Shown here: positions 1-64,000 of the stretch, one piece after another | Numbering within the stretch: position 1 is the first letter of the stretch | Layout: each line of letters begins with the position of its first letter | Source of the DNA: Actinomycetota bacterium | GTDB lineage: Bacteria; Actinomycetota; Thermoleophilia; Gaiellales; F1-60-MAGs149 | Direction: 5' to 3' | NCBI GenBank assembly: GCA_009885805.1 | Contig: VFJZ01000006.1 | Location: 16,582-80,581 of the forward strand | DNA length: 64,000 nt | Notes under the pieces: model-generated | What the model saw: only the letters and a program-made list of their open reading frames with translations | Told to the model about the DNA's origin: nothing | Databases searched by the model: none | Made by a program: the position numbers and the translations under genes

Positions 1-305
1 ACGATCAGCGTCGCATCGAAGTCCATCAGGGCGTCGCCGATCGCGTCGAGCGGCCGGATGTCGCCGATCTGGCCGGTGGCGGTTAGCCCCTCGTGCGCGA
101 GAATCGCGAGCGTCGCCTCCAGGCGCGCCGCCGCTGCCTCGATCGCCCCCGCCTGCGACCAGAGCACGCCGTGCTGCTGGTGGAGCGGCCGCGCCGGAAC
201 GACGACGAGGTACTCCGACGTCCGCTCGTCCTCGATCTGCCTGAGCGCACCAAGCAACTCCTCGGCGCCGACGGTCTCGTTCGCGACTACCAGGACCCTG
301 GACAC
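1..305 (-). CDS. Universal stress protein-like (Usp/adenine nucleotide alpha-hydrolase fold), runs off window edge
   Basis: Not in the ORF track. Manual translation from GTG at 305 with GGAGGTG RBS gives MSRVLVVANETVGAEELL...VVVPA...ARLEATL...GQIGDIRPLDAIGDAL. Confidence 0.7.
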   Translation of the reverse strand, partial: MSRVLVVANETVGAEELLGALRQIEDERTSEYLVVVPARPLHQQHGVLWSQAGAIEAAAARLEATLAILAHEGLTATGQIGDIRPLDAIGDALMDFDATLI

Positions 306-389
306 GCGCGCACCTCCGCGGGGTATCGACCTACGTGCGCAATGGTACTACGGTGAAAGAAAGGGATCAGATCCCGCTCTTTCAACGGT

Positions 390-596
390 TCAGTGCGCTT
401 GGCGCTTCACGTACTGCGCCATGCCGATCGCGACCGCGACGAAGACGACGGCGCCGACGATGCCGACCGCGTCGTACGGCATCGCGTCGACGCCCTTGAA
501 GACCAGCACGATGATGCTGCAGAGCGCGATCGTGAGGGCGATCGTGTACATCACGATCGTGGAGACTGCGGTGTGATTCGTCGGGTCGGCCGGCAC
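390..596 (-). CDS. Small membrane protein with two TM helices
   Basis: GTG at 596 preceded by AGGAGGA; two hydrophobic segments. Confidence 0.55.
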   Translation of the reverse strand: MPADPTNHTAVSTIVMYTIALTIALCSIIVLVFKGVDAMPYDAVGIVGAVVFVAVAIGMAQYVKRQAH

Positions 597-665
597 GGGT
601 CCTCCTGGCAGCGACGATAGCAGGGGGTGTACGCTCCCATCTCCACCCGGACGGAGGAGCAGACG

Positions 666-2027
666 GTGACGCAGCGGCGCTACCTGCTCGCGGAGAGCGA
701 GATCCCGACCCACTGGTACAACGTGATGGCCGACGTCGGTCCGCCGCCGCCGCCACTGCACCCAGGTACGGGCGAGCCGGTCGGGCCGGACATGCTGGCG
801 CCGCTGTTCCCGATGGCGCTGATCGGGCAGGAGATGTCGCCCGAGCGCTGGCATGCGATCCCCGACGTCGTCCGCGATATCTACTCGATGTGGCGCCCGA
901 CGCCGTTGCATCGCGCGCTCGGCCTGGAGGCGGCGCTCGGCACCGACTGCCGCATCTTCTACAAGTACGAGGGCGGCTCACCGGCCGGCTCGCACAAGCC
1001 GAACACCGCCGTCGCGCAGGCGTACTACAACCAGCAGGAGGGCGTCACCCGGATCGCGACCGAGACGGGTGCCGGTCAGTGGGGCTCGGCGCTGTCGTTC
1101 GCGTGCGCCCGGTTCGGCATCGAGGTCAAGGTCTACATGGTGCGCGTCTCGTACGACACGAAGCCGTACCGGCGGGCGATGATGGAGGCCTGGGGCGGCT
1201 CCGTCGTCGGCTCGCCGTCGCGCGACACCAACGCGGGCCGCGCGATCCTCGTCCGCGACCCGCACTCGACCGGTTCCCTCGGGATCGCGATCTCCGAGGC
1301 GGTCGAGGACGCCGCCACCAGGGACGACACGAAGTACGCGCTCGGCTCGGTGCTGAACCACGTCCTGATGCATCAGACCGTGATCGGCCAGGAGGCGCAG
1401 AAGCAGATGGCGATGGCTGAGGCCTACCCGGACGTGGTCGTCGGCTGCGTCGGCGGCGGCTCGAACTTCGCCGGCATCGCCTTCCCGTTCATCGCCGAGA
1501 AGGCCGCCGGCAAGGAGATCAGGATCGTCGCCGCCGAGCCGTCCAGCTGTCCGTCGCTGACGCGCGGCCACTACGGCTACGACTTCGGCGACACCGCGCA
1601 GATGACGCCGCTGCTCGCGATGCACACGCTCGGCCACGGCTTCATCCCCGCTCCGATCCACGCTGGTGGCCTCCGCTATCACGGCATGGCGCCGCTCGTC
1701 TCGAAGCTCGTCAACGACGGGCTGGTGGAGGCGGTCGCCTACGCGCAGAACGACTGCTTCGCGTCCGGCGTCCGCTTCGCGAAGGCGGAGGGGATCATCC
1801 CTGCGCCGGAGGCGAATCATGCGATCCGTGCCGTCGAGGCCGAGGTGGAGGCGGCGCGCGCCGCCGGCGAGAGTCGCACGATCCTCTTCAACCTCTGCGG
1901 TCACGGGCACCTCGAGCTCGGCGCCTACCAGCAGTACCTGAACGGGGAACTGGTCGACTCGGAGCTGCCGCAGAGCGACCTCGACGCGGCCGCAGCCGCC
2001 ATTGCGGGGATGCCGGCGATCGCATGA
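666..2027 (+). CDS. trpB2: TrpB2-type (TrpB-like) PLP enzyme, tryptophan synthase beta chain 2
   Basis: YKYEGGSPAGSHKPNTA PLP-Lys motif, TETGAGQWGS, GCVGGGSN, HAGGLRYHG; RBS GGAGGAG before GTG 666. Confidence 0.92.
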   Translation: MTQRRYLLAESEIPTHWYNVMADVGPPPPPLHPGTGEPVGPDMLAPLFPMALIGQEMSPERWHAIPDVVRDIYSMWRPTPLHRALGLEAALGTDCRIFYKYEGGSPAGSHKPNTAVAQAYYNQQEGVTRIATETGAGQWGSALSFACARFGIEVKVYMVRVSYDTKPYRRAMMEAWGGSVVGSPSRDTNAGRAILVRDPHSTGSLGIAISEAVEDAATRDDTKYALGSVLNHVLMHQTVIGQEAQKQMAMAEAYPDVVVGCVGGGSNFAGIAFPFIAEKAAGKEIRIVAAEPSSCPSLTRGHYGYDFGDTAQMTPLLAMHTLGHGFIPAPIHAGGLRYHGMAPLVSKLVNDGLVEAVAYAQNDCFASGVRFAKAEGIIPAPEANHAIRAVEAEVEAARAAGESRTILFNLCGHGHLELGAYQQYLNGELVDSELPQSDLDAAAAAIAGMPAIA

Positions 2028-4773
2028 GGGTCCGCCTCGCCCTCGTCGCGCTGCTCGCCCTCGCGGTGGTCCCGTCTGCCGCCTCGGCGCGACCGGGGGA
2101 TGTCGATCTCACCTACGGCGCCGCGGGCGCTGCGACGGTTCCGGTCGGCACGGAGCCGCTCGCGGGGAGCGTCGTCGGGGTGCGTCTCCTGGCGGGCGGT
2201 CTTCTCTACGCGGTCGGCGCGGCCGGTGATGGTCGCTACGCGACGGCCCGGCTGGAGCGACGACTGGCGGACGGGTCGGGCGACATCTCCTTCGGCCAGT
2301 TCGGCGGCGTCCAGTTGCGCCTCGACGGTGATGCGTTCCCACTCGGACTGGCGTTGCACCCGACCAGCCTCGAGCCTCACGTCGGCCTGTTCGCGGAGGC
2401 CGACGGCGTGCCGCACCTGGCGGTGGCGCGGCTCTCGACGGCCGGGGTCGCCGACGCGGCCTACGGCGGCGGCGACGGGATCGCGTCCCTGGCGGCTCCC
2501 GGGCTGGTCCCGGTCGGGCTGCTCCCCGAACTCGGCGATGTCGGCTTCGCGGGTCCGGTCGTCCGCTCCGACGGTCGCGCGTACGTCGCCGGACTCTCGC
2601 TCGCCGGCACCACGCCCGTGACGATCGTCGCCGGCTTCACCGATACCGGCGAGCCGGACCCGGGCTTCGGCAGCGGCGGCATCGTCACGATCCCCGATCT
2701 GATGGTCACGCGGATGTCGCTCGCAGCCGATGGCTCCATCTACCTGGCCGGGACCGATCAGTTGTTTTCGAACTCCCAACCGTTCGCGACCGTCCGGCTG
2801 ACCCTCGCCGGCGCGCTCGATCCGGCCTTCGGCGGTGACGGTCGCGTCGAGACGGCCGTCGGCACCGGATCGGCGATGGTCCGCGGCATCGTTCTCGGCC
2901 CGTCGACCGTCACGGTCGGCGGCGGCGCCGAGACGGCCGGCGGCGCCATCGGCGCGCTGGTCCGCTACACGAGCGCGGGCGTGCCCGATGTCACCTTCGA
3001 CGGTGACGGCATCGCCGTCTCGCCCCTGCAGGCCGGCTTCGCGCCGCAGGCGCTGATCAACTACGCCTTCGCCGGCGACCTGTGGCTCGTCGGTCACGGC
3101 AGCGGTGCTCCCGACCCGCTCCTCGTTCAGCGGTTCGATACGACCACGGGTGCCTTCATGGACGCGACGACGCTTGCACTCGGCGGCGACGTGTCGATCC
3201 GCGACCTTGCGTTCGCCCCGTTCAGCCTGGCGCCGCCGTACGCGGCCGGATCGCTGAGGTCGGGGACATCGCGGAACGGCGTCGTGCTGAAGCTGACGGG
3301 CCCGGCGACGCTCGACGCCGCCTTCGGGTCGGCCGGGGTCGCGACGCTCGCGCCCGGGAGTCAGCGCGCCCGGGTCTTCGTCACCGAGGCCGCCCGGACC
3401 GCTGACGATCGCCTGGTCATCGGCGCCGCCGCCGCGAACGGCGGCACGGAGCGCGCGGCCGTGCTGCGCCTGACCAGCACGGGAGCGCTTGACGGCAGCT
3501 TCGCAGGCGGCAGCGTGATCGTTCCCCAGGGTGTCGGCCAGTCCTACGTCTTCGGCATCGACGTCGACGCCACCGGCAGGATCGGTGCTGTCGGACGCGC
3601 CTCCGACGGCGCCAAGGACGTCATCGCCTCGCTGCGGTTGAACGGGAACGGCACCGCCGCCGCCGCGTTCCCCCCGTCGCTGACGGCGTTCCCGACGGCG
3701 GCTCAGGGCGGAGACGTCCTGCTCGATGGGAGCGCGCTGATCGCCGCCGGGCAGATCACGGTCGCCGGCGAGCAACGCTTGCTCGTGACGCGCGTGCTCC
3801 CGGGCGGCCTGCCCGATCCGACGTTCGGCACGGCCGGCGCGACCGTGATCGAGGCCGGCTCCGGTCACGCGGGCGCCACCGAGTTGCTCCGGCAACCGGA
3901 CGGGAAACTCGTCGTCCTGTTCTTCGCGCAGCAGGGCCTGAACGTCGTTGGCCTGGCACGACTGACGCCAACGGGACAACTCGACCCGACGTTTGCCGGT
4001 GGCGCCGGCTTCACGCTGGCCGCCCCGCCGCTGGTTTCGGCGAGTCCCAGCGACCTGGCGCGGACGCCGACGGGCCAGTTCCTCGTGGTTGCCGGGTCGG
4101 AGACGGCGACGCTCGACGGGTTCACGGTGATGCGATTCCGCGCCGACGGCGTGCTCGACGAGTCGTTCGCGACCGGTGGCTTCTACCGGAACGAGATACC
4201 GGCCGGGCTTGGCGTCGGGCGCGATGTCGGCGGCCTCGATGTCGCTCCTGACGGACGGATCCTGGTCGCCGGGACCGACCGCAGTGGGTTCATCGGGAGT
4301 CTGGGCAAGACCTGGCGTCTGACGGCCGCCGGCGCGCTCGACGCGTCGTTCGGGACCAGTGGCGAGGCCACCCTCGGTTCGGATCTGGCCTCGCCGGTCG
4401 CGGTCGTCGTCGCCGCGGATGGCCGCCTTCTCGTCGCGAGCAGCGGGTTCCGTGACGTCGTCGTCCATCGCCTGCTGTCGGATCCGCCGCGGCTCACGTC
4501 GCGCGCGTTCGATCGACGGGGCCGGACGTCGATCCGCCTCGCCGGGCGCGTCACGCCGTTTGGTGGCCGGACGACCTGGTGGGTCGAGTACGGCCGCACG
4601 AAGACGTACGGCAGCGGACGAAGAAGATCGTGATCGGCCCGGCGAGCGCGCGCACCGTGCGGGCCACGCTCCGCTTCCTCCGGCGCAACAGCGTCTACCA
4701 CTACCGGTTCGTCGCCGAGAACGGCTCGGGGCGGACGCTCGGCCGGGACCGTACGTTCCGCACACGTCGCTGA
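2024..4773 (+). CDS. Secreted delta-60/DUF5122-type repeat protein, copy 1; 1-nt deletion near 4613 truncates the ORF at 4633
   Basis: Signal peptide; repeated RL-x-x-x-G-x-LDPxFGxxG; GGCAGCGG where paralogs have GGCAAGCGG; the other frame continues to FRTRR-stop at 4773. Confidence 0.85.
4545..4773 (+). repeat. Conserved C-terminal cassette, also at about 7205-7477, 10020-10254 and 12605-12875
   Basis: GGTGGCCGGACGACCTGGTGGGTCGAGTACGGCCGCACGAAG... is near-identical between copies. Confidence 0.9.
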
Positions 4774-4795
4774 TTCCAGGGAGGAGGGTGCGTTC

Positions 4796-7477
4796 ATGAC
4801 TGTACGCGCCCCGTTCCTGATCTCGCTGGCGCTCCTCGCGGCCCCCTCCGGTGCCTTCGCAGCGCCGGGCGATCTTGACCCCGGCTACGGCGCGGGCGGC
4901 GTCGCCACGGCGACGGTCGCGTCCGACCGGTTCACGAAGGTGGGACTGCCCGTCGACGTCCTGGTCTCGTCCGTCGGCGCCGCCGTCGTCACGGTCGTGA
5001 GCGGCAGTGACGGGAGCAACATCGTCGCGGTCGTCACGCGTCACAGCGCAGCCGGTGCGGTCGACACCGACTTCTCCGGTGACGGCCGGATCGAGATCGG
5101 CGTCGGCGACGGCGACACGATCCCGGTCGGGATCGTCGAACAGCCGGACGGCAAACTCGTCGTCGGGCTGGTGACCAGGATCGGGCGCTCTGCCGCGGTC
5201 AGCCTCGTACGCCTGACCACGAGCGGCGTCTACGACGCGACGTTCGGGGGCGACGGCATCGTCTCCGTGTCGACGCCGGAACTCGACGCCTACGGTCTCA
5301 TTCAGCTAGTCCCGGGCAACGGCATCGTCGGGCCCGTCGTCCACCCAGACGGCCGGCTCTCGATGGTGGGCAGGAGGCCCCGGCCGGACATCGCCGCGAC
5401 CGCGATCGATCTGGTGCTCGTCGCGGCACTCGCCGACGGATCGGTGCCGCCGGCGTTCGCCGGCGGGAGTCTGTCCACGACCCGTGCGGTCGGTTTCGTC
5501 CCGACGTCGCTCGTCGCCGACGGCACGCGCGTTGTGGTCGCGGGTCCGACCGCGACGCAGGGCGCGGAGGCCGTCAGGCTCGATGCCGACGGCGATCCCG
5601 ACCCGGCGTTCGGCGCCCTCGGCCAGCTGTCGCTGACCGGTTTCGGGGCCGGGGGCGGCCCGATCCACCTCGCCGCGACGTCGGCCGGTCTCCTCGTGGC
5701 CGGCGAGGGGCCCGCCGGTGCCTGGCTCGTCCGGCGCGTGTCCGCCTCGGGGGCGACGGATCCGGCGTTCGGGACGGGTGGTACGACGACCATTTCCGCG
5801 CCCGGCGGGCAGATCAACGGCATCGGCGTCCGCGGAGCGACCACGGAGGTCATCCTCGGCGGAACCGACCTCGCGGGGAACCGTGTCCTGCGCAAGCTCG
5901 ACTTCACGACGGGCACCGTGATCCCCTTCGCGGCGACGGCCGAGGCCGCCGGTCTGACGGGGAGTGCGATCGCCGTCGGGCCGGGGCAGGTGCTGATCGC
6001 CGGTCGACCGTTGGGCTCGACGCGCGACGGCGGGATCGTCGCCTTCCGATCGCTGTCGGGTGTCGCCGACGGCACGTTCACCCAGGTCGTTATCTCGACC
6101 GGGAGCGGCCCGATTCGCGGCGTCGGGCCGGACCGCGCCATCGTCGCGCCGGACGGATCGGTGTACTCGGCGACACACGTGACGAGCGGTCCCAGTAACC
6201 TGATCGCGCTCCACGGCTTCGCGCCGGGCGGCGTCGCCGGACAGAACGTCGACGTTCCGGGCCTGACCTCGCAGGAGTTCGTGTCGGCCGTCGCGGTCGA
6301 TGGCGGCGGCCGGGTCTACGTGGCGACGGTCGCCTCGTCGCCGAACCGCGTCGTCGTCTCGCGGCACCAGCCGAACGGAACCGGTGACCCGTCGTTCGCG
6401 CCGGTCGTCATCCCGACTCCCAGCTTCGCGTCCATCTCCCGGCTCCTCGCCGATGAGGCCGGCCTGGTCGTCGTTGTGAACGGCCAGCTCGGGGGATCCG
6501 TTCGCTGCCGGCTCACGCGGTATGCGACGAGTGGTGCACCCGATCCGGCCTTCGGTCTCGCCGGCTCGATCGAACTCGGCGTCACCTGCATCGACGTCGT
6601 GCCGGTCGGTACCGGCCTCGCCGTCGGCAGCGAACGCATTTCGGGGGCAGATTCGGCGGCGGAGATCCGGCGTTACGACGCCGCGGGCGACCCGGTGCTG
6701 TCGTTCTCGGGCGACGCTGTCATGACGATCCCGCTCGGGCACGATGAGTCGGGCGTCTTGGGGCTCGCGGCCCGGCCCGGTGGGGCGCTCGCCGCGTTCG
6801 TGACCCGGGTAGCCGTCGGCGGCGGTGGCCGGTCGGCCGACGTTGCGGCCGTCCGCGCCGACGGTGTCCTCGACCCGGCGTTCGGGAACGGTGGCTTCGC
6901 CCGCGTCGGGGAGTTCGCGGCCTCGACGTTCCCGACGGGGCGGCTCGCGTCCGCGCCGGACGGGCGCCTCGTCGTCGCGTTGAACTCGGGCGTGTCCGGC
7001 GGCGACGCGATCTCCCTCGTCCGCGTCACGACGAACGGCGTCGCGCAGCCGCTCGCCGCGGGCGCCCGCGCGGTCGTCCTCGGGCCGCAGGCGCGGCCGG
7101 AAGCACTCTCGGTCCTCGTTGACGGCCGGATCATGCTCGCCGCCGCGGGCGACGCACGGCTCCGTGCGGCGCGGATCCTGTCCGACCGGCCCGTGATCGC
7201 CTCACGGCGGTTCGATCGCCGCGGGCGGAAGTCGGTTCGCGTCGCCGGGCGCGTGTCGCCGCTCGGTGGCCGGACGACCTGGTGGGTCGAGTACGGCCGC
7301 ACGAAGACGTACGGCAAGCGGACGAAGAAGATCGTGATCGGCCCGGCGAGCGCGCGCACCGTGCGGGCCACGCTCCGCTTTCTGCGGCGCAACAGCGTCT
7401 ACCACTACCGGCTCGTGGCACAGAACGGGTCGGGGCGGACGATCGGCCGCGACCGCGTGTTCCGAACTCGCCGCTGA
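4796..7477 (+). CDS. Secreted delta-60/DUF5122-type repeat protein, copy 2
   Basis: RBS GGAGG; signal peptide then APGDLDPGYG; QPDGKLVV and DPAFG repeats; basic FN3/Ig-like tail. Confidence 0.88.
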   Translation: MTVRAPFLISLALLAAPSGAFAAPGDLDPGYGAGGVATATVASDRFTKVGLPVDVLVSSVGAAVVTVVSGSDGSNIVAVVTRHSAAGAVDTDFSGDGRIEIGVGDGDTIPVGIVEQPDGKLVVGLVTRIGRSAAVSLVRLTTSGVYDATFGGDGIVSVSTPELDAYGLIQLVPGNGIVGPVVHPDGRLSMVGRRPRPDIAATAIDLVLVAALADGSVPPAFAGGSLSTTRAVGFVPTSLVADGTRVVVAGPTATQGAEAVRLDADGDPDPAFGALGQLSLTGFGAGGGPIHLAATSAGLLVAGEGPAGAWLVRRVSASGATDPAFGTGGTTTISAPGGQINGIGVRGATTEVILGGTDLAGNRVLRKLDFTTGTVIPFAATAEAAGLTGSAIAVGPGQVLIAGRPLGSTRDGGIVAFRSLSGVADGTFTQVVISTGSGPIRGVGPDRAIVAPDGSVYSATHVTSGPSNLIALHGFAPGGVAGQNVDVPGLTSQEFVSAVAVDGGGRVYVATVASSPNRVVVSRHQPNGTGDPSFAPVVIPTPSFASISRLLADEAGLVVVVNGQLGGSVRCRLTRYATSGAPDPAFGLAGSIELGVTCIDVVPVGTGLAVGSERISGADSAAEIRRYDAAGDPVLSFSGDAVMTIPLGHDESGVLGLAARPGGALAAFVTRVAVGGGGRSADVAAVRADGVLDPAFGNGGFARVGEFAASTFPTGRLASAPDGRLVVALNSGVSGGDAISLVRVTTNGVAQPLAAGARAVVLGPQARPEALSVLVDGRIMLAAAGDARLRAARILSDRPVIASRRFDRRGRKSVRVAGRVSPLGGRTTWWVEYGRTKTYGKRTKKIVIGPASARTVRATLRFLRRNSVYHYRLVAQNGSGRTIGRDRVFRTRR

Positions 7478-7512
7478 CCCGACTCCCGGTCGTTCCGGTG
7501 CATGATGGGTGG

Positions 7513-10254
7513 ATGCGACTCACGGGATTCGTCCTTGCCCTCCTGTTCGCGCCGGCGGCGGCCGGCGCCGTGCCGGGCGACCTCGATCAATCGTACGGGT
7601 CGGGTGGCGTCGCGACGATCGTCACCGGCCTCGGCATGCGCTCGTCGCCCGTGATCGGCATCGACTTAGGCGCCGCCAACCTCGTCACCGTCCGCGTCGT
7701 CCCCGAGGGCGGCCGTTACGTCGCCCGTCTCGAGCGCCTGTTGTTGAATGGCCAGCCTGATCCGGCGTTCGTCCCGGCGAACCTGTTCGCGGGCGACGGC
7801 GACCTGATCCCGACGGGCCTCGACCGCGACTCGTTGGGCCGCATCTACATCGCCGGCTTCGCCCGCGTCGGCAGGGCGTCGGCGTTCGCGGTGGTGCGGA
7901 CGGACGCCGCCGGCGTGCTCGACCCGGCCTTCGGCGCCGGGGGACGCGTCCTCGTCCCCTATCCGGCGCTTGCGCCGGACCTCGATCAGACGCTGCGGGC
8001 CGCGAACCCGCCGGGCTCGCCGCCGGTGCTGCTCGCCGACGGCGGGGTTGCCGTTGCGCTGCGTGCGCGTGGCGCGGGCGGCAGCGTGGCCTCGGTCGTG
8101 CTGCAGGTCGACGGCGCCGGCGCGCCGGTCGTCGCCTTCGGCGGCGACGGTATCGCCGACCCGACGCCGGCGACGACGGGCGTCATGCCGGATGCAATCG
8201 TCCAGGATGGCGCCGGGCGGATCCTCCTCACCGGCGACCCGGTCGGGGTGCCGGCACGGCCGCTGATGGTGGTCGCGCTGACACCTGCCGGGGTGCCTGA
8301 CCCTGCGTACGGCGGCGGCGATGGAGTCGCGACGACGGCGCTCGGCGGCACGATCGGCGATGCGGCGCTCGTGCGCTTCGGCGCCGTGGTGTTCGCCGCC
8401 GGTGTGAACCAGAACCGCGCGTTCGTGCTCGCGCGGTTCGCCGCAGACGGGCAGCTCGATCCGGCTCTCGACGGCGACGGTGTCGCGATCTCGGCGGACA
8501 CGAACGTCGCGACGCTCGCCGGCGCGGTGCTCGGCTCGGCCGGTGGGTTCAACTTTCGCATCGACGTCGCGGGCGCGAGCCTCGCCGGGATCGTCTTCCG
8601 GCGCGCGCACCCCGCGACCGGGTTCGAGGCGGCCGGCGGCACCGTCGCGATCCCGCCCGGCGGCTTCGTCAGCGCACGGGCGCTGGTTCTCGGCACTGGC
8701 GGCCCGTACGCCGCCGGTCTGCTGCGCGAGGACCCGTTGCGACGCCCATACCTGGCGTCGTGGGACTTCGTGGCCGACGCTCCCCGCGCCGCCTTCGGAA
8801 CCGGCGGACAGGTGATCGGCGACGTGCCGGCACCGGGCCGCGAGGTCTTCAACGCGACCTCCGGGCTGCTCGCCGCGAGCGGTGGCGTCCGGATTGCCGG
8901 AGTCGGCGACACGGACGGCGTACTCGGTGCACGCGTGGTCGGCTTCACGCCCGCTGGTGCGCCGGACGCCGGCTTCGGCGTCGGCGGCGTCGCGACGACC
9001 GGGCTCGGCGGTACGCTCGACATCTGGGGGGATGTCGCGCTGCTGGCCGGTGGACGGATCGCGCTCGCCGGCTCGAGCCGGGTCGCCGCCGAGGTCCGCC
9101 CGGCCGGGCTCGTCCTCGGCCCGGCCGGCGTCGTCGACCCCGTCTTTACACCTTTCCGTCTGCCGGGCGCGGCGCCCTTCGCGTCCGGCTCGGCGGTCGT
9201 CGGCGACAGTGGCGGCGTCGTCTACGGCATCACGGAGTTCGCGGTCGGCGCCACGGCGAGCCTGGTGCGTTTCCGCGCGGACGGCGCCCGCGACCTGGGC
9301 TTCGGTGGCGGCGACGGACACGTCGACGTCGCGCCGGGGGCCGGCGGCTCCGTCACCGACCTCCTGCGCCAGCCCTCGGGACGCCTCGTCGTCGCGGTGG
9401 CGGCCGTCGCCGTCGGCGCACCCTCGTTCCTGCGCGCCTACACGTCGGTCGGCGCACCGGATCCCGCTTTCGGCGCCGGCGGTACGGTCGCGCTGCCGCC
9501 GGGCGTATACCCGGTGCGGCTCGGCTCGTTCCCGGACGGCGACATCGTGGTCGGCGGCGCGATCGCAGGCGTCGTGCCGCCCGGCTCCGCGGTCCTCCGC
9601 TACTCGCGCAACGGCGCGCCACGCCCGACCTACGCCGGCGACGGCCGCGCCGAGGTCGGCCACCCGACCGACGGGGCGCGGCTGACGGGACTTGCCCCGC
9701 TGCCCGACGGCCGCCTGTACGTTGCGCTCGCCCTGACAGCGAGTTCATTCGTCGATGGCTCAGGTTTCCTGCCGTCCGGCAGCCGCATCGTGCGTCTGCG
9801 CGGGGACGGCTCCGCAGACTCGGCGTTCGGCGGCGACGGCGTCGTCGACCCGCCGCTCGGCCCGGAGGCGAACGCGGCAGGGGTCGCGATCGAGCCTGGC
9901 GGCCGTGCGCTCCTCTTCGGCAGCGACGAGGGCGTCGGCTTCGTCGCGCGGCTGCTCGGCGACCCACCCTCCGCGTCGACACGACGGGCCGATCGCCTGG
10001 GTCGGACGTCGGCGCGCGTGTCCGGCCGCCTCACGCCGCGCGGCGGGCGCACGACGTGGTGGATCGAGTACGGCCGCACGAAGACGTACGGCAAGCGGAC
10101 GAAGAAGCTCGTGATCGGGCCGGCGACTGCCCGGACGGTGCGTGCGATCCTGCGCGGGCTGCGTCCCGGGACCGTGTACCACTATCGGTTGGTCGCGCAG
10201 AACGGAAGTGGGATCACGCGGGGACGTGATCGAACCGTACGCACACGTCGCTGA
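7513..10254 (+). CDS. Secreted delta-60/DUF5122-type repeat protein, copy 3
   Basis: MRLTGFVLALLFAPAAAGA signal then VPGDLDQSYG; LDPAFG repeats; same basic tail. Confidence 0.88.
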   Translation: MRLTGFVLALLFAPAAAGAVPGDLDQSYGSGGVATIVTGLGMRSSPVIGIDLGAANLVTVRVVPEGGRYVARLERLLLNGQPDPAFVPANLFAGDGDLIPTGLDRDSLGRIYIAGFARVGRASAFAVVRTDAAGVLDPAFGAGGRVLVPYPALAPDLDQTLRAANPPGSPPVLLADGGVAVALRARGAGGSVASVVLQVDGAGAPVVAFGGDGIADPTPATTGVMPDAIVQDGAGRILLTGDPVGVPARPLMVVALTPAGVPDPAYGGGDGVATTALGGTIGDAALVRFGAVVFAAGVNQNRAFVLARFAADGQLDPALDGDGVAISADTNVATLAGAVLGSAGGFNFRIDVAGASLAGIVFRRAHPATGFEAAGGTVAIPPGGFVSARALVLGTGGPYAAGLLREDPLRRPYLASWDFVADAPRAAFGTGGQVIGDVPAPGREVFNATSGLLAASGGVRIAGVGDTDGVLGARVVGFTPAGAPDAGFGVGGVATTGLGGTLDIWGDVALLAGGRIALAGSSRVAAEVRPAGLVLGPAGVVDPVFTPFRLPGAAPFASGSAVVGDSGGVVYGITEFAVGATASLVRFRADGARDLGFGGGDGHVDVAPGAGGSVTDLLRQPSGRLVVAVAAVAVGAPSFLRAYTSVGAPDPAFGAGGTVALPPGVYPVRLGSFPDGDIVVGGAIAGVVPPGSAVLRYSRNGAPRPTYAGDGRAEVGHPTDGARLTGLAPLPDGRLYVALALTASSFVDGSGFLPSGSRIVRLRGDGSADSAFGGDGVVDPPLGPEANAAGVAIEPGGRALLFGSDEGVGFVARLLGDPPSASTRRADRLGRTSARVSGRLTPRGGRTTWWIEYGRTKTYGKRTKKLVIGPATARTVRAILRGLRPGTVYHYRLVAQNGSGITRGRDRTVRTRR

Positions 10255-10276
10255 TGATCGGGGTAGGGTGTCGACT

Positions 10277-12875
10277 ATGACCGCCCGCTTCTCGTTCCTG
10301 ATCGCCCTGGCCGTCGTCGCCGCACCCTCGCCGCGCCCGGCGATCTCGACCCGACCTACGGCGCCGGCGGGATCGCGACCGCGACCGCTTCCTCGGACAC
10401 GTCGTCCACGGTCGGCCTCCCGGCCGCGATCGACGTCGCCGCAGACGGCGACACGCTTGCGATCACGACAGGCACGGACGGCGACGATCTGATCGCGATC
10501 GTGACGCCGAACTCGGCGCTCGGCGCGCCCGACACGGGCTTCTCGTCCGATGGCCGCTACGAGGTCGCCGTCGGCGACGGCGACACGATCCCGATCGGCC
10601 TCGCCGAGCAGGCCGACGGGCGGATCTCCTCGGCCTCGTGACGCGTGTCGGACGTCGCGCGGCGCTGACGCTCGTTCGCCTGACCGCCGTCGGCGCGTAC
10701 GACTCGGCGTACGGCGGCGGTGATGGGATCGTGACCGTTGTCGTACCAGGGCTTCAGGCCTACGGCCTGACGCCGATATCGCCAGGCATCGGGGTCGTCG
10801 GGCCCGTGATCGGCTCGGACGGTCGGATCTCGATCGTCGGCTGTTCCGAACGGTAGCCGTCGGACGCTCCGAACGGTGGGCTTCACGCCGACGGCCCTCG
10901 CGGCGGATGGGACGGGTGTCGTCGTGGCCGGCCCGCCGAGAGACTTCGCATCGGGCGCCCAGGCCGTCCGGCTGGACGGGTCGGGTGCGCTCGATGTGAC
11001 CTTCCGGACGCTTGGCCAGCAGACGCTCACCGGCTTCGGCGGTGGCGGCCGGGCGGTGCGGCTGAGCCCTTCACTCGGCGGCCTGCTCGTCGCCGGGAGC
11101 GATGGCGCCAACTGGCTCGTCCGTCGGATGACACCTACGGGTGCCACCGATCCGGCTTTCAACGGCGGTACCACGTCGTTTCCGGTTGCGAACGCTGCGT
11201 TTCTCGATATCGGCATATCGGCATCGGCGGCGCGCCGACGCCGACGATCATCATCGGTGGCACCCTCGGCGGCAACCGCGTGCTGCGCAAACTCGATCTC
11301 GCGACCGGTGCACCCATGGCCTTCGCGGGAACGATCGAGGCGACGGGATTTGTCGCGGCGTCGGCGCTCGCTGTCGGCGGCGCGCAGGTGCTGATCGGCG
11401 GTCGACCGGCGTCCCCGTCACGCGACGGCGGTGTGGTCGCGTTCCGGACCAGCAGCGGGGTCCTGGACGGGACCTACGCGCCGGTCGTGATCGGGACGGG
11501 AACGGCGCCGATGCCCGTGGCGATCGCGACGGCCGCGACCTTCGCGCCGACCGGCGCTCTCCGGTCGGGGTCCTTCATCACGAGCCTCGGACAGGGCCTC
11601 GTGGCGCTGCGTGGGTTCGATGCCGCCGGGACGCTGGTCACGGGAGGAGACCAGGTGTTCCATCCGAGCCAGAACTCCGTCACTGGAGTCGCAGTCGACG
11701 CAACCGGGCGGCTCCTGGTCGGCGGTAGGACGACATCGCCCGTCGGCGTGTTCGTCGCTCGGGCCCTGCCTGACGGCACGCCGGACCCGGCCCTGACGCC
11801 GGTCTCCATCGCGACGCCGGCGTTCGCCCAGGTCACGGCGATCCTGCCTGGCGCTGATGGGTTCATCGTCGCCGTCGGCGGCGCGCTGGGCGGAAACGTC
11901 CTCTGTCGGCTCCTCCGCTACGGCAACGCCGGAGCGCCCGATCCCGGGTTCGGGCTGGGTGGCTCGGTCGACCTCGACGTCGTCTGCGGCGCCGTCCGGC
12001 GCGTGGGATCGGGGTTCGTCGTCGCCTCCGCGCGCCAGACCGGTCCGGACGTTGTCATGGAGATCCGCCGCTACGACGTCGCGGGCGATCCGGTCGCGGC
12101 GTTCTCGGGAGACGGCCTCATGACCGTTCCGCTCGGGCAGGACGGCTCGCAGGTCCACGCGGTGGTCGAGCGTCCTGGCGATCGGCTCGCGGCCCTGGTC
12201 GGCCGCGTTCCGGTCAGCGGTGGCGGTCGGTCGATCGTCGCTGCGGCGATCCGAGCCGACGGCACGCTCGACCCCGCGTTCGGGGCGGGCGGGCTCGCCG
12301 CCGTCGGCGACGCGCCGCCCGGCGTGTTCCCGGCCGGACGCCTGGCGGCGTCGTCTGATGGGCGTCTGGTCGTCGGCCTGACGACGGGCGGTGGAGGCGA
12401 TGACGAGCTCGAGTTGTTCCGGCTGTCGGCGGCCGGAACGGTCCAGCCGCTCGCGACGGGTGCAAGAGCGATCGTGCTTGGCCAGAACGCGTTGATCCAG
12501 GCGATCGAGGTCCTCGGCGACGGTCGGATCATGGTGGCGGCGAACGGCGACCGTCGGCTCCGCGGCCTTCGTGTGCTGTCCGACCGGCCCGGGGTCGTAG
12601 CGCGCCGGTTCGATCGCCGCTGGCGGAAGTCGGTTCGCGTCGCCGGGCGCGTGTCGCCGCTCGGTGGCCGGACGACCTGGTGGGTCGAGTACGGCCGCAC
12701 GAAGAAGTACGGCAAGCGGACGAAGAAGCTCGTGATCGGCCCGGCGAGCGCCAGGACGGTACGGGTGCTGCTCCGCACCCTGCGCCCCGGGACGCGGTAC
12801 CACTACCGCTTCGTTGCCGAGAACGGTTCCGGCCGAATCGTCGGCCGCGACCGGGTGGTGCGCACGCGGCGGTAG
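10277..12875 (+). pseudogene. Delta-60/DUF5122-type repeat protein, copy 4 (closest to copy 2), several frameshifts
   Basis: Homology to copy 2 switches frame near 10330, 10630 and 11230, with an apparent internal deletion near 10850; intact 3' part 11280-12875. Confidence 0.82.
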
Positions 12876-12890
12876 GACGGGCCGGTCGCG

Positions 12891-12896
12891 TATACT
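12891..12896 (+). promoter_or_regulatory. -10 element (TATACT) of tRNA-Asp
   Basis: TATACT 10 nt upstream of the tRNA 5' end. Confidence 0.6.
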
Positions 12897-12906
12897 GGGG
12901 CTACGC

Positions 12907-12980
<74 letters not shown>

Positions 12981-13066
12981 CCTCGCGGATAGAGGGCTCG
13001 CGTCGGTCTCGAAGGCGTGGCCCATCTTCGTCCCGGAGTTTGCGAACCAAGCCGGGGCTAGCTCGG

Positions 13067-13360
13067 TCACTCGTCGCTCGAGGATTGAGGGACTCGCAGT
13101 ACGACGTTACCCGCCTTCTGGCCGGTCTCGACGTAGCGGTTCGCCTCGACGGCGTCGCCGAGCGGATAGGTGCGGTCGATCACGGGCCGGTACGCGCCGG
13201 TGTCGACGAGCTCAGAGATGTGCTGGAGATCGTCGCCGTGATAGCGGCCGATACCGAGCCTCGCGCGTCGGCTCCCGACGAAGTGCGTGACGAGCGCGAT
13301 TAGCGGCACGTGGTACATGAACCCGAGACCGGCCGTGATGTAGATTCCGTCGGGCTTCAG
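13067..13360 (-). pseudogene. C-terminal fragment of an MDR-family (zinc-binding ADH-like/quinone) oxidoreductase
   Basis: LKPDGIYI...ELVDTGAYRPVIDRTYPLGDAVEANRYVETGQKAGNVVL; no N-terminus. Confidence 0.75.
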
Positions 13361-13379
13361 AGAACGGCGGCAGCGTCGG

Positions 13380-13851
13380 AACGGCGTTGCGCTGCTCGGT
13401 CTCGTGCAAGAGCCGCTGCGTCTCGTCGAGCAGCCTCGCGTTCTCGAGCGCCGGCCCGAGCGTGGCGGCGAGCGCCTCGACGAGCCGCACGTCGGCCTCG
13501 TCGAACGCCTGCGGCTCCCCGGCCTCGGCGGCGATCGCACCGCGCCCCTGCCCGCCCCAGCGGATCGGAACCGAGAGGTACGACTGGCTGGCGTCGATCC
13601 GCGTACCGGGGATCTGCACGATCCCGAGCGCTTCGATCTCGGCCTGCGAGCTCGCGACGACGGTACGGCCCTCCGCCAGGAACGGGTCGAGCCCGGGGGG
13701 GCGACCGGAACGGGTCGGGGTGGCCCCGGACGCCCCCTTCGTACAGGTAGAGGATGTGAATGAGGCCGGGCGCCTCGTCGAGCCAGTCGATCGACACGTC
13801 ACCGCGCCCGAGGAGCTCGCGGACGGTGTCGCCGGCGACCTCGACGCGCAC
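13380..13851 (-). pseudogene. Frameshifted GAF-domain fragment of a sensor protein
   Basis: SYLSVPIRWGG...AFDEADVRLVEALAATLGPALENARLLDETQRLLHETEQRNA; upstream part in another frame. Confidence 0.75.
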
Positions 13852-14066
13852 CGGTCACTTGGGCCATGCCCCCTGTTGCCGGCGCCCTGGAGATGTCGAC
13901 CGGTTCCACGCCGCGCGGGGGGGGGCGGCCCGGTATAGTCGCACGATGGAGATCGCGAGTTTCGCGGGCAGGCGCCGGCGTTTCGTGCTCGGGTGTACGC
14001 CTCCTCCGGTGCGGTCGCGCCCGCCGGCGCCGCCGATCGCTCCCGTCGATCAGCGGGGGTCACGCG

Positions 14067-15578
14067 ATGCGGGAGACTGACACGCTGGTGATCGGCGGCG
14101 GCGCGGCGGGCTGCGCCCTCGCCGGCCTCCTCGCCGAACGCTCGAACGAGCGGGTGCTCGTGGTCGAGGCGGGTCCCGACTACGGGCCGCTCGCCGCCGG
14201 CCGCTGGCCGGCGGAGCTGCTCGACGCATCGCAGACCCCGCCGTTCACGCACGAGTGGGGCTACGACAGCGGCGACCAGTTCCCCGACCGGGTGCTCACG
14301 TTCGACCGGGCGCGCGTCATCGGCGGCTGCGGCGCCCACAACGGCTGCCAGGCGATCATCGGCCACCGCGACGACTACGACGCCTGGGCGGCGGCCGGCA
14401 ACCCGGGCTGGAGCACCGCCGACCTCGAGCCGCACATCGCCAGCCTGAAGGCCCGGCTCCGGGTGCGGCTCTACGACGACGACGAGATCACCCCGATCCA
14501 CCGGCTGAACATCGAGGCGCTGACCGCGTGCGACGTGCCGCGCGTTGTCGACCTGAACGACCTCGACCAGGACCTCGGCGTCGCGCCGAACCCCGTCAAC
14601 ATCGTCGATGGGATCCGCTTCAACGCCGCGTTCGCCTACCTCGACCCGGTTCGCGATCGCCCGAACCTGACGATCGTCGGCGATGCGCTGTGCGACCGGC
14701 TGGTCGTCGAGGGCGGACGCGTCGTCGGCGCGGTGTTCGTGATCGACGGGCGACCGGAGACGATCCGGGCCGCGCGGGTGGTCCTCGCCGCCGGCGTCTA
14801 CGGCTCGCCGGCGATCCTCCTGCGGTCCGGGATCGGCGACCCGGCAGCGCTCGGACGGCTCGGCATCGCCGTGCAGCACGCCCTCCCCGGCGTGGGGTCG
14901 AACCTGCACGACCACCCGGGTGCCGATCTCCACTTCGCCGGCACCGAGGAGCTCGTCGCGCGGTCGCGCGCGTTCGAGGCGGCGCGCTTCCACCCGGAGG
15001 AGCAGGTGATCGCGAAGCTGCGGACGAGCGGCTGCAGCTCCGCCTTCGACCTCCACGTCTACCCGGTCGGCGGCGCCGACCACGCCGACCCGGACCGCTT
15101 CACCTGGGTCTACATGGTCGGCCTGCTGACGTCCAACGCGCGCGGCTCGCTCACGCTCCGCTCGGCCGATCCGACCGCGGCGCCGATCCTCGACCACGCC
15201 CTCCTCCGCGACGAGACGGGCTCCGATCTGGCACGGCTGACCGAGGGCTTCGAGATGCTCGAGCAGGTGCTCGCGTACCCGGAGCTCGCCCGCCTGCTCG
15301 GCTCCGAGACGTTCCCCGGGCCGGCGCTGCGGGCGGCGTACTCGACACGGGAGATCGTCGCGCGCAGCGTCACGCACTGCTACCACCCCGTCGGCACCTG
15401 CAAGATGGGGCCGGCCTCCGACCCGACAGCGGTCGTCGACGCCACCGGGCGCCTCCACGGCCTCGATGGCTGCTTCGTCGCGGACGCCTCGATCATGCCG
15501 ACGGTCCCGCGCGGGAACACCCACCTGCCGGCGGTCCTCGTCGGCGAGCGCGTCGCCGCCTTCCTCGCCCCGGTGTGA
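14067..15578 (+). CDS. GMC oxidoreductase (choline dehydrogenase/oxidase family)
   Basis: VIGGGAAG, RARVIGGCGAHN, GVGSNLHDH, YHPVGTCKMG, VADASIMP, GNTH. Confidence 0.9.
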   Translation: MRETDTLVIGGGAAGCALAGLLAERSNERVLVVEAGPDYGPLAAGRWPAELLDASQTPPFTHEWGYDSGDQFPDRVLTFDRARVIGGCGAHNGCQAIIGHRDDYDAWAAAGNPGWSTADLEPHIASLKARLRVRLYDDDEITPIHRLNIEALTACDVPRVVDLNDLDQDLGVAPNPVNIVDGIRFNAAFAYLDPVRDRPNLTIVGDALCDRLVVEGGRVVGAVFVIDGRPETIRAARVVLAAGVYGSPAILLRSGIGDPAALGRLGIAVQHALPGVGSNLHDHPGADLHFAGTEELVARSRAFEAARFHPEEQVIAKLRTSGCSSAFDLHVYPVGGADHADPDRFTWVYMVGLLTSNARGSLTLRSADPTAAPILDHALLRDETGSDLARLTEGFEMLEQVLAYPELARLLGSETFPGPALRAAYSTREIVARSVTHCYHPVGTCKMGPASDPTAVVDATGRLHGLDGCFVADASIMPTVPRGNTHLPAVLVGERVAAFLAPV

Positions 15579-15611
15579 CGCCGTTGGCGAAGGCTGCCGC
15601 GACCGTCCACG

Positions 15612-16037
15612 ATGGCGCCGATACCCGCAGCCCCGCTTCCGCCCGAGCTCGCCAACTACCTCGCCGCGCCGAGGTTCGCCGTCGTCGCGACGCTGCGCTA
15701 CGGCGGCGCTCCCGTGACGGTGGCGACGTGGTACGGGCTCGAGGGTGACCGGCTGCTGCTCTCGATGGACGAGACCCGTGTCCGGCTCGCGCACCTGCGT
15801 CGCGACCCGCACGTCGCGCTCACGGTGCTCGACGACGAGTGGTCGCGGCACCTGTCGCTGCTCGGCACCGTCGAGACCCTCCGCGAGGATCGCGGCCTCG
15901 CCGACATCGACGCCATCACGCGGCGCCACACGGGAGAGCCGTGGCCCGACCGGGGCGACCGGCGCTTGACCGCCGTCGTGCGCGTCGGCCGGTGGCCCAC
16001 GTGGGGCGGGCCCGTCGAGATGAGCGGCGACGGCTGA
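15612..16037 (+). CDS. PPOX-class putative F420-dependent oxidoreductase
   Basis: AVVATLRxxGAP...WY...RLAHLRRDPHVALTV split-barrel pattern. Confidence 0.8.
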   Translation: MAPIPAAPLPPELANYLAAPRFAVVATLRYGGAPVTVATWYGLEGDRLLLSMDETRVRLAHLRRDPHVALTVLDDEWSRHLSLLGTVETLREDRGLADIDAITRRHTGEPWPDRGDRRLTAVVRVGRWPTWGGPVEMSGDG

Positions 16038-16094
16038 CCGGACAGCGCCGACCTCGGGCCGCGAGGGAAGGCCGGGCGCCGGGAGCGGCGTCAG

Positions 16095-16712
16095 CTACCC
16101 GAGGTGCGGCATCACGCGGTCGTGGATCAGCTGGAGCTGGTCCTTCATGTGCGGCACGCCGTCGTAGTCGCTTTTGCGTCCGAGCCAGTGGCCGACGAGC
16201 GTGGGGTCGCAGAGCGAGAGGATCACGTGGTTCATCCCGGTCGGCACGACGTTCGTACGGATCTGCTCGACGACGTCCTCCGGCGTGCCGGAGAACGACA
16301 GCTTCTCGACGAGGTCGCGTCGTGAGCTCGATCGCGCGCTCGACGTCACCGCTCGCGAAAGCGTCGAAGATCGGCCGGGTCTGCTCGACCGGCATCGCCG
16401 GGATGTAGAAGGCGACGAGCACGCGCACGCACTCGCGAGCGGCGCCGATGCGCACGTGGTCGGCGGCGTACTCGATCGCCTCGCGGGAGTACGCGAGCGC
16501 CTGGTGCATGCCGTCCGTCACCTCGCCGGCGAACTTGAACGACTTCGGGCCTCGCATCGCGCCGATCTTGATCGGCATCCGCTCCTGCACCGGCCGGGCG
16601 GAGGTGAACATGCCGGTGCAGGTGTAGAACTCGCCCTCGTGGTCGAGCACGCCCTCGTCGAGGAACGTGCGCATCATCGTGTACGCCTCCCGCATCCGCG
16701 TGAGCGGCCGGC
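16095..16712 (-). pseudogene. Luciferase-like monooxygenase (LLM class), 5'-truncated and frameshifted
   Basis: RPLTRMREA...PIKIGAMRGPKS...GEVTDG; C-terminus FSGTPEDVVEQI in another frame. Confidence 0.75.
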
Positions 16713-16724
16713 GCGCGGCGTCCT

Positions 16725-16910
16725 GGAGCGTAGCGGCTGGTGGTGGTAGGCGGCGGTGAGGGCGTCGCGGAGCCAGGCGCGGACGTCGTGGTGTTGCTGG
16801 CGGAGGGTCTGGATGACGCTTTGGAGTGTCTCGTAGACGTTGCTGCCGTGGTCGGTTTGGGTGCCGTAGCTGGTCTTGCGGTGGATCACGATCGGCCGCA
16901 GCGCCCGATC
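16725..16910 (-). mobile_element. IS66-family transposase C-terminal remnant
   Basis: RALRPIVIHRKTSYGTQTDHG...SVIQTLRQQ...WLRDAL resembles the IS66 TnpC end; no terminal IRs seen. Confidence 0.7.
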
Positions 16911-17024
16911 TCGGCATAATCCAGACCTCGGGATAATTCGTCGGCTCGACGGCCCTGGCGCACCCAATTCCTCGCCGCAATCGAACGCCTCCGAGCGCTA
17001 TCCAGCCTCACGTAACTCCGGATT

Positions 17025-17110
17025 GAGGTGTCTGCATCGGGTATCTCCGCGCGAAGCTCGGCGGCGATGTCATCGAGACGGTGCGCGGCGTCGGCTACCG
17101 GTTGCGACGG
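17025..17110 (+). pseudogene. OmpR-family response regulator C-terminal fragment
   Basis: Manual translation YLRAKLGGDVIETVRGVGYRL. Confidence 0.7.
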
Positions 17111-17159
17111 TGACGCGCGTCGCCCCGCGGCTCCGGCTCGCACTCGGGTCCACGGTGGC

Positions 17160-17346
17160 GCTCGCCGTCGTCCTCGACGCCGACGTCAGGTTCCGCAGCG
17201 CCGCCGACCGCCGGGCGTTCACCGAGGAGTTGGTCGACGCCGTTCTGTCAATCGTGCAGCGATACCACACCGCCGATGGTCCGGGTCGGTCGTTCCGGCT
17301 GATCGTGGGCGCCCATCCGTCTCCACCGAAGAGGGAGCGATCATGA
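17160..17346 (+). pseudogene. C-terminal fragment of an ArsR-like HTH regulator
   Basis: LDADVRFRSAADRRAFTEEL...RYH...RLIVGAHP; ATGA overlap with the next SRPBCC gene. Confidence 0.6.
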
Positions 17347-18097
17347 CCGACGAGCCAACCGCTGCCCCGGGGACCCGCTCGATCCGTCTCGAGGTCCACG
17401 TCGATGCGACGGTCGAGGAGGTGTGGGCGGCGCCATCACGCAGAACTACGGACCGGGCATGGAGATCGAGGGCGAGGTGAGGGCGTTCGAGCCCGGCCGA
17501 CGGTTCGTCTTCGCCGCAGCCGGCGGCGGCCCCGGTCTGGCCTTCGAGTTCCTCGTCGAGGCGGCCACGGGTGGCGGGACGATCGTCCGCCTGATCAACA
17601 GCGGCTTCCTCAGCGACGGCGAGTGGGACGGCGAGTGGGACGGCGAGTACGACTCCATGACCGAGGGCTGGAAGGCATTCCTCGTCGTCCTGAAGACCTA
17701 CCTCGAACGATCCGCCGGGCTTCCGGCGGAGTCGGTTCAGACTGGCGGCCACACGGCCGATCCCGTCGCGGCGTGGCGCCTCCTGCTCGGCCCGGAAGGT
17801 CTCGGCGCCGGCGACGCGGCGGACATCACACCCGCCGAACGCCTCTCACTCGCGCCGGCGTCAGGGCCACCGCTCGCGGGTGTCGTCGAGCACTTCACGG
17901 GCGGGCCCGACCGGCCCGGCATCCTCGTGCTCCGCCTCGAGGGCGACCTCGCTCCCGCCACGCTCCTCGCCGCGGTCGAGGGTCCGTCGGTCAGCGTCTG
18001 GTTCTGCCTGTACGGCGACGCGGCGGGACGAGCCCACGATCTGCGCGAGGCCTGGGGCGCGTGGATGGCGGACCACCTGCCACCGCCGGCGCCGTGA
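17343..18097 (+). pseudogene. SRPBCC/AHA1-domain protein with a frameshift or deletion near 17430
   Basis: MTDEP...RSIRLEVHVDATVEEVWAA, then a new frame ...FLVEAATGGGTIVRLINSGF...GWKAFL. Confidence 0.7.
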
Positions 18098-18100
18098 GAC

Positions 18101-18790
18101 TCAGGCGGCTGGCCGCACGTAGAGCCCGGCGGCGGCCTTCTCCGAGATGCCGCGCGCGTCGCCATCGAGGAGCACCTTGAACTCACCCGCGGAGGGGTGG
18201 CGGGCCTCCATCACGACCTGGATTCCAGGCGCAAACCCCTCGTCGTAGAACCAGTGCAGGAGATCGCCATCGTGCTCGGCGAGGCGGACGATCTCGGCGG
18301 AGCCGCCCGTGGGCAGATCGGCGAGGGACACGAGGCCGACGTTCTCGGCGTGCTCGTCCTCGGGCTCGACCGGCCAGCCGTGCGGGCACCGGTGCGGCTT
18401 GCCGAGACGCAGGTTGATCCGCTCGATCATCTCGTCGGTGAACGTGTCGCCCATCAGATCGGCCTGGACGTGCGCCTCGGACGGCGTGTAGCCCATGAAG
18501 TCGGTCAGGAAGCACTCGATGATGCGGTGCTTGCGCACGACCCGCTCGGCCCGCTCGATGCCGGCGACGGTCAGGATCGCCTCCTTCGCCTCCCCGCGTT
18601 CGACCAGGCCCTCGGTCTCCAGCCGTCGCAGCATCTCACCGGCCGAGGCACGCGACACCCCGAGCATCTCGGCGACGCGCGAGGCGATCGCGTTCGCGCC
18701 CGTCGCGGGGCGGTACTCGCCGATCGGGAAGGCGAGGAAGTAGATCGTCTCCAGGTACTCGTCGATCGAGTGTCCGTGTCCCTGCGCCAC
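18101..18790 (-). CDS. DtxR/IdeR/MntR-family metal-dependent regulator with C-terminal FeoA domain
   Basis: DEYLETIY, VRKHRIIE, PHRCPHGWP, FeoA-like tail. Confidence 0.9.
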   Translation of the reverse strand: MAQGHGHSIDEYLETIYFLAFPIGEYRPATGANAIASRVAEMLGVSRASAGEMLRRLETEGLVERGEAKEAILTVAGIERAERVVRKHRIIECFLTDFMGYTPSEAHVQADLMGDTFTDEMIERINLRLGKPHRCPHGWPVEPEDEHAENVGLVSLADLPTGGSAEIVRLAEHDGDLLHWFYDEGFAPGIQVVMEARHPSAGEFKVLLDGDARGISEKAAAGLYVRPAA

Positions 18791-18799
18791 AGGAGGAGT

Positions 18800-20374
18800 C
18801 TACCCCTCTGGCGAGCTCGTCAGCCGGGCGTCGCGCGCGACGAGCCACAGCACCGGAGCGGAGAGGCCGATCAGGAGCAGCGCTGGCACCGAGGCGCGGG
18901 AGTACGCCGCCACCTGGGTCTGCTTCCAGATCTCCGTCGCGAGCGTGTCGAACCCGATCGGCCGCAGGAGGAGTGTCGCTGGCAACTCCTTCATCGCGCT
19001 CAGAAAGACGAGCGCGCCGCCGGCGACGAGCCCCGGCCGGGCGAGGGGGACCGTCACCCGCCGGAGCGTCTCGAACCCGCTCCGGCCGAGACCGCGCGAT
19101 GCCTCCTCGAGTCGCGGATCGACCTGCGCGATCGCCGACTCGGCGCCCGCAAGTGCCTGTGGCAGGAACCGGACGACGTAGGCGAACACGAGCACCGCGA
19201 GCGTCTGGTACAACGCCGGCAGATAGTTGGCGGCGAAGAACACGAGCGACAGCGCGATCGCGATGCCCGGCAGCGCGTTCCCCAGGTAGGCCGTGCGCTG
19301 GAGGACGGCCGCCGGCCGCGAGGGATACCGGTTCGCGAGGAACGCGATCGGTAGTGCGGCGAGGACGGCGACCACGGCGGCGAGGCCGGAGGCGGTGAGC
19401 GAGTCGGCGGCCTCCGACCAGGGAATCGCGATCGTGCGGTCGTTCAAGACACCGCGAACGAGCCACACGACGAGCGCCGCGAGCGGCATCACGCAGAATG
19501 CGCCCGCCACCGTCGCACACCACGCGATCGCCGGGATGCGCCACCGTCCGAGGGGGATGACGGGCGCCTGGCGCTGTACTCCCGGGCCCGAGCGGCTCAG
19601 CCGGCCGCGGCCGCGCAGCCGCTGCTCGGCGACGACGGCGATCACTGTCAACCCGACGAGGACGAGACCGAGGACGGCGGCCGGCGTCCGGTCGAACAGC
19701 GATCGGTACTGGAGGAAGATCGCCTGCGTCAGCGTGTCGTACCGCATCAGCGAGACGACGCCGAAGTCCGACAGGACGTAGAGCGCGACGAGCAGCGAGC
19801 CGAGCCCCGCGGCCGGCCGGATCGCCGGGAAGGTCACGCGCAGGAACCGGCGGTACGGGCCGACGCCGAGGCCCCGTGCCGCCTCCGCGAGCGACGGGTC
19901 GATCCCGCGAAACGCCGCGGCGGTCAGCAGATACACGTACGGGTGCGTGGACAGCGTCAGCGCGATCAGTGCGCCGGTGTAGCCGGTGATGTCGGGCAGG
20001 CGGTCCGTGCCGAGCGCGTCGGCGAGGATGCCGCGCTCTCCGGCCATGCCGAGCAGCGCGAGGGCCGCGACGTAACTCGGGATCACGAGCGGCAGGCCGG
20101 CGGCCGCCCCCCAGATCCGCCGTCCGGGCAGGTCGGTGCGCGTGACGAGGAACGCCGTCGGGACCGCCACGGCGAGCGACGCGAGCACCACCCCGAGCGC
20201 GAGGAGGACGGTGTTCGCAACGAGCCGCCACGTTCGCGCCTCCGTGACGATGTCGACGAACCGGTCGTCGGCGGCGCGGAGGACGAGGTAGACGATCGGC
20301 AGTAGCGCGAGCGCGACGACGACGGCGGCCGCCGCGGCGAGTGCGACCGGCGGGCGGCGAGCGCGCGCGCTCAC
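18800..20374 (-). CDS. fbpB: Fe3+ ABC transporter permease
   Basis: Two EAA motifs (EAARGLG, EEASRGLG), MKELPATLLLRP; GTGA overlap with the binding-protein gene. Confidence 0.9.
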   Translation of the reverse strand: MSARARRPPVALAAAAAVVVALALLPIVYLVLRAADDRFVDIVTEARTWRLVANTVLLALGVVLASLAVAVPTAFLVTRTDLPGRRIWGAAAGLPLVIPSYVAALALLGMAGERGILADALGTDRLPDITGYTGALIALTLSTHPYVYLLTAAAFRGIDPSLAEAARGLGVGPYRRFLRVTFPAIRPAAGLGSLLVALYVLSDFGVVSLMRYDTLTQAIFLQYRSLFDRTPAAVLGLVLVGLTVIAVVAEQRLRGRGRLSRSGPGVQRQAPVIPLGRWRIPAIAWCATVAGAFCVMPLAALVVWLVRGVLNDRTIAIPWSEAADSLTASGLAAVVAVLAALPIAFLANRYPSRPAAVLQRTAYLGNALPGIAIALSLVFFAANYLPALYQTLAVLVFAYVVRFLPQALAGAESAIAQVDPRLEEASRGLGRSGFETLRRVTVPLARPGLVAGGALVFLSAMKELPATLLLRPIGFDTLATEIWKQTQVAAYSRASVPALLLIGLSAPVLWLVARDARLTSSPEG

Positions 20375-21381
20375 GTCAGGAATCCGGTCTCCCGCAGCAG
20401 TTCGACCGTGCGTGACAGTTCCGGACCGAAGCTCGTCAGGTCGACGGCGGGGCCCCGCATCTCGGCGAGCGGCCTGAGGCCGGCCTTCGCGGGGATGCCG
20501 GCGACCAGCGGATACTCGGTCTCCGCGGCCTCGTCGACGTAGAAGCGCTGCCCCTCGTCCGACAGGAGCCACCCGACGAACGCCGTCGCGTCCTCCGCCT
20601 GGCCGCTCGTCGCGAGCACGCCGGCGCCTGCGACCGAGACGAGCGCACCGGGATCGCCCGCGCGCAGAAAGCGGTTCGCGATCGGCGCGTCCGGCTGCTC
20701 CGCCTTGACGAGCGGCACGTAGTAATGGTTCACGAGACCGATGTCGATCTCGCCGGCTGCGACGGCCTCGACGATCGGCGCGTTCTTCTCGTACGTCTTC
20801 ACGCCGTTCGCGCGCAGCGCCGTCAGCCAGGCGCGCGCCGCCGCATCGCCGAGCGCGAGCCGCATGCCGGTGACGAACGCCTGAAACGATGCGTTCGTCG
20901 GCGCGACGCCGACCCGGCCCTTCCAGGCGGGGTCGGTCAGCGCCGCGACGGTGTCGGGGACGTCCGCCTCCTGGAGCCGGTCGGTGTTGTAGACGATCAC
21001 GCGTGCGCGCCCGGACGTGCCGACCCAGCGGCCCTCCGCGTCGCGAAACCCGGCGTCGATGCGGTCGAGCGTCGCCGGTGGCAACGGGGCGAGGAGGTTG
21101 CGGACGGCGCCGAGCGATCCCGGATCCTGCGCGAAGAAGACGTCGGCGGGCGAGTTCTCACCCTCCTCAGCGATCGACGCGGCGAGCTCCGCGGAATCGC
21201 CGTACCGCACCTGCACCTCGATACCGGTCGCCGCCGTGAACTTCGCGAAGAGCGGCGCGACGATCTCCTCCTCGCGGCCCGAGTAGATCGTCAGGGCCTG
21301 CTTGTCGCCGCCGCCGCAGGCGCCGAGCAGCGCGGCGGCGGCCACGGCTACCATCGATGTAAGGGATGCCAATCTGTTCAT
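20371..21381 (-). CDS. fbpA: Fe3+ ABC substrate-binding lipoprotein (FbpA/FutA)
   Basis: Lipobox LGAC; IYSGR, SPADVF, APTNASFQ, LVNHYY. Confidence 0.9.
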   Translation of the reverse strand: MNRLASLTSMVAVAAAALLGACGGGDKQALTIYSGREEEIVAPLFAKFTAATGIEVQVRYGDSAELAASIAEEGENSPADVFFAQDPGSLGAVRNLLAPLPPATLDRIDAGFRDAEGRWVGTSGRARVIVYNTDRLQEADVPDTVAALTDPAWKGRVGVAPTNASFQAFVTGMRLALGDAAARAWLTALRANGVKTYEKNAPIVEAVAAGEIDIGLVNHYYVPLVKAEQPDAPIANRFLRAGDPGALVSVAGAGVLATSGQAEDATAFVGWLLSDEGQRFYVDEAAETEYPLVAGIPAKAGLRPLAEMRGPAVDLTSFGPELSRTVELLRETGFLT

Positions 21382-21398
21382 GTAAGGGACACCTTACA
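21381..21398. promoter_or_regulatory. Palindromic operator TGTAAGG-GACA-CCTTACA
   Basis: Perfect 7-bp inverted repeat abutting the fbpA start codon. Confidence 0.75.
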
Positions 21399-21410
21399 CG
21401 AACGCGGTGA

Positions 21411-22430
21411 TCAGTGGAAGATCGGCACGCGGCCGTCGTGCAGCCTGATCGCAACCCGCGCGCCGAGCTCGACGACCTCGTTCGACGGACGCTGCGAGAT
21501 CAGCTCGAGGTCAGCGAGCCGGACGCGGTAGAAGACGTCATGGCCGCGGAACTCGCGGCCGACGACCTCGGCGGCGCCGGCCGGGTCGGGGGCCAGTTCG
21601 AGCAGCTCCGGGCGAATCAGAACCTCGACCGCGTCCGCGCCGCTCGCGCCGTTCGCAGGGAAGGAGCCGACCGCGGTGTGGACGAGGCCGCCGCTGACAG
21701 CACCCGAAATCACGTTGCACCCGCCGACGAACTCGGCCGACCAGCGGCAGGCCGGCGCGTAGTACAGGTCTTCGGGCGGCGCAACCTGGACGATCGCGCC
21801 GTCGCGGACGAGTGCGATCCGGTCGGCGAGCGAAAAGGCCTCCTCCCGGTCGTGCGTGACGAGGACGACGGTGACGCCGAGCGGCCGCAGAATCGAGGTG
21901 ACCTCGTCGCGCAGTTCCTCGCGCAACAGGGGATCGGCGTTCGACCACGGCTCGTCGAGCAGCATGATCGACGGCTCCGGCGCGAGCGCGCGCGCAAGCG
22001 CGACACGCTGTTGCTGGCCGCCCGACAGCTCGTGCGGGTAGCGGCCGCCGAGCCCGGCGAGGCCGACCCGGGTGAGGAGTTCGCCGGCGCGCGCGGCGCG
22101 CTCGCTCCGCGGCAGCCCGAAGCCGACGTTCTCGGCCACCGTCAGGTGGGGGAAGAGCGCGTAGTCCTGGAAGACCATGCCGATGTTGCGGCGCTCGGGC
22201 GCAACGAACACGCGCGGTGCGGCGACGACGGCGCCCTCGACGCTGACCGTGCCCGCGTCGGGCCGCTCGAAGCCAGCCATCAGACGGAGCATCGTCGTCT
22301 TGCCGCACCCGGAGGGCCCGAGGAGCGCCAGCACCTCGCCGCGGCGCACCTCCAGCGAGGCTCGGTCGACGGCGACCGTCGCGCCGTAACGCTTCGTGAC
22401 ACCATCGAGGCGGATCGTCTGCCCGTCCAT
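21411..22430 (-). CDS. fbpC: Fe3+ ABC transporter ATPase
   Basis: GPSGCGKT, FQDYALFPH, LSGGQQQR, TOBE-like tail. Confidence 0.9.
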   Translation of the reverse strand: MDGQTIRLDGVTKRYGATVAVDRASLEVRRGEVLALLGPSGCGKTTMLRLMAGFERPDAGTVSVEGAVVAAPRVFVAPERRNIGMVFQDYALFPHLTVAENVGFGLPRSERAARAGELLTRVGLAGLGGRYPHELSGGQQQRVALARALAPEPSIMLLDEPWSNADPLLREELRDEVTSILRPLGVTVVLVTHDREEAFSLADRIALVRDGAIVQVAPPEDLYYAPACRWSAEFVGGCNVISGAVSGGLVHTAVGSFPANGASGADAVEVLIRPELLELAPDPAGAAEVVGREFRGHDVFYRVRLADLELISQRPSNEVVELGARVAIRLHDGRVPIFH

Positions 22431-22447
22431 GTAAGGGGTACCTTACA
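22430..22447. promoter_or_regulatory. Palindromic operator TGTAAGG-GGTA-CCTTACA
   Basis: Same arms as 21381-21398, abutting the fbpC start codon. Confidence 0.75.
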
Positions 22448-22481
22448 CCCGTTGCGAGGGTATGCGCATCACCCTTGCGGG

Positions 22482-23813
22482 TTACGCGCAGAGGCGCAGG
22501 CCCGCGACCGCGATTCCCTGGGCGCAGCGCACGAGGTCGTCGATCGGCACGTACTCGCCGACGGTGTGTGCCCAGTCGATGTGACTGGGGCCGTACATCA
22601 CCGCCGGCGTGCCGGCCTCGAGGGCGTAGGTGGCGCCGTCGTACCACGAGCCGAGGCCACCCAGCCTCAGCGGGAGACCGAGCGCCGCGTTCGCGCCGAG
22701 CAGGGCGCGGACGCCGGGGGTGTCGACGGGTGTCTCCGACGGGTTGACCTCGGTGTGCCAGTGGAACGTCGGCGGGTGCTCGGCGAGCCACGGGTCGCCG
22801 TCACACCAGCGGCGCAGGTAGCTCTCGACTTCGGCCCGGACGTTCGACGTCCAGCCGTCGTCGTCGGCCTGCGTCGGGAGGAGGAGCACGGCGAGCGTCA
22901 GCGTCGCGCGGTTCGGGATCGTCACGTACCAGCCACCGTCGGCGATCAACCGCGTGCAGAGGACGTCGGGCGGATCGAGCAGCGGGTGACGGGACGAGGC
23001 GCGCGAGCGCCACTCGGTGCGGAGCCGCTCGACGCCGGCGAGCAGGTGCTGCGACTTCGCGATCGCGTTCACCGCGCCGCCGTCCCGGAAGTGCGCGTGC
23101 TCCTGCTCGGCGTGGCCCGAGCGGCCCGGCACGGTGACGGTGCAGTAGACGCTGCCACGGCAGGCCGGCCAGACCTCGAGGCCGGTCGGCTCCGGCACGA
23201 TCGCGAAGTCGGCGGCGACGCCGTGCCGGGCGCAGGCGAGACCACCGACGCCGCTCGACTCCTCGTCGGTGTTCGTGCAGACGATCACGTCACCGCGCAG
23301 GACGCCGGTCGCGGCGAGTGCCTCGGCCGCGGCGACCATCGCCGCGATTCCGCCCTTCATGTCGCAGGCGCCGCGGCCGGAGATGCGGCCGCCACCGACC
23401 TGCGGCACGAACGGGTCGTGTGCCCACCCGTCCTCGACCCGTGCCGTGACGACGTCGATGTGTCCGTTCAGCAGCAGCGACGAGCCGCCACCGGTGCCCG
23501 GGAAGCGCGCCGCGAGTTGCGGCCGGCCGGCGAAGCCGATGCCGCCGTGCGGTGTCAGCGGATGCCCGGCGACGTCCGCTGCGGTCGGCTCCCAGACCTC
23601 GACCGCGGCGCCCGCGCCATGCAGACGCTCACCCAGGAACGACTGCAGCGCCGCCTCCTGCCGCGGCGGCGCGGCGGGCCGCTCGCGGCTCTGGGTGTCG
23701 AAGCCGATCAGCGCGCAGGCGAGGTCGACGATCTCGTCGCGGCGCGCCTCGATCCCGTCTACGAGCGCTCGCTCGGTAGGGGTCAGATCGGATGACTCGA
23801 ACGCGGTGGCCAT
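22482..23813 (-). CDS. M20 ArgE/DapE-family deacylase
   Basis: LNGHIDVV, GRGACDMKGG, DEE, EPT, AHTVGE. Confidence 0.9.
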   Translation of the reverse strand: MATAFESSDLTPTERALVDGIEARRDEIVDLACALIGFDTQSRERPAAPPRQEAALQSFLGERLHGAGAAVEVWEPTAADVAGHPLTPHGGIGFAGRPQLAARFPGTGGGSSLLLNGHIDVVTARVEDGWAHDPFVPQVGGGRISGRGACDMKGGIAAMVAAAEALAATGVLRGDVIVCTNTDEESSGVGGLACARHGVAADFAIVPEPTGLEVWPACRGSVYCTVTVPGRSGHAEQEHAHFRDGGAVNAIAKSQHLLAGVERLRTEWRSRASSRHPLLDPPDVLCTRLIADGGWYVTIPNRATLTLAVLLLPTQADDDGWTSNVRAEVESYLRRWCDGDPWLAEHPPTFHWHTEVNPSETPVDTPGVRALLGANAALGLPLRLGGLGSWYDGATYALEAGTPAVMYGPSHIDWAHTVGEYVPIDDLVRCAQGIAVAGLRLCA

Positions 23814-24314
23814 GCGAGCGGGACGCTACCCCATTTGGGTGAGTTGATGGACAGGAAACGGTTCTCGTACGCGTACGTGGTCATCGGTGGCGCGACGCGT
23901 TAGCAGCCGTCACTGAACAACGCGTCTGAAGGTGAAGAAGGGCACGCTCGGCACCGACCGGCTCGTCGGGCTCGACCGCACCCGCCGCCCTGCTCCTCGC
24001 CTCGGGGGGCACGGGGGGGCGGCACGCGGCGTCAACGACGGCCAAGCCGGGACCGAGGCCGGCGCTCAGGCACCCGTCCTCCCGGGACACCGCTCATCGC
24101 GCGTGATCGGACCCGTGACCACGTCCGTGTAGCGTCCCGGGGACGACCATCGTCAAGCTGACCGGCGGCCAGAGGATCGCCTACCGATCGGTCGCGACGG
24201 CAGGCTCAGCCGTTGTGCAGGTAGGCATGTCGATGCGCGTCGTCTTCTAACCCGCACCGAACTCTGCGGACTTCGCCGATGCCGGCAGGGTCGGGCTGCA
24301 CCGATCCTGCCGGC

Positions 24315-25109
24315 ATGGCGATCGACGCCCTGACGCCGCCCGAGATGGCGCGGCGCGCCGAAACCGTCGGCGTCACGAAGGCCGGGCTGTCCGTGCTCGA
24401 CACGCTCGCGCTCGCGGTCCTCGCCGGTGCGTTCATCGCGCTCGGCGCGCTGTTCTCCACGACCTTCGTCACCGGCTCCGCCGAGCTGCCGCACGGCGTC
24501 GCCCGTCTGCTGGCGGGACTCGCGTTCTCGCTCGGGCTGATCCTCGTCGTGACGGCCGGCGCCGAACTGTTCACCGGCAACAACCTGATCGTGATGGCGT
24601 GGGCGTCGCGGAAGGTGTCGACGGCAGCCCTCGCCCGCAACTGGCTCCTCGTCTACGTCGGCAACCTCGCCGGCGCCGTCGCGACGGCGGTCCTCGTGCA
24701 CGTGAGCGGCTGGGGATCGTCCTCGGACGGCGTCGCGGGCGACCTCGCCACGTCGATCGCGACGGCCAAGACCTCGATCCCGTTCGGCGAGGCCGTCGCC
24801 CGCGGCATCCTCTGCAACGCCCTCGTCTGCCTCGCGGTCTGGCTGAGCTACTCGGCGCGCACGACGACGGACCGGATCCTCGCGGTCGTCCCGCCGATCA
24901 CGGCCTTCGTCGCGGCCGGATTCGAGCATTCGATCGCGAACATGTACTTCGTGCCGCTCGGGATCCTCGAAGCCGGCGACGCAGCGCCGTCGTGGGCGAG
25001 CTTCGCCAAGAGCCTCGTGCCGGTGACGATCGGCAACGTGATCGGCGGTGCGGTGCTCGTCGCGGCCGTCTACTGGCTGATCTACCTGCGGCCGCGGCCG
25101 TCGAGCTAG
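24315..25109 (+). CDS. Formate/nitrite transporter (FNT) family channel
   Basis: AGAFIA, GAELFTGNN, GILCNALVCLA, FEHSIANM, GNVIGG. Confidence 0.92.
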   Translation: MAIDALTPPEMARRAETVGVTKAGLSVLDTLALAVLAGAFIALGALFSTTFVTGSAELPHGVARLLAGLAFSLGLILVVTAGAELFTGNNLIVMAWASRKVSTAALARNWLLVYVGNLAGAVATAVLVHVSGWGSSSDGVAGDLATSIATAKTSIPFGEAVARGILCNALVCLAVWLSYSARTTTDRILAVVPPITAFVAAGFEHSIANMYFVPLGILEAGDAAPSWASFAKSLVPVTIGNVIGGAVLVAAVYWLIYLRPRPSS

Positions 25110-25909
25110 ATCCCGAGCCCGTCCCAGTACGCCTTGGAGCGGATCGCCTCCCGTACCGTCTCCTCATACGAGGGCCAGGTGTAGTCGGTGAACTCGATCT
25201 CCATCGATACCGGGCCGGCGTAGCCGGCACCCTGCAGCGTCCGCAGGATGCGCGGGATGTCGATGTCGCCGTCGCCGAGCGGCGGGAAGTCGGTCTTGCC
25301 CTTGCCGCCGCGCTGATCCTTCAGGTGGACGTGGCCGAGGTGGGGCAGGGCGAGGACGATGTCCTCCTCCGGGACGGCACCGGTGTAGTAGATGACGTTG
25401 CCGGGGTCGTAGTTGATCCCGACGTTCTCGTGCCCGATCTCGGCGAGGATCTTCGCCCCGATCGCCGCCGTCGGCAGGAGGTTCGAGTCGGTCTCGATAC
25501 AGAGGCGGATGCCGGCGTCGGCAGCCTCGTCCGCGATCGCGCGGACGTTGGTCTTGAACGCCTCGATCTCCGCCGGCGTCGAGGCGTCGCCGGTGAACGT
25601 GTTCAGGACCTGGATGCCGAGTTCCTTGCCGGCCCGGAGCACGTTCGTCAGCCGCCGCCGCCCGATCTCGAGGTGCAGTGGCGCGTGGCCGCTCATCGAC
25701 ACGCAGGTCAGGCCGTGCTGGTCGAGGAGCGCCTGGCAACCCGCGACCTCGGTCGGACCGAGGTTGTCCGGGTCGAGGTGCTCGAGGAAGTCCTTGACGG
25801 CCCCGATCTCGACGTTCACGAACCCGGCTTCCGCCAGCCCGGCGAGCGCCTGCTCGAGCGTGAACGGCAGGAAGATGATCGACGATCCGGTCTCGATCCA
25901 GTCGCCCAT
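25106..25909 (-). CDS. Sugar-phosphate isomerase/epimerase (xylose-isomerase-like TIM barrel)
   Basis: LCIET, NYDPGN, HVHLKD, GDGDID, SMEIE; RBS GAGG. Confidence 0.85.
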   Translation of the reverse strand: MGDWIETGSSIIFLPFTLEQALAGLAEAGFVNVEIGAVKDFLEHLDPDNLGPTEVAGCQALLDQHGLTCVSMSGHAPLHLEIGRRRLTNVLRAGKELGIQVLNTFTGDASTPAEIEAFKTNVRAIADEAADAGIRLCIETDSNLLPTAAIGAKILAEIGHENVGINYDPGNVIYYTGAVPEEDIVLALPHLGHVHLKDQRGGKGKTDFPPLGDGDIDIPRILRTLQGAGYAGPVSMEIEFTDYTWPSYEETVREAIRSKAYWDGLGI

Positions 25910-25911
25910 GG

Positions 25912-27231
25912 TCAGGCCTCCTCGCACCAGTCGAGGGCGGCGAGGGCCAGAACCTTCGCCGCCGCGGTGATCTCCGGCACGAGCACGTGCTCGTCCCGGC
26001 AGTGGGCGATCTTGAGATCGCCCGGTCCGTACGCGATCGCCGGGATCCCGGCGAGTTGGTAGAACGTCGCGTCGCAGGCGGCGCCGAAGTTGGCGGGCGT
26101 CTGCGGCGAGGGCGGCGGCACCGGCGCGCCCGCGACGGTGGCGTGCGCCTGCGCCATCGTCTGGCAGAGCGGATGTTCCCAGGCCGTCTCGTACGGCAGC
26201 CAGTTCAGCAGCCATTCGCAGAGCGGCGGGTGGGCGCGCAGCCACGGGTCGAGTTGCGCGACGGCCGCCACCTGCGCCTCGATCTCCGCCTTCACCTGCT
26301 CCGGTGTCTCGCGCGGCTGGTACCAGACGACGTACTCGACCAACGCGCGATCGGGGAAGTAGGCGGGGAACGGCAGGCCCGCGTCGGCGTGCAACACGTT
26401 CGGCCCGATCGTGAAGAATCCCGGCGCGAAGTACGGGTGGACCTTCGTCATCCCCCACTGCGCCTCCAGTTCCTGCAGCGCGTGGACGATCGGCAGCAGT
26501 CGTTCGAGTGCGTTCACGCCGATCGTCGAGCCGGGTCCGCCCGGCCTGATCGCAAGCGGCCGGTTGCCGGCGTGCGTGGCGATGCCGGTGACGCTGACGC
26601 GGAGGATCAGGACGCCCGGCGCGACCACGTTCACGGATAGGGGGCGCGGGTACGACGTCGGCTCGGTGACGATCGCCGCGTCGGTGCGGAAGCCGGCCTC
26701 GATCACCGCACTCGTGCCGACCGCGTGCTCCATCATCTCCTCGCCGACGACGGAGTGCAGGTGCAGGTCGCCGCGAAGGCGCACGCCGCAATCCTCGAGC
26801 GCCTGCGCGACCGTCCACATCGCCGCGCCCGACGCCTTCATGTCCGTCGAGCCGAGGCCGTAGAGGCGATCGCCCCGGATCTCGGCGTTCCACGGGCTGC
26901 CGGTGCACCACCCGTCGCGGTCGACCGGCGCGACCGTGTCGACGTGGCCGTTCAGTGCCAGCGAGCGACCGCCACCGGAGCCCCGGCGGACGCCGACGAG
27001 GTTCCGCCGTGCCTCGTTCGGTGCGACCCAGGAGGTGCTCAGTCCTGCCCGTCGGTAGTACGGCTCGAGCGTCTCGTTGACACGCGTCTCGCCGCCGAGG
27101 ACGGTGGCCGGATCGATCCCCGGCAGGCTCGGGTTGGTCGAGTCGATCCGGACGAGCGTCTGCGTCAGCTCCACCGTTGCAGGTTGCAGCTCTTCGATCC
27201 GCGCGAGCACCCGATCGGCCGTGTCGGTCAC
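25912..27231 (-). CDS. M20 ArgE/DapE-family deacylase, second copy
   Basis: LNGHVDTV, GLGSTDMKAS, GEE, EPT, AHCRDE. Confidence 0.9.
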   Translation of the reverse strand: MTDTADRVLARIEELQPATVELTQTLVRIDSTNPSLPGIDPATVLGGETRVNETLEPYYRRAGLSTSWVAPNEARRNLVGVRRGSGGGRSLALNGHVDTVAPVDRDGWCTGSPWNAEIRGDRLYGLGSTDMKASGAAMWTVAQALEDCGVRLRGDLHLHSVVGEEMMEHAVGTSAVIEAGFRTDAAIVTEPTSYPRPLSVNVVAPGVLILRVSVTGIATHAGNRPLAIRPGGPGSTIGVNALERLLPIVHALQELEAQWGMTKVHPYFAPGFFTIGPNVLHADAGLPFPAYFPDRALVEYVVWYQPRETPEQVKAEIEAQVAAVAQLDPWLRAHPPLCEWLLNWLPYETAWEHPLCQTMAQAHATVAGAPVPPPSPQTPANFGAACDATFYQLAGIPAIAYGPGDLKIAHCRDEHVLVPEITAAAKVLALAALDWCEEA

Positions 27232-27296
27232 GGTCGCGAGACTAGCAACGTGCCGGCCCGCTTGCCCCTCGCCGCGACGGGCGCGATCATCTGCGG

Positions 27297-27660
27297 ATGG
27301 CGGCTGCAATGGAAGACGCGATCGCAGTCGGCGCGCGAGCCCTGGAACGCGGCGACTGGGCGGCGGCCGCGCGACGCGTTCGGCTCGGTCCTCGACGACG
27401 GATCTCCCGAGGCGCTCGACGGCTATGGGCAGGCGCTGTGGTTCGTCGGCGAGCCCGACGCCGGGACCGAGTACCGGTAACGCCGGTCAACGCCGGTCAA
27501 CGCAGCGCGACGGCGACGTGCTCGCGGCTGCTCTCGGCCGCTACCTGCCGCCGGCGCCGGCGCCGGCGTTCGCGAGCCCGCCGCCGTTATGGGGAGACGA
27601 GGCGCACGTCCGTCAACTGTTCACCGCCGCCGGCGGCGCCGACCCCGGCTGCCGGCGGTG
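27297..27660 (+). pseudogene. Fused fragments: N-terminus of a TPR/LuxR-type regulator and an internal SAM methyltransferase piece
   Basis: ALERGDWAAARDAF...PEALDGYGQALWF then stop; then GRYLPP...SPPPLWGDEAHVRQLF. Confidence 0.55.
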
Positions 27661-27669
27661 GCGAGGCTC

Positions 27670-29100
27670 CTATTGCATCGGCCGCCGCGCGGGCGCGTCG
27701 AGCCACGGACGAACCTGCTCCAGCGCCGCTCCGGCGCGGAACGGGGTGACGTCGTCGTAGCGGCGGCCGACGATCTGGATCCCGGTCGGGACGCCGTTCG
27801 ACGCGAACCCGGACGGCACCGCGAGCACGGGGTTGCGGCTGCAGATGTTGAAGGGGATCGTCATGCACGCCCACAGGTAGAGCGGTGTGTCGACGCCGCC
27901 GATCTGAAGCCCGTGGCCGACGTAGTCGTCGCCGGCGATGAGCCCGCGAGAGGCGTTCGTCGGCCACACGAGGACGTCGTAGGTGGCGTGGATCCGCTCC
28001 AGGTCGGCGTGCATGGCCGACTCCGCAACGAGGCCGGCGTAGTAGCTCGACCGCCCGGCGGCGCGCGCGGTCTGCTCGACCAGTTCGATCACGTACGGGG
28101 ACAGCTGATCGCGATACTCCATCGCCTCGGCCATCGCCGCCGTCATGATCTGGGCAAAGTGGATCTCGCCGGTCGACCACGTCTCCTCCGGCCCCCAACC
28201 CGGCATCTCGATCTCCTCGACGATGGCGCCGGCCTCGGCCAGGGCCGCCGCGGCGGCGCGTGTGTTCGCGGCGACGTCCTCGTCCACGGGCCAACCGCCG
28301 GGATTGACGCAGAGCGCGACGCGGAGACCGTCGATCGCGTCGAATGCGGCCGGTAGCTCGTAGCGCGGGGCGAGCGCGACGGCGTCGACGGGGTGCGGCC
28401 CGGCGACGACGTTCTCGAACAAAGCGCAGTCGGCGACGGTGCGCGCCATCGGGCCGTTGTGGCAGTAGTGGTCGAGGTTCCACGGCGGCATCTGCGGCAC
28501 CCGCCCGTACGGCGGCTTGAAGCCGACGACGCCGTTCCACCCGGCGGGGATCCGGACCGAGCCGCCGATGTCGGAGCCGGTCGCGAGCGTCGAGGTGCCG
28601 CAGGCGAGCGACGCCCCGGATCCGCCGGACGACCCGCCGACGCCGAACTCGGGATTCCACGCGTTGCGGGTCACGCCCCAGAGTCGGCTGTGCGTGAACC
28701 CGGCGCAGGAGAACTCCGGCGCGGTCGTACGGGCGTGGGGGATGGCGCCGGCCTCGAGGAGCCGTTCGCCCATCGGATCGGTCTCCGTCGCGATCACGTC
28801 CTTCGCGAGCAACGACGCCCCTGCGCACGGATGGCCGGCGATCGGCATCTCGTCCTTGATCCCGACGCAGATGCCCTCGAGTGCCCGCGGCGCGTCGCCG
28901 CGGCCCATGTAGCGCGCCTCCGCCGCCCGCGCCTCGTTGAGCGCCTCCTCGTACCGCGTGACGCAGAGGGCGTTCACGGTCGGCTCGACGGCGGCTGCGC
29001 GGTCGATCAGCGCCTGCGTCAGTTCGACGGGGGAGAGGGAGCGATCACGGAAGCGGGCGAGTACCTCGGTCGCCGAGAGGTAGGCCAGATCTGAGTCCAT
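27670..29100 (-). CDS. Amidase-signature family enzyme
   Basis: GIKD, GGSSGGS, GSDIGGSVRIP (Lys-cisSer-Ser triad). Confidence 0.92.
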   Translation of the reverse strand: MDSDLAYLSATEVLARFRDRSLSPVELTQALIDRAAAVEPTVNALCVTRYEEALNEARAAEARYMGRGDAPRALEGICVGIKDEMPIAGHPCAGASLLAKDVIATETDPMGERLLEAGAIPHARTTAPEFSCAGFTHSRLWGVTRNAWNPEFGVGGSSGGSGASLACGTSTLATGSDIGGSVRIPAGWNGVVGFKPPYGRVPQMPPWNLDHYCHNGPMARTVADCALFENVVAGPHPVDAVALAPRYELPAAFDAIDGLRVALCVNPGGWPVDEDVAANTRAAAAALAEAGAIVEEIEMPGWGPEETWSTGEIHFAQIMTAAMAEAMEYRDQLSPYVIELVEQTARAAGRSSYYAGLVAESAMHADLERIHATYDVLVWPTNASRGLIAGDDYVGHGLQIGGVDTPLYLWACMTIPFNICSRNPVLAVPSGFASNGVPTGIQIVGRRYDDVTPFRAGAALEQVRPWLDAPARRPMQ

Positions 29101-29174
29101 GGGTTGCGATCTTGACGTAGCGACCCTGCGCCCACAAGGTACCGTCGCTCGAGGAGATCGAGGAGGGACTCCGG

Positions 29175-30851
29175 ATGCGCAAGTTGACCGTCGTTGTGCT
29201 GGCCGTGACCGTCGCAGTTGTCGCCGCCGCTTGCGGCAAGTCCGCGGACGAGGCCGCCGCCCCGGTCACCGACACGGCCGGCGGCGCGACCGCCACCGAG
29301 ACGACCGCACCGCCGGCGCCGACGAACCAGCGCGAGGTCACCTCGCCCGCCGCCGTCGGCGACTTCACCGAGCCGATCGTCTGGGGCGTCTATCGCGAGA
29401 CGAACTCGCTCGACCCGATTTTCGCATTCGACTATCCGGAGAACACCGTCCTGTTCACGATGTGCGAGGCGGTGCTCCGCCAGCAGCCGGACGGCTCGAT
29501 CGCGCCGGGCCTCGGCGACGTCGCGAGCCCCGATCCGACCACCTTCGTGATCACCCTGAAGGAGGGCATCACGTTCTGGGACGGCACGCCGCTGACGGCC
29601 GACGATGTCGTCTTCAGCCTCGAACGCGCCCGCAATCCCGAGCTCGGCGGCTTCTACGGCCAGGTCTTCACCCGCGTCGAGTCGATCACGGCGACGGGGC
29701 CGCTCGAGGTCACGGTGAAGCTGACGCAGCCCGACTTCTGGTTCCGCGGCGAGCTCTCCGGCCCTCCCGGTGTCGTGGTCAACAAGGCGTTCGTCGAGGC
29801 GGCCGGCGACAAGTTCGGCACCGTCGACGGCGGCACGATGTGCACCGGCCCGTTCAAGCTCGACTCGTGGCAGACCGGCGAGGGCGTCACCGTCGCGAAG
29901 AACGACACCTACTGGGACACGACGCTGACGCCGAAGCTCTCGAAGGTCACGTTCAAGGGCTTCCCGGATGACGCCGCGCTCACGTCCGCCTTCCTCACCG
30001 GCGAGCTCGACGGCTACTACCCGCTGCAGCTGACCACGCTGGACCAGCTCAAGGCCGCACCGGAGGTGAAGGTCCACCAGGGCCCGGCCGGCGTCTCGGA
30101 CGCACTCGTCGTCTCCAGCCTCGAGGGCACCCTCGGTGACGTTCGCGTGCGTCGCGCGCTGTCGCTGGCGATCGACCGTCAGGGCATCATCGACCAGGTC
30201 TACAAGGGCTCCGCGCAGATCCCGCACGCGCTCTCCAATCCGGGCACGTGGGGCTACGCGCCCGAGGTCTTCGCTGCCGCCTGGGACGCGCTGCCGGCGA
30301 TGGATCAGGACCTCGAGGCCGCGAAGGCGCTGATCGCCGAGGCCGGCGCCGAGGGCAAGACGATCACGCTCGGCACCTCGTCCGAGATCCCCGCGCTCAA
30401 CACCGAGGCTCAGTCGGTGCAGTCGGCGGCGAACTCGATCGGGCTCAAGGCCGAGTTGGAGTCGGTGTCGGCCGCGAACTACATCAACTTCTTCATCGAC
30501 CCCGAGGCGCGCAAGACGGTCGACGGCTTCTTCACGGGCAACTACGGCGACTACGCCGACCCGGCGGCGCTGCTGTCCACGATCGTGCTGAAGGAGGGCT
30601 CGCAGAACTTCTCCGGGTACGAGAACGCGGAGATCCTGGCGGCGATGGAGGCGGCGCGGGCCGAGCCGGATGACGCGGCTCGCGCGGCGCACGTCGTCGA
30701 GGCGCAGCGGTTGATCACCGAGGATCTCGTCTGGATCCCGGTGACGGTGCCGGACACGGTGCTGATCATGAACGCGAAGATCACCGGCGCTCCGGTCTCG
30801 TTCCAGTACATGTTCGGCCCCTGGCTCGCCTCGGTCGGAGCCTCCGGCTAA
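29175..30851 (+). CDS. Peptide/nickel-type ABC substrate-binding lipoprotein (SBP family 5)
   Basis: Lipobox AAAC; FWDGTPLTADDVVFS; GPFKL; RVRRALSLAIDR. Confidence 0.9.
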   Translation: MRKLTVVVLAVTVAVVAAACGKSADEAAAPVTDTAGGATATETTAPPAPTNQREVTSPAAVGDFTEPIVWGVYRETNSLDPIFAFDYPENTVLFTMCEAVLRQQPDGSIAPGLGDVASPDPTTFVITLKEGITFWDGTPLTADDVVFSLERARNPELGGFYGQVFTRVESITATGPLEVTVKLTQPDFWFRGELSGPPGVVVNKAFVEAAGDKFGTVDGGTMCTGPFKLDSWQTGEGVTVAKNDTYWDTTLTPKLSKVTFKGFPDDAALTSAFLTGELDGYYPLQLTTLDQLKAAPEVKVHQGPAGVSDALVVSSLEGTLGDVRVRRALSLAIDRQGIIDQVYKGSAQIPHALSNPGTWGYAPEVFAAAWDALPAMDQDLEAAKALIAEAGAEGKTITLGTSSEIPALNTEAQSVQSAANSIGLKAELESVSAANYINFFIDPEARKTVDGFFTGNYGDYADPAALLSTIVLKEGSQNFSGYENAEILAAMEAARAEPDDAARAAHVVEAQRLITEDLVWIPVTVPDTVLIMNAKITGAPVSFQYMFGPWLASVGASG

Positions 30852-30870
30852 CGGCCGGAGGCCCGGGCGC

Positions 30871-31818
30871 GTGCTGAGGTTCCTGCTCCGTCGACTGGCG
30901 ATGCTCGTCGCGACCCTGCTCGTGTCGAGCTTCGTCATCTACGGCTCGCTGTACCTCGCGCCCGGCAACCCGATCGCGGCCCTGACCGGCGGGCGCACAC
31001 CCTCGCCGGAGGCGATCGCCATCCTCGAGGCCCGCTACAACCTGGACGAGCCGTTCCTCGTTCGCTACGGGCTGTGGCTGAAGGGGGCGGTGACCGGCGA
31101 CCTCGGCGTCTCGATCCCGCTCCGCCAGGAGGTGTCGGACCTGATCACGCAGCGGGCGGGCGTGACGGCGGCGCTGGTGTTGTACGCGTCGTTGATCATC
31201 CTCGTGGTCGGTATCGGCCTCGGGTTGCTCGCCGGTCTGCGCGCCGGGGCGGTCGATACCACCGTGGTCGTCGTGACGACGATCTCGGCCGCGTTCCCGG
31301 CGTTCGTGGCGGCGATCGTCCTCCTGCTCGTCTTCGCCGTCAACCTCGGCTGGTTCCCGGCTACCGGCGAGGGCGATGGGTTCGTCGACACGATCCGCCA
31401 CATGACGCTGCCGGCGGTCGCGCTCGGCTTCACGTCGATGGCGCTCGTCGCGCGGGTGACGCGCTCCTCGGTGCGCGAGGAACTCGGCCGCGAGCACGTG
31501 CAGACGGCCCGCAGCCGCGGCATTCCCTTCCGGCTGATTGTCCGCCGACACGTGCTGCGCAACGCCGCGATCCCGATCACGACGATCGCCGGCCTGACGA
31601 TCGCGTCGCTGATCGCGGTCGCCGCCGTGGTCGAGCGGGCGTTCGCGATGAACGGCCTCGGCGCCTACCTCGTCACCGCCGCGTCGAACAAGGACTTCGC
31701 GGTCGTGCAGGGCATCGCGCTCGTGCTGGTCGCGGCGTTCGTCATCATGAACACCGTCGTCGACCTGCTGTACGCACTGCTCGATCCACGCGTCAAGGTC
31801 GGGAGCCGCGCCCAGTGA
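30871..31818 (+). CDS. Dpp/Opp-type ABC permease (B)
   Basis: GDLGVS, TARSRG, HVLRNA, LLDPRV. Confidence 0.9.
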   Translation: MLRFLLRRLAMLVATLLVSSFVIYGSLYLAPGNPIAALTGGRTPSPEAIAILEARYNLDEPFLVRYGLWLKGAVTGDLGVSIPLRQEVSDLITQRAGVTAALVLYASLIILVVGIGLGLLAGLRAGAVDTTVVVVTTISAAFPAFVAAIVLLLVFAVNLGWFPATGEGDGFVDTIRHMTLPAVALGFTSMALVARVTRSSVREELGREHVQTARSRGIPFRLIVRRHVLRNAAIPITTIAGLTIASLIAVAAVVERAFAMNGLGAYLVTAASNKDFAVVQGIALVLVAAFVIMNTVVDLLYALLDPRVKVGSRAQ

Positions 31819-32642
31819 GCGTCCCGGGCCTCCGTGGTACCGGCCTGCTCGGCCATGTCTGCGCCGCCGTCATCGTCCTCGCTCTGATCGTCGGTGCGGT
31901 TGGCGCCTGGATCGCGCCGCACGACCCCGACTTCGTCGACCTCGATCTCGCCTACGTCGGTCCGTTCGCCGACCACCTGATCGGGTTCGACGGGCGCGGC
32001 CGCGACCTGCTCTCCCGCCTGCTCGCCGGTGCTCGTACGTCCCTGCTCGGCCCCGTCGCCGTCGTCGCCGTGGCGGTGACGGTCGGAACGCTCCTGGCGG
32101 TCGCGGCGGCCTGGTTCGGCGGGATGTTCGACACCATCGTCAGCGCCGCCCTCGACGTCCTGTTCGCGTTTCCTGGCATCCTCATCGCGATCGTCGTCGC
32201 GGCCGTCTTCGGGCCCAGCCTGCGATCGGCGGTGCTGGCGCTGGCCGTCGCCTACACGCCCTACATCGCCCGGGTCCTGCGCGGCTCGGCGTTGCGCGAG
32301 CGCGCGCAGTTGTACATCGCCGCGCTCGAGGTGCAGGGGCTCGCGGCCGTCGCCATCTGCGTCCGCCACCTGATCCCGAACATCCTCGGGCTGATCGTGG
32401 CGCAGGGCGCCGTCCTGTTCGGCTACGCAATGGTCGATCTGGCGGCGATCTCCTTTCTCGGCCTCGGCGTGCAGACGCCGCAGGCCGACTGGGGTGTGAT
32501 GGTCTCCGAGGGACGAAACGGCGTCCTGCAGGGGTATCCGCTGGAGTCGCTGGCCGCGGGCCTCTGCATCGTGGTGGTCGTCGTCGCGGTCAACCTGCTC
32601 GGTGAGCGGCTCACGGATCGTGCGCAGCGGGGCGCGCGATGA
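31815..32642 (+). CDS. Dpp/Opp-type ABC permease (C)
   Basis: GRDLLSRLLAGARTSL, HLIPN, SFLGLG. Confidence 0.9.
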   Translation: MSVPGLRGTGLLGHVCAAVIVLALIVGAVGAWIAPHDPDFVDLDLAYVGPFADHLIGFDGRGRDLLSRLLAGARTSLLGPVAVVAVAVTVGTLLAVAAAWFGGMFDTIVSAALDVLFAFPGILIAIVVAAVFGPSLRSAVLALAVAYTPYIARVLRGSALRERAQLYIAALEVQGLAAVAICVRHLIPNILGLIVAQGAVLFGYAMVDLAAISFLGLGVQTPQADWGVMVSEGRNGVLQGYPLESLAAGLCIVVVVVAVNLLGERLTDRAQRGAR

Positions 32643-33607
32643 CGCCCCTGCTGTCGATCGATGACCTCACCGTGCAGTTGTCCGTGGAGGGCGACCTGCG
32701 CACGGTGCTGCACGGCGTCTCGCTCGAGATCAGCGCTGGCGAGGCGGTCGGCCTCGTCGGTGAGAGCGGCTCGGGAAAGTCGATGACGGCGCGAGCGGTG
32801 TCGCGGATCCTGCCGTCCGGTGCGGTGACGTTCGGGTCGATCAGTTTCGACGGGCGCGACGTGAGCGCCCTCCGCGGGGGGGCGTTGCGGCAGTACCGCG
32901 GCGAGGTGGCGATGATCTTCCAGGATCCGCGCGCCCACACGAATCCGGTGCGGACGATCGGCGACTTCATGACGGAGGCACTGCGGACGAATCGCGGCGT
33001 GCCGGGCGTGGAGGCGCGGCGGCGCGCGGCCGCGTTGCTGGAGGAGGTCGGCATCACGGAGGGTGACCGGCGGCTCCGACAGCATCCACACGAACTGTCC
33101 AGCGGGATGCTGCAGCGCGTCATGATCGCGACGGCGCTGCTGACCGAGCCGCGCCTGCTGCTCGCCGACGAGCCGACGACCGCGCTCGACGTGACGACCC
33201 AGGCCGAAGTGATGGCGATTCTCGACGACCTCCGCCGTGAGCGTGGGCTGGCGCTGCTGTTCATCACGCACGACCTCGAACTGGCGGGCGCGGTGTGCGA
33301 TCGCACGGCCGTGATGTACGCCGGCCAGATCGTCGAGGTGCAGGCCGCCGGCACCCTCCACGACCGGCCCCGCCACCCGTACACCGCCGCGCTGGTGGCG
33401 GCGCGGCCGCGCATCGACGCGATGGCGACGAGGCTGGCAGCGATCCCCGGCCGTCCCCTGTCGGCGTTCGAGGCGCCCGCTGGCTGCGCCTTCGCGACCC
33501 GTTGCCTGCACGTGCAGGACCGCTGCCGCGAGGCGCGGCCGGCGCTGCGCCCGCTCGGCGACGGCGTCGTCCGGTGTATCCGAGCGGAGGAGCTCGTCGG
33601 TGTCTGA
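32639..33607 (+). CDS. Dpp/Opp-type ABC ATPase (D)
   Basis: GESGSGKS, ADEPTTALD, HPYT, C-terminal Cys motif. Confidence 0.9.
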   Translation: MTPLLSIDDLTVQLSVEGDLRTVLHGVSLEISAGEAVGLVGESGSGKSMTARAVSRILPSGAVTFGSISFDGRDVSALRGGALRQYRGEVAMIFQDPRAHTNPVRTIGDFMTEALRTNRGVPGVEARRRAAALLEEVGITEGDRRLRQHPHELSSGMLQRVMIATALLTEPRLLLADEPTTALDVTTQAEVMAILDDLRRERGLALLFITHDLELAGAVCDRTAVMYAGQIVEVQAAGTLHDRPRHPYTAALVAARPRIDAMATRLAAIPGRPLSAFEAPAGCAFATRCLHVQDRCREARPALRPLGDGVVRCIRAEELVGV

Positions 33608-34373
33608 GGCCGTCCTCGTGGTGACGGATCTCCGCAAGGAGTACGGGACGCTCGTCGCCGTCGACGACGTCTCGTTCCGCGTCGAGTCGGGCCGGTCGCT
33701 CGCGATCGTCGGGGAATCCGGCTCGGGTAAGACGACGGTCGCACGGATGATCATCGGCCTCGAACGGGCGACGGCGGGGACGATCCGCGCGCTCGGCCGC
33801 GACCGCTCCACGCCGGCGCGCGCGGGCGGCGAGCGCCGGCGGCGCGGCGCCGAGGTACAGATCGTCTTCCAGGATCCGTACTCGAGCCTCGATCCGCGGC
33901 AGACGATTGCTGACGCGATCTCGGAGGTGCTGCGGCTGCACGGCGGGCAGCAGACCGTCGGGGAGCTATGCGAGCTTGTCGGGCTCGACGAGCGGCAGTC
34001 GCGGGCGCTGCCGCGGAACCTGTCGGGCGGTCAGCGCCAGCGCGTCGCGATCGCGCGCGCACTCGCCGCCGAGCCGCGCGTGCTGATCCTCGACGAGTCG
34101 GTGGCCGCCCTCGACGTCTCGATCCAGGCGCAGGTGCTGAACCTGCTCGCCGACATCCGCGCGGAGACCGGCGTCTCCTACGTCCTCATCTCTCACGACC
34201 TCGCCGTCGTCCGCCAACTGACGGACGACTGCGTGGTGATGCAGCACGGGCGGATCGTCGAGCGCGGGCCGACCGGGCAGGTGCTCGACCACCCCGCGGA
34301 GGCCTACACGCAGCTGCTGCGCGCGAGCGTGCCGGGACCGGGCTGGAAGCCGGTGCGTCGCGTACGGGTGTGA
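33600..34373 (+). CDS. Dpp/Opp-type ABC ATPase (F)
   Basis: GESGSGKT, LSGGQRQR, ALDVSIQAQ. Confidence 0.9.
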   Translation: MSEAVLVVTDLRKEYGTLVAVDDVSFRVESGRSLAIVGESGSGKTTVARMIIGLERATAGTIRALGRDRSTPARAGGERRRRGAEVQIVFQDPYSSLDPRQTIADAISEVLRLHGGQQTVGELCELVGLDERQSRALPRNLSGGQRQRVAIARALAAEPRVLILDESVAALDVSIQAQVLNLLADIRAETGVSYVLISHDLAVVRQLTDDCVVMQHGRIVERGPTGQVLDHPAEAYTQLLRASVPGPGWKPVRRVRV

Positions 34374-34401
34374 CGCTGTCGGCGGTTGACCGTCCGCGGC
34401 T

Positions 34402-34719
34402 CTACCGCCGCACGAGCGCGTGCGCGTCAACGAGGAGGTCGTCGAGCAGCGCGTCGGGGACGGTGCCGTCGAGCGTCACGGTGATCCAGTGGCGCTTACT
34501 CATGTGGTAGCCGGGCGTGATCGCGGCGTGGTCGGCGCACAGTTGTTCGACGAGCTCCGGCGGCGCCTTGAGCGTCAGGCCGCGCTCCTGCGAGAACATC
34601 GCGAACATCTTGCCGCCGACTCGGTAGACCGCCGTCGCAGGGCCGAACGGGTAGTCGAACGTGGCGCCGCCAAGCTCGCCCGCCAGGGTCCGGAGCCGCG
34701 TCGTGAGGGCGTCGTCTAT
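34402..34719 (-). CDS. MmcQ/YjbR-family protein (start uncertain, possibly ATA)
   Basis: YPFGP...YRVGGKMFA...LKAPP...ITPGYHMSKRHW. Confidence 0.8.
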   Translation of the reverse strand: MDDALTTRLRTLAGELGGATFDYPFGPATAVYRVGGKMFAMFSQERGLTLKAPPELVEQLCADHAAITPGYHMSKRHWITVTLDGTVPDALLDDLLVDAHALVRR

Positions 34720-35474
34720 CAGGCGTAGAGCGGGGACTCGGGGAGGATCTGCCCGCCGTCGACGACGATCGTCTGGCCTGTGATGTAGCTCGCCTCCGAT
34801 GAGGCCAGGAACAGGTGCGCGTGCGCGATGTCGATCGGCTCGGCGAGGCGCCGCATCGGGATCTGCGCCGTGACGCTCTCGAGGTCGCCGGGCGCGAGCT
34901 GCGCGCGCACGCCCTCGGTCAGCACCGTCCCCGGCTCGACGCCGTTCACCGTGATGCCGTCGCCGACGACCTCCAGCGCGGCCGAGCGGATGAAGCCGTT
35001 CAGCGCCGCCTTCGACGCGGCGTAGTGCGTCAGCCCCGGGTAGCCGACGCGGGGGCCGGTGATCGACGTCGTGATCGTGATCCGGCCGCCGTCCGACCGC
35101 CGCAGGTGCGGCAGGCACGCCTGGACGGTGTAGAGCGCGCTGCGGGTGTTGACGTCGAAGACGAGGTTCCAGTCGTCGTCCGTCATGTCGGCGAGCGCGA
35201 CGGACGGGTAGATGCCGGCGTTCTGGGTGAGGATGTCGATGCCGCCGAACGCCGCGACGGCCGCGTCGGCCATCGCCGCCATGTCCGCGCGCGACGTGAT
35301 GTCGGCCGTGCACGCGACACCACCGACGGCGGCCGCGGTCTGCGCAGCGCTCGCGCCGTCGCGGTCGACGGCGAGGACCCGCGCGCCCTCCCGCGCGTAG
35401 ACCTCGGCGATGGCGCGGCCGATGCCGCGCCCGGCGCCGGTGACGACGGCCGCGCGCCCCTCGAGACGTCTCAC
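34719..35474 (-). CDS. Short-chain dehydrogenase/reductase (FabG-like)
   Basis: TGAGRGIG, NAGIYP, SITG, YAASK. Confidence 0.9.
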   Translation of the reverse strand: MRRLEGRAAVVTGAGRGIGRAIAEVYAREGARVLAVDRDGASAAQTAAAVGGVACTADITSRADMAAMADAAVAAFGGIDILTQNAGIYPSVALADMTDDDWNLVFDVNTRSALYTVQACLPHLRRSDGGRITITTSITGPRVGYPGLTHYAASKAALNGFIRSAALEVVGDGITVNGVEPGTVLTEGVRAQLAPGDLESVTAQIPMRRLAEPIDIAHAHLFLASSEASYITGQTIVVDGGQILPESPLYA

Positions 35475-36901
35475 GGCGTGCGCCAGTCGAGCGCCGGCCC
35501 GGCGTGGCGGGCGACGACGTCCATCACCGTCTCGTGCCGCTTCGCGAGCGCGGCGCGGCCGTCGCGCACGACGACGGTCGCCGGCCGCGGCATCGCGTTG
35601 AAGTTCGAGCCGCTCGTGTCGCAGTAGGCGCCGTGGCCGGTGTGGACGAGGAGGTCGCCGACCGCCACGTCTGGCAAATAGACGTCTTCGGCCGAGGAGT
35701 CGTACGCGCACGTCTGCCCGACGACGTCCGCCAGCACACCGTTCGGCGTATCGTCCGCCCGTGTGCAGTGCACGACCTGGTGGGCGACCTTCTGCATCCC
35801 CTTGGCGGTGAACTGCTGCATCGAGGAGTCGCAGGTGATGAACCGGCGCGGCGGGCTCGAGTGGCCGTCCTTGACGTCGGTGACCGCCGTCAGCAGCACG
35901 ACGTCCTTCGCCACCTGGTAGCGGCCGGTCTCGAACTGGAGGATCGGCAGCCGGTCGGCCGCGAACGCCGCCCGCACCGGTCCCGTGACCGCCTCGATGT
36001 ACTGCTCGATCGCTGGCAGCGGATGGAGCGTGCCGTCGCCGGCGTTGCCGGGCGAGACCATGAAGATGCCGTCGCCGGAGGCGAAGCCACCGCCGCAGTC
36101 GATCCGTTCGACGCGGACGCCGAGCGTGCGCTCGATGTCGCGCGCGTACCGGCACAGCTCGGTCATGACGTCGCGGTGATGCCCGGTCTCGATCTCGATC
36201 GTGTAGTCGCCGGCGACGCCAGCGAACGCGAGGTGGTGGTGCAGGCCGCGGAAGGTGAGGCCGGGAGCGTCGCGGACGTAGGCGATGACGCGGTCGGCCT
36301 CGCCGCCCGGCACGTTGACGCCGAACTTGCCCTCCCAGATCGTCAGCGTCGAGGAGTAGCTCGCGTCGTGCGCGATCAGGTCCTCGTAGCCGAGCTGGAC
36401 GCGCACGGTGCAGTCCACGACCGAGCCGGCGGCCACCGCGGCCGCGTTCAGCCGCTCGGCCTCGCCGATCGAGTCGAGGTTGATCTGCCGCACGCCGCGC
36501 TCGGCCGCGAGCCGCAGCATCGCCGGACTCTTGCCGTTGCCGTTGATGACGCAGCGGCGCGGGTCGGCGCCGCACATCAGCGCGATCTCGAATTCCGCCT
36601 CGCCGGTGCAGTCGAAGCGGCCGCCCGCCTGCTGGAGCGTCCGGACGATCTCGAGCGTGTGGTTCGCCTTGATCGAGTAGTGGCACTCGATCGCCGGGTA
36701 GCGAGCCTCCCAGCCGTCGACGAAGCGGCGGTAGTTGTGCTCGATACCGCGCAGCGACGCGACCCAGCACGGCGTGCCGAACGTCTGCGCGACGCGCTCG
36801 AGATCGCAGCCGTCCAGATGGAGCCGACCCTCCCGCGACTCCATCAGCTCCGGCCAGTCCGCCGCTCGCGCCATGGTTGGCTGCCCCTGTCCGACCGCCA
36901 C
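35471..36901 (-). CDS. Fold-type III PLP decarboxylase (LysA/ODC-like, divergent)
   Basis: YSIKAN, NGNGK, KFG, GGGF, ETGRY, GAY, NFN. Confidence 0.82.
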   Translation of the reverse strand: MAVGQGQPTMARAADWPELMESREGRLHLDGCDLERVAQTFGTPCWVASLRGIEHNYRRFVDGWEARYPAIECHYSIKANHTLEIVRTLQQAGGRFDCTGEAEFEIALMCGADPRRCVINGNGKSPAMLRLAAERGVRQINLDSIGEAERLNAAAVAAGSVVDCTVRVQLGYEDLIAHDASYSSTLTIWEGKFGVNVPGGEADRVIAYVRDAPGLTFRGLHHHLAFAGVAGDYTIEIETGHHRDVMTELCRYARDIERTLGVRVERIDCGGGFASGDGIFMVSPGNAGDGTLHPLPAIEQYIEAVTGPVRAAFAADRLPILQFETGRYQVAKDVVLLTAVTDVKDGHSSPPRRFITCDSSMQQFTAKGMQKVAHQVVHCTRADDTPNGVLADVVGQTCAYDSSAEDVYLPDVAVGDLLVHTGHGAYCDTSGSNFNAMPRPATVVVRDGRAALAKRHETVMDVVARHAGPALDWRTP

Positions 36902-37044
36902 GATCTCAACTCCTCTCGGGGAACGCTGGCGACCGTATCAGCTGCTCGGCGCGCTCGCAATCTCCCCGCAGCGCGCGTATGATCGCGCCCGGGAAGAGGG
37001 CGCACGGCGGTCGTGCGCCTGTAACTAGGGAGGTGGTGGTTCCG

Positions 37045-38595
37045 GTGTCTACCGATTTGGGTAGCGATCCTCCGGTCGCGACGGATGAACGCCCGGGCGA
37101 GAGCACGAAACTCGCGTCGAACGCCCTGTCGATGTACGGGGTGATCTTCTGCTGCCTGGCGGGCTCGGCGCCGCTCGCAGCCGTCATATTCAACGTGCCG
37201 TACGCCGTCGGCTGGGGTGGTTCGGCCGGCGCGTCGGCATTCCTGGTCGCGACGATCTGCCTGACGATCTTCACCGTCGGCTACGTCGAGATGGCGAAGC
37301 GCGTCACCGCCGCCGGCGGCTTCTACTCGTTCATCTCGCACGGCTTCGGGCAGGTGGTCGGCCTCGGCGCGGCGTTCACGATCACCGCCGCCTACATCGT
37401 CTTCGCGGCGGCGCAGGTCGGCGTCTTCACGTTCTTCCTGAGCGTGCTGACGGACGATCTCTGGGGCGGCACCCTGCCAGTGCTGCCGGTGATGCTCGGC
37501 GTGCTCGCGCTCGTCTTCACGCTCGCCTTCTTCGACGTGAAGTTGACGGCGAAGGTGCTCGGCGTCGCGATGATCACCGAGGTGCTCTGCATCGTCATCC
37601 TGATCGTGGCCGTGTTCGTGCAGGGTGGCGGCCCCGAGGGCTTCGCCTTCGGCGAGACGTTGAACCCGTTCGACCTGCAGGACAACGCGGCGGCGAACCT
37701 CGCCGGACCGCTCACGGGTGGCTTCGTCGCGGCCTCGATCGGCGTCGCCTTCTTCGGTGCGTTCTGGTCGTGGGTCGGCTTCGAGATGGCGCCGAACTAC
37801 GCCGAGGAGACGAAGGACCCGAAGAAGGTGATGGCGCCGGCCATGTACACGATGGTGATCGGCCTCGGCGTGTTCTACACGCTCGCAGCCTGGGCGATCA
37901 CGTCGGGCACCGGGCCGAGCCAGATCGGCCTCGCGCAGGCGGCGGCCTTCAACGGCGAGATCCCGAACATCATCTACCCGGTCTCCGACGAGTTCGTCGG
38001 CGGCTGGCTGTCGTTCCTGATCAAGCTGCTCGCGGTGACCGGGGACTTCGCCTGCTTCGCGGCGTTCTTCAACACCTCCGCTCGCTACCTGTTCTCGATG
38101 GGCCGCGAGGGGATCCTGCCGCGGGCGCTGTCGCGCACGCACCCGGTGCACAAGAGCCCGTACGTCGCCTCGATCGTCGTCGGCATCCTGATCCTGGCGT
38201 GGTCGATGGCCTTCTACGCCTACGACTCGACCCTGCTCGGCCAGCTGTTCAAGCTCGGCACGTTCGGGCCGATCCTGTTCGTCTTCGGCATCCTCGGCAT
38301 CCAGGCGCTGTGCTCGTTCGCGATCATCGCCTACTTCTGGCGCAAGGATCGCGAGGGCTGGCACTGGTGGAAGACGGGCCTCGCGCCGCTGATCGGCGGC
38401 GTCGTGCAAATCCCGGTCATGTACATCGTCAACCACGAGTCGGGCACGCTCGGCGGCTCGGCGCCGATCCTCACCTACATGGTCTACATCGTCGCCGCCG
38501 TCTTCCTGTCCGGCGTCCTCCTGGCCCTGTACTTCAAGAGCGCGCAGCCCGAGAAGTACGCCGCCATCGGCCGTTTCGTACACGACGAGGCATAG
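37045..38595 (+). CDS. APC-family amino acid/amine permease
   Basis: About 12 TM helices; GSAP, AGGFYSFI, GFE, AEE; RBS GGGAGG; -10 TATGAT near 36978. Confidence 0.9.
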   Translation: MSTDLGSDPPVATDERPGESTKLASNALSMYGVIFCCLAGSAPLAAVIFNVPYAVGWGGSAGASAFLVATICLTIFTVGYVEMAKRVTAAGGFYSFISHGFGQVVGLGAAFTITAAYIVFAAAQVGVFTFFLSVLTDDLWGGTLPVLPVMLGVLALVFTLAFFDVKLTAKVLGVAMITEVLCIVILIVAVFVQGGGPEGFAFGETLNPFDLQDNAAANLAGPLTGGFVAASIGVAFFGAFWSWVGFEMAPNYAEETKDPKKVMAPAMYTMVIGLGVFYTLAAWAITSGTGPSQIGLAQAAAFNGEIPNIIYPVSDEFVGGWLSFLIKLLAVTGDFACFAAFFNTSARYLFSMGREGILPRALSRTHPVHKSPYVASIVVGILILAWSMAFYAYDSTLLGQLFKLGTFGPILFVFGILGIQALCSFAIIAYFWRKDREGWHWWKTGLAPLIGGVVQIPVMYIVNHESGTLGGSAPILTYMVYIVAAVFLSGVLLALYFKSAQPEKYAAIGRFVHDEA

Positions 38596-38600
38596 CCCGG

Positions 38601-39353
38601 TCAGTCCATGAAGGCGCCGCCGTTGACGGCGAGCGCCTCGCCCGTGATGAAACCCGCGTCGTCGCCGCAGAGGAAGGCGACGGCGCGGGCCACGTCCTCG
38701 GGTGTCTCCATCCGGCCCATCGGCGTATCGGCGATCCACAGCGCCGCGACTGCCTCGGGTGTCGAGCCGCGCAGGCCGGCCTCCCAGACGAGTTCGCGGT
38801 CCTGCATCGGTGTCGCGACGTAGCCGGGGCAGACGCAGTTGACGCGGATGTTGGCCGGCGCCAGCTCGAACGCCATCGCCTGGGTCAGCCCGACGACCCC
38901 GAACTTCGACGCCACGTAGTCGGCGAGGAAGGGCACGCGGCCCTGCTTGCCGGCCATCGAGGCGGTGTTGACGATCACGCCACCCGTGCCGAGCCGGATC
39001 ATCGTGCGCGCCGCCGCCTGGCCGCAGAGGAAGACGCCCTTGAGGTTGACCGCCATCGTGCGGTCGTAGTCGGCCTCGCTGCAGTCGACGAAGCGGAGCA
39101 TCTTCGAGATACCCGCGTTCGAGCACCAGATGTCGAGCCGGCCGTGGCGCGCTGCGACGTCGTCGGCCAGCGCCTGGGCGGCAGCGGCGTCGGTGACGTC
39201 GAGCGCCGCCGCCTCGGCGACGGCGGTCGCGCGCGCGCTCGCCTCGTCGATGTCCGCCGCGACGACGGTCGCGCCGCGCGCAGCGAGCTCCCGCGCGATC
39301 GCGCGCCCGATTCCGGAGCCGGCGCCGGTGACGACGGCGACGCGCCCGTTCAT
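38601..39353 (-). CDS. Short-chain dehydrogenase/reductase (polyol/sugar dehydrogenase-like)
   Basis: TGAGSGIG, NAG, ASMAGK, YVASK. Confidence 0.9.
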   Translation of the reverse strand: MNGRVAVVTGAGSGIGRAIARELAARGATVVAADIDEASARATAVAEAAALDVTDAAAAQALADDVAARHGRLDIWCSNAGISKMLRFVDCSEADYDRTMAVNLKGVFLCGQAAARTMIRLGTGGVIVNTASMAGKQGRVPFLADYVASKFGVVGLTQAMAFELAPANIRVNCVCPGYVATPMQDRELVWEAGLRGSTPEAVAALWIADTPMGRMETPEDVARAVAFLCGDDAGFITGEALAVNGGAFMD

Positions 39354-40834
39354 GCCCGGCTCCTCGCCGCGAGCGCGTGCAGGGTTGGCCGCATTTCAGC
39401 GGCGAGCGAGCGGTACATGGCGTAGCCCTCCTCGTAGGTCTGGTCGGTCGCGCGCGGCTCGATCGGCGAGCCGAGTCGGACGTAGCGGTGGATCGCGTTC
39501 CAGTCGGCGTAGGTGCCGACGCCGACGCCGGCGGCGACCGCCGCCCCGAGTGCTGCGCCGGGGTGGTCGACGACCGGGGCGAGGGGCACGCCGACGACAT
39601 CCGCAATGATCTGCTTCCAGAGCGTCGAGCGGCTGCCGCCGTTCGTGACGCGCGCGGGCCCGAGCTGCAGTCCCAGTTCGCGCAGGATCTCGACGTGGTG
39701 GCGAAAGCCGTAGGCGACGGCCTCGAGGCACGCGCGGTGCAGGTGCTCCGGCCCGTGCCCGAGGTGGAGGCCGAGGAAGGCGCCGCGCAGGTCGGGGTCG
39801 TGGAGCGGCGACTTCTCGCCGAGGAACCAGGGCAGGCAGGCGACGCCGCCCGCGCCCGGCCCGACCGCGTCGGCGGCGGCGTCGAGGAGCGCGAGGTCGG
39901 TGCCGCCGAGCAACGTCTGCAGCCAGCGAAGGAGCGAGCCGCTCGTCGCCATGCAGCCGTTCGGCAACCAGCGCCCGGGCGCCGGGTGGGCGTCCAGGTA
40001 GAGGCGGGCGTCGAGGACCGGCTCGGCGCTGACGGCGAGGATGTCGCCGGACGAGCCGAGCTTGACGAGCCAGTCGCCCGGCTCGGCGAGGCCGGCGGCG
40101 TAGGCGGACGAGACGTGGTCGGCGCCGCCGACGACGATCGGCGTCCCCGGCGCGAGCCCGGTCTCGGCGGCGGCGCTCGTCGACACCTCGCCGAGCCGCT
40201 GGCCCGGGTGGACCGGCGGCGGCAGCAGGTCGGGCGGGCAGCCGGCAGCGGCGGCGATGTCGTGTGCTACCCGGCCGTCGATCTCGTACAGCCCGGATTC
40301 GAGGGCCCAGTTGCGCTCGACGTGCGGCGGTGCGCCGAGCCGGCGGGCGAGCCACTCGTACGAGCCGCACACCGCCCGCGTCGCGTTCCACACTTCCGGC
40401 TCGTGGCGTCGCAGCCACAGCAGCGTGGGACCGACCGACTGTTGCGTGAGTCCCGAGCCGGTGCGGCGCACGAAGTCGACGCCGGGGAGCGCCGCGCGCA
40501 GCTCGTCGATCTCGATGCCGGCGCGGGCGTCGTTGTACATGATCGCGCGCCGCAGCGGCCGCCCGTCGGCGTCGCAGCAGATGACGGCCGGGACGAGCCC
40601 GACAACGGCGACGGCGTCGATATCGGCCGCCGACGCCCCCGCCGTCGCCAGCAACTCGGGAACGAGCGCGCAGGTCGCCGCCCACCAGTCGGCCGGGTCG
40701 GCCTCCGCGTGCGCGGGGCCGGGCGCGTGGAGCGGCGTGTCGCGCTGCGCGACGGCGACGAGGCCGGTGTCAGGATCGAGCAGCACCGCCTTCGTCCCGG
40801 ACGAGCCGATGTCGATGCCGCAGAGGAGGGCCAT
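39350..40834 (-). CDS. FGGY-family carbohydrate kinase (xylulokinase-like)
   Basis: GIDIGSSGTK, YNDAR, GGAD, GEKSP, GGSRS. Confidence 0.9.
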   Translation of the reverse strand: MALLCGIDIGSSGTKAVLLDPDTGLVAVAQRDTPLHAPGPAHAEADPADWWAATCALVPELLATAGASAADIDAVAVVGLVPAVICCDADGRPLRRAIMYNDARAGIEIDELRAALPGVDFVRRTGSGLTQQSVGPTLLWLRRHEPEVWNATRAVCGSYEWLARRLGAPPHVERNWALESGLYEIDGRVAHDIAAAAGCPPDLLPPPVHPGQRLGEVSTSAAAETGLAPGTPIVVGGADHVSSAYAAGLAEPGDWLVKLGSSGDILAVSAEPVLDARLYLDAHPAPGRWLPNGCMATSGSLLRWLQTLLGGTDLALLDAAADAVGPGAGGVACLPWFLGEKSPLHDPDLRGAFLGLHLGHGPEHLHRACLEAVAYGFRHHVEILRELGLQLGPARVTNGGSRSTLWKQIIADVVGVPLAPVVDHPGAALGAAVAAGVGVGTYADWNAIHRYVRLGSPIEPRATDQTYEEGYAMYRSLAAEMRPTLHALAARSRA

Positions 40835-41637
40835 CAGGCCGAGCGGGCGGCGTCGACGAAGCGGCGCGCGCGCTCCGGGTCGACCGGGTTCCACGTGCCG
40901 CCATCGACCTTGAGGTCGGAGCCGACGATGCAGCCGTCGCACGAGCCCAGGTAGCGCGCGATCGTCGCCGCCTTGGCGCCGGTGTTGAGCAGCACCGGCA
41001 CGTCGGCCGGCGTTGCCTCGCGCACGAGCGCGACCGTCTCGACGTCGGGCTCGGCGCCGGCCATCGGGCCTGAGACGAGGATCGCGTCGGCGAGGCTCGA
41101 GACGACCGCCGAGCGTGCCGCCTCCGCCGGGCTCCGCCGCCCGATCGGGCTCGCGAACTCCGGCGTGATGTTCATGAAGACGGCAAGGTCGCCCCGGTCG
41201 AGGCGGCGCCGCTCGCGCAGTACCCAGGCCGCGTCGGGCTGCCACAGGCCCATGTCCGACTCCCAGGCGCCGGTCACCACCTCACGCATGAAGGCGGCGT
41301 CGCTCGCGCAGGCCACCGACAGCGCGCAGCGCGCGTCCCAGAGCACGTCGACTCCGAACGGCCGGTCGAGTTGCGGCCGGCACTCGGCGACGACGCGCGC
41401 CATCACGGCGGCGGTCGTCTGGTCGGTCTGCAGCTGGTACGGGCGGTCGCCCTCGTTGCAGAACATCACGGCGTCGAAGCCGGCGGCCTGGAGGTGTTCG
41501 AGGTCACGCTTGACGGCGTCGATCATCGCCGGCACGCCGCCGCTGGCGTCGTAGAGCGGCGTCCCCGGAAGCGGCGGCACGTGCGCCATCGCGATCAGTG
41601 GGCGCCCGGCGGGGAAGATGGTGCGGAAGCGCGACAC
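40834..41637 (-). CDS. BtpA/SgcQ-family TIM-barrel protein
   Basis: IAMAHVPPLPGTP, FCNEGDRPY, GVDVLWD, NTGA, IVGS. Confidence 0.88.
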   Translation of the reverse strand: MSRFRTIFPAGRPLIAMAHVPPLPGTPLYDASGGVPAMIDAVKRDLEHLQAAGFDAVMFCNEGDRPYQLQTDQTTAAVMARVVAECRPQLDRPFGVDVLWDARCALSVACASDAAFMREVVTGAWESDMGLWQPDAAWVLRERRRLDRGDLAVFMNITPEFASPIGRRSPAEAARSAVVSSLADAILVSGPMAGAEPDVETVALVREATPADVPVLLNTGAKAATIARYLGSCDGCIVGSDLKVDGGTWNPVDPERARRFVDAARSA

Positions 41638-41831
41638 GGTGCGCAACGATACCGGTTCGCTACCGCCGCCGGCTCGAAGCCTCGCTGCCCGCGGAGGAGT
41701 CGGTGCTCGCGAGGGACTTCGGCATCGACCCGGACACCGGCGACACGACATTGCGGGAAGGGTCGATCCTGCGCATGGTGGGTGGAGCGGAGACGTTCTT
41801 CCGGACATGGGCGCTGCCGTAGCATCCGACC

Positions 41832-43055
41832 ATGTCCCGGACCTCCGATCGACCGTCCCTCCTCGACCTGCCGAACGGCGACCGTGTACCGCGCACCTTC
41901 TCGGACGCCGAGTTCGACCGACGGCTGACGGCACTACGCGGCCTGATGCGTGAGCAGGACCTCGATGCCGCGCTGTTCACGTCGATCCACAACGTCGCCT
42001 ACTACTCCGACTTTCTCTACACGTCCTTCGGGCGCCCGTATGGCCTGGTCGTCACGCATGACCGCCAGACGACGATCTCGGCGAACATCGACTATGGCCA
42101 GCCGTGGCGGCGGACGTACGGGGAGAACGTCGTCTACACCGACTGGCAGCGGGACACCTACTGGCGCGCGGTCGCGTCGCTCCTCCCCGCCGCGGCGCGG
42201 CTCGGTATCGAGCACGATCACCTGTCCCTGCAGGGGCTGGAGAAGCTGCGGGGTGCCGCGCCGGGCGTGCAGACCGCCGACATCGCGCCGGGCGCGATGC
42301 GGCTGCGGCTCGTCAAGTCTGCCGAGGAGATCGCGCTGATCCGCGAGGGCGCGCGGATCGCCGACGTCGGCGGCGCGGCGGTTGTCGCCGCCATCGCGGA
42401 GGGCGTCGCCGAGCACGAGGTCGCCCTCGCCGCCACCGATGCGATGGTGCGGGAGATCGCCCGCGCTCATCCGCACAGCGAGATCCGCGACACGTGGGTC
42501 TGGTTCCAGTCCGGCGTCAACACCGACGGCGCGCACAACCCGGTCACCACGCGTCGGCTGCAGCGCGGCGACATCCTGTCGCTGAACTGTTTCCCGATGA
42601 TCGCGGGGTACTACACGGCGCTGGAGCGGACGCTGTTTCTCGGCCACGTCCCGAGCGAACGGCACCTCGAGTTGTGGGAGGCGAACGTCGCCGTCCACCG
42701 CCGTGGACTGGCGCTGATCCGCCCCGGTGCCCGCTGCTGCGACATCGTCGCCGAGCTGAACGAGATGTTCGCCGAGCGTGGTCTGCTCGACCTTCGCACA
42801 TTCGGGTACGGTCACTCGTTCGGCGTGCTCAGCCACTACTACGGGCGCGAGGCCGGGCTCGAGTTGCGCGAGGACATCGAGACCGTCCTCGAACCGGGGA
42901 TGGTGGTGTCGATGGAGCCGATGATCACCGTTCCCGAGGGTCAGCCGGGCGCGGGCGGGTACCGCGAGCACGACATCCTGGTCGTGGATGCGGACGGCGC
43001 GCAGAACATCACCGGCTTCCCGTTCGGTCCCGAGCACAACATCATCGGCGCGTAG
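41832..43055 (+). CDS. Creatinase (creatine amidinohydrolase, M24 fold)
   Basis: SDFLYTSFGRPYG, QPWRR, WFQSGVNTDGAHNP, FGYGHSFG, YREHDIL. Confidence 0.93.
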   Translation: MSRTSDRPSLLDLPNGDRVPRTFSDAEFDRRLTALRGLMREQDLDAALFTSIHNVAYYSDFLYTSFGRPYGLVVTHDRQTTISANIDYGQPWRRTYGENVVYTDWQRDTYWRAVASLLPAAARLGIEHDHLSLQGLEKLRGAAPGVQTADIAPGAMRLRLVKSAEEIALIREGARIADVGGAAVVAAIAEGVAEHEVALAATDAMVREIARAHPHSEIRDTWVWFQSGVNTDGAHNPVTTRRLQRGDILSLNCFPMIAGYYTALERTLFLGHVPSERHLELWEANVAVHRRGLALIRPGARCCDIVAELNEMFAERGLLDLRTFGYGHSFGVLSHYYGREAGLELREDIETVLEPGMVVSMEPMITVPEGQPGAGGYREHDILVVDADGAQNITGFPFGPEHNIIGA

Positions 43056-43067
43056 CCGCGGCGGCTT

Positions 43068-43460
43068 TCAGCAGGCGATCGGGCCCCTGATCTGCTCGAT
43101 GCCGGCCGACGTCGCGGCGCTCGCGTTGTCGTTCAGCGATGAGATGTCGCCCAGGCTGGAGCAGGTCTGGTCGGCCAACTTGCGCACCTCGTCGGCCACG
43201 ACCGCGAACCCACGGCCGGGCTCGCCGGCGCGCGCAGCCTCGATCGCCGCGTTCATCTCCAGCAGGTTGGTCTGGTCGGCGATCGTGCCGATCGTGCCGA
43301 CCAACTGCTCGATCTCGCGCGTCTGCGCGGCCGGTTCCGCGACCTGGCGCCGGATCTCGTCGACCGCGGTGCTCGTCTCGGCGACCGCGCGCGAGACCTC
43401 AGCGACACCCGAAACGCCCGTGTCGGTCGCGGTGCGCGTCTCCTCGGCCGAGACCAGGCC
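43068..43460 (-). pseudogene. Methyl-accepting chemotaxis signalling-domain fragment
   Basis: [37 protein letters not shown]; no start or TM region. Confidence 0.8.
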
Positions 43461-43480
43461 CGTGACATGACCCCGGGGTG

Positions 43481-44356
43481 TCAAGTACCGGCTGTCGCGC
43501 CGGACCGCTTCGGCCGGCGCTGCGCGACGAGCGCGCCTGCCAGGATGATCGCGCCGCCGAGCGCCTGCTGCGGCGTGACGACGCTGCCGAGCGCGATGGC
43601 CGCGACGGCGGCTGTGGCGACCGGCTCGACCGTCATCGCGATCGAGGCCCGCGTCGCGCCGAGCAGGCGCACGCCGGCCAGGAAGGCGCCGTGCGGGAGG
43701 GCGGTGGAGACGATCGCGAGCGCGCCGAGGAGGATCGCGCCGCGCGTCGAGATGTCCGTTGTCAGCTGGCCGGTCGCCGCTCCCGCGCCGCCGAGCGCAA
43801 TCGCCGCGCCGGCGCAGACGAGCGCGGCGAGCTGGAGGGGAGCCAGGCGGCGCATGATGCCGTCCGCGGCGAGCACGTAGGCGGCGTACCCACCGGCGGC
43901 ACCGAGGGCGAGCGCGAGGCCGACCATGTCGAGGCTGGCCGCACCGGCACCGATCGCGACGACGATCCCGGTCAGGGCGAGGGCGACGGCGACCAGCGTG
44001 CGCGGCCGGCAGCGGTCGCGGCGCAGCGCGATCGCACCGACTGCGACGAGCGCGGGATAGGTGGCGAGGACCAGCCCGGCGAGGGGCGCCTCGATCCGCT
44101 GCACGGCGCCGAGGAAGAGCGCGGCCTGGAGGCCGAACAGGCCCGCGCCGAGGAGCACGGCGCGGAGCACGTCCAGCGGCGCGGGGGCGTCCGACCGCGC
44201 CGCGAGCGGCCACAGCACGATCGCCGCCAGCGCGAACCGGACCGGAAGCAGCGTCAGCAGCGGCACGCCCTCGTGCGCCGCGAGCGTGGCGAACGTCGAG
44301 AGGCCGCCAAACGCCGCGGCGGCGATCAGGCACCAGAGCAGACCCGCGTGTCGCAT
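43481..44356 (-). CDS. DMT/EamA-family transporter
   Basis: About 10 TM helices; TYPALV, TVEPV. Confidence 0.88.
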
Positions 44357-44426
44357 GCCCTCAGGATCGGCGGTGCTGAATCACTGGCGTACACTGATCG
44401 ATCTAGACTTCCTCAAGGAAGAACCT

Positions 44427-45332
44427 ATGACCCTGCAGCAGCTCCGCTACCTCGTCGCCACCGCCGATCACGGTTCGTTCAGCGGTGCGGCCAGCCATCT
44501 CCTGCTCGCGCAGCCATCGGTCTCCGAGCAGGTGCGCGCGCTCGAGGGGGAGCTCGGTGTCGCGCTGTTCGTCCGCGCCGGGCGCCGTCTGCAGCCGACC
44601 GAGGCCGGCCGGACGATGCTCCGCCACGCCCGCCGCGTGCTCGCCGCCGTCGACGACGCGCAACGCGCCGTGGCCGAGGTTCGCGAGGTCTTGACCGGCA
44701 CGGTCAGCCTCGGCATCTTCGGGACGGCCTCGTACTACCTGCTCGCCGACGTCATCGAGCAGTTCCGGCGGCGCTATCCGGGCGTTCGCGTTCGGCTCGT
44801 CGGTGAGAACTCGGCGCAGGTTGCCGATGACGTCCGCGCCGGCCGCATCGAGGCCGGACTCGTGTTCCTGCCGATCGACGACGACGGCCTCACGGTGCGG
44901 CCGATCCGCCAGGACCAGGCGCTGTACGCGAGCACGCGGCTCGCCCGGGTGCGGGAACCTGCGACCATCGAGCGGCTCGTCGAGGTGCCGCTCGTCCTCG
45001 CCTTCGCCACGCACGGGTCCCGCGACCCGACCCGGCGCCAGCTCGCCGAGCGAGCGCAGCGCGCGGGGCTCGTCCTGGCACCAACGATCGAGGTCGAGGA
45101 GCTCGACGCGGCGCTCGACATCGCCGCGCGCGGTCTTGCCGATACCGTCGTCAGCGCGACCGTCGCCGCCCTGCCCTGGTTCCCGAAGGGGCTCGGCACC
45201 GTCGCGTTCGCCGACCCTCTGTACGAGACGTTCGCGATCGTCACCCGGCGCGAGACGGTCCCGTCTCCGGCCGTCGCGGCGCTGCTGCGGATCGCCGAAC
45301 GGACGCTCGCCGGAGGATCCACAGCAGGCTGA
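44427..45332 (+). CDS. LysR-family transcriptional regulator
   Basis: MTLQQLRYL...GSFSGAA...QPSVSEQVRALEGELG; divergent from the EamA gene. Confidence 0.93.
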   Translation: MTLQQLRYLVATADHGSFSGAASHLLLAQPSVSEQVRALEGELGVALFVRAGRRLQPTEAGRTMLRHARRVLAAVDDAQRAVAEVREVLTGTVSLGIFGTASYYLLADVIEQFRRRYPGVRVRLVGENSAQVADDVRAGRIEAGLVFLPIDDDGLTVRPIRQDQALYASTRLARVREPATIERLVEVPLVLAFATHGSRDPTRRQLAERAQRAGLVLAPTIEVEELDAALDIAARGLADTVVSATVAALPWFPKGLGTVAFADPLYETFAIVTRRETVPSPAVAALLRIAERTLAGGSTAG

Positions 45333-45627
45333 CGAGCAGCACCGGCGCGAGGCCGAGGTGGATGATGTCGCCCTCGATCCGGCCGGCCGTCACGATCGCC
45401 CCGACCATGTTGCAGGCGAGCATCGCGGCGAACGGCACGATGAGGATGCCGGTGACGAGCGCGAGGCCGCCGACCAGTTCCAGCACGCCGACGGCGTACG
45501 TCGTCAGATCCGGGAAGGGCAGGCCGTAGCGGTCGAACGCGGCCGACTCGGCGTCGTGCCGGGTGAACTTCCCGACCGAGAAGGCGACGAACACGACACC
45601 GACGACGATGCGGATGAGGCGCTCCAT
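45241..45627 (-). CDS. DoxX-family membrane protein
   Basis: RIVVGVVF...GK...GLPFP...ELVGGLAL; 3' end overlaps LysR. Confidence 0.78.
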   Translation of the reverse strand: MERLIRIVVGVVFVAFSVGKFTRHDAESAAFDRYGLPFPDLTTYAVGVLELVGGLALVTGILIVPFAAMLACNMVGAIVTAGRIEGDIIHLGLAPVLLVSLLWILRRASVRRSAAAPRRPETGPSRAG

Positions 45628-45656
45628 GCCGATCAGTCGTCGGCCGGCGACGGACG

Positions 45657-46652
45657 TTACGTCGCGAACCCGCAGTCGCGCATCGCCCGGCGGTACGCGA
45701 CCGCAACCGCGTCGAACCGCAGGTGCATCTCGTCGGCGAGGTCGAACGGCACCATCTCCGGACGCTGCGACTCGACGATGCGCTGATCCTGGCCGAAGAT
45801 CGTCTCCTCGAACCCGACGAGGACGTCGTCTGGCTGGTCGAAGTTGTAGTTGCGGCTGACGATGAGGTAGCCGGCGGAGCGATCGGCCGAGACCGGCTGC
45901 GAGACGAAGAAGTAGACCATCCCCTCCGCGCCACCCCAGCCGAGGCGCAGGACGATCGTGTACGGCAGGTGCAGCTCGTAGCGGCTGCGGCGCTCGGGCA
46001 CCGTCAGCGCCTCGTTCGCGAACACCGGGAAGTCGTCGCTGTTCTCGGCCTCCGGTCGGACGACGTCGTAGTGCAGGACGCGGCCGACGGTTCGGACGGT
46101 GTGCTCGGGGACGATCGGGCGGCTCGGATCGCCGAGCAGACCGGGATGCACCCAGGGGAAGTGTCCGAAGTCGGTGAAGTTCTCGACCTGCCGCGAGGCA
46201 TCGCTCGCCCAGTGGTACGGCCCGCACTCGACGGCCCGCCAGGACGGATCCGCGAGCTCCGGGATCTCCGGCAGCGGAACGTCGGGCGCCTCGAGCGCGA
46301 CCCAGACGAGGCCGTACCGCTCGCACGCCTGATACGGCGTGACGCGGGCCTTCGCCGGAATGCGCGTCGGGTCGGCGAGCTGCGGGATCCGCGTGCAGCG
46401 ACCGTCGGTGCCGTACGTCCAGCCGTGGTACGGGCAGACGATCTGATCGCCGTCGACCCAGCCGAGCGACAACGCCGTGCCGCGGTGGATGCAGAGGTCG
46501 CGGAGGGCGTGGACGGCGCCGTCGGTGTCGCGCCAGACGACCACCGCCTCCCCGAGCAGCGTCGCGCCGTGCGGCCTGGTGCCGAGATCGCGCGACCATC
46601 CCACGGGGTGCCAGCAGGCGGCGAGGGACGGCATTCCGGTAGGATCGCGCAT
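45657..46652 (-). CDS. Rieske non-heme iron oxygenase, VanA/NdmA (demethylase)-like
   Basis: CIHRG...CPYHGW; ENFTDFGHFPWVH; QDQRIVESQ; alternative start at 46634. Confidence 0.88.
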   Translation of the reverse strand: MRDPTGMPSLAACWHPVGWSRDLGTRPHGATLLGEAVVVWRDTDGAVHALRDLCIHRGTALSLGWVDGDQIVCPYHGWTYGTDGRCTRIPQLADPTRIPAKARVTPYQACERYGLVWVALEAPDVPLPEIPELADPSWRAVECGPYHWASDASRQVENFTDFGHFPWVHPGLLGDPSRPIVPEHTVRTVGRVLHYDVVRPEAENSDDFPVFANEALTVPERRSRYELHLPYTIVLRLGWGGAEGMVYFFVSQPVSADRSAGYLIVSRNYNFDQPDDVLVGFEETIFGQDQRIVESQRPEMVPFDLADEMHLRFDAVAVAYRRAMRDCGFAT

Positions 46653-46655
46653 CGT

Positions 46656-47774
46656 ATGCTCGACCGCGACGCTCTCGCCGCTGCCACGGCCCCCCTCAGC
46701 CGCGCCCGCTCGATGCCGGCCGGCTTCTACACCGACCCGGCCGTGTTCGCCGCCGAGCGCGAGCACATCCTCCTGAAGCAGTGGTTCTTCACCTGCCGGG
46801 AGGAGATGCTCCCGAACGCCGGTGACTACCGCGCCTTCGACACGCCCGGCGGCCCGATCCTGCTCCTGCGCGGCGCCGACGGGGTGCTGCGTGCCTTCGC
46901 CAACTTCTGTCGTCATCGCGGCTCGCTGCTGGTCGAGGGCGAGGGCTGTACGAAGCGGCTGATCTGTCCGTACCACGCCTGGAGCTACATGCTCGACGGC
47001 TCCCTATGGGGCTGTCCGGACATGAAGGACGCCGAGGGCTTCGATCGGATCGAGAATGGTCTCGTGCCGGTGCGGATGGAGACGTGGAACGGCTTCGTCT
47101 TCTGCACCTTCGCGGACGACTCGCCGCCGCTGATCGAGCATCTCGGCGACCTGCCGGAGCGGCTCGGCTCCCATCGCCTGGGCGAGATGCGCTGCACCTG
47201 GCGGATCACGCTGCAGCCGAACTGCAACTGGAAGCTGATCCTCGAGAACGCGATGGAGACGTACCACACCGGGATCGTCCACAAGGACACGGTCGGCAAG
47301 CAGTCGTCGCGGACGCTCGACACGCGGGGCGAGTGGCTGTGCATCCAGGTCATCGCGGGCCGCTCGATCGCGACGCTGCCCGGCACCGCGCCGCCGTTCG
47401 CGCCGATCGACGGCCTCGACGCCGACGCGCGGCAAGGCACCTACTTCACCGTCATCCACCCGACCTGCCAGTTCGCCGTCTCGCAGGACTGCATGTGGTG
47501 GCTGAACGTCACGCCCGTCGCCCACGACCGCTCGATTCTCGAGGTCGGCGGTTGCTTCCCGGAGTCGGTTCTCGCCGACCCGGAGTTCGAGGCGAAGGCC
47601 GCCGCTTACTACAAGCGCTGGGAGGACGTCGCGCTCGAGGACGTCGGGATCCTGGAGAAGCAGCAGGTCGCTCTCGGCTCGGTGCTGTACCGCCAGGGGC
47701 CGCTGTCGTGGCGCGATGACGAGGTCCAGGCGATCGGTATCTGGGTTCTCGATCACCTGCCGTTGCGGGCCTGA
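46656..47774 (+). CDS. Rieske non-heme iron oxygenase, choline monooxygenase/CntA-like
   Basis: CRHRG...CPYHAW; NWKLILENAMETYHTGIVH; EDVGILEKQQ. Confidence 0.88.
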   Translation: MLDRDALAAATAPLSRARSMPAGFYTDPAVFAAEREHILLKQWFFTCREEMLPNAGDYRAFDTPGGPILLLRGADGVLRAFANFCRHRGSLLVEGEGCTKRLICPYHAWSYMLDGSLWGCPDMKDAEGFDRIENGLVPVRMETWNGFVFCTFADDSPPLIEHLGDLPERLGSHRLGEMRCTWRITLQPNCNWKLILENAMETYHTGIVHKDTVGKQSSRTLDTRGEWLCIQVIAGRSIATLPGTAPPFAPIDGLDADARQGTYFTVIHPTCQFAVSQDCMWWLNVTPVAHDRSILEVGGCFPESVLADPEFEAKAAAYYKRWEDVALEDVGILEKQQVALGSVLYRQGPLSWRDDEVQAIGIWVLDHLPLRA

Positions 47775-47869
47775 CACGGCTCGCGCGTCCCGTGTGCGGA
47801 TCCGACCCGGACCCGCGCGTCCGACCACGCCTACCGTCGTGACGACCCCGCGACGGAAGGAGGCGCAGG

Positions 47870-48721
47870 ATGGCGCCGCACCTGGAAACGATCGACCTGC
47901 CGGACGGCCTCGAGGACCAGGCCGAGGCCGCACTCGGTCAGCCGTTCCTGCTCGATGGGCTGGCCTGGGGGCTGCGGGAGATGGTCGATCTCCTCGCCGG
48001 CCACGAGCCGCCGCCGGGCGCGATCGATCTCGGCGTCCCGGCCCGGGCGTTGCGCGACCGCCTCTTCGACCTCGACGCCGCTGACTTCGAGACGCACCAG
48101 CGCGCGATCCGCCGGACTCCTCGCCACCTCGCGGCGCTGTCGCGGTTCGCCCGTCGTACGGTCGTCCCCGCCTACGCGACCATGGCCGACCTGCCGCCGA
48201 TCGGGGGCGGCGGTGCCCTCGACGGGCTGCGCGCCGAGTTCGGAGCGGCGGTGGCGCCGATTGGCGGCACTCGCGGTGGCTTGCTGCCGACGTGCGAGGA
48301 GTTGCTCGCCGAGGCACCGCCGGACCACGCGAGCTGGGAGCGCCTTGCGATTGCGCTCGTCGCCGACAACGAGGCCGATCGCGTCCTTCGCCACAGCGGC
48401 CTGATCGTGCTGAGCGAGATCGTCGACGATCTCCTCGACCACCTCCAGGACGGCGCCGAGCAGCCCGGCCAGCTGCTCGACTGGGTGGAGGGCGAGCGCG
48501 ACGCGATCGCCGATGCGCACGCGTTCGCCTGGCTCGCGGCGCACCGGGAGGCGTGGCGTCGCACGTCCTCGCAGATGGCGCGCAGTGGCCATCGCGCTCG
48601 TGACCTGACCGGTATCCGCAACCTCGTCGCGACGGGTCTGCACGAGGCGGCGATGCCGTGCTCACTCGACCTGCTCGGGCAGCTCGCGATGTTCGTCGAC
48701 GATGCGCTCGCGGTCTCATGA
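47870..48721 (+). CDS. Hypothetical protein, predicted helical
   Basis: RBS AAGGAGG; typical GC-rich third positions; no recognised motif. Confidence 0.7.
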   Translation: MAPHLETIDLPDGLEDQAEAALGQPFLLDGLAWGLREMVDLLAGHEPPPGAIDLGVPARALRDRLFDLDAADFETHQRAIRRTPRHLAALSRFARRTVVPAYATMADLPPIGGGGALDGLRAEFGAAVAPIGGTRGGLLPTCEELLAEAPPDHASWERLAIALVADNEADRVLRHSGLIVLSEIVDDLLDHLQDGAEQPGQLLDWVEGERDAIADAHAFAWLAAHREAWRRTSSQMARSGHRARDLTGIRNLVATGLHEAAMPCSLDLLGQLAMFVDDALAVS

Positions 48722-48844
48722 GCTACCCCTCGTGTGCATGAAGCGCATCGTCACGATCTCCCCAGCTCGCGAGATCGCGGTTCCGCGCGACGAGCTCGAC
48801 GCGGAGCAGGCGTAGCGCCGCCGTTGCCGGCCGGCGAGCCGCCG

Positions 48845-50830
48845 CTATAGCGCGTCGACGCGGACGAGCGTGCCGTGGATCGCGGTCGAGTCGCCCATGT
48901 CCGAGCGCCGCGCCGTCGTCAGAACGTTGACGTTCCCGCCCCAGCGGCCCTTCGGCATCAGCGCCACGCCTTCCGGTACCTCGTCGCCGATCGCGACGAC
49001 GACGTCGATCGCGCCCGCCTCGCTCGCGACGCGCACGCGCGCGCCGGCGGCGAGCCCGCGGCGACCGGCCTCGGTGGGATGCAGCGTGACGGTCGCCTCG
49101 CCGAGCCGCCCCTGCACCTTGCGGTCGTTGCCGAACGTCGCGTTCATCGTCCAGCTCGACGCGGGCGACAGCAGCCGCAGCCGACCGTCGGTCGGCGCGA
49201 CGTCGGCGTTCGGCTGCGGCAGGCGGGGATGGCCATCTGCCGCGGCGGCGTCGCTCGCGATCTCGATGCGGCCGCTCGGCGTCCCGAACATCCCGTCCGC
49301 GAACTGCACGAGTGGCGTGCCACCGCGGTAGACGCTCCCGCGACGGCGGAGCTCGTCGAGGCCGCTGACGAGGTCCGACCCGGCGACGAGACGTTCCATG
49401 ATCGAGCCGTCCTGCTCGTGCAGGGCCGGCTCGTCGAGGCCCATCGCGGTCGCCAGGCGCCGGAAGATCTCGCTGTTCGGCAGGGCCTCCCCCATCGGCT
49501 CGACCGCCTTCACCTGCGCCGCGAGGCCGAGGTCGAAGTAGGGGATCACGACGTCGTCGTGCTCGATGAACGTCGCCGCGGGGAGGACGATGTCGGCGTA
49601 GCGGACGGTGTCGGTCGGGAACGGCTCCAGCACCACGCTGAAGAGATCGTCGCGCGAGAGCGCCGCGAGCACGTCGCGCTGCCGGGGCGAGGACGCCGCG
49701 ATGTTCATGTTCCAGCAGACCATCGCCCGTGCCCGCGCCGGGTCGGCGAGGACGTCGGGCAAGTCCATGTGCGAGATCGGCGGCGCGGGCGACGCGAGGT
49801 CGTCCGGGACGAGGGCGTCGTAGTCGACGCCGACACGGCTGCCGTCGTTGAGGTACATCAGGCCCGCGCCCGGCTTGCCGAAGTTCCCGGTCACCGCTGG
49901 CAGCGCCGCGCAGGCGCGGAAGATGTTCCCGCCGTCGGGTTGGCGCTGCAGGCCCTGTCCGAGCCAGAGGAGCGACGGGCCCTCGCCGTAGAGGCGCGCG
50001 ACGCGCTCGACGTCCGCCGCGGGCACACCGGTCGCCACCTCGGTGGCCGTTGGCGTCCACGCGGTCAACAGCGGCTCGAGGTCGTCGAAGCCGACGGTGT
50101 GCGCAGCGACGTACGCGCGGTCGACGAGTCCGTCCCGCGCGATCACGTGCAGCAGGCCGAAGGCGAGCGCCGCGTCGGTCCCGGGCCGTGGCTGCAGGTG
50201 GATCTGCGCCCGCGAAGCGGTCGGCGTACGGAGCGGGTCGACCACGACGACGGTGCTGGCGGCCTCGCCGAGCCAGTGCTCGTCCTGGTGCGGCCCGCAG
50301 GCGGACGGGTTCGCCCCCCAGACGAGGATGCAGCGGGCGTCGTCGCGGGTGCGCGGATCGAACCCGGTGTCGGAGGTGCCGAGCACGTAGCCGAGCGCGG
50401 CGTGGCCGGCGTTGTTGCAGATCGTGTCCGGCGTGACCTCGGTCGCGCCGAGCCGGCCGAGGAGCCTCTGGCCGAACGTGTACGAGACGAGCCCGAGGGT
50501 GCCGGTGTAGTGGACGTTCAGGATCGAGGCGCCGCCGTGGTCGCGGACGATCGCGCCGAGCCGCTCGGCGCACTCCGCGAGCGCCTCGTCCCAGCTGACG
50601 CGCTCGAACGTGCCGCTGCCCTTCGGCCCCGTGCGGCGCAGCGGGTGCGTGACGCGGGCGGCGGGGTCGAGCCAGGCGCCGTTGTAGCCGAGCGCGCACT
50701 TGCGGCAGAGCTTGCCGCGCGCGACCGGATGGTCGGGGTCGCCGCGGACGTGCCGGACGGAGCCGTCCGACCGCACCGCGACGAGCACCCCGCAGGCGTC
50801 GTAACAGTCGCGCGGGCAGGTGGTTTTCAC
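48845..50830 (-). CDS. Molybdopterin oxidoreductase (DMSO reductase superfamily, YoaE-like)
   Basis: TCPRDCYDAC...LC; RVSWDEAL; TICNNAG; WGANP; PGTDAAL; ADIVLPA. Confidence 0.9.
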   Translation of the reverse strand: MKTTCPRDCYDACGVLVAVRSDGSVRHVRGDPDHPVARGKLCRKCALGYNGAWLDPAARVTHPLRRTGPKGSGTFERVSWDEALAECAERLGAIVRDHGGASILNVHYTGTLGLVSYTFGQRLLGRLGATEVTPDTICNNAGHAALGYVLGTSDTGFDPRTRDDARCILVWGANPSACGPHQDEHWLGEAASTVVVVDPLRTPTASRAQIHLQPRPGTDAALAFGLLHVIARDGLVDRAYVAAHTVGFDDLEPLLTAWTPTATEVATGVPAADVERVARLYGEGPSLLWLGQGLQRQPDGGNIFRACAALPAVTGNFGKPGAGLMYLNDGSRVGVDYDALVPDDLASPAPPISHMDLPDVLADPARARAMVCWNMNIAASSPRQRDVLAALSRDDLFSVVLEPFPTDTVRYADIVLPAATFIEHDDVVIPYFDLGLAAQVKAVEPMGEALPNSEIFRRLATAMGLDEPALHEQDGSIMERLVAGSDLVSGLDELRRRGSVYRGGTPLVQFADGMFGTPSGRIEIASDAAAADGHPRLPQPNADVAPTDGRLRLLSPASSWTMNATFGNDRKVQGRLGEATVTLHPTEAGRRGLAAGARVRVASEAGAIDVVVAIGDEVPEGVALMPKGRWGGNVNVLTTARRSDMGDSTAIHGTLVRVDAL

Positions 50831-50945
50831 GACGCGATCGATGGGCGTATCGTTTCATAGAGTGGGCGGACCCGAGAACCCTGGTTGATCTTCGTCGCCG
50901 GTGGACGGCGTATCACTTCAAGCGGTCTGTTCTATCGTCCCCCCA

Positions 50946-53006
50946 ATGGCGCGCGACCCCAGGCACGACGTCCTCTTCGAGCCGGTCGTCGTCGGGCCGC
51001 GCACGCTTCGCAACCGCTTCTACCAGACGCCGCACTCGACCGGGTTCGGGGAGCGTCCGCTCGCCCAGGCGGCGTTCCGCGCGACGAAGGCGGAGGGTGG
51101 CTGGGCCGGCGTCAACCTGGAGCTGACCTCGATCGATCCGGAGGCGGACCGCGAGCCGATGCCGACACCGGCGAAGCTCTGGGACGACACCGACGTCGAA
51201 CGGGTCGCGATCCTCGCCGAGGCCGTGCACGCCCACGGCTCGATCGTCGGCGCGGAGTTGTGGCACGGCGGCTACAACATCGTCAACTCGCCGTCGCGGT
51301 TGGCGCCCGGCGGCCCGAGCGCGCTGCCGGCCGACCACTTCCCGCTCACCTACAGCTACGCGATGAGCGTCGCGCAGATCCGCCGCGTCCGCGACCTGTA
51401 CGTCGCCGCCGCCCACCGCGCGGAGGCGGCCGGGCTCGACCTCGTCTACGCGTACGGCTCGCACAACTACCTGCCGACCCAGTTCCTGTCACCGTTCTCG
51501 AACCATCGCGACGACGAGTACGGCGGCTCGCTGCGAAACCGCGCCCGCTTCTGGCTCGAGATCATCGAGGCGATCCGCGAGGCGGTCGGCGGGCGCCTCG
51601 TCGTCGCGGTGCGGATCGGGATCGACACGTCCGGGCACTTCGGCCCGACGCTCGACGACGTCCTCGGCTTCGTGCGGATGGCCGACGACATGGTCGACCT
51701 GTGGGACGTCAACACGGCGGTGATCGCCGACCACGCGATCGACATGCGCCCGTCGCGACTCGCCGCGCAGGGCTACCAGGTGGAGTGGTCGGGCCGCGTC
51801 CGCGAGGCGACGGCGAAGCCGATCGTCGGCGTCTCGCGCCTGACCGACCCGGACCGGATGGCGGAGATCATCCGCTCCGGCGCCTGGGATCTGATCGGTG
51901 GCGCGCGGCCGTCGATCGCCGACCCGTTTCTGCCGGCCAAGATCGAGGCCGGCCGCTACGACGAGATCCGCGAGTGCATCGGCTGCAACATCTGCCTGTC
52001 GCGCGTCATCACCGCCGACCAGATCTCGTGCACGCAGAACCCGACGGCCGGCGAGGAGCATCGCCGCGGCTGGCACCCCGAGCGGATGCCGCGCACGTCG
52101 GCGCCGAAGCGCGACGTCCTCGTCGTCGGTGGCGGCGTCGCCGGGATGCAGTGCGCGCTGACGCTCGCCCGGCGCGGCCTGCGGCGCGTGCACCTCGTCG
52201 AGCGCTCGCCCGAGCTCGGCGGCTACGCGGCGCTCGCCGCCTCGCTGCCCGGTCTCGGCGAGTGGTCGCGCCTCGTCGACTGGCGCCGGACACAGCTCGC
52301 GAAGCTCCGCAACGTCGAGATCGTCACCGGCACCGAGCTCGGCGCCGCCGACGTGCGCGACTACGGGGCGGACATCGTGGTGCTCGCGACCGGCGCCGAG
52401 TGGCGCACCGACGGGCTCGCGCCGCAGACGCACGCGCCACTCCCCGGCGCCGACGCCGGGCGGACGCTGACCCCGGAACAGATCCTCGCCGGCGCCGAAC
52501 CGGGTGAGCGGGTCGTCGTCTACGACTGCGAGGGCTACTTCATGGGCGTCGGCATGGCGGAACTACTCGCCGCCCGTGGCCATGCCGTCACGCTGATCAC
52601 GCCGCTCGGTGCCGTCGGGCCGATGCTCGACCTCACGTTCGAGGGAGACCACGCGCGGCGGCAGATCCTCGCCCACGGCGGGTCGTTCCGCACCGAGACG
52701 GAGATCCTCTCGATCGACGACGGCGCGGTGCGCACACGGTGGCTCTACGGCGGCGAGTGGGAGCTCGCGGCCGACACCGTCGTGCTCGTCACCGCGCGAC
52801 AGCCACGCACCGCGATGCGCGCGGAGCTGCCCGGCGCGTTCGCCGTCGGCGACTGCGTCGCGCCGCGGCTGCTCGCGGACTGCATCTTCGACGGCCACCG
52901 CCTCGCGATGGAGATCGACGAGCCGGACCCGATGGTGCCGGTCCGGGTCCGGCGGGAGCCGCGACTCGTCGAGGCCGCGCCCGGTAGCCTTGCCGGTGAT
53001 GACTGA
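50946..53006 (+). CDS. Trimethylamine/histamine dehydrogenase-like iron-sulfur flavoprotein
   Basis: MARDPRHDVLFEP...LRNRFYQ, KAEGGW, ARPSIADP, CIGCNIC...CTQN 4Fe-4S motif. Confidence 0.9.
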   Translation: MARDPRHDVLFEPVVVGPRTLRNRFYQTPHSTGFGERPLAQAAFRATKAEGGWAGVNLELTSIDPEADREPMPTPAKLWDDTDVERVAILAEAVHAHGSIVGAELWHGGYNIVNSPSRLAPGGPSALPADHFPLTYSYAMSVAQIRRVRDLYVAAAHRAEAAGLDLVYAYGSHNYLPTQFLSPFSNHRDDEYGGSLRNRARFWLEIIEAIREAVGGRLVVAVRIGIDTSGHFGPTLDDVLGFVRMADDMVDLWDVNTAVIADHAIDMRPSRLAAQGYQVEWSGRVREATAKPIVGVSRLTDPDRMAEIIRSGAWDLIGGARPSIADPFLPAKIEAGRYDEIRECIGCNICLSRVITADQISCTQNPTAGEEHRRGWHPERMPRTSAPKRDVLVVGGGVAGMQCALTLARRGLRRVHLVERSPELGGYAALAASLPGLGEWSRLVDWRRTQLAKLRNVEIVTGTELGAADVRDYGADIVVLATGAEWRTDGLAPQTHAPLPGADAGRTLTPEQILAGAEPGERVVVYDCEGYFMGVGMAELLAARGHAVTLITPLGAVGPMLDLTFEGDHARRQILAHGGSFRTETEILSIDDGAVRTRWLYGGEWELAADTVVLVTARQPRTAMRAELPGAFAVGDCVAPRLLADCIFDGHRLAMEIDEPDPMVPVRVRREPRLVEAAPGSLAGDD

Positions 53007-53688
53007 CCGGCGAATCGTGATCCTCAGCGCCAGCCCGCGCCCCGACGGCAACTCGGTCGCGATGGCGAACGCCCTGCGCGAAGGCGCCGAGAGCGCCGGC
53101 TACCGCGCTGACCTGGTCGACCTCAACGCCGTCGTCGCGGGGCAGCTCCGCGACTGCCGCGAGTGCCGGGGCGTCGACGGCAACTGCTCGATCCCCGACG
53201 ACTTCGCCCGCCTGATGCACGAGCGCGTAATCCCGGCCGAGGGTGTGGTCTACGCGACGCCGCTCTACTGGTACGGCATGGCCGCGTCGCTGAAGAACTA
53301 CTTCGATCGGATGACCTGCTACATCTCGGCGAGCTATCCGCGCCGCGACGAGATCGCGGCCGGGATGCTCGACAAGCGAGTCGGACTGCTGATCGCCTCC
53401 GAGGAGCGTTACCCGACCGCCGGGCTCGGCGTCGTCTTCCAGGTCCAGGAGATCACGCGCTACATGCGCAGTCGCTTCGTCGGCGTCGTCAACGGCGTCG
53501 GCAACAAGCGCGGCGAGGTGCGGTTCGACCCGGCCGACCCGCTTGCCGCGGCCCGCCGGCTCGGTGCGGAGTTCTTCGACCTCCACCACAGCGACTACTG
53601 GCTCGAGGCCGAGCGCCCGAACGCCGTCTGGGGCCAGGCACGCGATGACGGCATCGACGCGGCCGTCGGCGTCTACGAAGACGCCTGA
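52999..53688 (+). CDS. Flavodoxin-like NAD(P)H-dependent FMN reductase / iron-sulfur flavoprotein-like
   Basis: SASPRPDGNS, CxxC...C, ATPLYWY, LKNYFDR. Confidence 0.85.
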   Translation: MTDRRIVILSASPRPDGNSVAMANALREGAESAGYRADLVDLNAVVAGQLRDCRECRGVDGNCSIPDDFARLMHERVIPAEGVVYATPLYWYGMAASLKNYFDRMTCYISASYPRRDEIAAGMLDKRVGLLIASEERYPTAGLGVVFQVQEITRYMRSRFVGVVNGVGNKRGEVRFDPADPLAAARRLGAEFFDLHHSDYWLEAERPNAVWGQARDDGIDAAVGVYEDA

Positions 53689-53704
53689 TCGACGGTTTGC
53701 CCCG

Positions 53705-54118
53705 TCAAGCCGCCACGACGACGGCGACGCCGACACGCTCGTAGGTGTCCTTCGCGCGCGCGTCACGCGTTGCGAGGACGGCGTCGTGTTCGAGCGCGGC
53801 CAGGGCAACCAGCGCGTCGTACGCCGCACCACCCGCGATGTCGAGGCGGGCGAGCAGCGTCGGAAGATCGGCGGCCGTCTCCGGCCGCAGCGTGAGCCGA
53901 CCGGGGAGTCTGACGTTCAGGAGGCGCGCCGCGTCGGCAGGCGTCAGACGCAGATCGCCGGGCAGCCGGGTCAGGACCGCGAATGACTCGGCGAGAGCGT
54001 GGCCCGCAACGAGCGCGGTGCGACCCGATAGCCATCGCTTGACCGGCTCGTGTGCGCTGTGGGTCTTGACGAGCAGCGGTACGACGACGCTCGTATCGAG
54101 CGCGAGAATCCCGCTCAT
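53705..54118 (-). CDS. vapC: VapC PIN-domain toxin
   Basis: LDTSV, ES, YDALV, TRD. Confidence 0.9.
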
Positions 54119-54351
54119 CTCCGCCCGGCGTCGATGAGCCCGAAGACGTCGTCGTCATCGATCTGCGTCGTCCCGGTCGCGATCAACTCCCCGTCGACCT
54201 CGAGGAGCTGCGCCGTGCGTCCGACGGGCGTGATCTGCAGGCCGGCGCCGTAGCGGGAGACGTCGACGACGGACCCCGCGCGCAGCCCGAGCAGGTCGCG
54301 GAGCGGCTTCGGCACGACGAGCCGGCCAACAGCATCGATCGTTACCCTCAT
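54115..54351 (-). CDS. vapB: AbrB/MazE-type antitoxin
   Basis: [19 protein letters not shown]; ATGA overlap with the toxin. Confidence 0.88.
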
Positions 54352-54393
54352 GGGAAGAGAATACCAGCGCGTTCCCTTCGGTCGTATCCGACA

Positions 54394-54744
54394 ATGCGCG
54401 CAGTGCGAGTCCTGGCAGCGGTGTTCGTCGGTGGCGCGCTCGGGACGCTGCTGCGCGCGGGGCTCGCCGAGCTGTTTCCGGCGCCGCCCGGCTCGTGGCC
54501 GTGGGGGACGTTCGTCGCCAACCTCGCCGGCGCAGCGATCCTCGCCGTCCTCGTCGCCCGGAAGACGACCGCGCCACTCCTCGGCGCCGGCTTCTGCGGC
54601 GCGCTGACGACCTTCTCTGGCCTCGTCCTCGAACTCGAGCAGATGCTGGCCGACGGCGAGGTCGTGCTCGCCGTCGCCTACGCCGGCGTGAGCCTCGGTG
54701 CCGGTTTCGGACTCGTTACCGCCGTGGTCCGGCCGCGCGCGTGA
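54394..54744 (+). CDS. crcB: Fluc fluoride channel subunit 1
   Basis: GGALGTLLR, WPWGTFVAN, GFCGALTTFS. Confidence 0.88.
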   Translation: MRAVRVLAAVFVGGALGTLLRAGLAELFPAPPGSWPWGTFVANLAGAAILAVLVARKTTAPLLGAGFCGALTTFSGLVLELEQMLADGEVVLAVAYAGVSLGAGFGLVTAVVRPRA

Positions 54745-55037
54745 CCTGGGCCGCGCTCACCCTCGCCGGCGGCCTCGGCGCCGTCTGTCGGTACCTCGCC
54801 GGCCCGACCTGGCGCGTCAACCTCGCGGGCGCCCTCGCGCTCGGCATTCTCGCCGGCCTCGCGCCCGACCCCGACCTGGCAAGGATCGCGGCAGTCGGCT
54901 TCCTCGGCTCCTTCACCACCTTCTCGACCTGGCTCGTCGAGGCGCACGCCGGCCAGCCCTGGCGGGTGCTCGGCCTCCAACTCGCCATCGGTCTCGTGCT
55001 GGTGGAGACCGGGATCAGGCTCGGCGGCGCGCTCTAA
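54741..55037 (+). CDS. crcB: Fluc fluoride channel subunit 2 (short)
   Basis: GGLGAVCRY, VNLAG, GFLGSFTTFST; GTGA overlap. Confidence 0.8.
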   Translation: MTWAALTLAGGLGAVCRYLAGPTWRVNLAGALALGILAGLAPDPDLARIAAVGFLGSFTTFSTWLVEAHAGQPWRVLGLQLAIGLVLVETGIRLGGAL

Positions 55038-55578
55038 ACAACACGAACGCCGGCGAGGGCACTGGCAGCCGCTCCACGACGAGGCCGCGCGCCTCGATCA
55101 TCGCCGCGAGGTCGCGTTCGGGGTACCAGGAGTTGAACGGTGACGCGACCGCCGTGACGAGCGCGCCGACGGCGCGCGGTCGCCAGTTCACCGTGCGCGC
55201 GTCGGCGACGGCGAGCACGCCCTCCGGCCGCAGCACGCGGAGGATCTCGTCGAGCGCCGGTGTGATCTGCGGGACGCAGCTCAGCCCGAACGACGACACG
55301 ACGGCGTCGAACGTCGCGTCGGCGAACGGAAGCGTCTCGGCGAGATCGGCCTCGACCAGTTCGGTCTCGGGCGCCCGTCGTCGGGCGCGGGCCAGCATTG
55401 CCGAGGAGATGTCGGTGCCGACGACCCGCCCTCCCGGTCCGACGGCGTCGAGGAGCAACGGCAGATTCGTCCCGGGACCGCAGGCGACGTCGAGGACGTG
55501 CGCCCCCGTCTCGAGGGTGGCGGCCGCCACCAGCAAGCTGTGCAGACGTCGCCCCTCGCGTCCGAACGAGACCCGCAC
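55015..55578 (-). CDS. Class I SAM methyltransferase (UbiE-like); 5' end uncertain
   Basis: VLDVACGPG, LPFADATFD, RVLRPEG. Confidence 0.8.
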   Translation of the reverse strand: MRVSFGREGRRLHSLLVAAATLETGAHVLDVACGPGTNLPLLLDAVGPGGRVVGTDISSAMLARARRRAPETELVEADLAETLPFADATFDAVVSSFGLSCVPQITPALDEILRVLRPEGVLAVADARTVNWRPRAVGALVTAVASPFNSWYPERDLAAMIEARGLVVERLPVPSPAFVLFRARRRA

Positions 55579-55639
55579 GAGCGGCGCGTAGAGTCCGCTG
55601 CGGGCAACACGATCGAAGCGTCGGCGCGGTTCGATGCGG

Positions 55640-57526
55640 CTATTGCCCGTGGCAGTGCTCCGGTTGCGGGGGGACGTCGAGCGCTGGGTTGCGGTCGAAG
55701 AACCCGAACGGCTTCAGCCAGAACGACACGATGTCGGCCGGCATCACGGGCCAGTCCTCGGGTCGCGTGATGTGGTGGATACCGAACACGTACCACAGGA
55801 CGATATCCGAGTTGACTAGACATCGGTCGGCGCCGGTCCAGACCGGCAGCCCGGTGTCCGTTGCGCTCTGCGTCGGGAAGTCGCCGCACGGCCACCGCTC
55901 ATCGTCGCGGTGCTGCGTCACCCACAACGGGTGGCGGATCGCCTGCGCCCGCTGCAGCACGGGCGAAGCGTCGGGGAGGTAGTGCGGCACGCACCCGGTC
56001 GGCACGAGCTTGTAGGCCGGTGCGAGCCCGAGGCGGTTGCGGACGCCGTCGTTCGCGACCTTCCACGCGCGCTGCGAGGCCCAGTCGTAGTCACGCCGTC
56101 CCTCCGACTCGCGGGTGAGCGGCGTCGCGACCGAGCGGAGCGCGAGGCCGTGCGGGTTCGACCCGCCGAGCGGCAGCGCCTCGGTGTGGGTCTCATACAC
56201 GGTGTTCGCGTCGCCGTCGATGTCGAGATCGAGCCGCGCGACGATGAAGTGCTGGTGAAACGGCGCGTAGATGCCCTGGTCGACCGCCGATCCGTAGGGC
56301 GGCGGGCCGTCGTCGCCGAACCCCGTCGTCACCATGATCCCGGTCGCCCGTACCTCGCACTCGATGTTGCCGTCCTGGTAGAAGCGCCAGTAGACGAGGT
56401 ACTCGTAGTTCGCGACGGTGACGTGAAACGACACGACCATCCGGCGCATCCGGCGAACCTCCGCGCCGGCCGTGGCGTCGACGTGCTTCCAGAGGACGGC
56501 GTTGTCCTCCTCGTGCAGGCAGATCGCGTTCTTGATCGTGAATGGCTCGCCGTGCGAGTCGGGCAGGACGGCGTCGAGGTAGCGGATCTCGCCGAGGCAG
56601 TCGCAGCCGAGCGCGAGCGACTGCGTCATCAGCCCGAGGCCCCACTCACCGATGTCGAACGCCGTGCGGCGCGCGTGATCCGGCGTCGGGTCGCGATACG
56701 GGACGACCATCTCGGCGAACGAGAGGCGGTGCGCGATCGGCCGCAGGCGGTCGCCGTCCTCGTAGGCGACCTGGTGCAGGACGAGGCCCTCGCGGTAGTT
56801 GAAGCCGATCCGCAGGCGCCAGCGCTGCCAGCGCAACTCGTTGCCGTCGAGGGTGAAGGAGACTCCCTCGGGCTGCGTGATCTGGAGCGGGCGGAGGTCG
56901 TCACGCAGCCGCTGGCCCGGCACGAGCGCCGGCGCGTACTCGCCCATCGTCGGCGGTTGGTCGCGGGTGCCGTCGTCCTCGATCTCGAGAACGGTCATCG
57001 CGTTCACGTCGACGATGACGTGGAGCCCCTTCAGGAAGTTGGCGTACGGGCTGGCGCCTGGCGCGTTGCGCAGCCAGACGTCGCACCAGCCGACGCGACG
57101 GTCCCGCCACTGCGGCGGAACGAGCGCCTCGCCGTAGGCCCAGAGGTCGAACAGGACCAGCGAGGGATCGGTGACCCCGCGCTCGGCGAGCACTGCGAGG
57201 ACCGCGGGGTGCCGACGGAGCACCTCGTCGCATTCGTGGTACTCGTCGGGCGTGAAGTTCGGCTGGACGCCGTGGCGTTCCTCGAAGCTGATGACCCGGT
57301 CGTGGTCGAGATCGACCAGCGCCTCGAACGTTCGGCCGTCGGCCCGGTTCCAGGTCACGATCCGGCCGACGCGCGACGTCGCCGAGCCTGCCAGCAGATC
57401 CCGCTTGGCCGGCTCCTCCAGCGTCACGGCCGCGAACCGGAACGTTTCGGACACGCCGCGGTCCCTGCGCACAACGGCCACGGCCCGGCGGATCTCGTCA
57501 GCCGTGAGCGGATCGAGCGGATGCAT
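55640..57526 (-). CDS. Copper/TPQ primary amine oxidase
   Basis: HPLDPL, AFDIGE catalytic Asp, TVANYEY TPQ motif, HQH and HH copper ligands, RPEDWP. Confidence 0.95.
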   Translation of the reverse strand: MHPLDPLTADEIRRAVAVVRRDRGVSETFRFAAVTLEEPAKRDLLAGSATSRVGRIVTWNRADGRTFEALVDLDHDRVISFEERHGVQPNFTPDEYHECDEVLRRHPAVLAVLAERGVTDPSLVLFDLWAYGEALVPPQWRDRRVGWCDVWLRNAPGASPYANFLKGLHVIVDVNAMTVLEIEDDGTRDQPPTMGEYAPALVPGQRLRDDLRPLQITQPEGVSFTLDGNELRWQRWRLRIGFNYREGLVLHQVAYEDGDRLRPIAHRLSFAEMVVPYRDPTPDHARRTAFDIGEWGLGLMTQSLALGCDCLGEIRYLDAVLPDSHGEPFTIKNAICLHEEDNAVLWKHVDATAGAEVRRMRRMVVSFHVTVANYEYLVYWRFYQDGNIECEVRATGIMVTTGFGDDGPPPYGSAVDQGIYAPFHQHFIVARLDLDIDGDANTVYETHTEALPLGGSNPHGLALRSVATPLTRESEGRRDYDWASQRAWKVANDGVRNRLGLAPAYKLVPTGCVPHYLPDASPVLQRAQAIRHPLWVTQHRDDERWPCGDFPTQSATDTGLPVWTGADRCLVNSDIVLWYVFGIHHITRPEDWPVMPADIVSFWLKPFGFFDRNPALDVPPQPEHCHGQ

Positions 57527-57565
57527 CAGGCGCGAGCGTACCGCGAAGTCGGGTAGAACTCCGGC

Positions 57566-58495
57566 ATGAAGCGCACCGGATTCTTGCTCACCGTGCTTGT
57601 TGTGAGCGCCGTCCTCGCCGCGTGCGGCGGCGACGACGAGACCGTCGAACCGGCCGCCTCTACGGTGGTGCCGCCCGCGTCGACCGAGGTGCCGCCCGCA
57701 ACGACCGAGGCCGTGCCGACGACCGCCGCGAATGGGCTCTCGCCCGCGTGCGCGAAGGAGACGCTGGCCGTCAAGACCGCCGGCAAGCTGACGGCGGCGA
57801 CCAGCGACCCGTCGTTCCCGCCCTATGTGATGGATAACGATCCCACGACCGGGCAGGGCTTCGAGTCGGCCGTCGCCTACGCCATGGCCGAGCAGTTCGG
57901 CTTCACGAAGGACGAGGTCGTGTGGGAGAAGGTCGCCTTCGAGGAGTCGTACGCGCCCGGCCCGAAGAAGTTCGACTTCGACATCAACCAGGTCTCGATC
58001 ACGGAAGACCGCAAGCAGGCCGTGGCCTTCTCCGACCCGTACTACACCACGAGCCAGGCGATCCTCGTGATGGCCGAGTCGACGTTCGCTGGCGCTGCGA
58101 GCCTCGCCGAGCTGAAGGACGCGAAGCTGGGATCGCAGATCGGCACGTCGAGCCTGGAAGCGGCCAAGGACGTGATTGCACCGTCCCAGGAGGTGCAGGT
58201 CTACAACGACACCTCGACGGCAACCGCCGCGCTCCGCAACGGCCAGATCGACGGCATCGTCGTCGACCTGCCGACGGCGCTCTTCATCAACGCCGTCGAG
58301 CTCGAGTTTGCCGGCAAGGTCGTCGGCCAGTTCAGCGCCCCGGGCGGTGACGACTGGGGGCTCCTGTCCGAGAAGGACTCGGCCCTGACGTCGTGCCTGA
58401 ACGAGGCGCTCGCGGCGCTCAAGGCGTCCGGGAAGCTCGAGGCGCTGACCACCGAGTGGATGTCGACGTCAGCCGAAGCTCCGGTCCTGCAGTAG
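57566..58495 (+). CDS. Polar amino-acid ABC substrate-binding lipoprotein
   Basis: Lipobox LAAC; SITEDRK..VAFSDPY. Confidence 0.9.
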   Translation: MKRTGFLLTVLVVSAVLAACGGDDETVEPAASTVVPPASTEVPPATTEAVPTTAANGLSPACAKETLAVKTAGKLTAATSDPSFPPYVMDNDPTTGQGFESAVAYAMAEQFGFTKDEVVWEKVAFEESYAPGPKKFDFDINQVSITEDRKQAVAFSDPYYTTSQAILVMAESTFAGAASLAELKDAKLGSQIGTSSLEAAKDVIAPSQEVQVYNDTSTATAALRNGQIDGIVVDLPTALFINAVELEFAGKVVGQFSAPGGDDWGLLSEKDSALTSCLNEALAALKASGKLEALTTEWMSTSAEAPVLQ

Positions 58496-59334
58496 GCGGC
58501 GCCTCCCGCCGGGAGGTCCGCGAGCAGGCCAGACGCGCACGGGCGCGCCGGGGACGACTGATCTCCGGCGCGTCGACCGTCGTCGTCATCGGCCTGGTGC
58601 TGCTCGCGATCGTCACCTCGCCAGGGTTCGAGGATGTCCAGCGGCTGTTCTTCAGCTGGGAGCACTTCTCCGAGGCGTTTCCCGACGTACTGCGCGGGTT
58701 CTGGCTCGATGTGAAGCTGTTCGTGGCGGTCGAGATCGTCGTGCTCGTGCTGGGGCTCGCCGTCGCCCTCGCCCGTCTCGCGCGCTCGCCGGCGCTCACG
58801 CCGCTCCGGCTCGGCGCCGCCGTCTACACCGACGTGTTCCGAGGTCTGCCGACGATCCTCGTCGTCTTCCTGATCGGGTTCGGGGTGCCGGCGCTCGGGT
58901 TCGGCTTCGTGCCCGACGACGTTGTCGTGCTCGGCGCGATCGCGCTCGCTCTGTCGTACGGCGCCTACGTCGCGGAGGTGTACCGCGCCGGGATCGCGTC
59001 CGTCCACCCGTCGCAGCGATCGGCCGCGCGCGCGCTCGGGCTGACGCAGCCGCAGGCGATGCGCTTCGTGATCCTGCCGCAGGCCGTCCGGCGGGTCGTG
59101 CCGCCGCTGCTGAACGACTTCATCTCGCTGCAGAAGGACGTCGCGCTCGTCTCGATCCTCGGCCCGCTCGAGGCGTTCCGCCAGGCGCAGGTCTACGCGT
59201 CGCTGAAGTTCAACTTCACGCCGCTGCTCGCGGCGGCGCTCCTCTACCTGTGCGTAACGATTCCGCTGTCGCGGATCGTCGACCACCTGCAGGCCAAGTC
59301 CGAGCGCGAGCGCGCCGCCGGCGGTGCGGTGTGA
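58456..59334 (+). CDS. Polar amino-acid ABC permease (start uncertain)
   Basis: FRGLP, AYVAEVYRAG, VILPQA, KD. Confidence 0.88.
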   Translation: MDVDVSRSSGPAVGGASRREVREQARRARARRGRLISGASTVVVIGLVLLAIVTSPGFEDVQRLFFSWEHFSEAFPDVLRGFWLDVKLFVAVEIVVLVLGLAVALARLARSPALTPLRLGAAVYTDVFRGLPTILVVFLIGFGVPALGFGFVPDDVVVLGAIALALSYGAYVAEVYRAGIASVHPSQRSAARALGLTQPQAMRFVILPQAVRRVVPPLLNDFISLQKDVALVSILGPLEAFRQAQVYASLKFNFTPLLAAALLYLCVTIPLSRIVDHLQAKSERERAAGGAV

Positions 59335-60065
59335 CGCCGGTCGTCGAGTTGCAGGGCGTGACGAAGGCGTTCGGCGAGCGGCCGGTGCTGCGAGGCATCG
59401 ACCTCGCCGTGGACGAGCATCGGGCCGTGGTCCTGATCGGCGCGTCGGGATCCGGGAAGTCGACGCTGCTGCGCTGCATCGACCTGCTCGACGAGATCGA
59501 CGACGGCGACATCCTGCTCGACGGCGACGTCATCACCGACCTCGCCGTGAACGTCGACCGGGTGCGGGCGCGCATCGGCTTCGTCTTCCAGCAGTTCAAC
59601 CTCTTCCCGCACCTCGACGTGCTCGCGAACGTCGTGCTCGCGCCCGTCCACGTCCATGGCGCCGGGCGCCGCGACGCCGAGGACCGTGCACGGGAACTGC
59701 TTGCGCGGTTCGGCCTCGAAGGGCGTGAGCGCGACTATCCGGACCGGCTGTCCGGCGGTCAGCAGCAACGCGTCGCGATCGTCCGCGCCCTCGCGACCTC
59801 GCCGCGCCTGATACTGCTCGACGAGGTGACCTCGGCGCTCGACCCGGAACTCGTCGGCGAGGTGCTCGAGGTGATCGCAGGGCTGAAGGAGGAGGGCATG
59901 ACGATGGTGATCGCGACCCACGAGATGGCGTTCGCGCGGGAGGTGGCGGACGAGGTCTGCTTCCTGCACGAGGGCGTGATCCTCGAGCGCGGCGCTCCGG
60001 CGACGCTGTTCGGGAGTCCGGCGCGGCCGGAGACGCGCCGCTTCCTCGAGCGCGTGCGCGCTTAG
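59331..60065 (+). CDS. Polar amino-acid ABC ATPase
   Basis: GASGSGKS, FNLFPH, LSGGQQQR, SALDPE. Confidence 0.92.
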   Translation: MTPVVELQGVTKAFGERPVLRGIDLAVDEHRAVVLIGASGSGKSTLLRCIDLLDEIDDGDILLDGDVITDLAVNVDRVRARIGFVFQQFNLFPHLDVLANVVLAPVHVHGAGRRDAEDRARELLARFGLEGRERDYPDRLSGGQQQRVAIVRALATSPRLILLDEVTSALDPELVGEVLEVIAGLKEEGMTMVIATHEMAFAREVADEVCFLHEGVILERGAPATLFGSPARPETRRFLERVRA

Positions 60066-60079
60066 TAGGCGACGGCACC

Positions 60080-61039
60080 GTGAAGCTCCTCGTCGTCGCA
60101 TCCGCGGGAACCGACTTCGCGCCGATCCTCGACGCCCTGCCGTCCGGCGTCACGGCGCGCGCCGGGACCGCCGCCGACCTCGTCCCGCACGCCGCCGACG
60201 CCGACGCGATCGTCAGCTTCTTCGCCGGCGCCGATCAGATCCGCCCCGTCTTTCTCGCCGCGCCGCGGCTGCGCTGGCTGCATGTGATGTCGGCCGGCGT
60301 CGAGTACGTGCTGTTCGACGAGCTGGTACGCAGCGCCGTCGCGACGACGAACGCACGCGGCGCCTTCAGTCGTCCACTCGCCGAGTTCGCGATCGCCGGC
60401 GCGCTCCACTTCACGAAGCGCATCGACGACCTGCGCGGCCTGCAGGCGGCGCGTACCTGGGACACCGACTTCGTCGTCGGCGAGCTGCACGGCCAGACGA
60501 TGGCGATCGCCGGCTACGGCGACATCGGCCGCGCCTGTGCGCGGCTCGCGCGTGCGCTCGGCATGCGGGTCGTCGCCCAGCGGCGCCGGCCCGAACTCTC
60601 CATCGGCGACGGCCTCGTCGACCGCACGCTCGGCCCGGACGGTCTCGTCGAGCTGGCGCAGGTCGCGGACGTCCTTGTGATCGCCGCGCCGCTGACGCCC
60701 GAGACGCGGGGGATGATCTCCGCCGACGTGATCGCCGCCCTGCGACCGCACACGATCGTCGTCAACGTCGGCCGCGGCGCCGTCGTCGACGAGGCTGCGC
60801 TCGCCGCGGCGCTCACCGCCGGCCGCATCCGCGGCGCCGCACTCGACGTCTTCGCGACCGAGCCGCTGCCGGCGTCGAGTCCGCTCTGGGCGCTCGACAA
60901 CGTCGTGATCTCGCCCCACGCGGCCGACCGGACCGCCGACATGTACGGCGACGCGATCCTTGGCCTGGTCGCAAACGTCGAGCGGTTCCTGCGCGGCGAG
61001 CCGCTCGACAACCGATTCGATCCGTCGGTGGGGTACTGA
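60080..61039 (+). CDS. D-2-hydroxyacid dehydrogenase family
   Basis: GYGDIG, PLTPET, NVGRG, LDVF..EPL, SPH. Confidence 0.9.
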   Translation: MKLLVVASAGTDFAPILDALPSGVTARAGTAADLVPHAADADAIVSFFAGADQIRPVFLAAPRLRWLHVMSAGVEYVLFDELVRSAVATTNARGAFSRPLAEFAIAGALHFTKRIDDLRGLQAARTWDTDFVVGELHGQTMAIAGYGDIGRACARLARALGMRVVAQRRRPELSIGDGLVDRTLGPDGLVELAQVADVLVIAAPLTPETRGMISADVIAALRPHTIVVNVGRGAVVDEAALAAALTAGRIRGAALDVFATEPLPASSPLWALDNVVISPHAADRTADMYGDAILGLVANVERFLRGEPLDNRFDPSVGY

Positions 61040-62280
61040 TGGGCGACCTTGACTGCATCGTGGTCGGCGGGGGCTTCGCAGGGCTGCGCGCCGCTCGTGA
61101 CCTGCACGACGCGGGCCGCCGCGTCGCCCTGCTGGAGGCTCGCGACCGCCTCGGCGGGCGCACCTGGACGCGCCCGTTCGCAGGCACCGGGGCGAACGTG
61201 GAGATCGGCGGCGCCTGGTTCACCCCCGGGCAGGACGAGGTCGTCCGCGAGCTCGACCGGTACGGCGTCGGCACCCGGACGTACCCGGCCCCGAGCCGGG
61301 TTCGCTGGCATACGGACGGCGTCCTGCGCGACGGCCTGCCGGTGCCGTTCGATGAGATCGGCGCGCTCGAGCGAGCGCTCGTGACGATCGCCGGCGATGG
61401 CGCGCGGGCGCGCGTCGGGACGCTCGGGCCGGTCGCCTCGCAGTCCTGCGCCGACTACATCGTGGCGCTCGACGTTCCGCGGGCGACGGCCGAGTTCCTC
61501 GCCGCCTGGTGGGTGATGATCGGCGGCACCGACCCGGCGCGCGGCGCGATCATCGACGCACTGCAGGCGATCGCGAGCCACGGCGGCGTCACCGGCCTGA
61601 TCACGGCGCTGCGCTACGCGCCGGCCGAAGGCTGGTCCGAGTTCGCGCGTCGCATGGGAGCCGATGTCGACGTTCGGCTAGGCGTTCCGGTCGCCCGTAT
61701 CGTTGACGCCGGGGGGAGCGTCCGCGTCGAATGCGCGGGCGGCACGGTTCTGACGGCGGCTCGGGTTGTCGTCGCGCTGCCGGTCAACGTTCTGCCCCAC
61801 GTCGCGTTCGAGCCGCCGCTGCCGACGGCGACGGCCGAGGCGGCGGGGACGAATGCGGGCCGCAGCGTCAAGCTCTGGTTCCACGCCCGTGGCATCCCGC
61901 CCGGCTCGCTCGCGGCCGGTCGCGGCGCCGGCGTGTCGTGGCTCTACGCCGACCGCCTACTCGCCGACGGCTCCGTGTTCGCGCTCGGCTTCGGCTGGGA
62001 CGCGCCCGGCCTCGACCCGGCCGCCGCGCTGCACGCGTTCTGGCCCGAGGCAGAACTGCTGGCGAGCGACTGGCACGACTGGAACGGCGACCCGTTCTCG
62101 CTCGGGACGTGGGCGACGGCGACCGTCGGGAAGGCCGACCTCCTCGTCCACGATCGCTTCCCGCCGCACGGCCGCATCGCGTTCGCGGGCGCGGATATCG
62201 CGCCGCACGAAGCGGGCTGGATCGAGGGTGCGCTGCTGTCGGGCGCGGCGGCTGCGCGCTGGGCGCTCGCTGCAGGTTGA
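61039..62280 (+). CDS. Flavin monoamine oxidase family
   Basis: GGGFAGL, EARDRLGGR, EIGG, DPFSLG, GWIEGA. Confidence 0.88.
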   Translation: MGDLDCIVVGGGFAGLRAARDLHDAGRRVALLEARDRLGGRTWTRPFAGTGANVEIGGAWFTPGQDEVVRELDRYGVGTRTYPAPSRVRWHTDGVLRDGLPVPFDEIGALERALVTIAGDGARARVGTLGPVASQSCADYIVALDVPRATAEFLAAWWVMIGGTDPARGAIIDALQAIASHGGVTGLITALRYAPAEGWSEFARRMGADVDVRLGVPVARIVDAGGSVRVECAGGTVLTAARVVVALPVNVLPHVAFEPPLPTATAEAAGTNAGRSVKLWFHARGIPPGSLAAGRGAGVSWLYADRLLADGSVFALGFGWDAPGLDPAAALHAFWPEAELLASDWHDWNGDPFSLGTWATATVGKADLLVHDRFPPHGRIAFAGADIAPHEAGWIEGALLSGAAAARWALAAG

Positions 62281-62288
62281 ACCTGGAG

Positions 62289-62315
62289 GGGGCCCGGTCG
62301 GCCAGACCGGGCCCC
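62289..62315. terminator. GC-rich hairpin after the amine oxidase operon
   Basis: GGGGCCCGGTC-ggcca-GACCGGGCCCC, 11-bp perfect stem, no U tract. Confidence 0.6.
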
Positions 62316-62525
62316 ATCAGGAGGGTGGACGCCGCACCGGCGGGTGGGCCGAGTGGGATCCGGTTCGGCGGCGCCCACGGGCACCGTACTGCCGCCGCGA
62401 CGGTCGGGTGGGGCGCGTCCGGGATCGATGTCGTCTCGAAGTGGTGAAGGAGTCACGCCACACCTTCACCGTTCCGGGTCCGCCTCGTGACCCGCCTGGC
62501 GGCGGCGTCGCCGTAGCTTCCAGGC

Positions 62526-62942
62526 GTGACCCCACTCATCGCGCTGATCGCCCACGACGGCAAGAAGGACGAACTCGCGGAGGTCGTCCGCCGGCACCTC
62601 CCGCGCCTCGACGGGACGCCGCTCGTCGCGACCGAGACGACCGGGCACCTGCTCTCGGAGCGGTTCGGGCTCGACGTGCGCTGCATGCTCTCCGGCCCGT
62701 TCGGCGGCGACCTCCAGATCGGAGCACTCGTTGCGGCCGGGCGGGTGGGGCTCGTCATCTTCCTCCGCGATCCGCTCACGGCCCACGCCCATGACCCGGA
62801 CATCAACGCGCTGATGAAGGTCTGCGACGTGCACCGCGTGCCGCTTGCAACGAACGCCGGATCGGCCCACCTCTGTCTCGCCGCCTACCGCGCGACGCCG
62901 GTGCCCCTACCGGCCTGGCACGAGCATGAGGAAGACGACTGA
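62526..62942 (+). CDS. mgsA: Methylglyoxal synthase
   Basis: IALIAHDGKK, ATETTG, SGPFGGDLQIG, DPL..H.HDPD, LATN. Confidence 0.93.
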   Translation: MTPLIALIAHDGKKDELAEVVRRHLPRLDGTPLVATETTGHLLSERFGLDVRCMLSGPFGGDLQIGALVAAGRVGLVIFLRDPLTAHAHDPDINALMKVCDVHRVPLATNAGSAHLCLAAYRATPVPLPAWHEHEEDD

Positions 62943-63516
62943 CGTGACGCCGCTGACGTTCGAGGTCGAGGACGTCGACGGACTCGAACGGCTGCTCGGG
63001 CGGCATCCCCGGGTGCTGTTCCTGGGCGCGCGGTCCTACGCCGACACCTACCTCGACACCGGGGCGGGAGCGCTTCGCGATCGCGGCGCGATGCTCGCGA
63101 TCCGCAGCGACGTCGACGGCGGCCGTGTGCTGCTCCGCACCGCCCGGGGGGAAGTCCTCTCCGAGCACCTCTGCGAGGGCGCGATCGCGGAGGGCGGGCT
63201 GATTGACGCCAGGGTCAGGAGCGTCGTCGGCGGGGAACGCGTCGGCCCCGTCTTCGTCGTCGAGACCGCGCGCCGGCGCTACGTCCTCCTCGACGGTCGC
63301 CGCTGGATGACGGACGTGGCCGTCGACGACGCCGCGCTGCGCTGCCGCGGGCGGCGGCCGCAGGTGCGACACCTGCTCGCCGTCGAGTCGCTTGCCGGTG
63401 CCCTCCACGACCGCGCCTTCCTTGACGACCTCACGACGGCCGGGCGTCTGCGCAGCCTCGGCCAGTCCCTGGTCGAGGACGGCTACGCCTCGGCCGGGTT
63501 CGCGGCGCTCGGCTGA
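62926..63516 (+). CDS. CYTH-like (triphosphate tunnel) domain protein, degenerate
   Basis: DTYLDT..ALR..G.L.IR, PVFVVETARR, VAVD. Confidence 0.55.
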   Translation: MRKTTDVTPLTFEVEDVDGLERLLGRHPRVLFLGARSYADTYLDTGAGALRDRGAMLAIRSDVDGGRVLLRTARGEVLSEHLCEGAIAEGGLIDARVRSVVGGERVGPVFVVETARRRYVLLDGRRWMTDVAVDDAALRCRGRRPQVRHLLAVESLAGALHDRAFLDDLTTAGRLRSLGQSLVEDGYASAGFAALG

Positions 63517-63689
63517 ACGACCGCTCGCTCCCCGCGCGGCAGCGCGAGTGACAGCAGCGCAGCGCCGGCGACCAGCGCGGCGGACGTGGCCAGGCAGATC
63601 TCGAGCCCCTGGTACTGGTAGGTCGCACCGCTCAGGACGGTGCCGGTGAGGCACGCGCCCGCGTTCGCCATGTAGTAGAAGCCGTGCAT
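63483..63689 (-). pseudogene. C-terminal fragment of an ArsJ-like organoarsenical MFS exporter
   Basis: GFYYMANA...GTVLSG..YQ..GL..CL. Confidence 0.65.
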
Positions 63690-63855
63690 CGCGACGAGGC
63701 CGATCCGAGCATGGTCACGGCGGTCTTCGCGACGGACTCGCTCGACAGCGCTCGCGCGTTCCTCGCGCTCCCCGACCTCGAGGAGACGATGCGCGCAGCC
63801 GGTGTCGTCTCGGCGCCCGAGGTCTTCCTGACAAACGACGCCTGAGACGGACGCG

Positions 63856-64000
63856 CTACACGCCAGCGTCGTCGGCGAACGAGCGCATGTCCGGGAACGT
63901 CGCGTCCGGCACGGCGTCGGCGGGCGGTGTCGCCCCGCCGGCGCCGCCCGCCGCGGCGCGACGGTTGATCCAGACCGTCATCATGCCGAGCTGCTTCGCC
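63856..64000 (-). CDS. HAD-family hydrolase (haloacid dehalogenase-like) C-terminus, runs off window
   Basis: Manual translation AKQLGMMTVWINRR...GATPP...PDATFPDMRSFA. Confidence 0.75.
   Translation of the reverse strand, partial: AKQLGMMTVWINRRAAAGGAGGATPPADAVPDATFPDMRSFADDAGV

Follow-up and report, generated by a model that had tools for sequence, protein, structure and literature searches.

The described proteins closest to those discussed here are the delta-60/DUF5122 repeat proteins (TIGR02608, PF17164), which our array resembles in passing both curated cut-offs and in having about 14 four-stranded blades in the model. We found no literature on the delta-60 repeat under that name and DUF5122 is barely covered, although the text of one modelling paper gives 2ymu_A as the DUF5122 template (PMC8078820), the structure that is also the best PDB match here. 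Many members of the family are likewise exported with a different C-terminal module; among the 120 delta-60 homologues listed, PF18962 is found in 9, SLH in 2, FlgD_ig in 6 and RTX in 4, and on these counts delta-60 heads often pair with sorting or anchoring modules. In our array, however, the module is a single polybasic FN3 domain. The delta-60 protein P0025 also differs, having its repeats followed by two ordinary FN3 domains and an extra C-terminal extension.

For the C-terminal domain itself, which we refer to as the tail, the closest family is that of the PhoD_N/Pur_ac_phosph_N-like bacterial FN3 domains, with which it shares 39-46% identity, the conserved positions and the FN3 fold. However the array tail is single and strictly C-terminal and has a net charge of +22 to +26, while the family mean is -2.2 and its maximum +13.

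With regard to attachment by charge, Lactobacillus S-layer proteins have wall-binding regions of high pI that are proposed to bind anionic wall polymers electrostatically (PMC3666127), GW modules bind non-covalently to the wall in Listeria InlB and in autolysins (PMC7155027, PMC10714868), and CWB2 motifs bind the anionic polymer PSII (PMC4973711). What the array may share with them, as the cited parts of these papers describe them, is the proposed principle of a basic terminal region held non-covalently on anionic wall polymers. On the same descriptions they are not FN3 domains and have no sequence or fold kinship with the tail, and Pfam finds none of them in the array; for them binding has been shown or proposed, whereas the array tail is known from its sequence and a model.

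Surface retention of exported proteins is poorly known in monoderms outside the Firmicutes and the classical Actinomycetes. In soil and sediment the Thermoleophilia are an abundant class with hardly any cultured members. The array comes from an uncultured sediment actinobacterium and consists of four adjacent paralogous genes, two intact and two broken. What is unusual in it is the charge of the C-terminal FN3 copy; the body family and the FN3 family are both already known.

The array and its neighbours

The window analysed is a stretch of 64,000 nucleotides, and all features given below are on its plus strand. Upstream of the array is a gene for a TrpB-like PLP-dependent enzyme (627..2027; Pfam PALP, E 1.5e-40), and the TGA at its end and the ATG of the first paralog, g1, overlap as ATGA at 2024-2027. 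As it stands g1 (2024..4633) encodes a delta-60 propeller protein of 869 aa, the frame ending early within the FN3 tail, and the remainder of the tail is in another frame at 4615..4773 (52 codons and a stop). The second gene, g2 (4796..7477), has the ribosome-binding site GGGAGGAGGG upstream of it and is intact; its product of 893 aa has a signal peptide, about 14 blades and the polybasic FN3 tail, with the linker and tail (105 aa) at 7160..7474. The other intact paralog, g3 (7513..10254), encodes 913 aa with its tail at 9937..10251. The fourth, g4 (10277..12875), is a pseudogene with g2 as its nearest paralog, which tblastn follows through frames 1>3>2>3>2, although its FN3 tail (12558..12872) has no internal break. 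Downstream is a tRNA-Asp (GTC) gene (12907..12982), a synteny anchor that is also present in G002, a related MAG of the same genus.

The co-oriented paralogs are 22-35 nt apart. A scan for promoter-like and terminator-like sites gave 0 and 3 respectively, not above shuffled sequence. None of the runs listed as holding the locus is an RNA run, and those with a recorded source are all freshwater-sediment or sediment metagenomes. The sequence-only reading had taken 2024-12875 as four tandem paralogs; the array on the plus strand stands, but only g2 and g3 are intact, the breaks in the other two having been read through.

The broken copies

In g1 a single A is absent from a Lys codon (4613..4614; ggc-a[a]g-cgg) that is intact in g2-g4. 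The reading frame stops at 4633, after ...WWVEYGRTKTYG, and the rest of the tail continues out of frame to 4773. None of the contigs listed spans the break at 4613, those listed for X5 and X6 stopping at 4597. For the X5/X6 strain the listing also has no long contig across 4774-7279, the region of g2. A programmed frameshift was considered and is unsupported, there being no slippery heptamer around GGC-AGC-GGA. Among the 39 of 76 between-strain sites listed for g1, 22 codon changes are synonymous and 14 nonsynonymous.

There are four frame-breaking indels in g4, at about 10324, 10626, 10843-10850 and 11207. Contigs of X1 and X4 match the window sequence of g4 without gaps, while contigs of X5 and X6 differ at the break sites by +10, +1, 89-for-6 and -8 nt, each of which restores the frame; the strain with these sites in frame is about 96-97% identical. 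As independent contigs repeat the indels and a related strain has the sites in frame, g4 is a genuine pseudogene. Two of the copies, g4 and, by an apparent 1-nt deletion, g1, are in decay, and two broken copies out of four fit relaxed selection.

The propeller bodies and their export

In the N-termini of g1-g3 a hydrophobic core of 12 residues (Kyte-Doolittle 2.3-3.2) is accompanied by 1-2 Arg and by an ASA, AFA or AGA site directly before PGD(L/V)D..YG, and from their sequence they look like Sec signal peptides. The bodies that follow have 7-14 strict matches per protein to D-x-x-F/Y-G. For TIGR02608 the bit scores of g1, g2 and g3 are 195.8, 91.5 and 87.9 (cut-off 76.5), and for PF17164 (DUF5122) 111, 51.4 and 56.5 (cut-off 27). 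In the AF2 model of g2 (mean pLDDT 81.1) the 56 strands fall into 14 groups of four, and Foldseek matches the model to double propellers with E 1e-12 to 8e-15, the best in the PDB being 2ymu_A and 1nr0. The assignment as a beta-propeller thus has repeats of about 55 residues, the AF2 model and the double-propeller matches behind it, and the bodies are modelled as delta-60/DUF5122 domains of about 14 blades forming two propellers.

The bodies are acidic, with net charges of -13 to -22, and only 30-33% identical among the paralogs (52% for g2 and g4), against 60-80% for the tails.

None of the usual means of surface attachment was seen in g1-g3. There is no LP.TG motif or C-terminal hydrophobic segment such as a sortase signal would have (the genome encodes one sortase), and no convincing TM segment. 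There is no lipobox Cys, g1 and g3 having no Cys at all and g2 two that are far from the N-terminus. SLH, LysM, GW/SH3, CWB2, T9SS C-terminal domains and PEP-CTERM are all absent from the three proteins in Pfam and NCBIfam searches at E<=0.1, and SLH has no match in the whole genome. Earlier claims of signal peptides, of variable delta-60 propeller bodies on constant tails, and of no LPxTG, TM anchor or lipobox all agree with these results.

The tail is an FN3 domain

The tail is a folded, Cys-free domain of 95 residues, predicted from its AF2 model (mean pLDDT 92.7, pTM 0.83) to be a seven-stranded FN3 beta-sandwich. Foldseek matches the model to FN3 domains of the RsgI4 sensor, Dscam, NCAM, titin and gp130 (42 matches at E<=1e-3, TM 0.5-0.7), and a PDB sequence search with the tail leads to FN3 of titin. 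The nearest clusters in the ESM Atlas are FN3/Pur_ac_phosph_N (score 0.85), which we treat as a lead only. Sequence homologues include 26 proteins from outside the window, with E down to 1e-67, of which 22 are annotated as PF16655, PF16656 and PF00041, and between the tail and copies from exported proteins, RTX-type ones among them, identity is 39-46%. Homology to FN3 domains is thus seen both in significant matches to the family and in the conserved positions that are kept.

The Pfam scores are nevertheless low. The g3 tail matches PhoD_N, Pur_ac_phosph_N and fn3 only weakly, at 20.4, 19.1 and 15 bits (E 7.5e-4 to 0.03), below the respective cut-offs of 30, 30 and 25 bits, and the g2 tail has no Pfam match at E<=0.1. 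Most likely the cut-offs, which are operational thresholds, are missed owing to the charge substitutions.

At E<=1e-3 the family to which the tail belongs counts 24,694 representatives, and this rules out a new domain family. The best 150 of the 24,694 have 5-35 copies of the domain each, and of the 1,427 copies examined just 13 have their end 10 residues or fewer from the C-terminus. In contrast the six known polybasic tails are all strictly C-terminal and have a basic end, ...R-T-(R/L)-R. The FN3 likeness and the polybasic character proposed in the sequence-only reading both hold, but its undescribed constant module is an ordinary FN3 domain of a large family that is usually internal in tandem arrays, so that by the refuting condition which that reading had set the claim of a new module fails. 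Nor is the tail found on varied heads: tblastn finds four copies in this genome, all on the delta-60 paralogs, and the next match is at E 0.09. None of 21 candidate short proteins of 57-184 aa is a stand-alone copy. The annotation of the array is accordingly corrected on two points, g1 and g4 being broken and the supposed new module being FN3.

Charge of the tail

The last 100 residues have a net charge of +21 to +24 and a pI of 12. Over the 105 aa of linker and tail the values are +26 for g2 (+24 in its last 100), +22 for g3 and +26 for g4, whereas the 1,427 family copies, from 177 other proteins, have a mean of -2.2 (sd 3.3). Lys makes up 4-6% of the tails and 1.4% of the proteome. At 20 positions at least three of the four polybasic tails have K or R, where K/R is below 15% in the family. 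The family residues at these roughly 20 positions are mostly Thr, Ser or Ala, which suggests that the acquired basic residues are solvent-exposed. Family positions retained in the tails are P11, G46, Y51, L75, Y81, H82, R84, G96 and T103. The basic character is kept in G002 and P0032, and the positive charge of the tail is an extreme, conserved and derived trait. Taken whole, the proteins have a net charge of +7 to +12, which is near neutral to mildly basic.

Polybasic C-termini elsewhere in the genome

With crude ORF and signal-peptide calls and in this one genome, 16 of 112 signal-peptide-like ORFs (about 14%) have a net charge of at least +10 in the last 100 aa, g2-g4 being outside the set. 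In the controls such a charge is reached in about 2%, namely in 8 of 339 windows from within proteins (Fisher p 1e-5) and at 18 of the 965 C-termini of ORFs classed as non-exported (p 3e-8). The heads of these exported proteins are varied and unrelated and include an Amidase_2 wall hydrolase. In two examples, an M36 peptidase and a Rha78A-like protein, the basic end is a PKD and a CarboxypepD_reg/Big_1-like domain respectively, and further basic tails, on peroxidases and the wall amidase, have no Pfam match. No homology was found among these other basic tails or between them and the FN3 tail. The abrupt switch to a basic end is also seen where bodies are at -116 and -145 and the tail at +19. 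A common terminal basic motif as a sorting signal was looked for and rejected, the last residue being R in 23 of 112 exported and 169 of 965 other ORFs (p 0.43). Short polybasic tails bracketed by Cys were looked for among 2,023 ORFs of this genome, with one dubious match and no convincing one.

The genome, which is 95% complete, has four genes for LCP glycopolymer ligases, and a search of it for a teichoic acid polymerase of the TagF/TagB type (PF04464) gave none.

Possible role of the tail

We see the array as one of tandem-expanded exported propellers with a supercharged FN3 tail, and regard a role of that tail as a non-covalent envelope tether as an evenly balanced proposition. The protein would be exported by Sec as an acidic head of about 14 blades with a single cationic FN3 domain at its C-terminus, the latter would attach the head, by non-covalent contacts, to a polyanionic layer in the envelope of the same cell, and the propellers would be binding heads that have diversified. 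An electrostatic tether is plausible because in this genome exported proteins with unrelated heads end polybasic more often than the controls do.

The charge could also do no more than balance that of the body, the basic FN3 domain being there to neutralise the acidic propellers, as an aid to solubility, folding or export kinetics, or simply as a spacer, and binding nothing in particular. Body and last-100 charges do sum to the mildly basic whole proteins described above and the FN3 family usually acts as stalk or spacer in tandem arrays, but we think this explanation unlikely, as the 1,427 other copies are in acidic proteins and stay non-basic, the charge is confined to the last domain and not distributed along the protein, and elsewhere in the genome bodies of -116 and -145 cannot be balanced by a tail of +19. 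If on the other hand the basic domain were to bind extracellular DNA, humic matter, minerals, polyphosphate or other cells, it would be an adhesive end and not an anchor. The evidence from tail charge would serve this equally well, and the sediment and freshwater-sediment sources of the runs are in keeping with it. However there is no obvious gain for the producer in a freely released adhesive protein, and another of the basic-ended proteins, a peptidoglycan amidase, has the wall of its own cell as substrate, so that we consider external adhesion rather improbable.

Head-to-tail self-assembly, with the cationic tail docked on the acidic propeller of a neighbour to give a surface lattice or fibre, is suggested by the opposite charges of body and tail, and the close spacing of the co-oriented paralogs is consistent with co-expression; it has no specific support, G002 has one copy only, and we rate it very improbable. 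Equally a dedicated machine for secretion, processing or attachment might recognise the tail, as for LPXTG, PEP-CTERM and T9SS C-terminal domains, and the strictly C-terminal position and shared ending of all six known copies are what one would expect of such a signal. This we find hardly credible, as no other protein in the genome bears the tail, the tail is a fully folded FN3 domain from a normally internal family, the other exported proteins with a basic C-terminus show no sequence likeness to it there, exported ORFs have no excess of a terminal basic motif, and the flanks in G000 and G002 are alike only in the TrpB-like gene and tRNA-Asp.

Returning to the electrostatic tether, three observations are on its side, namely the conserved extreme charge, the anchoring domains on other delta-60 proteins and the enrichment of basic ends. 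The raised Lys content of the tails, the four LCP ligase genes and the precedent of the Lactobacillus S-layer proteins are counted in its favour as well. Counting against it are a tail on one type of head, the narrow distribution, the two broken copies and the failure to find PF04464, and also that compensation for acidic bodies would account for the charge without anchoring. A wider proposal, which we make tentatively and regard as doubtful, is that this Thermoleophilia lineage commonly retains exported proteins via a cationic last domain, arisen repeatedly by supercharging of C-terminal beta-sandwiches; this would be a sequence-independent charge code of which the delta-60 array is the clearest and most extreme case. 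If gain of surface Arg and Lys alone makes a wall tether, then sorting motifs are insufficient to predict surface proteomes, and C-terminal charge would be a usable predictor of surface retention. The 95-residue FN3 domain, with a net charge of about +24, is a cheap and concrete object for testing.

Origin, distribution and constancy of the tail

In G002 there is a single delta-60 gene between the TrpB-like gene, the product of which is 87% identical to its ortholog here, and tRNA-Asp; between G000 and G002 no other flanking genes near the locus are in common. We take the array to be a lineage-specific expansion, in tandem, of one ancestral gene. The polybasic variant was found only in this genome, the one same-genus MAG and one metagenomic contig. 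Of 24 candidate stretches that matched the pattern in 185,579 species genomes the one confirmed is G002, and of 130 candidates from a scan of metagenome contigs one was confirmed, with only 36% identity. Three genomes of the same genus, one of them 96% complete, have no match to the protein, which is therefore dispensable.

The tails of the paralogs have a dN/dS of 0.29-0.42. In g1 and g2, 145 of 150 nt are identical in the tail core as against 47 of 100 directly upstream. The four tails are alike because selection is stronger on the tail than on the body and because of short gene-conversion tracts between copies, and their constancy reflects purifying selection and gene conversion. About 75 nt of the tail core are near-identical, and a nucleotide-level element there was considered and rejected, Rfam finding only tRNA in 1-16000. 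G002 differs from the array at synonymous sites of this core, and no more than amino-acid conservation, codon bias and gene conversion is needed to account for it.

Gene array

Four co-oriented paralogs (g1 to g4, + strand) occupy positions 2024-12875, flanked by the gene for a TrpB-like PLP enzyme (627-2027; PALP, E 1.5e-40) and that for tRNA-Asp (12907-12982). The sequence-only reading described four tandem paralogous proteins here, and the array itself stands, but only g2 (4796-7477, 893 aa) and g3 (7513-10254, 913 aa) are intact, and g1 and g4 are frame-broken, so that the family has both expanded and begun to decay in this genome. Gene g1 starts at 2024 and stays in frame only until 4633: in this assembly one A is absent near 4613, from a Lys codon complete in the three other copies, and the last 52 codons of the tail are in a different frame, ending at 4773. 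The g4 pseudogene (10277-12875) is readable only via four frame changes (1>3>2>3>2). The GC content of g2 by codon position (0.72/0.58/0.89) supports the + strand frames, and long antisense ORFs across the array were rejected as the usual high-GC artefacts.

The start codon of g1 (ATG) shares bases with the stop codon of the TrpB-like gene (TGA; joint sequence ATGA, 2024-2027) and the spacers separating the paralogs are only 22-35 nt long, which fits a single transcription unit; a promoter and terminator scan gave no signal that stood out. The overlap suggests that translation of an exported propeller protein is coupled to that of a cytoplasmic enzyme. The corresponding distance in G002, a same-genus MAG with a single-copy ortholog, is about 45 nt. 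On the - strand, 13212-15929 encodes a 905-aa protein in which the sole recognised domain is a C-terminal GAF domain (E 6e-7), the remaining 740 or so residues being without a Pfam match.

Propeller bodies

The products of g1, g2 and g3 exceed the curated cut-offs of TIGR02608 (delta-60 repeat) and PF17164 (DUF5122), and by sequence all four genes are assigned to this family. All 19 delta-60 repeat matches of the genome (3.56 Mb, 95% complete) fall in this cluster. The AlphaFold2 model of g2, based on an alignment of 40 homologs, has a mean pLDDT of 81.1 and places 56 strands in 14 groups of four over residues 36-794. Its best PDB matches are double propellers, 2ymu_A (E 7.8e-15) and 1nr0, the latter titled as two seven-bladed propellers. 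The beta-propeller body proposed from sequence is thus well supported by prediction. Inspection likewise bears out the proposal of a signal peptide with no conventional anchor: the N-termini show the n-, h- and c-regions typical of Sec signal peptides, and no LPxTG, lipobox Cys or convincing later hydrophobic segment was found in the bodies or tails. The bodies carry a net charge of -13 to -22 and are 30-33% identical between paralogs, rising to 52% for g2 and g4.

The tail is an FN3 domain with acquired charge

The last 95 or so residues are modelled as a beta-sandwich (pLDDT 92.7, pTM 0.83) with Foldseek matches to the FN3 domains of RsgI4, Dscam, NCAM, titin and gp130, in agreement with the FN3 resemblance first noticed by eye. 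A search with the g2 tail found 26 proteins outside the window at 31-49% identity (mostly 39-46%), with PhoD_N, Pur_ac_phosph_N and fn3 annotations and with the domain in tandem and internal. With a profile of four tails, 24,694 representative proteins matched at E<=1e-3, of which 1,584 reached E<=1e-30; the top 150 have 5-35 domain copies per protein. In a sample of 1,427 copies from 177 proteins only 13 stop no more than 10 residues short of the C-terminus, although the sample was drawn from the top of the hit lists and is thus tilted to multi-copy proteins. The tail scores under the curated Pfam cut-offs, and we assign it to the FN3 superfamily on homology and predicted fold. It had been put forward as a new module, and this we do not maintain, as it is an ordinary FN3 domain of a very large and usually internal type. 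Nor is it any of the LPXTG, lipoprotein, SLH, GW, LysM or T9SS signals.

It is the charge that is extreme. The tails in the window have a net charge of +22 to +26 with 25-30% Arg plus Lys; the other 1,427 copies average -2.2 (sd 3.3, maximum +13) with 3.7% basic residues (maximum 15%). Lys makes up 4-6% of the tails against 1.4% of the predicted proteome. Positions conserved in the family are kept, including P11, G46, Y51, L75, Y81-H82-x-R84, G96 and T103. Column-by-column comparison gives twenty positions that are Arg or Lys in at least three of four polybasic tails and under 15% K/R in the family, where they are mostly Thr, Ser, Ala, Gly or Asn. Within strands the acquired residues lie between core positions, and they would face solvent.

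Distribution and selection

The polybasic variant is known from the four copies here, from G002 and from one metagenomic contig, which encodes an intact, g1-like protein of 925 aa (P0032). It was not found in three further genomes of the genus (96%, 85% and 61% complete), 60 relatives otherwise gave only generic FN3 arrays (best E 2.6e-17), and neither 185,579 species genomes nor the metagenome contigs, when scanned by pattern, yielded a convincing further case. In G002 the single copy has the TrpB-like ortholog (87% identical) on one side and tRNA-Asp on the other. It has its own frame break, from frame 3 to 1 at about 12770-12790 of locus L013 (G002:C6), possibly an indel error, as the assembly has only 10 contigs. 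Between this copy and the tRNA, G002 has a gene of about 510 codons (L013 14702-16237, - strand) that by eye looks like a serine carboxypeptidase; it is not at this position in the window, as g4 stops 31 nt before the tRNA.

Even across organisms the tails are 60-80% identical, against 30-45% for the bodies, and tail dN/dS is 0.29-0.42, so selection is stronger on the tail than on the body.

Basic C-termini across the genome

The survey covered 2,023 ORFs, each 200 aa or longer and coding-like in its GC content by codon position, and scored net charge over the final 100 residues. The exported set comprised 112 ORFs, all 300 aa or longer, in which the N-terminus resembles a signal peptide and no TM-like segment follows; g2, g3 and g4 are outside it. 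The C-terminal window reached +10 or more in 16 of the 112 (14.3%). Internal windows from these proteins did so in 8 of 339 cases (2.4%; Fisher p 1e-5), and for C-terminal windows from other ORFs the count was 18 of 965 (1.9%; p 3e-8).

The heads of the basic-ended proteins are unrelated. They include an M36 metallopeptidase ending in a basic PKD domain, a Rha78A_N protein ending in a basic CarboxypepD_reg/Big_1-like domain, an M11/reprolysin-like peptidase, a beta-helix protein and an Amidase_2 wall hydrolase. Two giants of 2095 and 1668 aa (G000:C19:273-6560, locus L019, and C25:14186-19192, locus L020) have bodies of -116 and -145 and C-terminal windows of +19 each; both combine RTX repeats with a haem peroxidase domain of animal type (E 1e-54 and 4e-58). 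Acidic bodies followed by +15 to +22 in the last 100 residues are seen in many exported proteins of this genome (loci L016-L032), encoded at C35:150729-152951, C7:295-1590, C22:48717-50492, C93:25618-28551, C30:87748-90111, C92:13293-15095, C67:47673-49814, C83:6294-8279, C19:24100-26136, C77:23655-25373 and C5:30608-31858.

Comparison of 46 basic C-terminal regions gave no detectable similarity except for the g2/g4 pair, and no terminal motif was enriched in the exported ORFs. Short polybasic tails bracketed by Cys were also looked for among the ORFs, and no convincing one was present. The pattern suggests that selection has acted convergently, at the level of composition, on the last domain of exported proteins, and is to be taken as a lead only, since the ORF and signal-peptide calls are crude and come from a single genome.

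Possible role of the tail

We suggest that the acidic double-propeller protein would be exported via Sec, and that the cationic FN3 domain would then hold it non-covalently on a polyanion of the cell's own envelope. We infer such an electrostatic tether because other delta-60 proteins bear sorting or anchoring modules, because basic C-termini are enriched in the exported proteins of this genome, and because it has four LCP glycopolymer ligase genes. In 120 listed delta-60 homologs PF18962, which we take to be the T9SS C-terminal domain, consistent with the source name of P0052, was present in 9, SLH in 2, FlgD_ig in 6 and RTX in 4. Lactobacillus S-layer proteins offer a precedent, as their high-pI wall-binding regions are proposed to bind anionic wall polymers electrostatically (PMC3666127).

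However the narrow and patchy distribution and the breaks in two of the four copies count against a tether, as does the failure to find a TagF-type polymerase in the genome (95% complete). The tail might instead only balance charge, adhere to external polyanions, support head-to-tail self-assembly or be a dedicated sorting signal. With regard to earlier work, our literature search found none published on delta-60 function and, for DUF5122, a modelling study only; for basic C-terminal wall-binding domains and Thermoleophilia secretomes the matches listed were only the known Firmicutes systems, and none of the papers listed in one of these searches mentions Thermoleophilia. The chief interest lies in a possible charge-encoded retention strategy.

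Strain variation and gene conversion

Where a source is recorded, the public runs that contain the locus are metagenomes of sediment or of freshwater sediment. The breaks were checked with contigs from four runs aligned on the region: X1 and X4, two samples from a single study, probably include the source of this assembly, and X5 and X6, from a different study, represent a strain about 96-97% identical to the window. The X1 and X4 contigs match the window without gaps over three g4 break sites (X4 9897-10351, X4 10565-10997 and X1 11100-11589). Relative to g4 in the window, X5 has an additional 10 nt after 10324 and 89 nt replacing 6 at 10843-10850, and both X5 and X6 have one more nt after 10626 and 8 fewer at 11207. 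These indels coincide with all four frame-change points, and the size of each (modulo 3) restores the frame. Therefore a close relative has an intact g4, and in this genome the gene is a genuine and recent pseudogene. The 10 nt absent from g4 (window 10319-10335) adjoin a short direct repeat, CCCTCG, as would be expected of a slippage deletion. The g1 body has 22 synonymous and 14 nonsynonymous codon changes between strains (39 of 76 differing sites listed) and is under purifying selection despite the break.

Gene conversion also helps to keep the tails alike. The g1 and g2 tail cores are identical at 145 of 150 nt, and the sequence immediately before the core at 47 of 100; g2 and g4 have a common 149-nt stretch with at most 4 differences, and every paralog pair has 70-76 nt of near identity in the tail. 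A core of about 75 nt, TGGTGG...AAGAAG...GGCCCGGCG, is near-identical in all four tails (at most 4 differences per pair), at 7274-7349 in g2 and at about 4572-4646, 10051-10126 and 12672-12747 in the others. This core includes the position at which g1 lacks 1 nt, and the independent X5 and X6 contigs listed both end at its edge, at 4597. One X5 contig joins window position 12737 to 4699, and the 3' end of the g4 tail in X5 is closer to the g1 tail end of the window than to its g4 end, which hints at mosaic tails from gene conversion.
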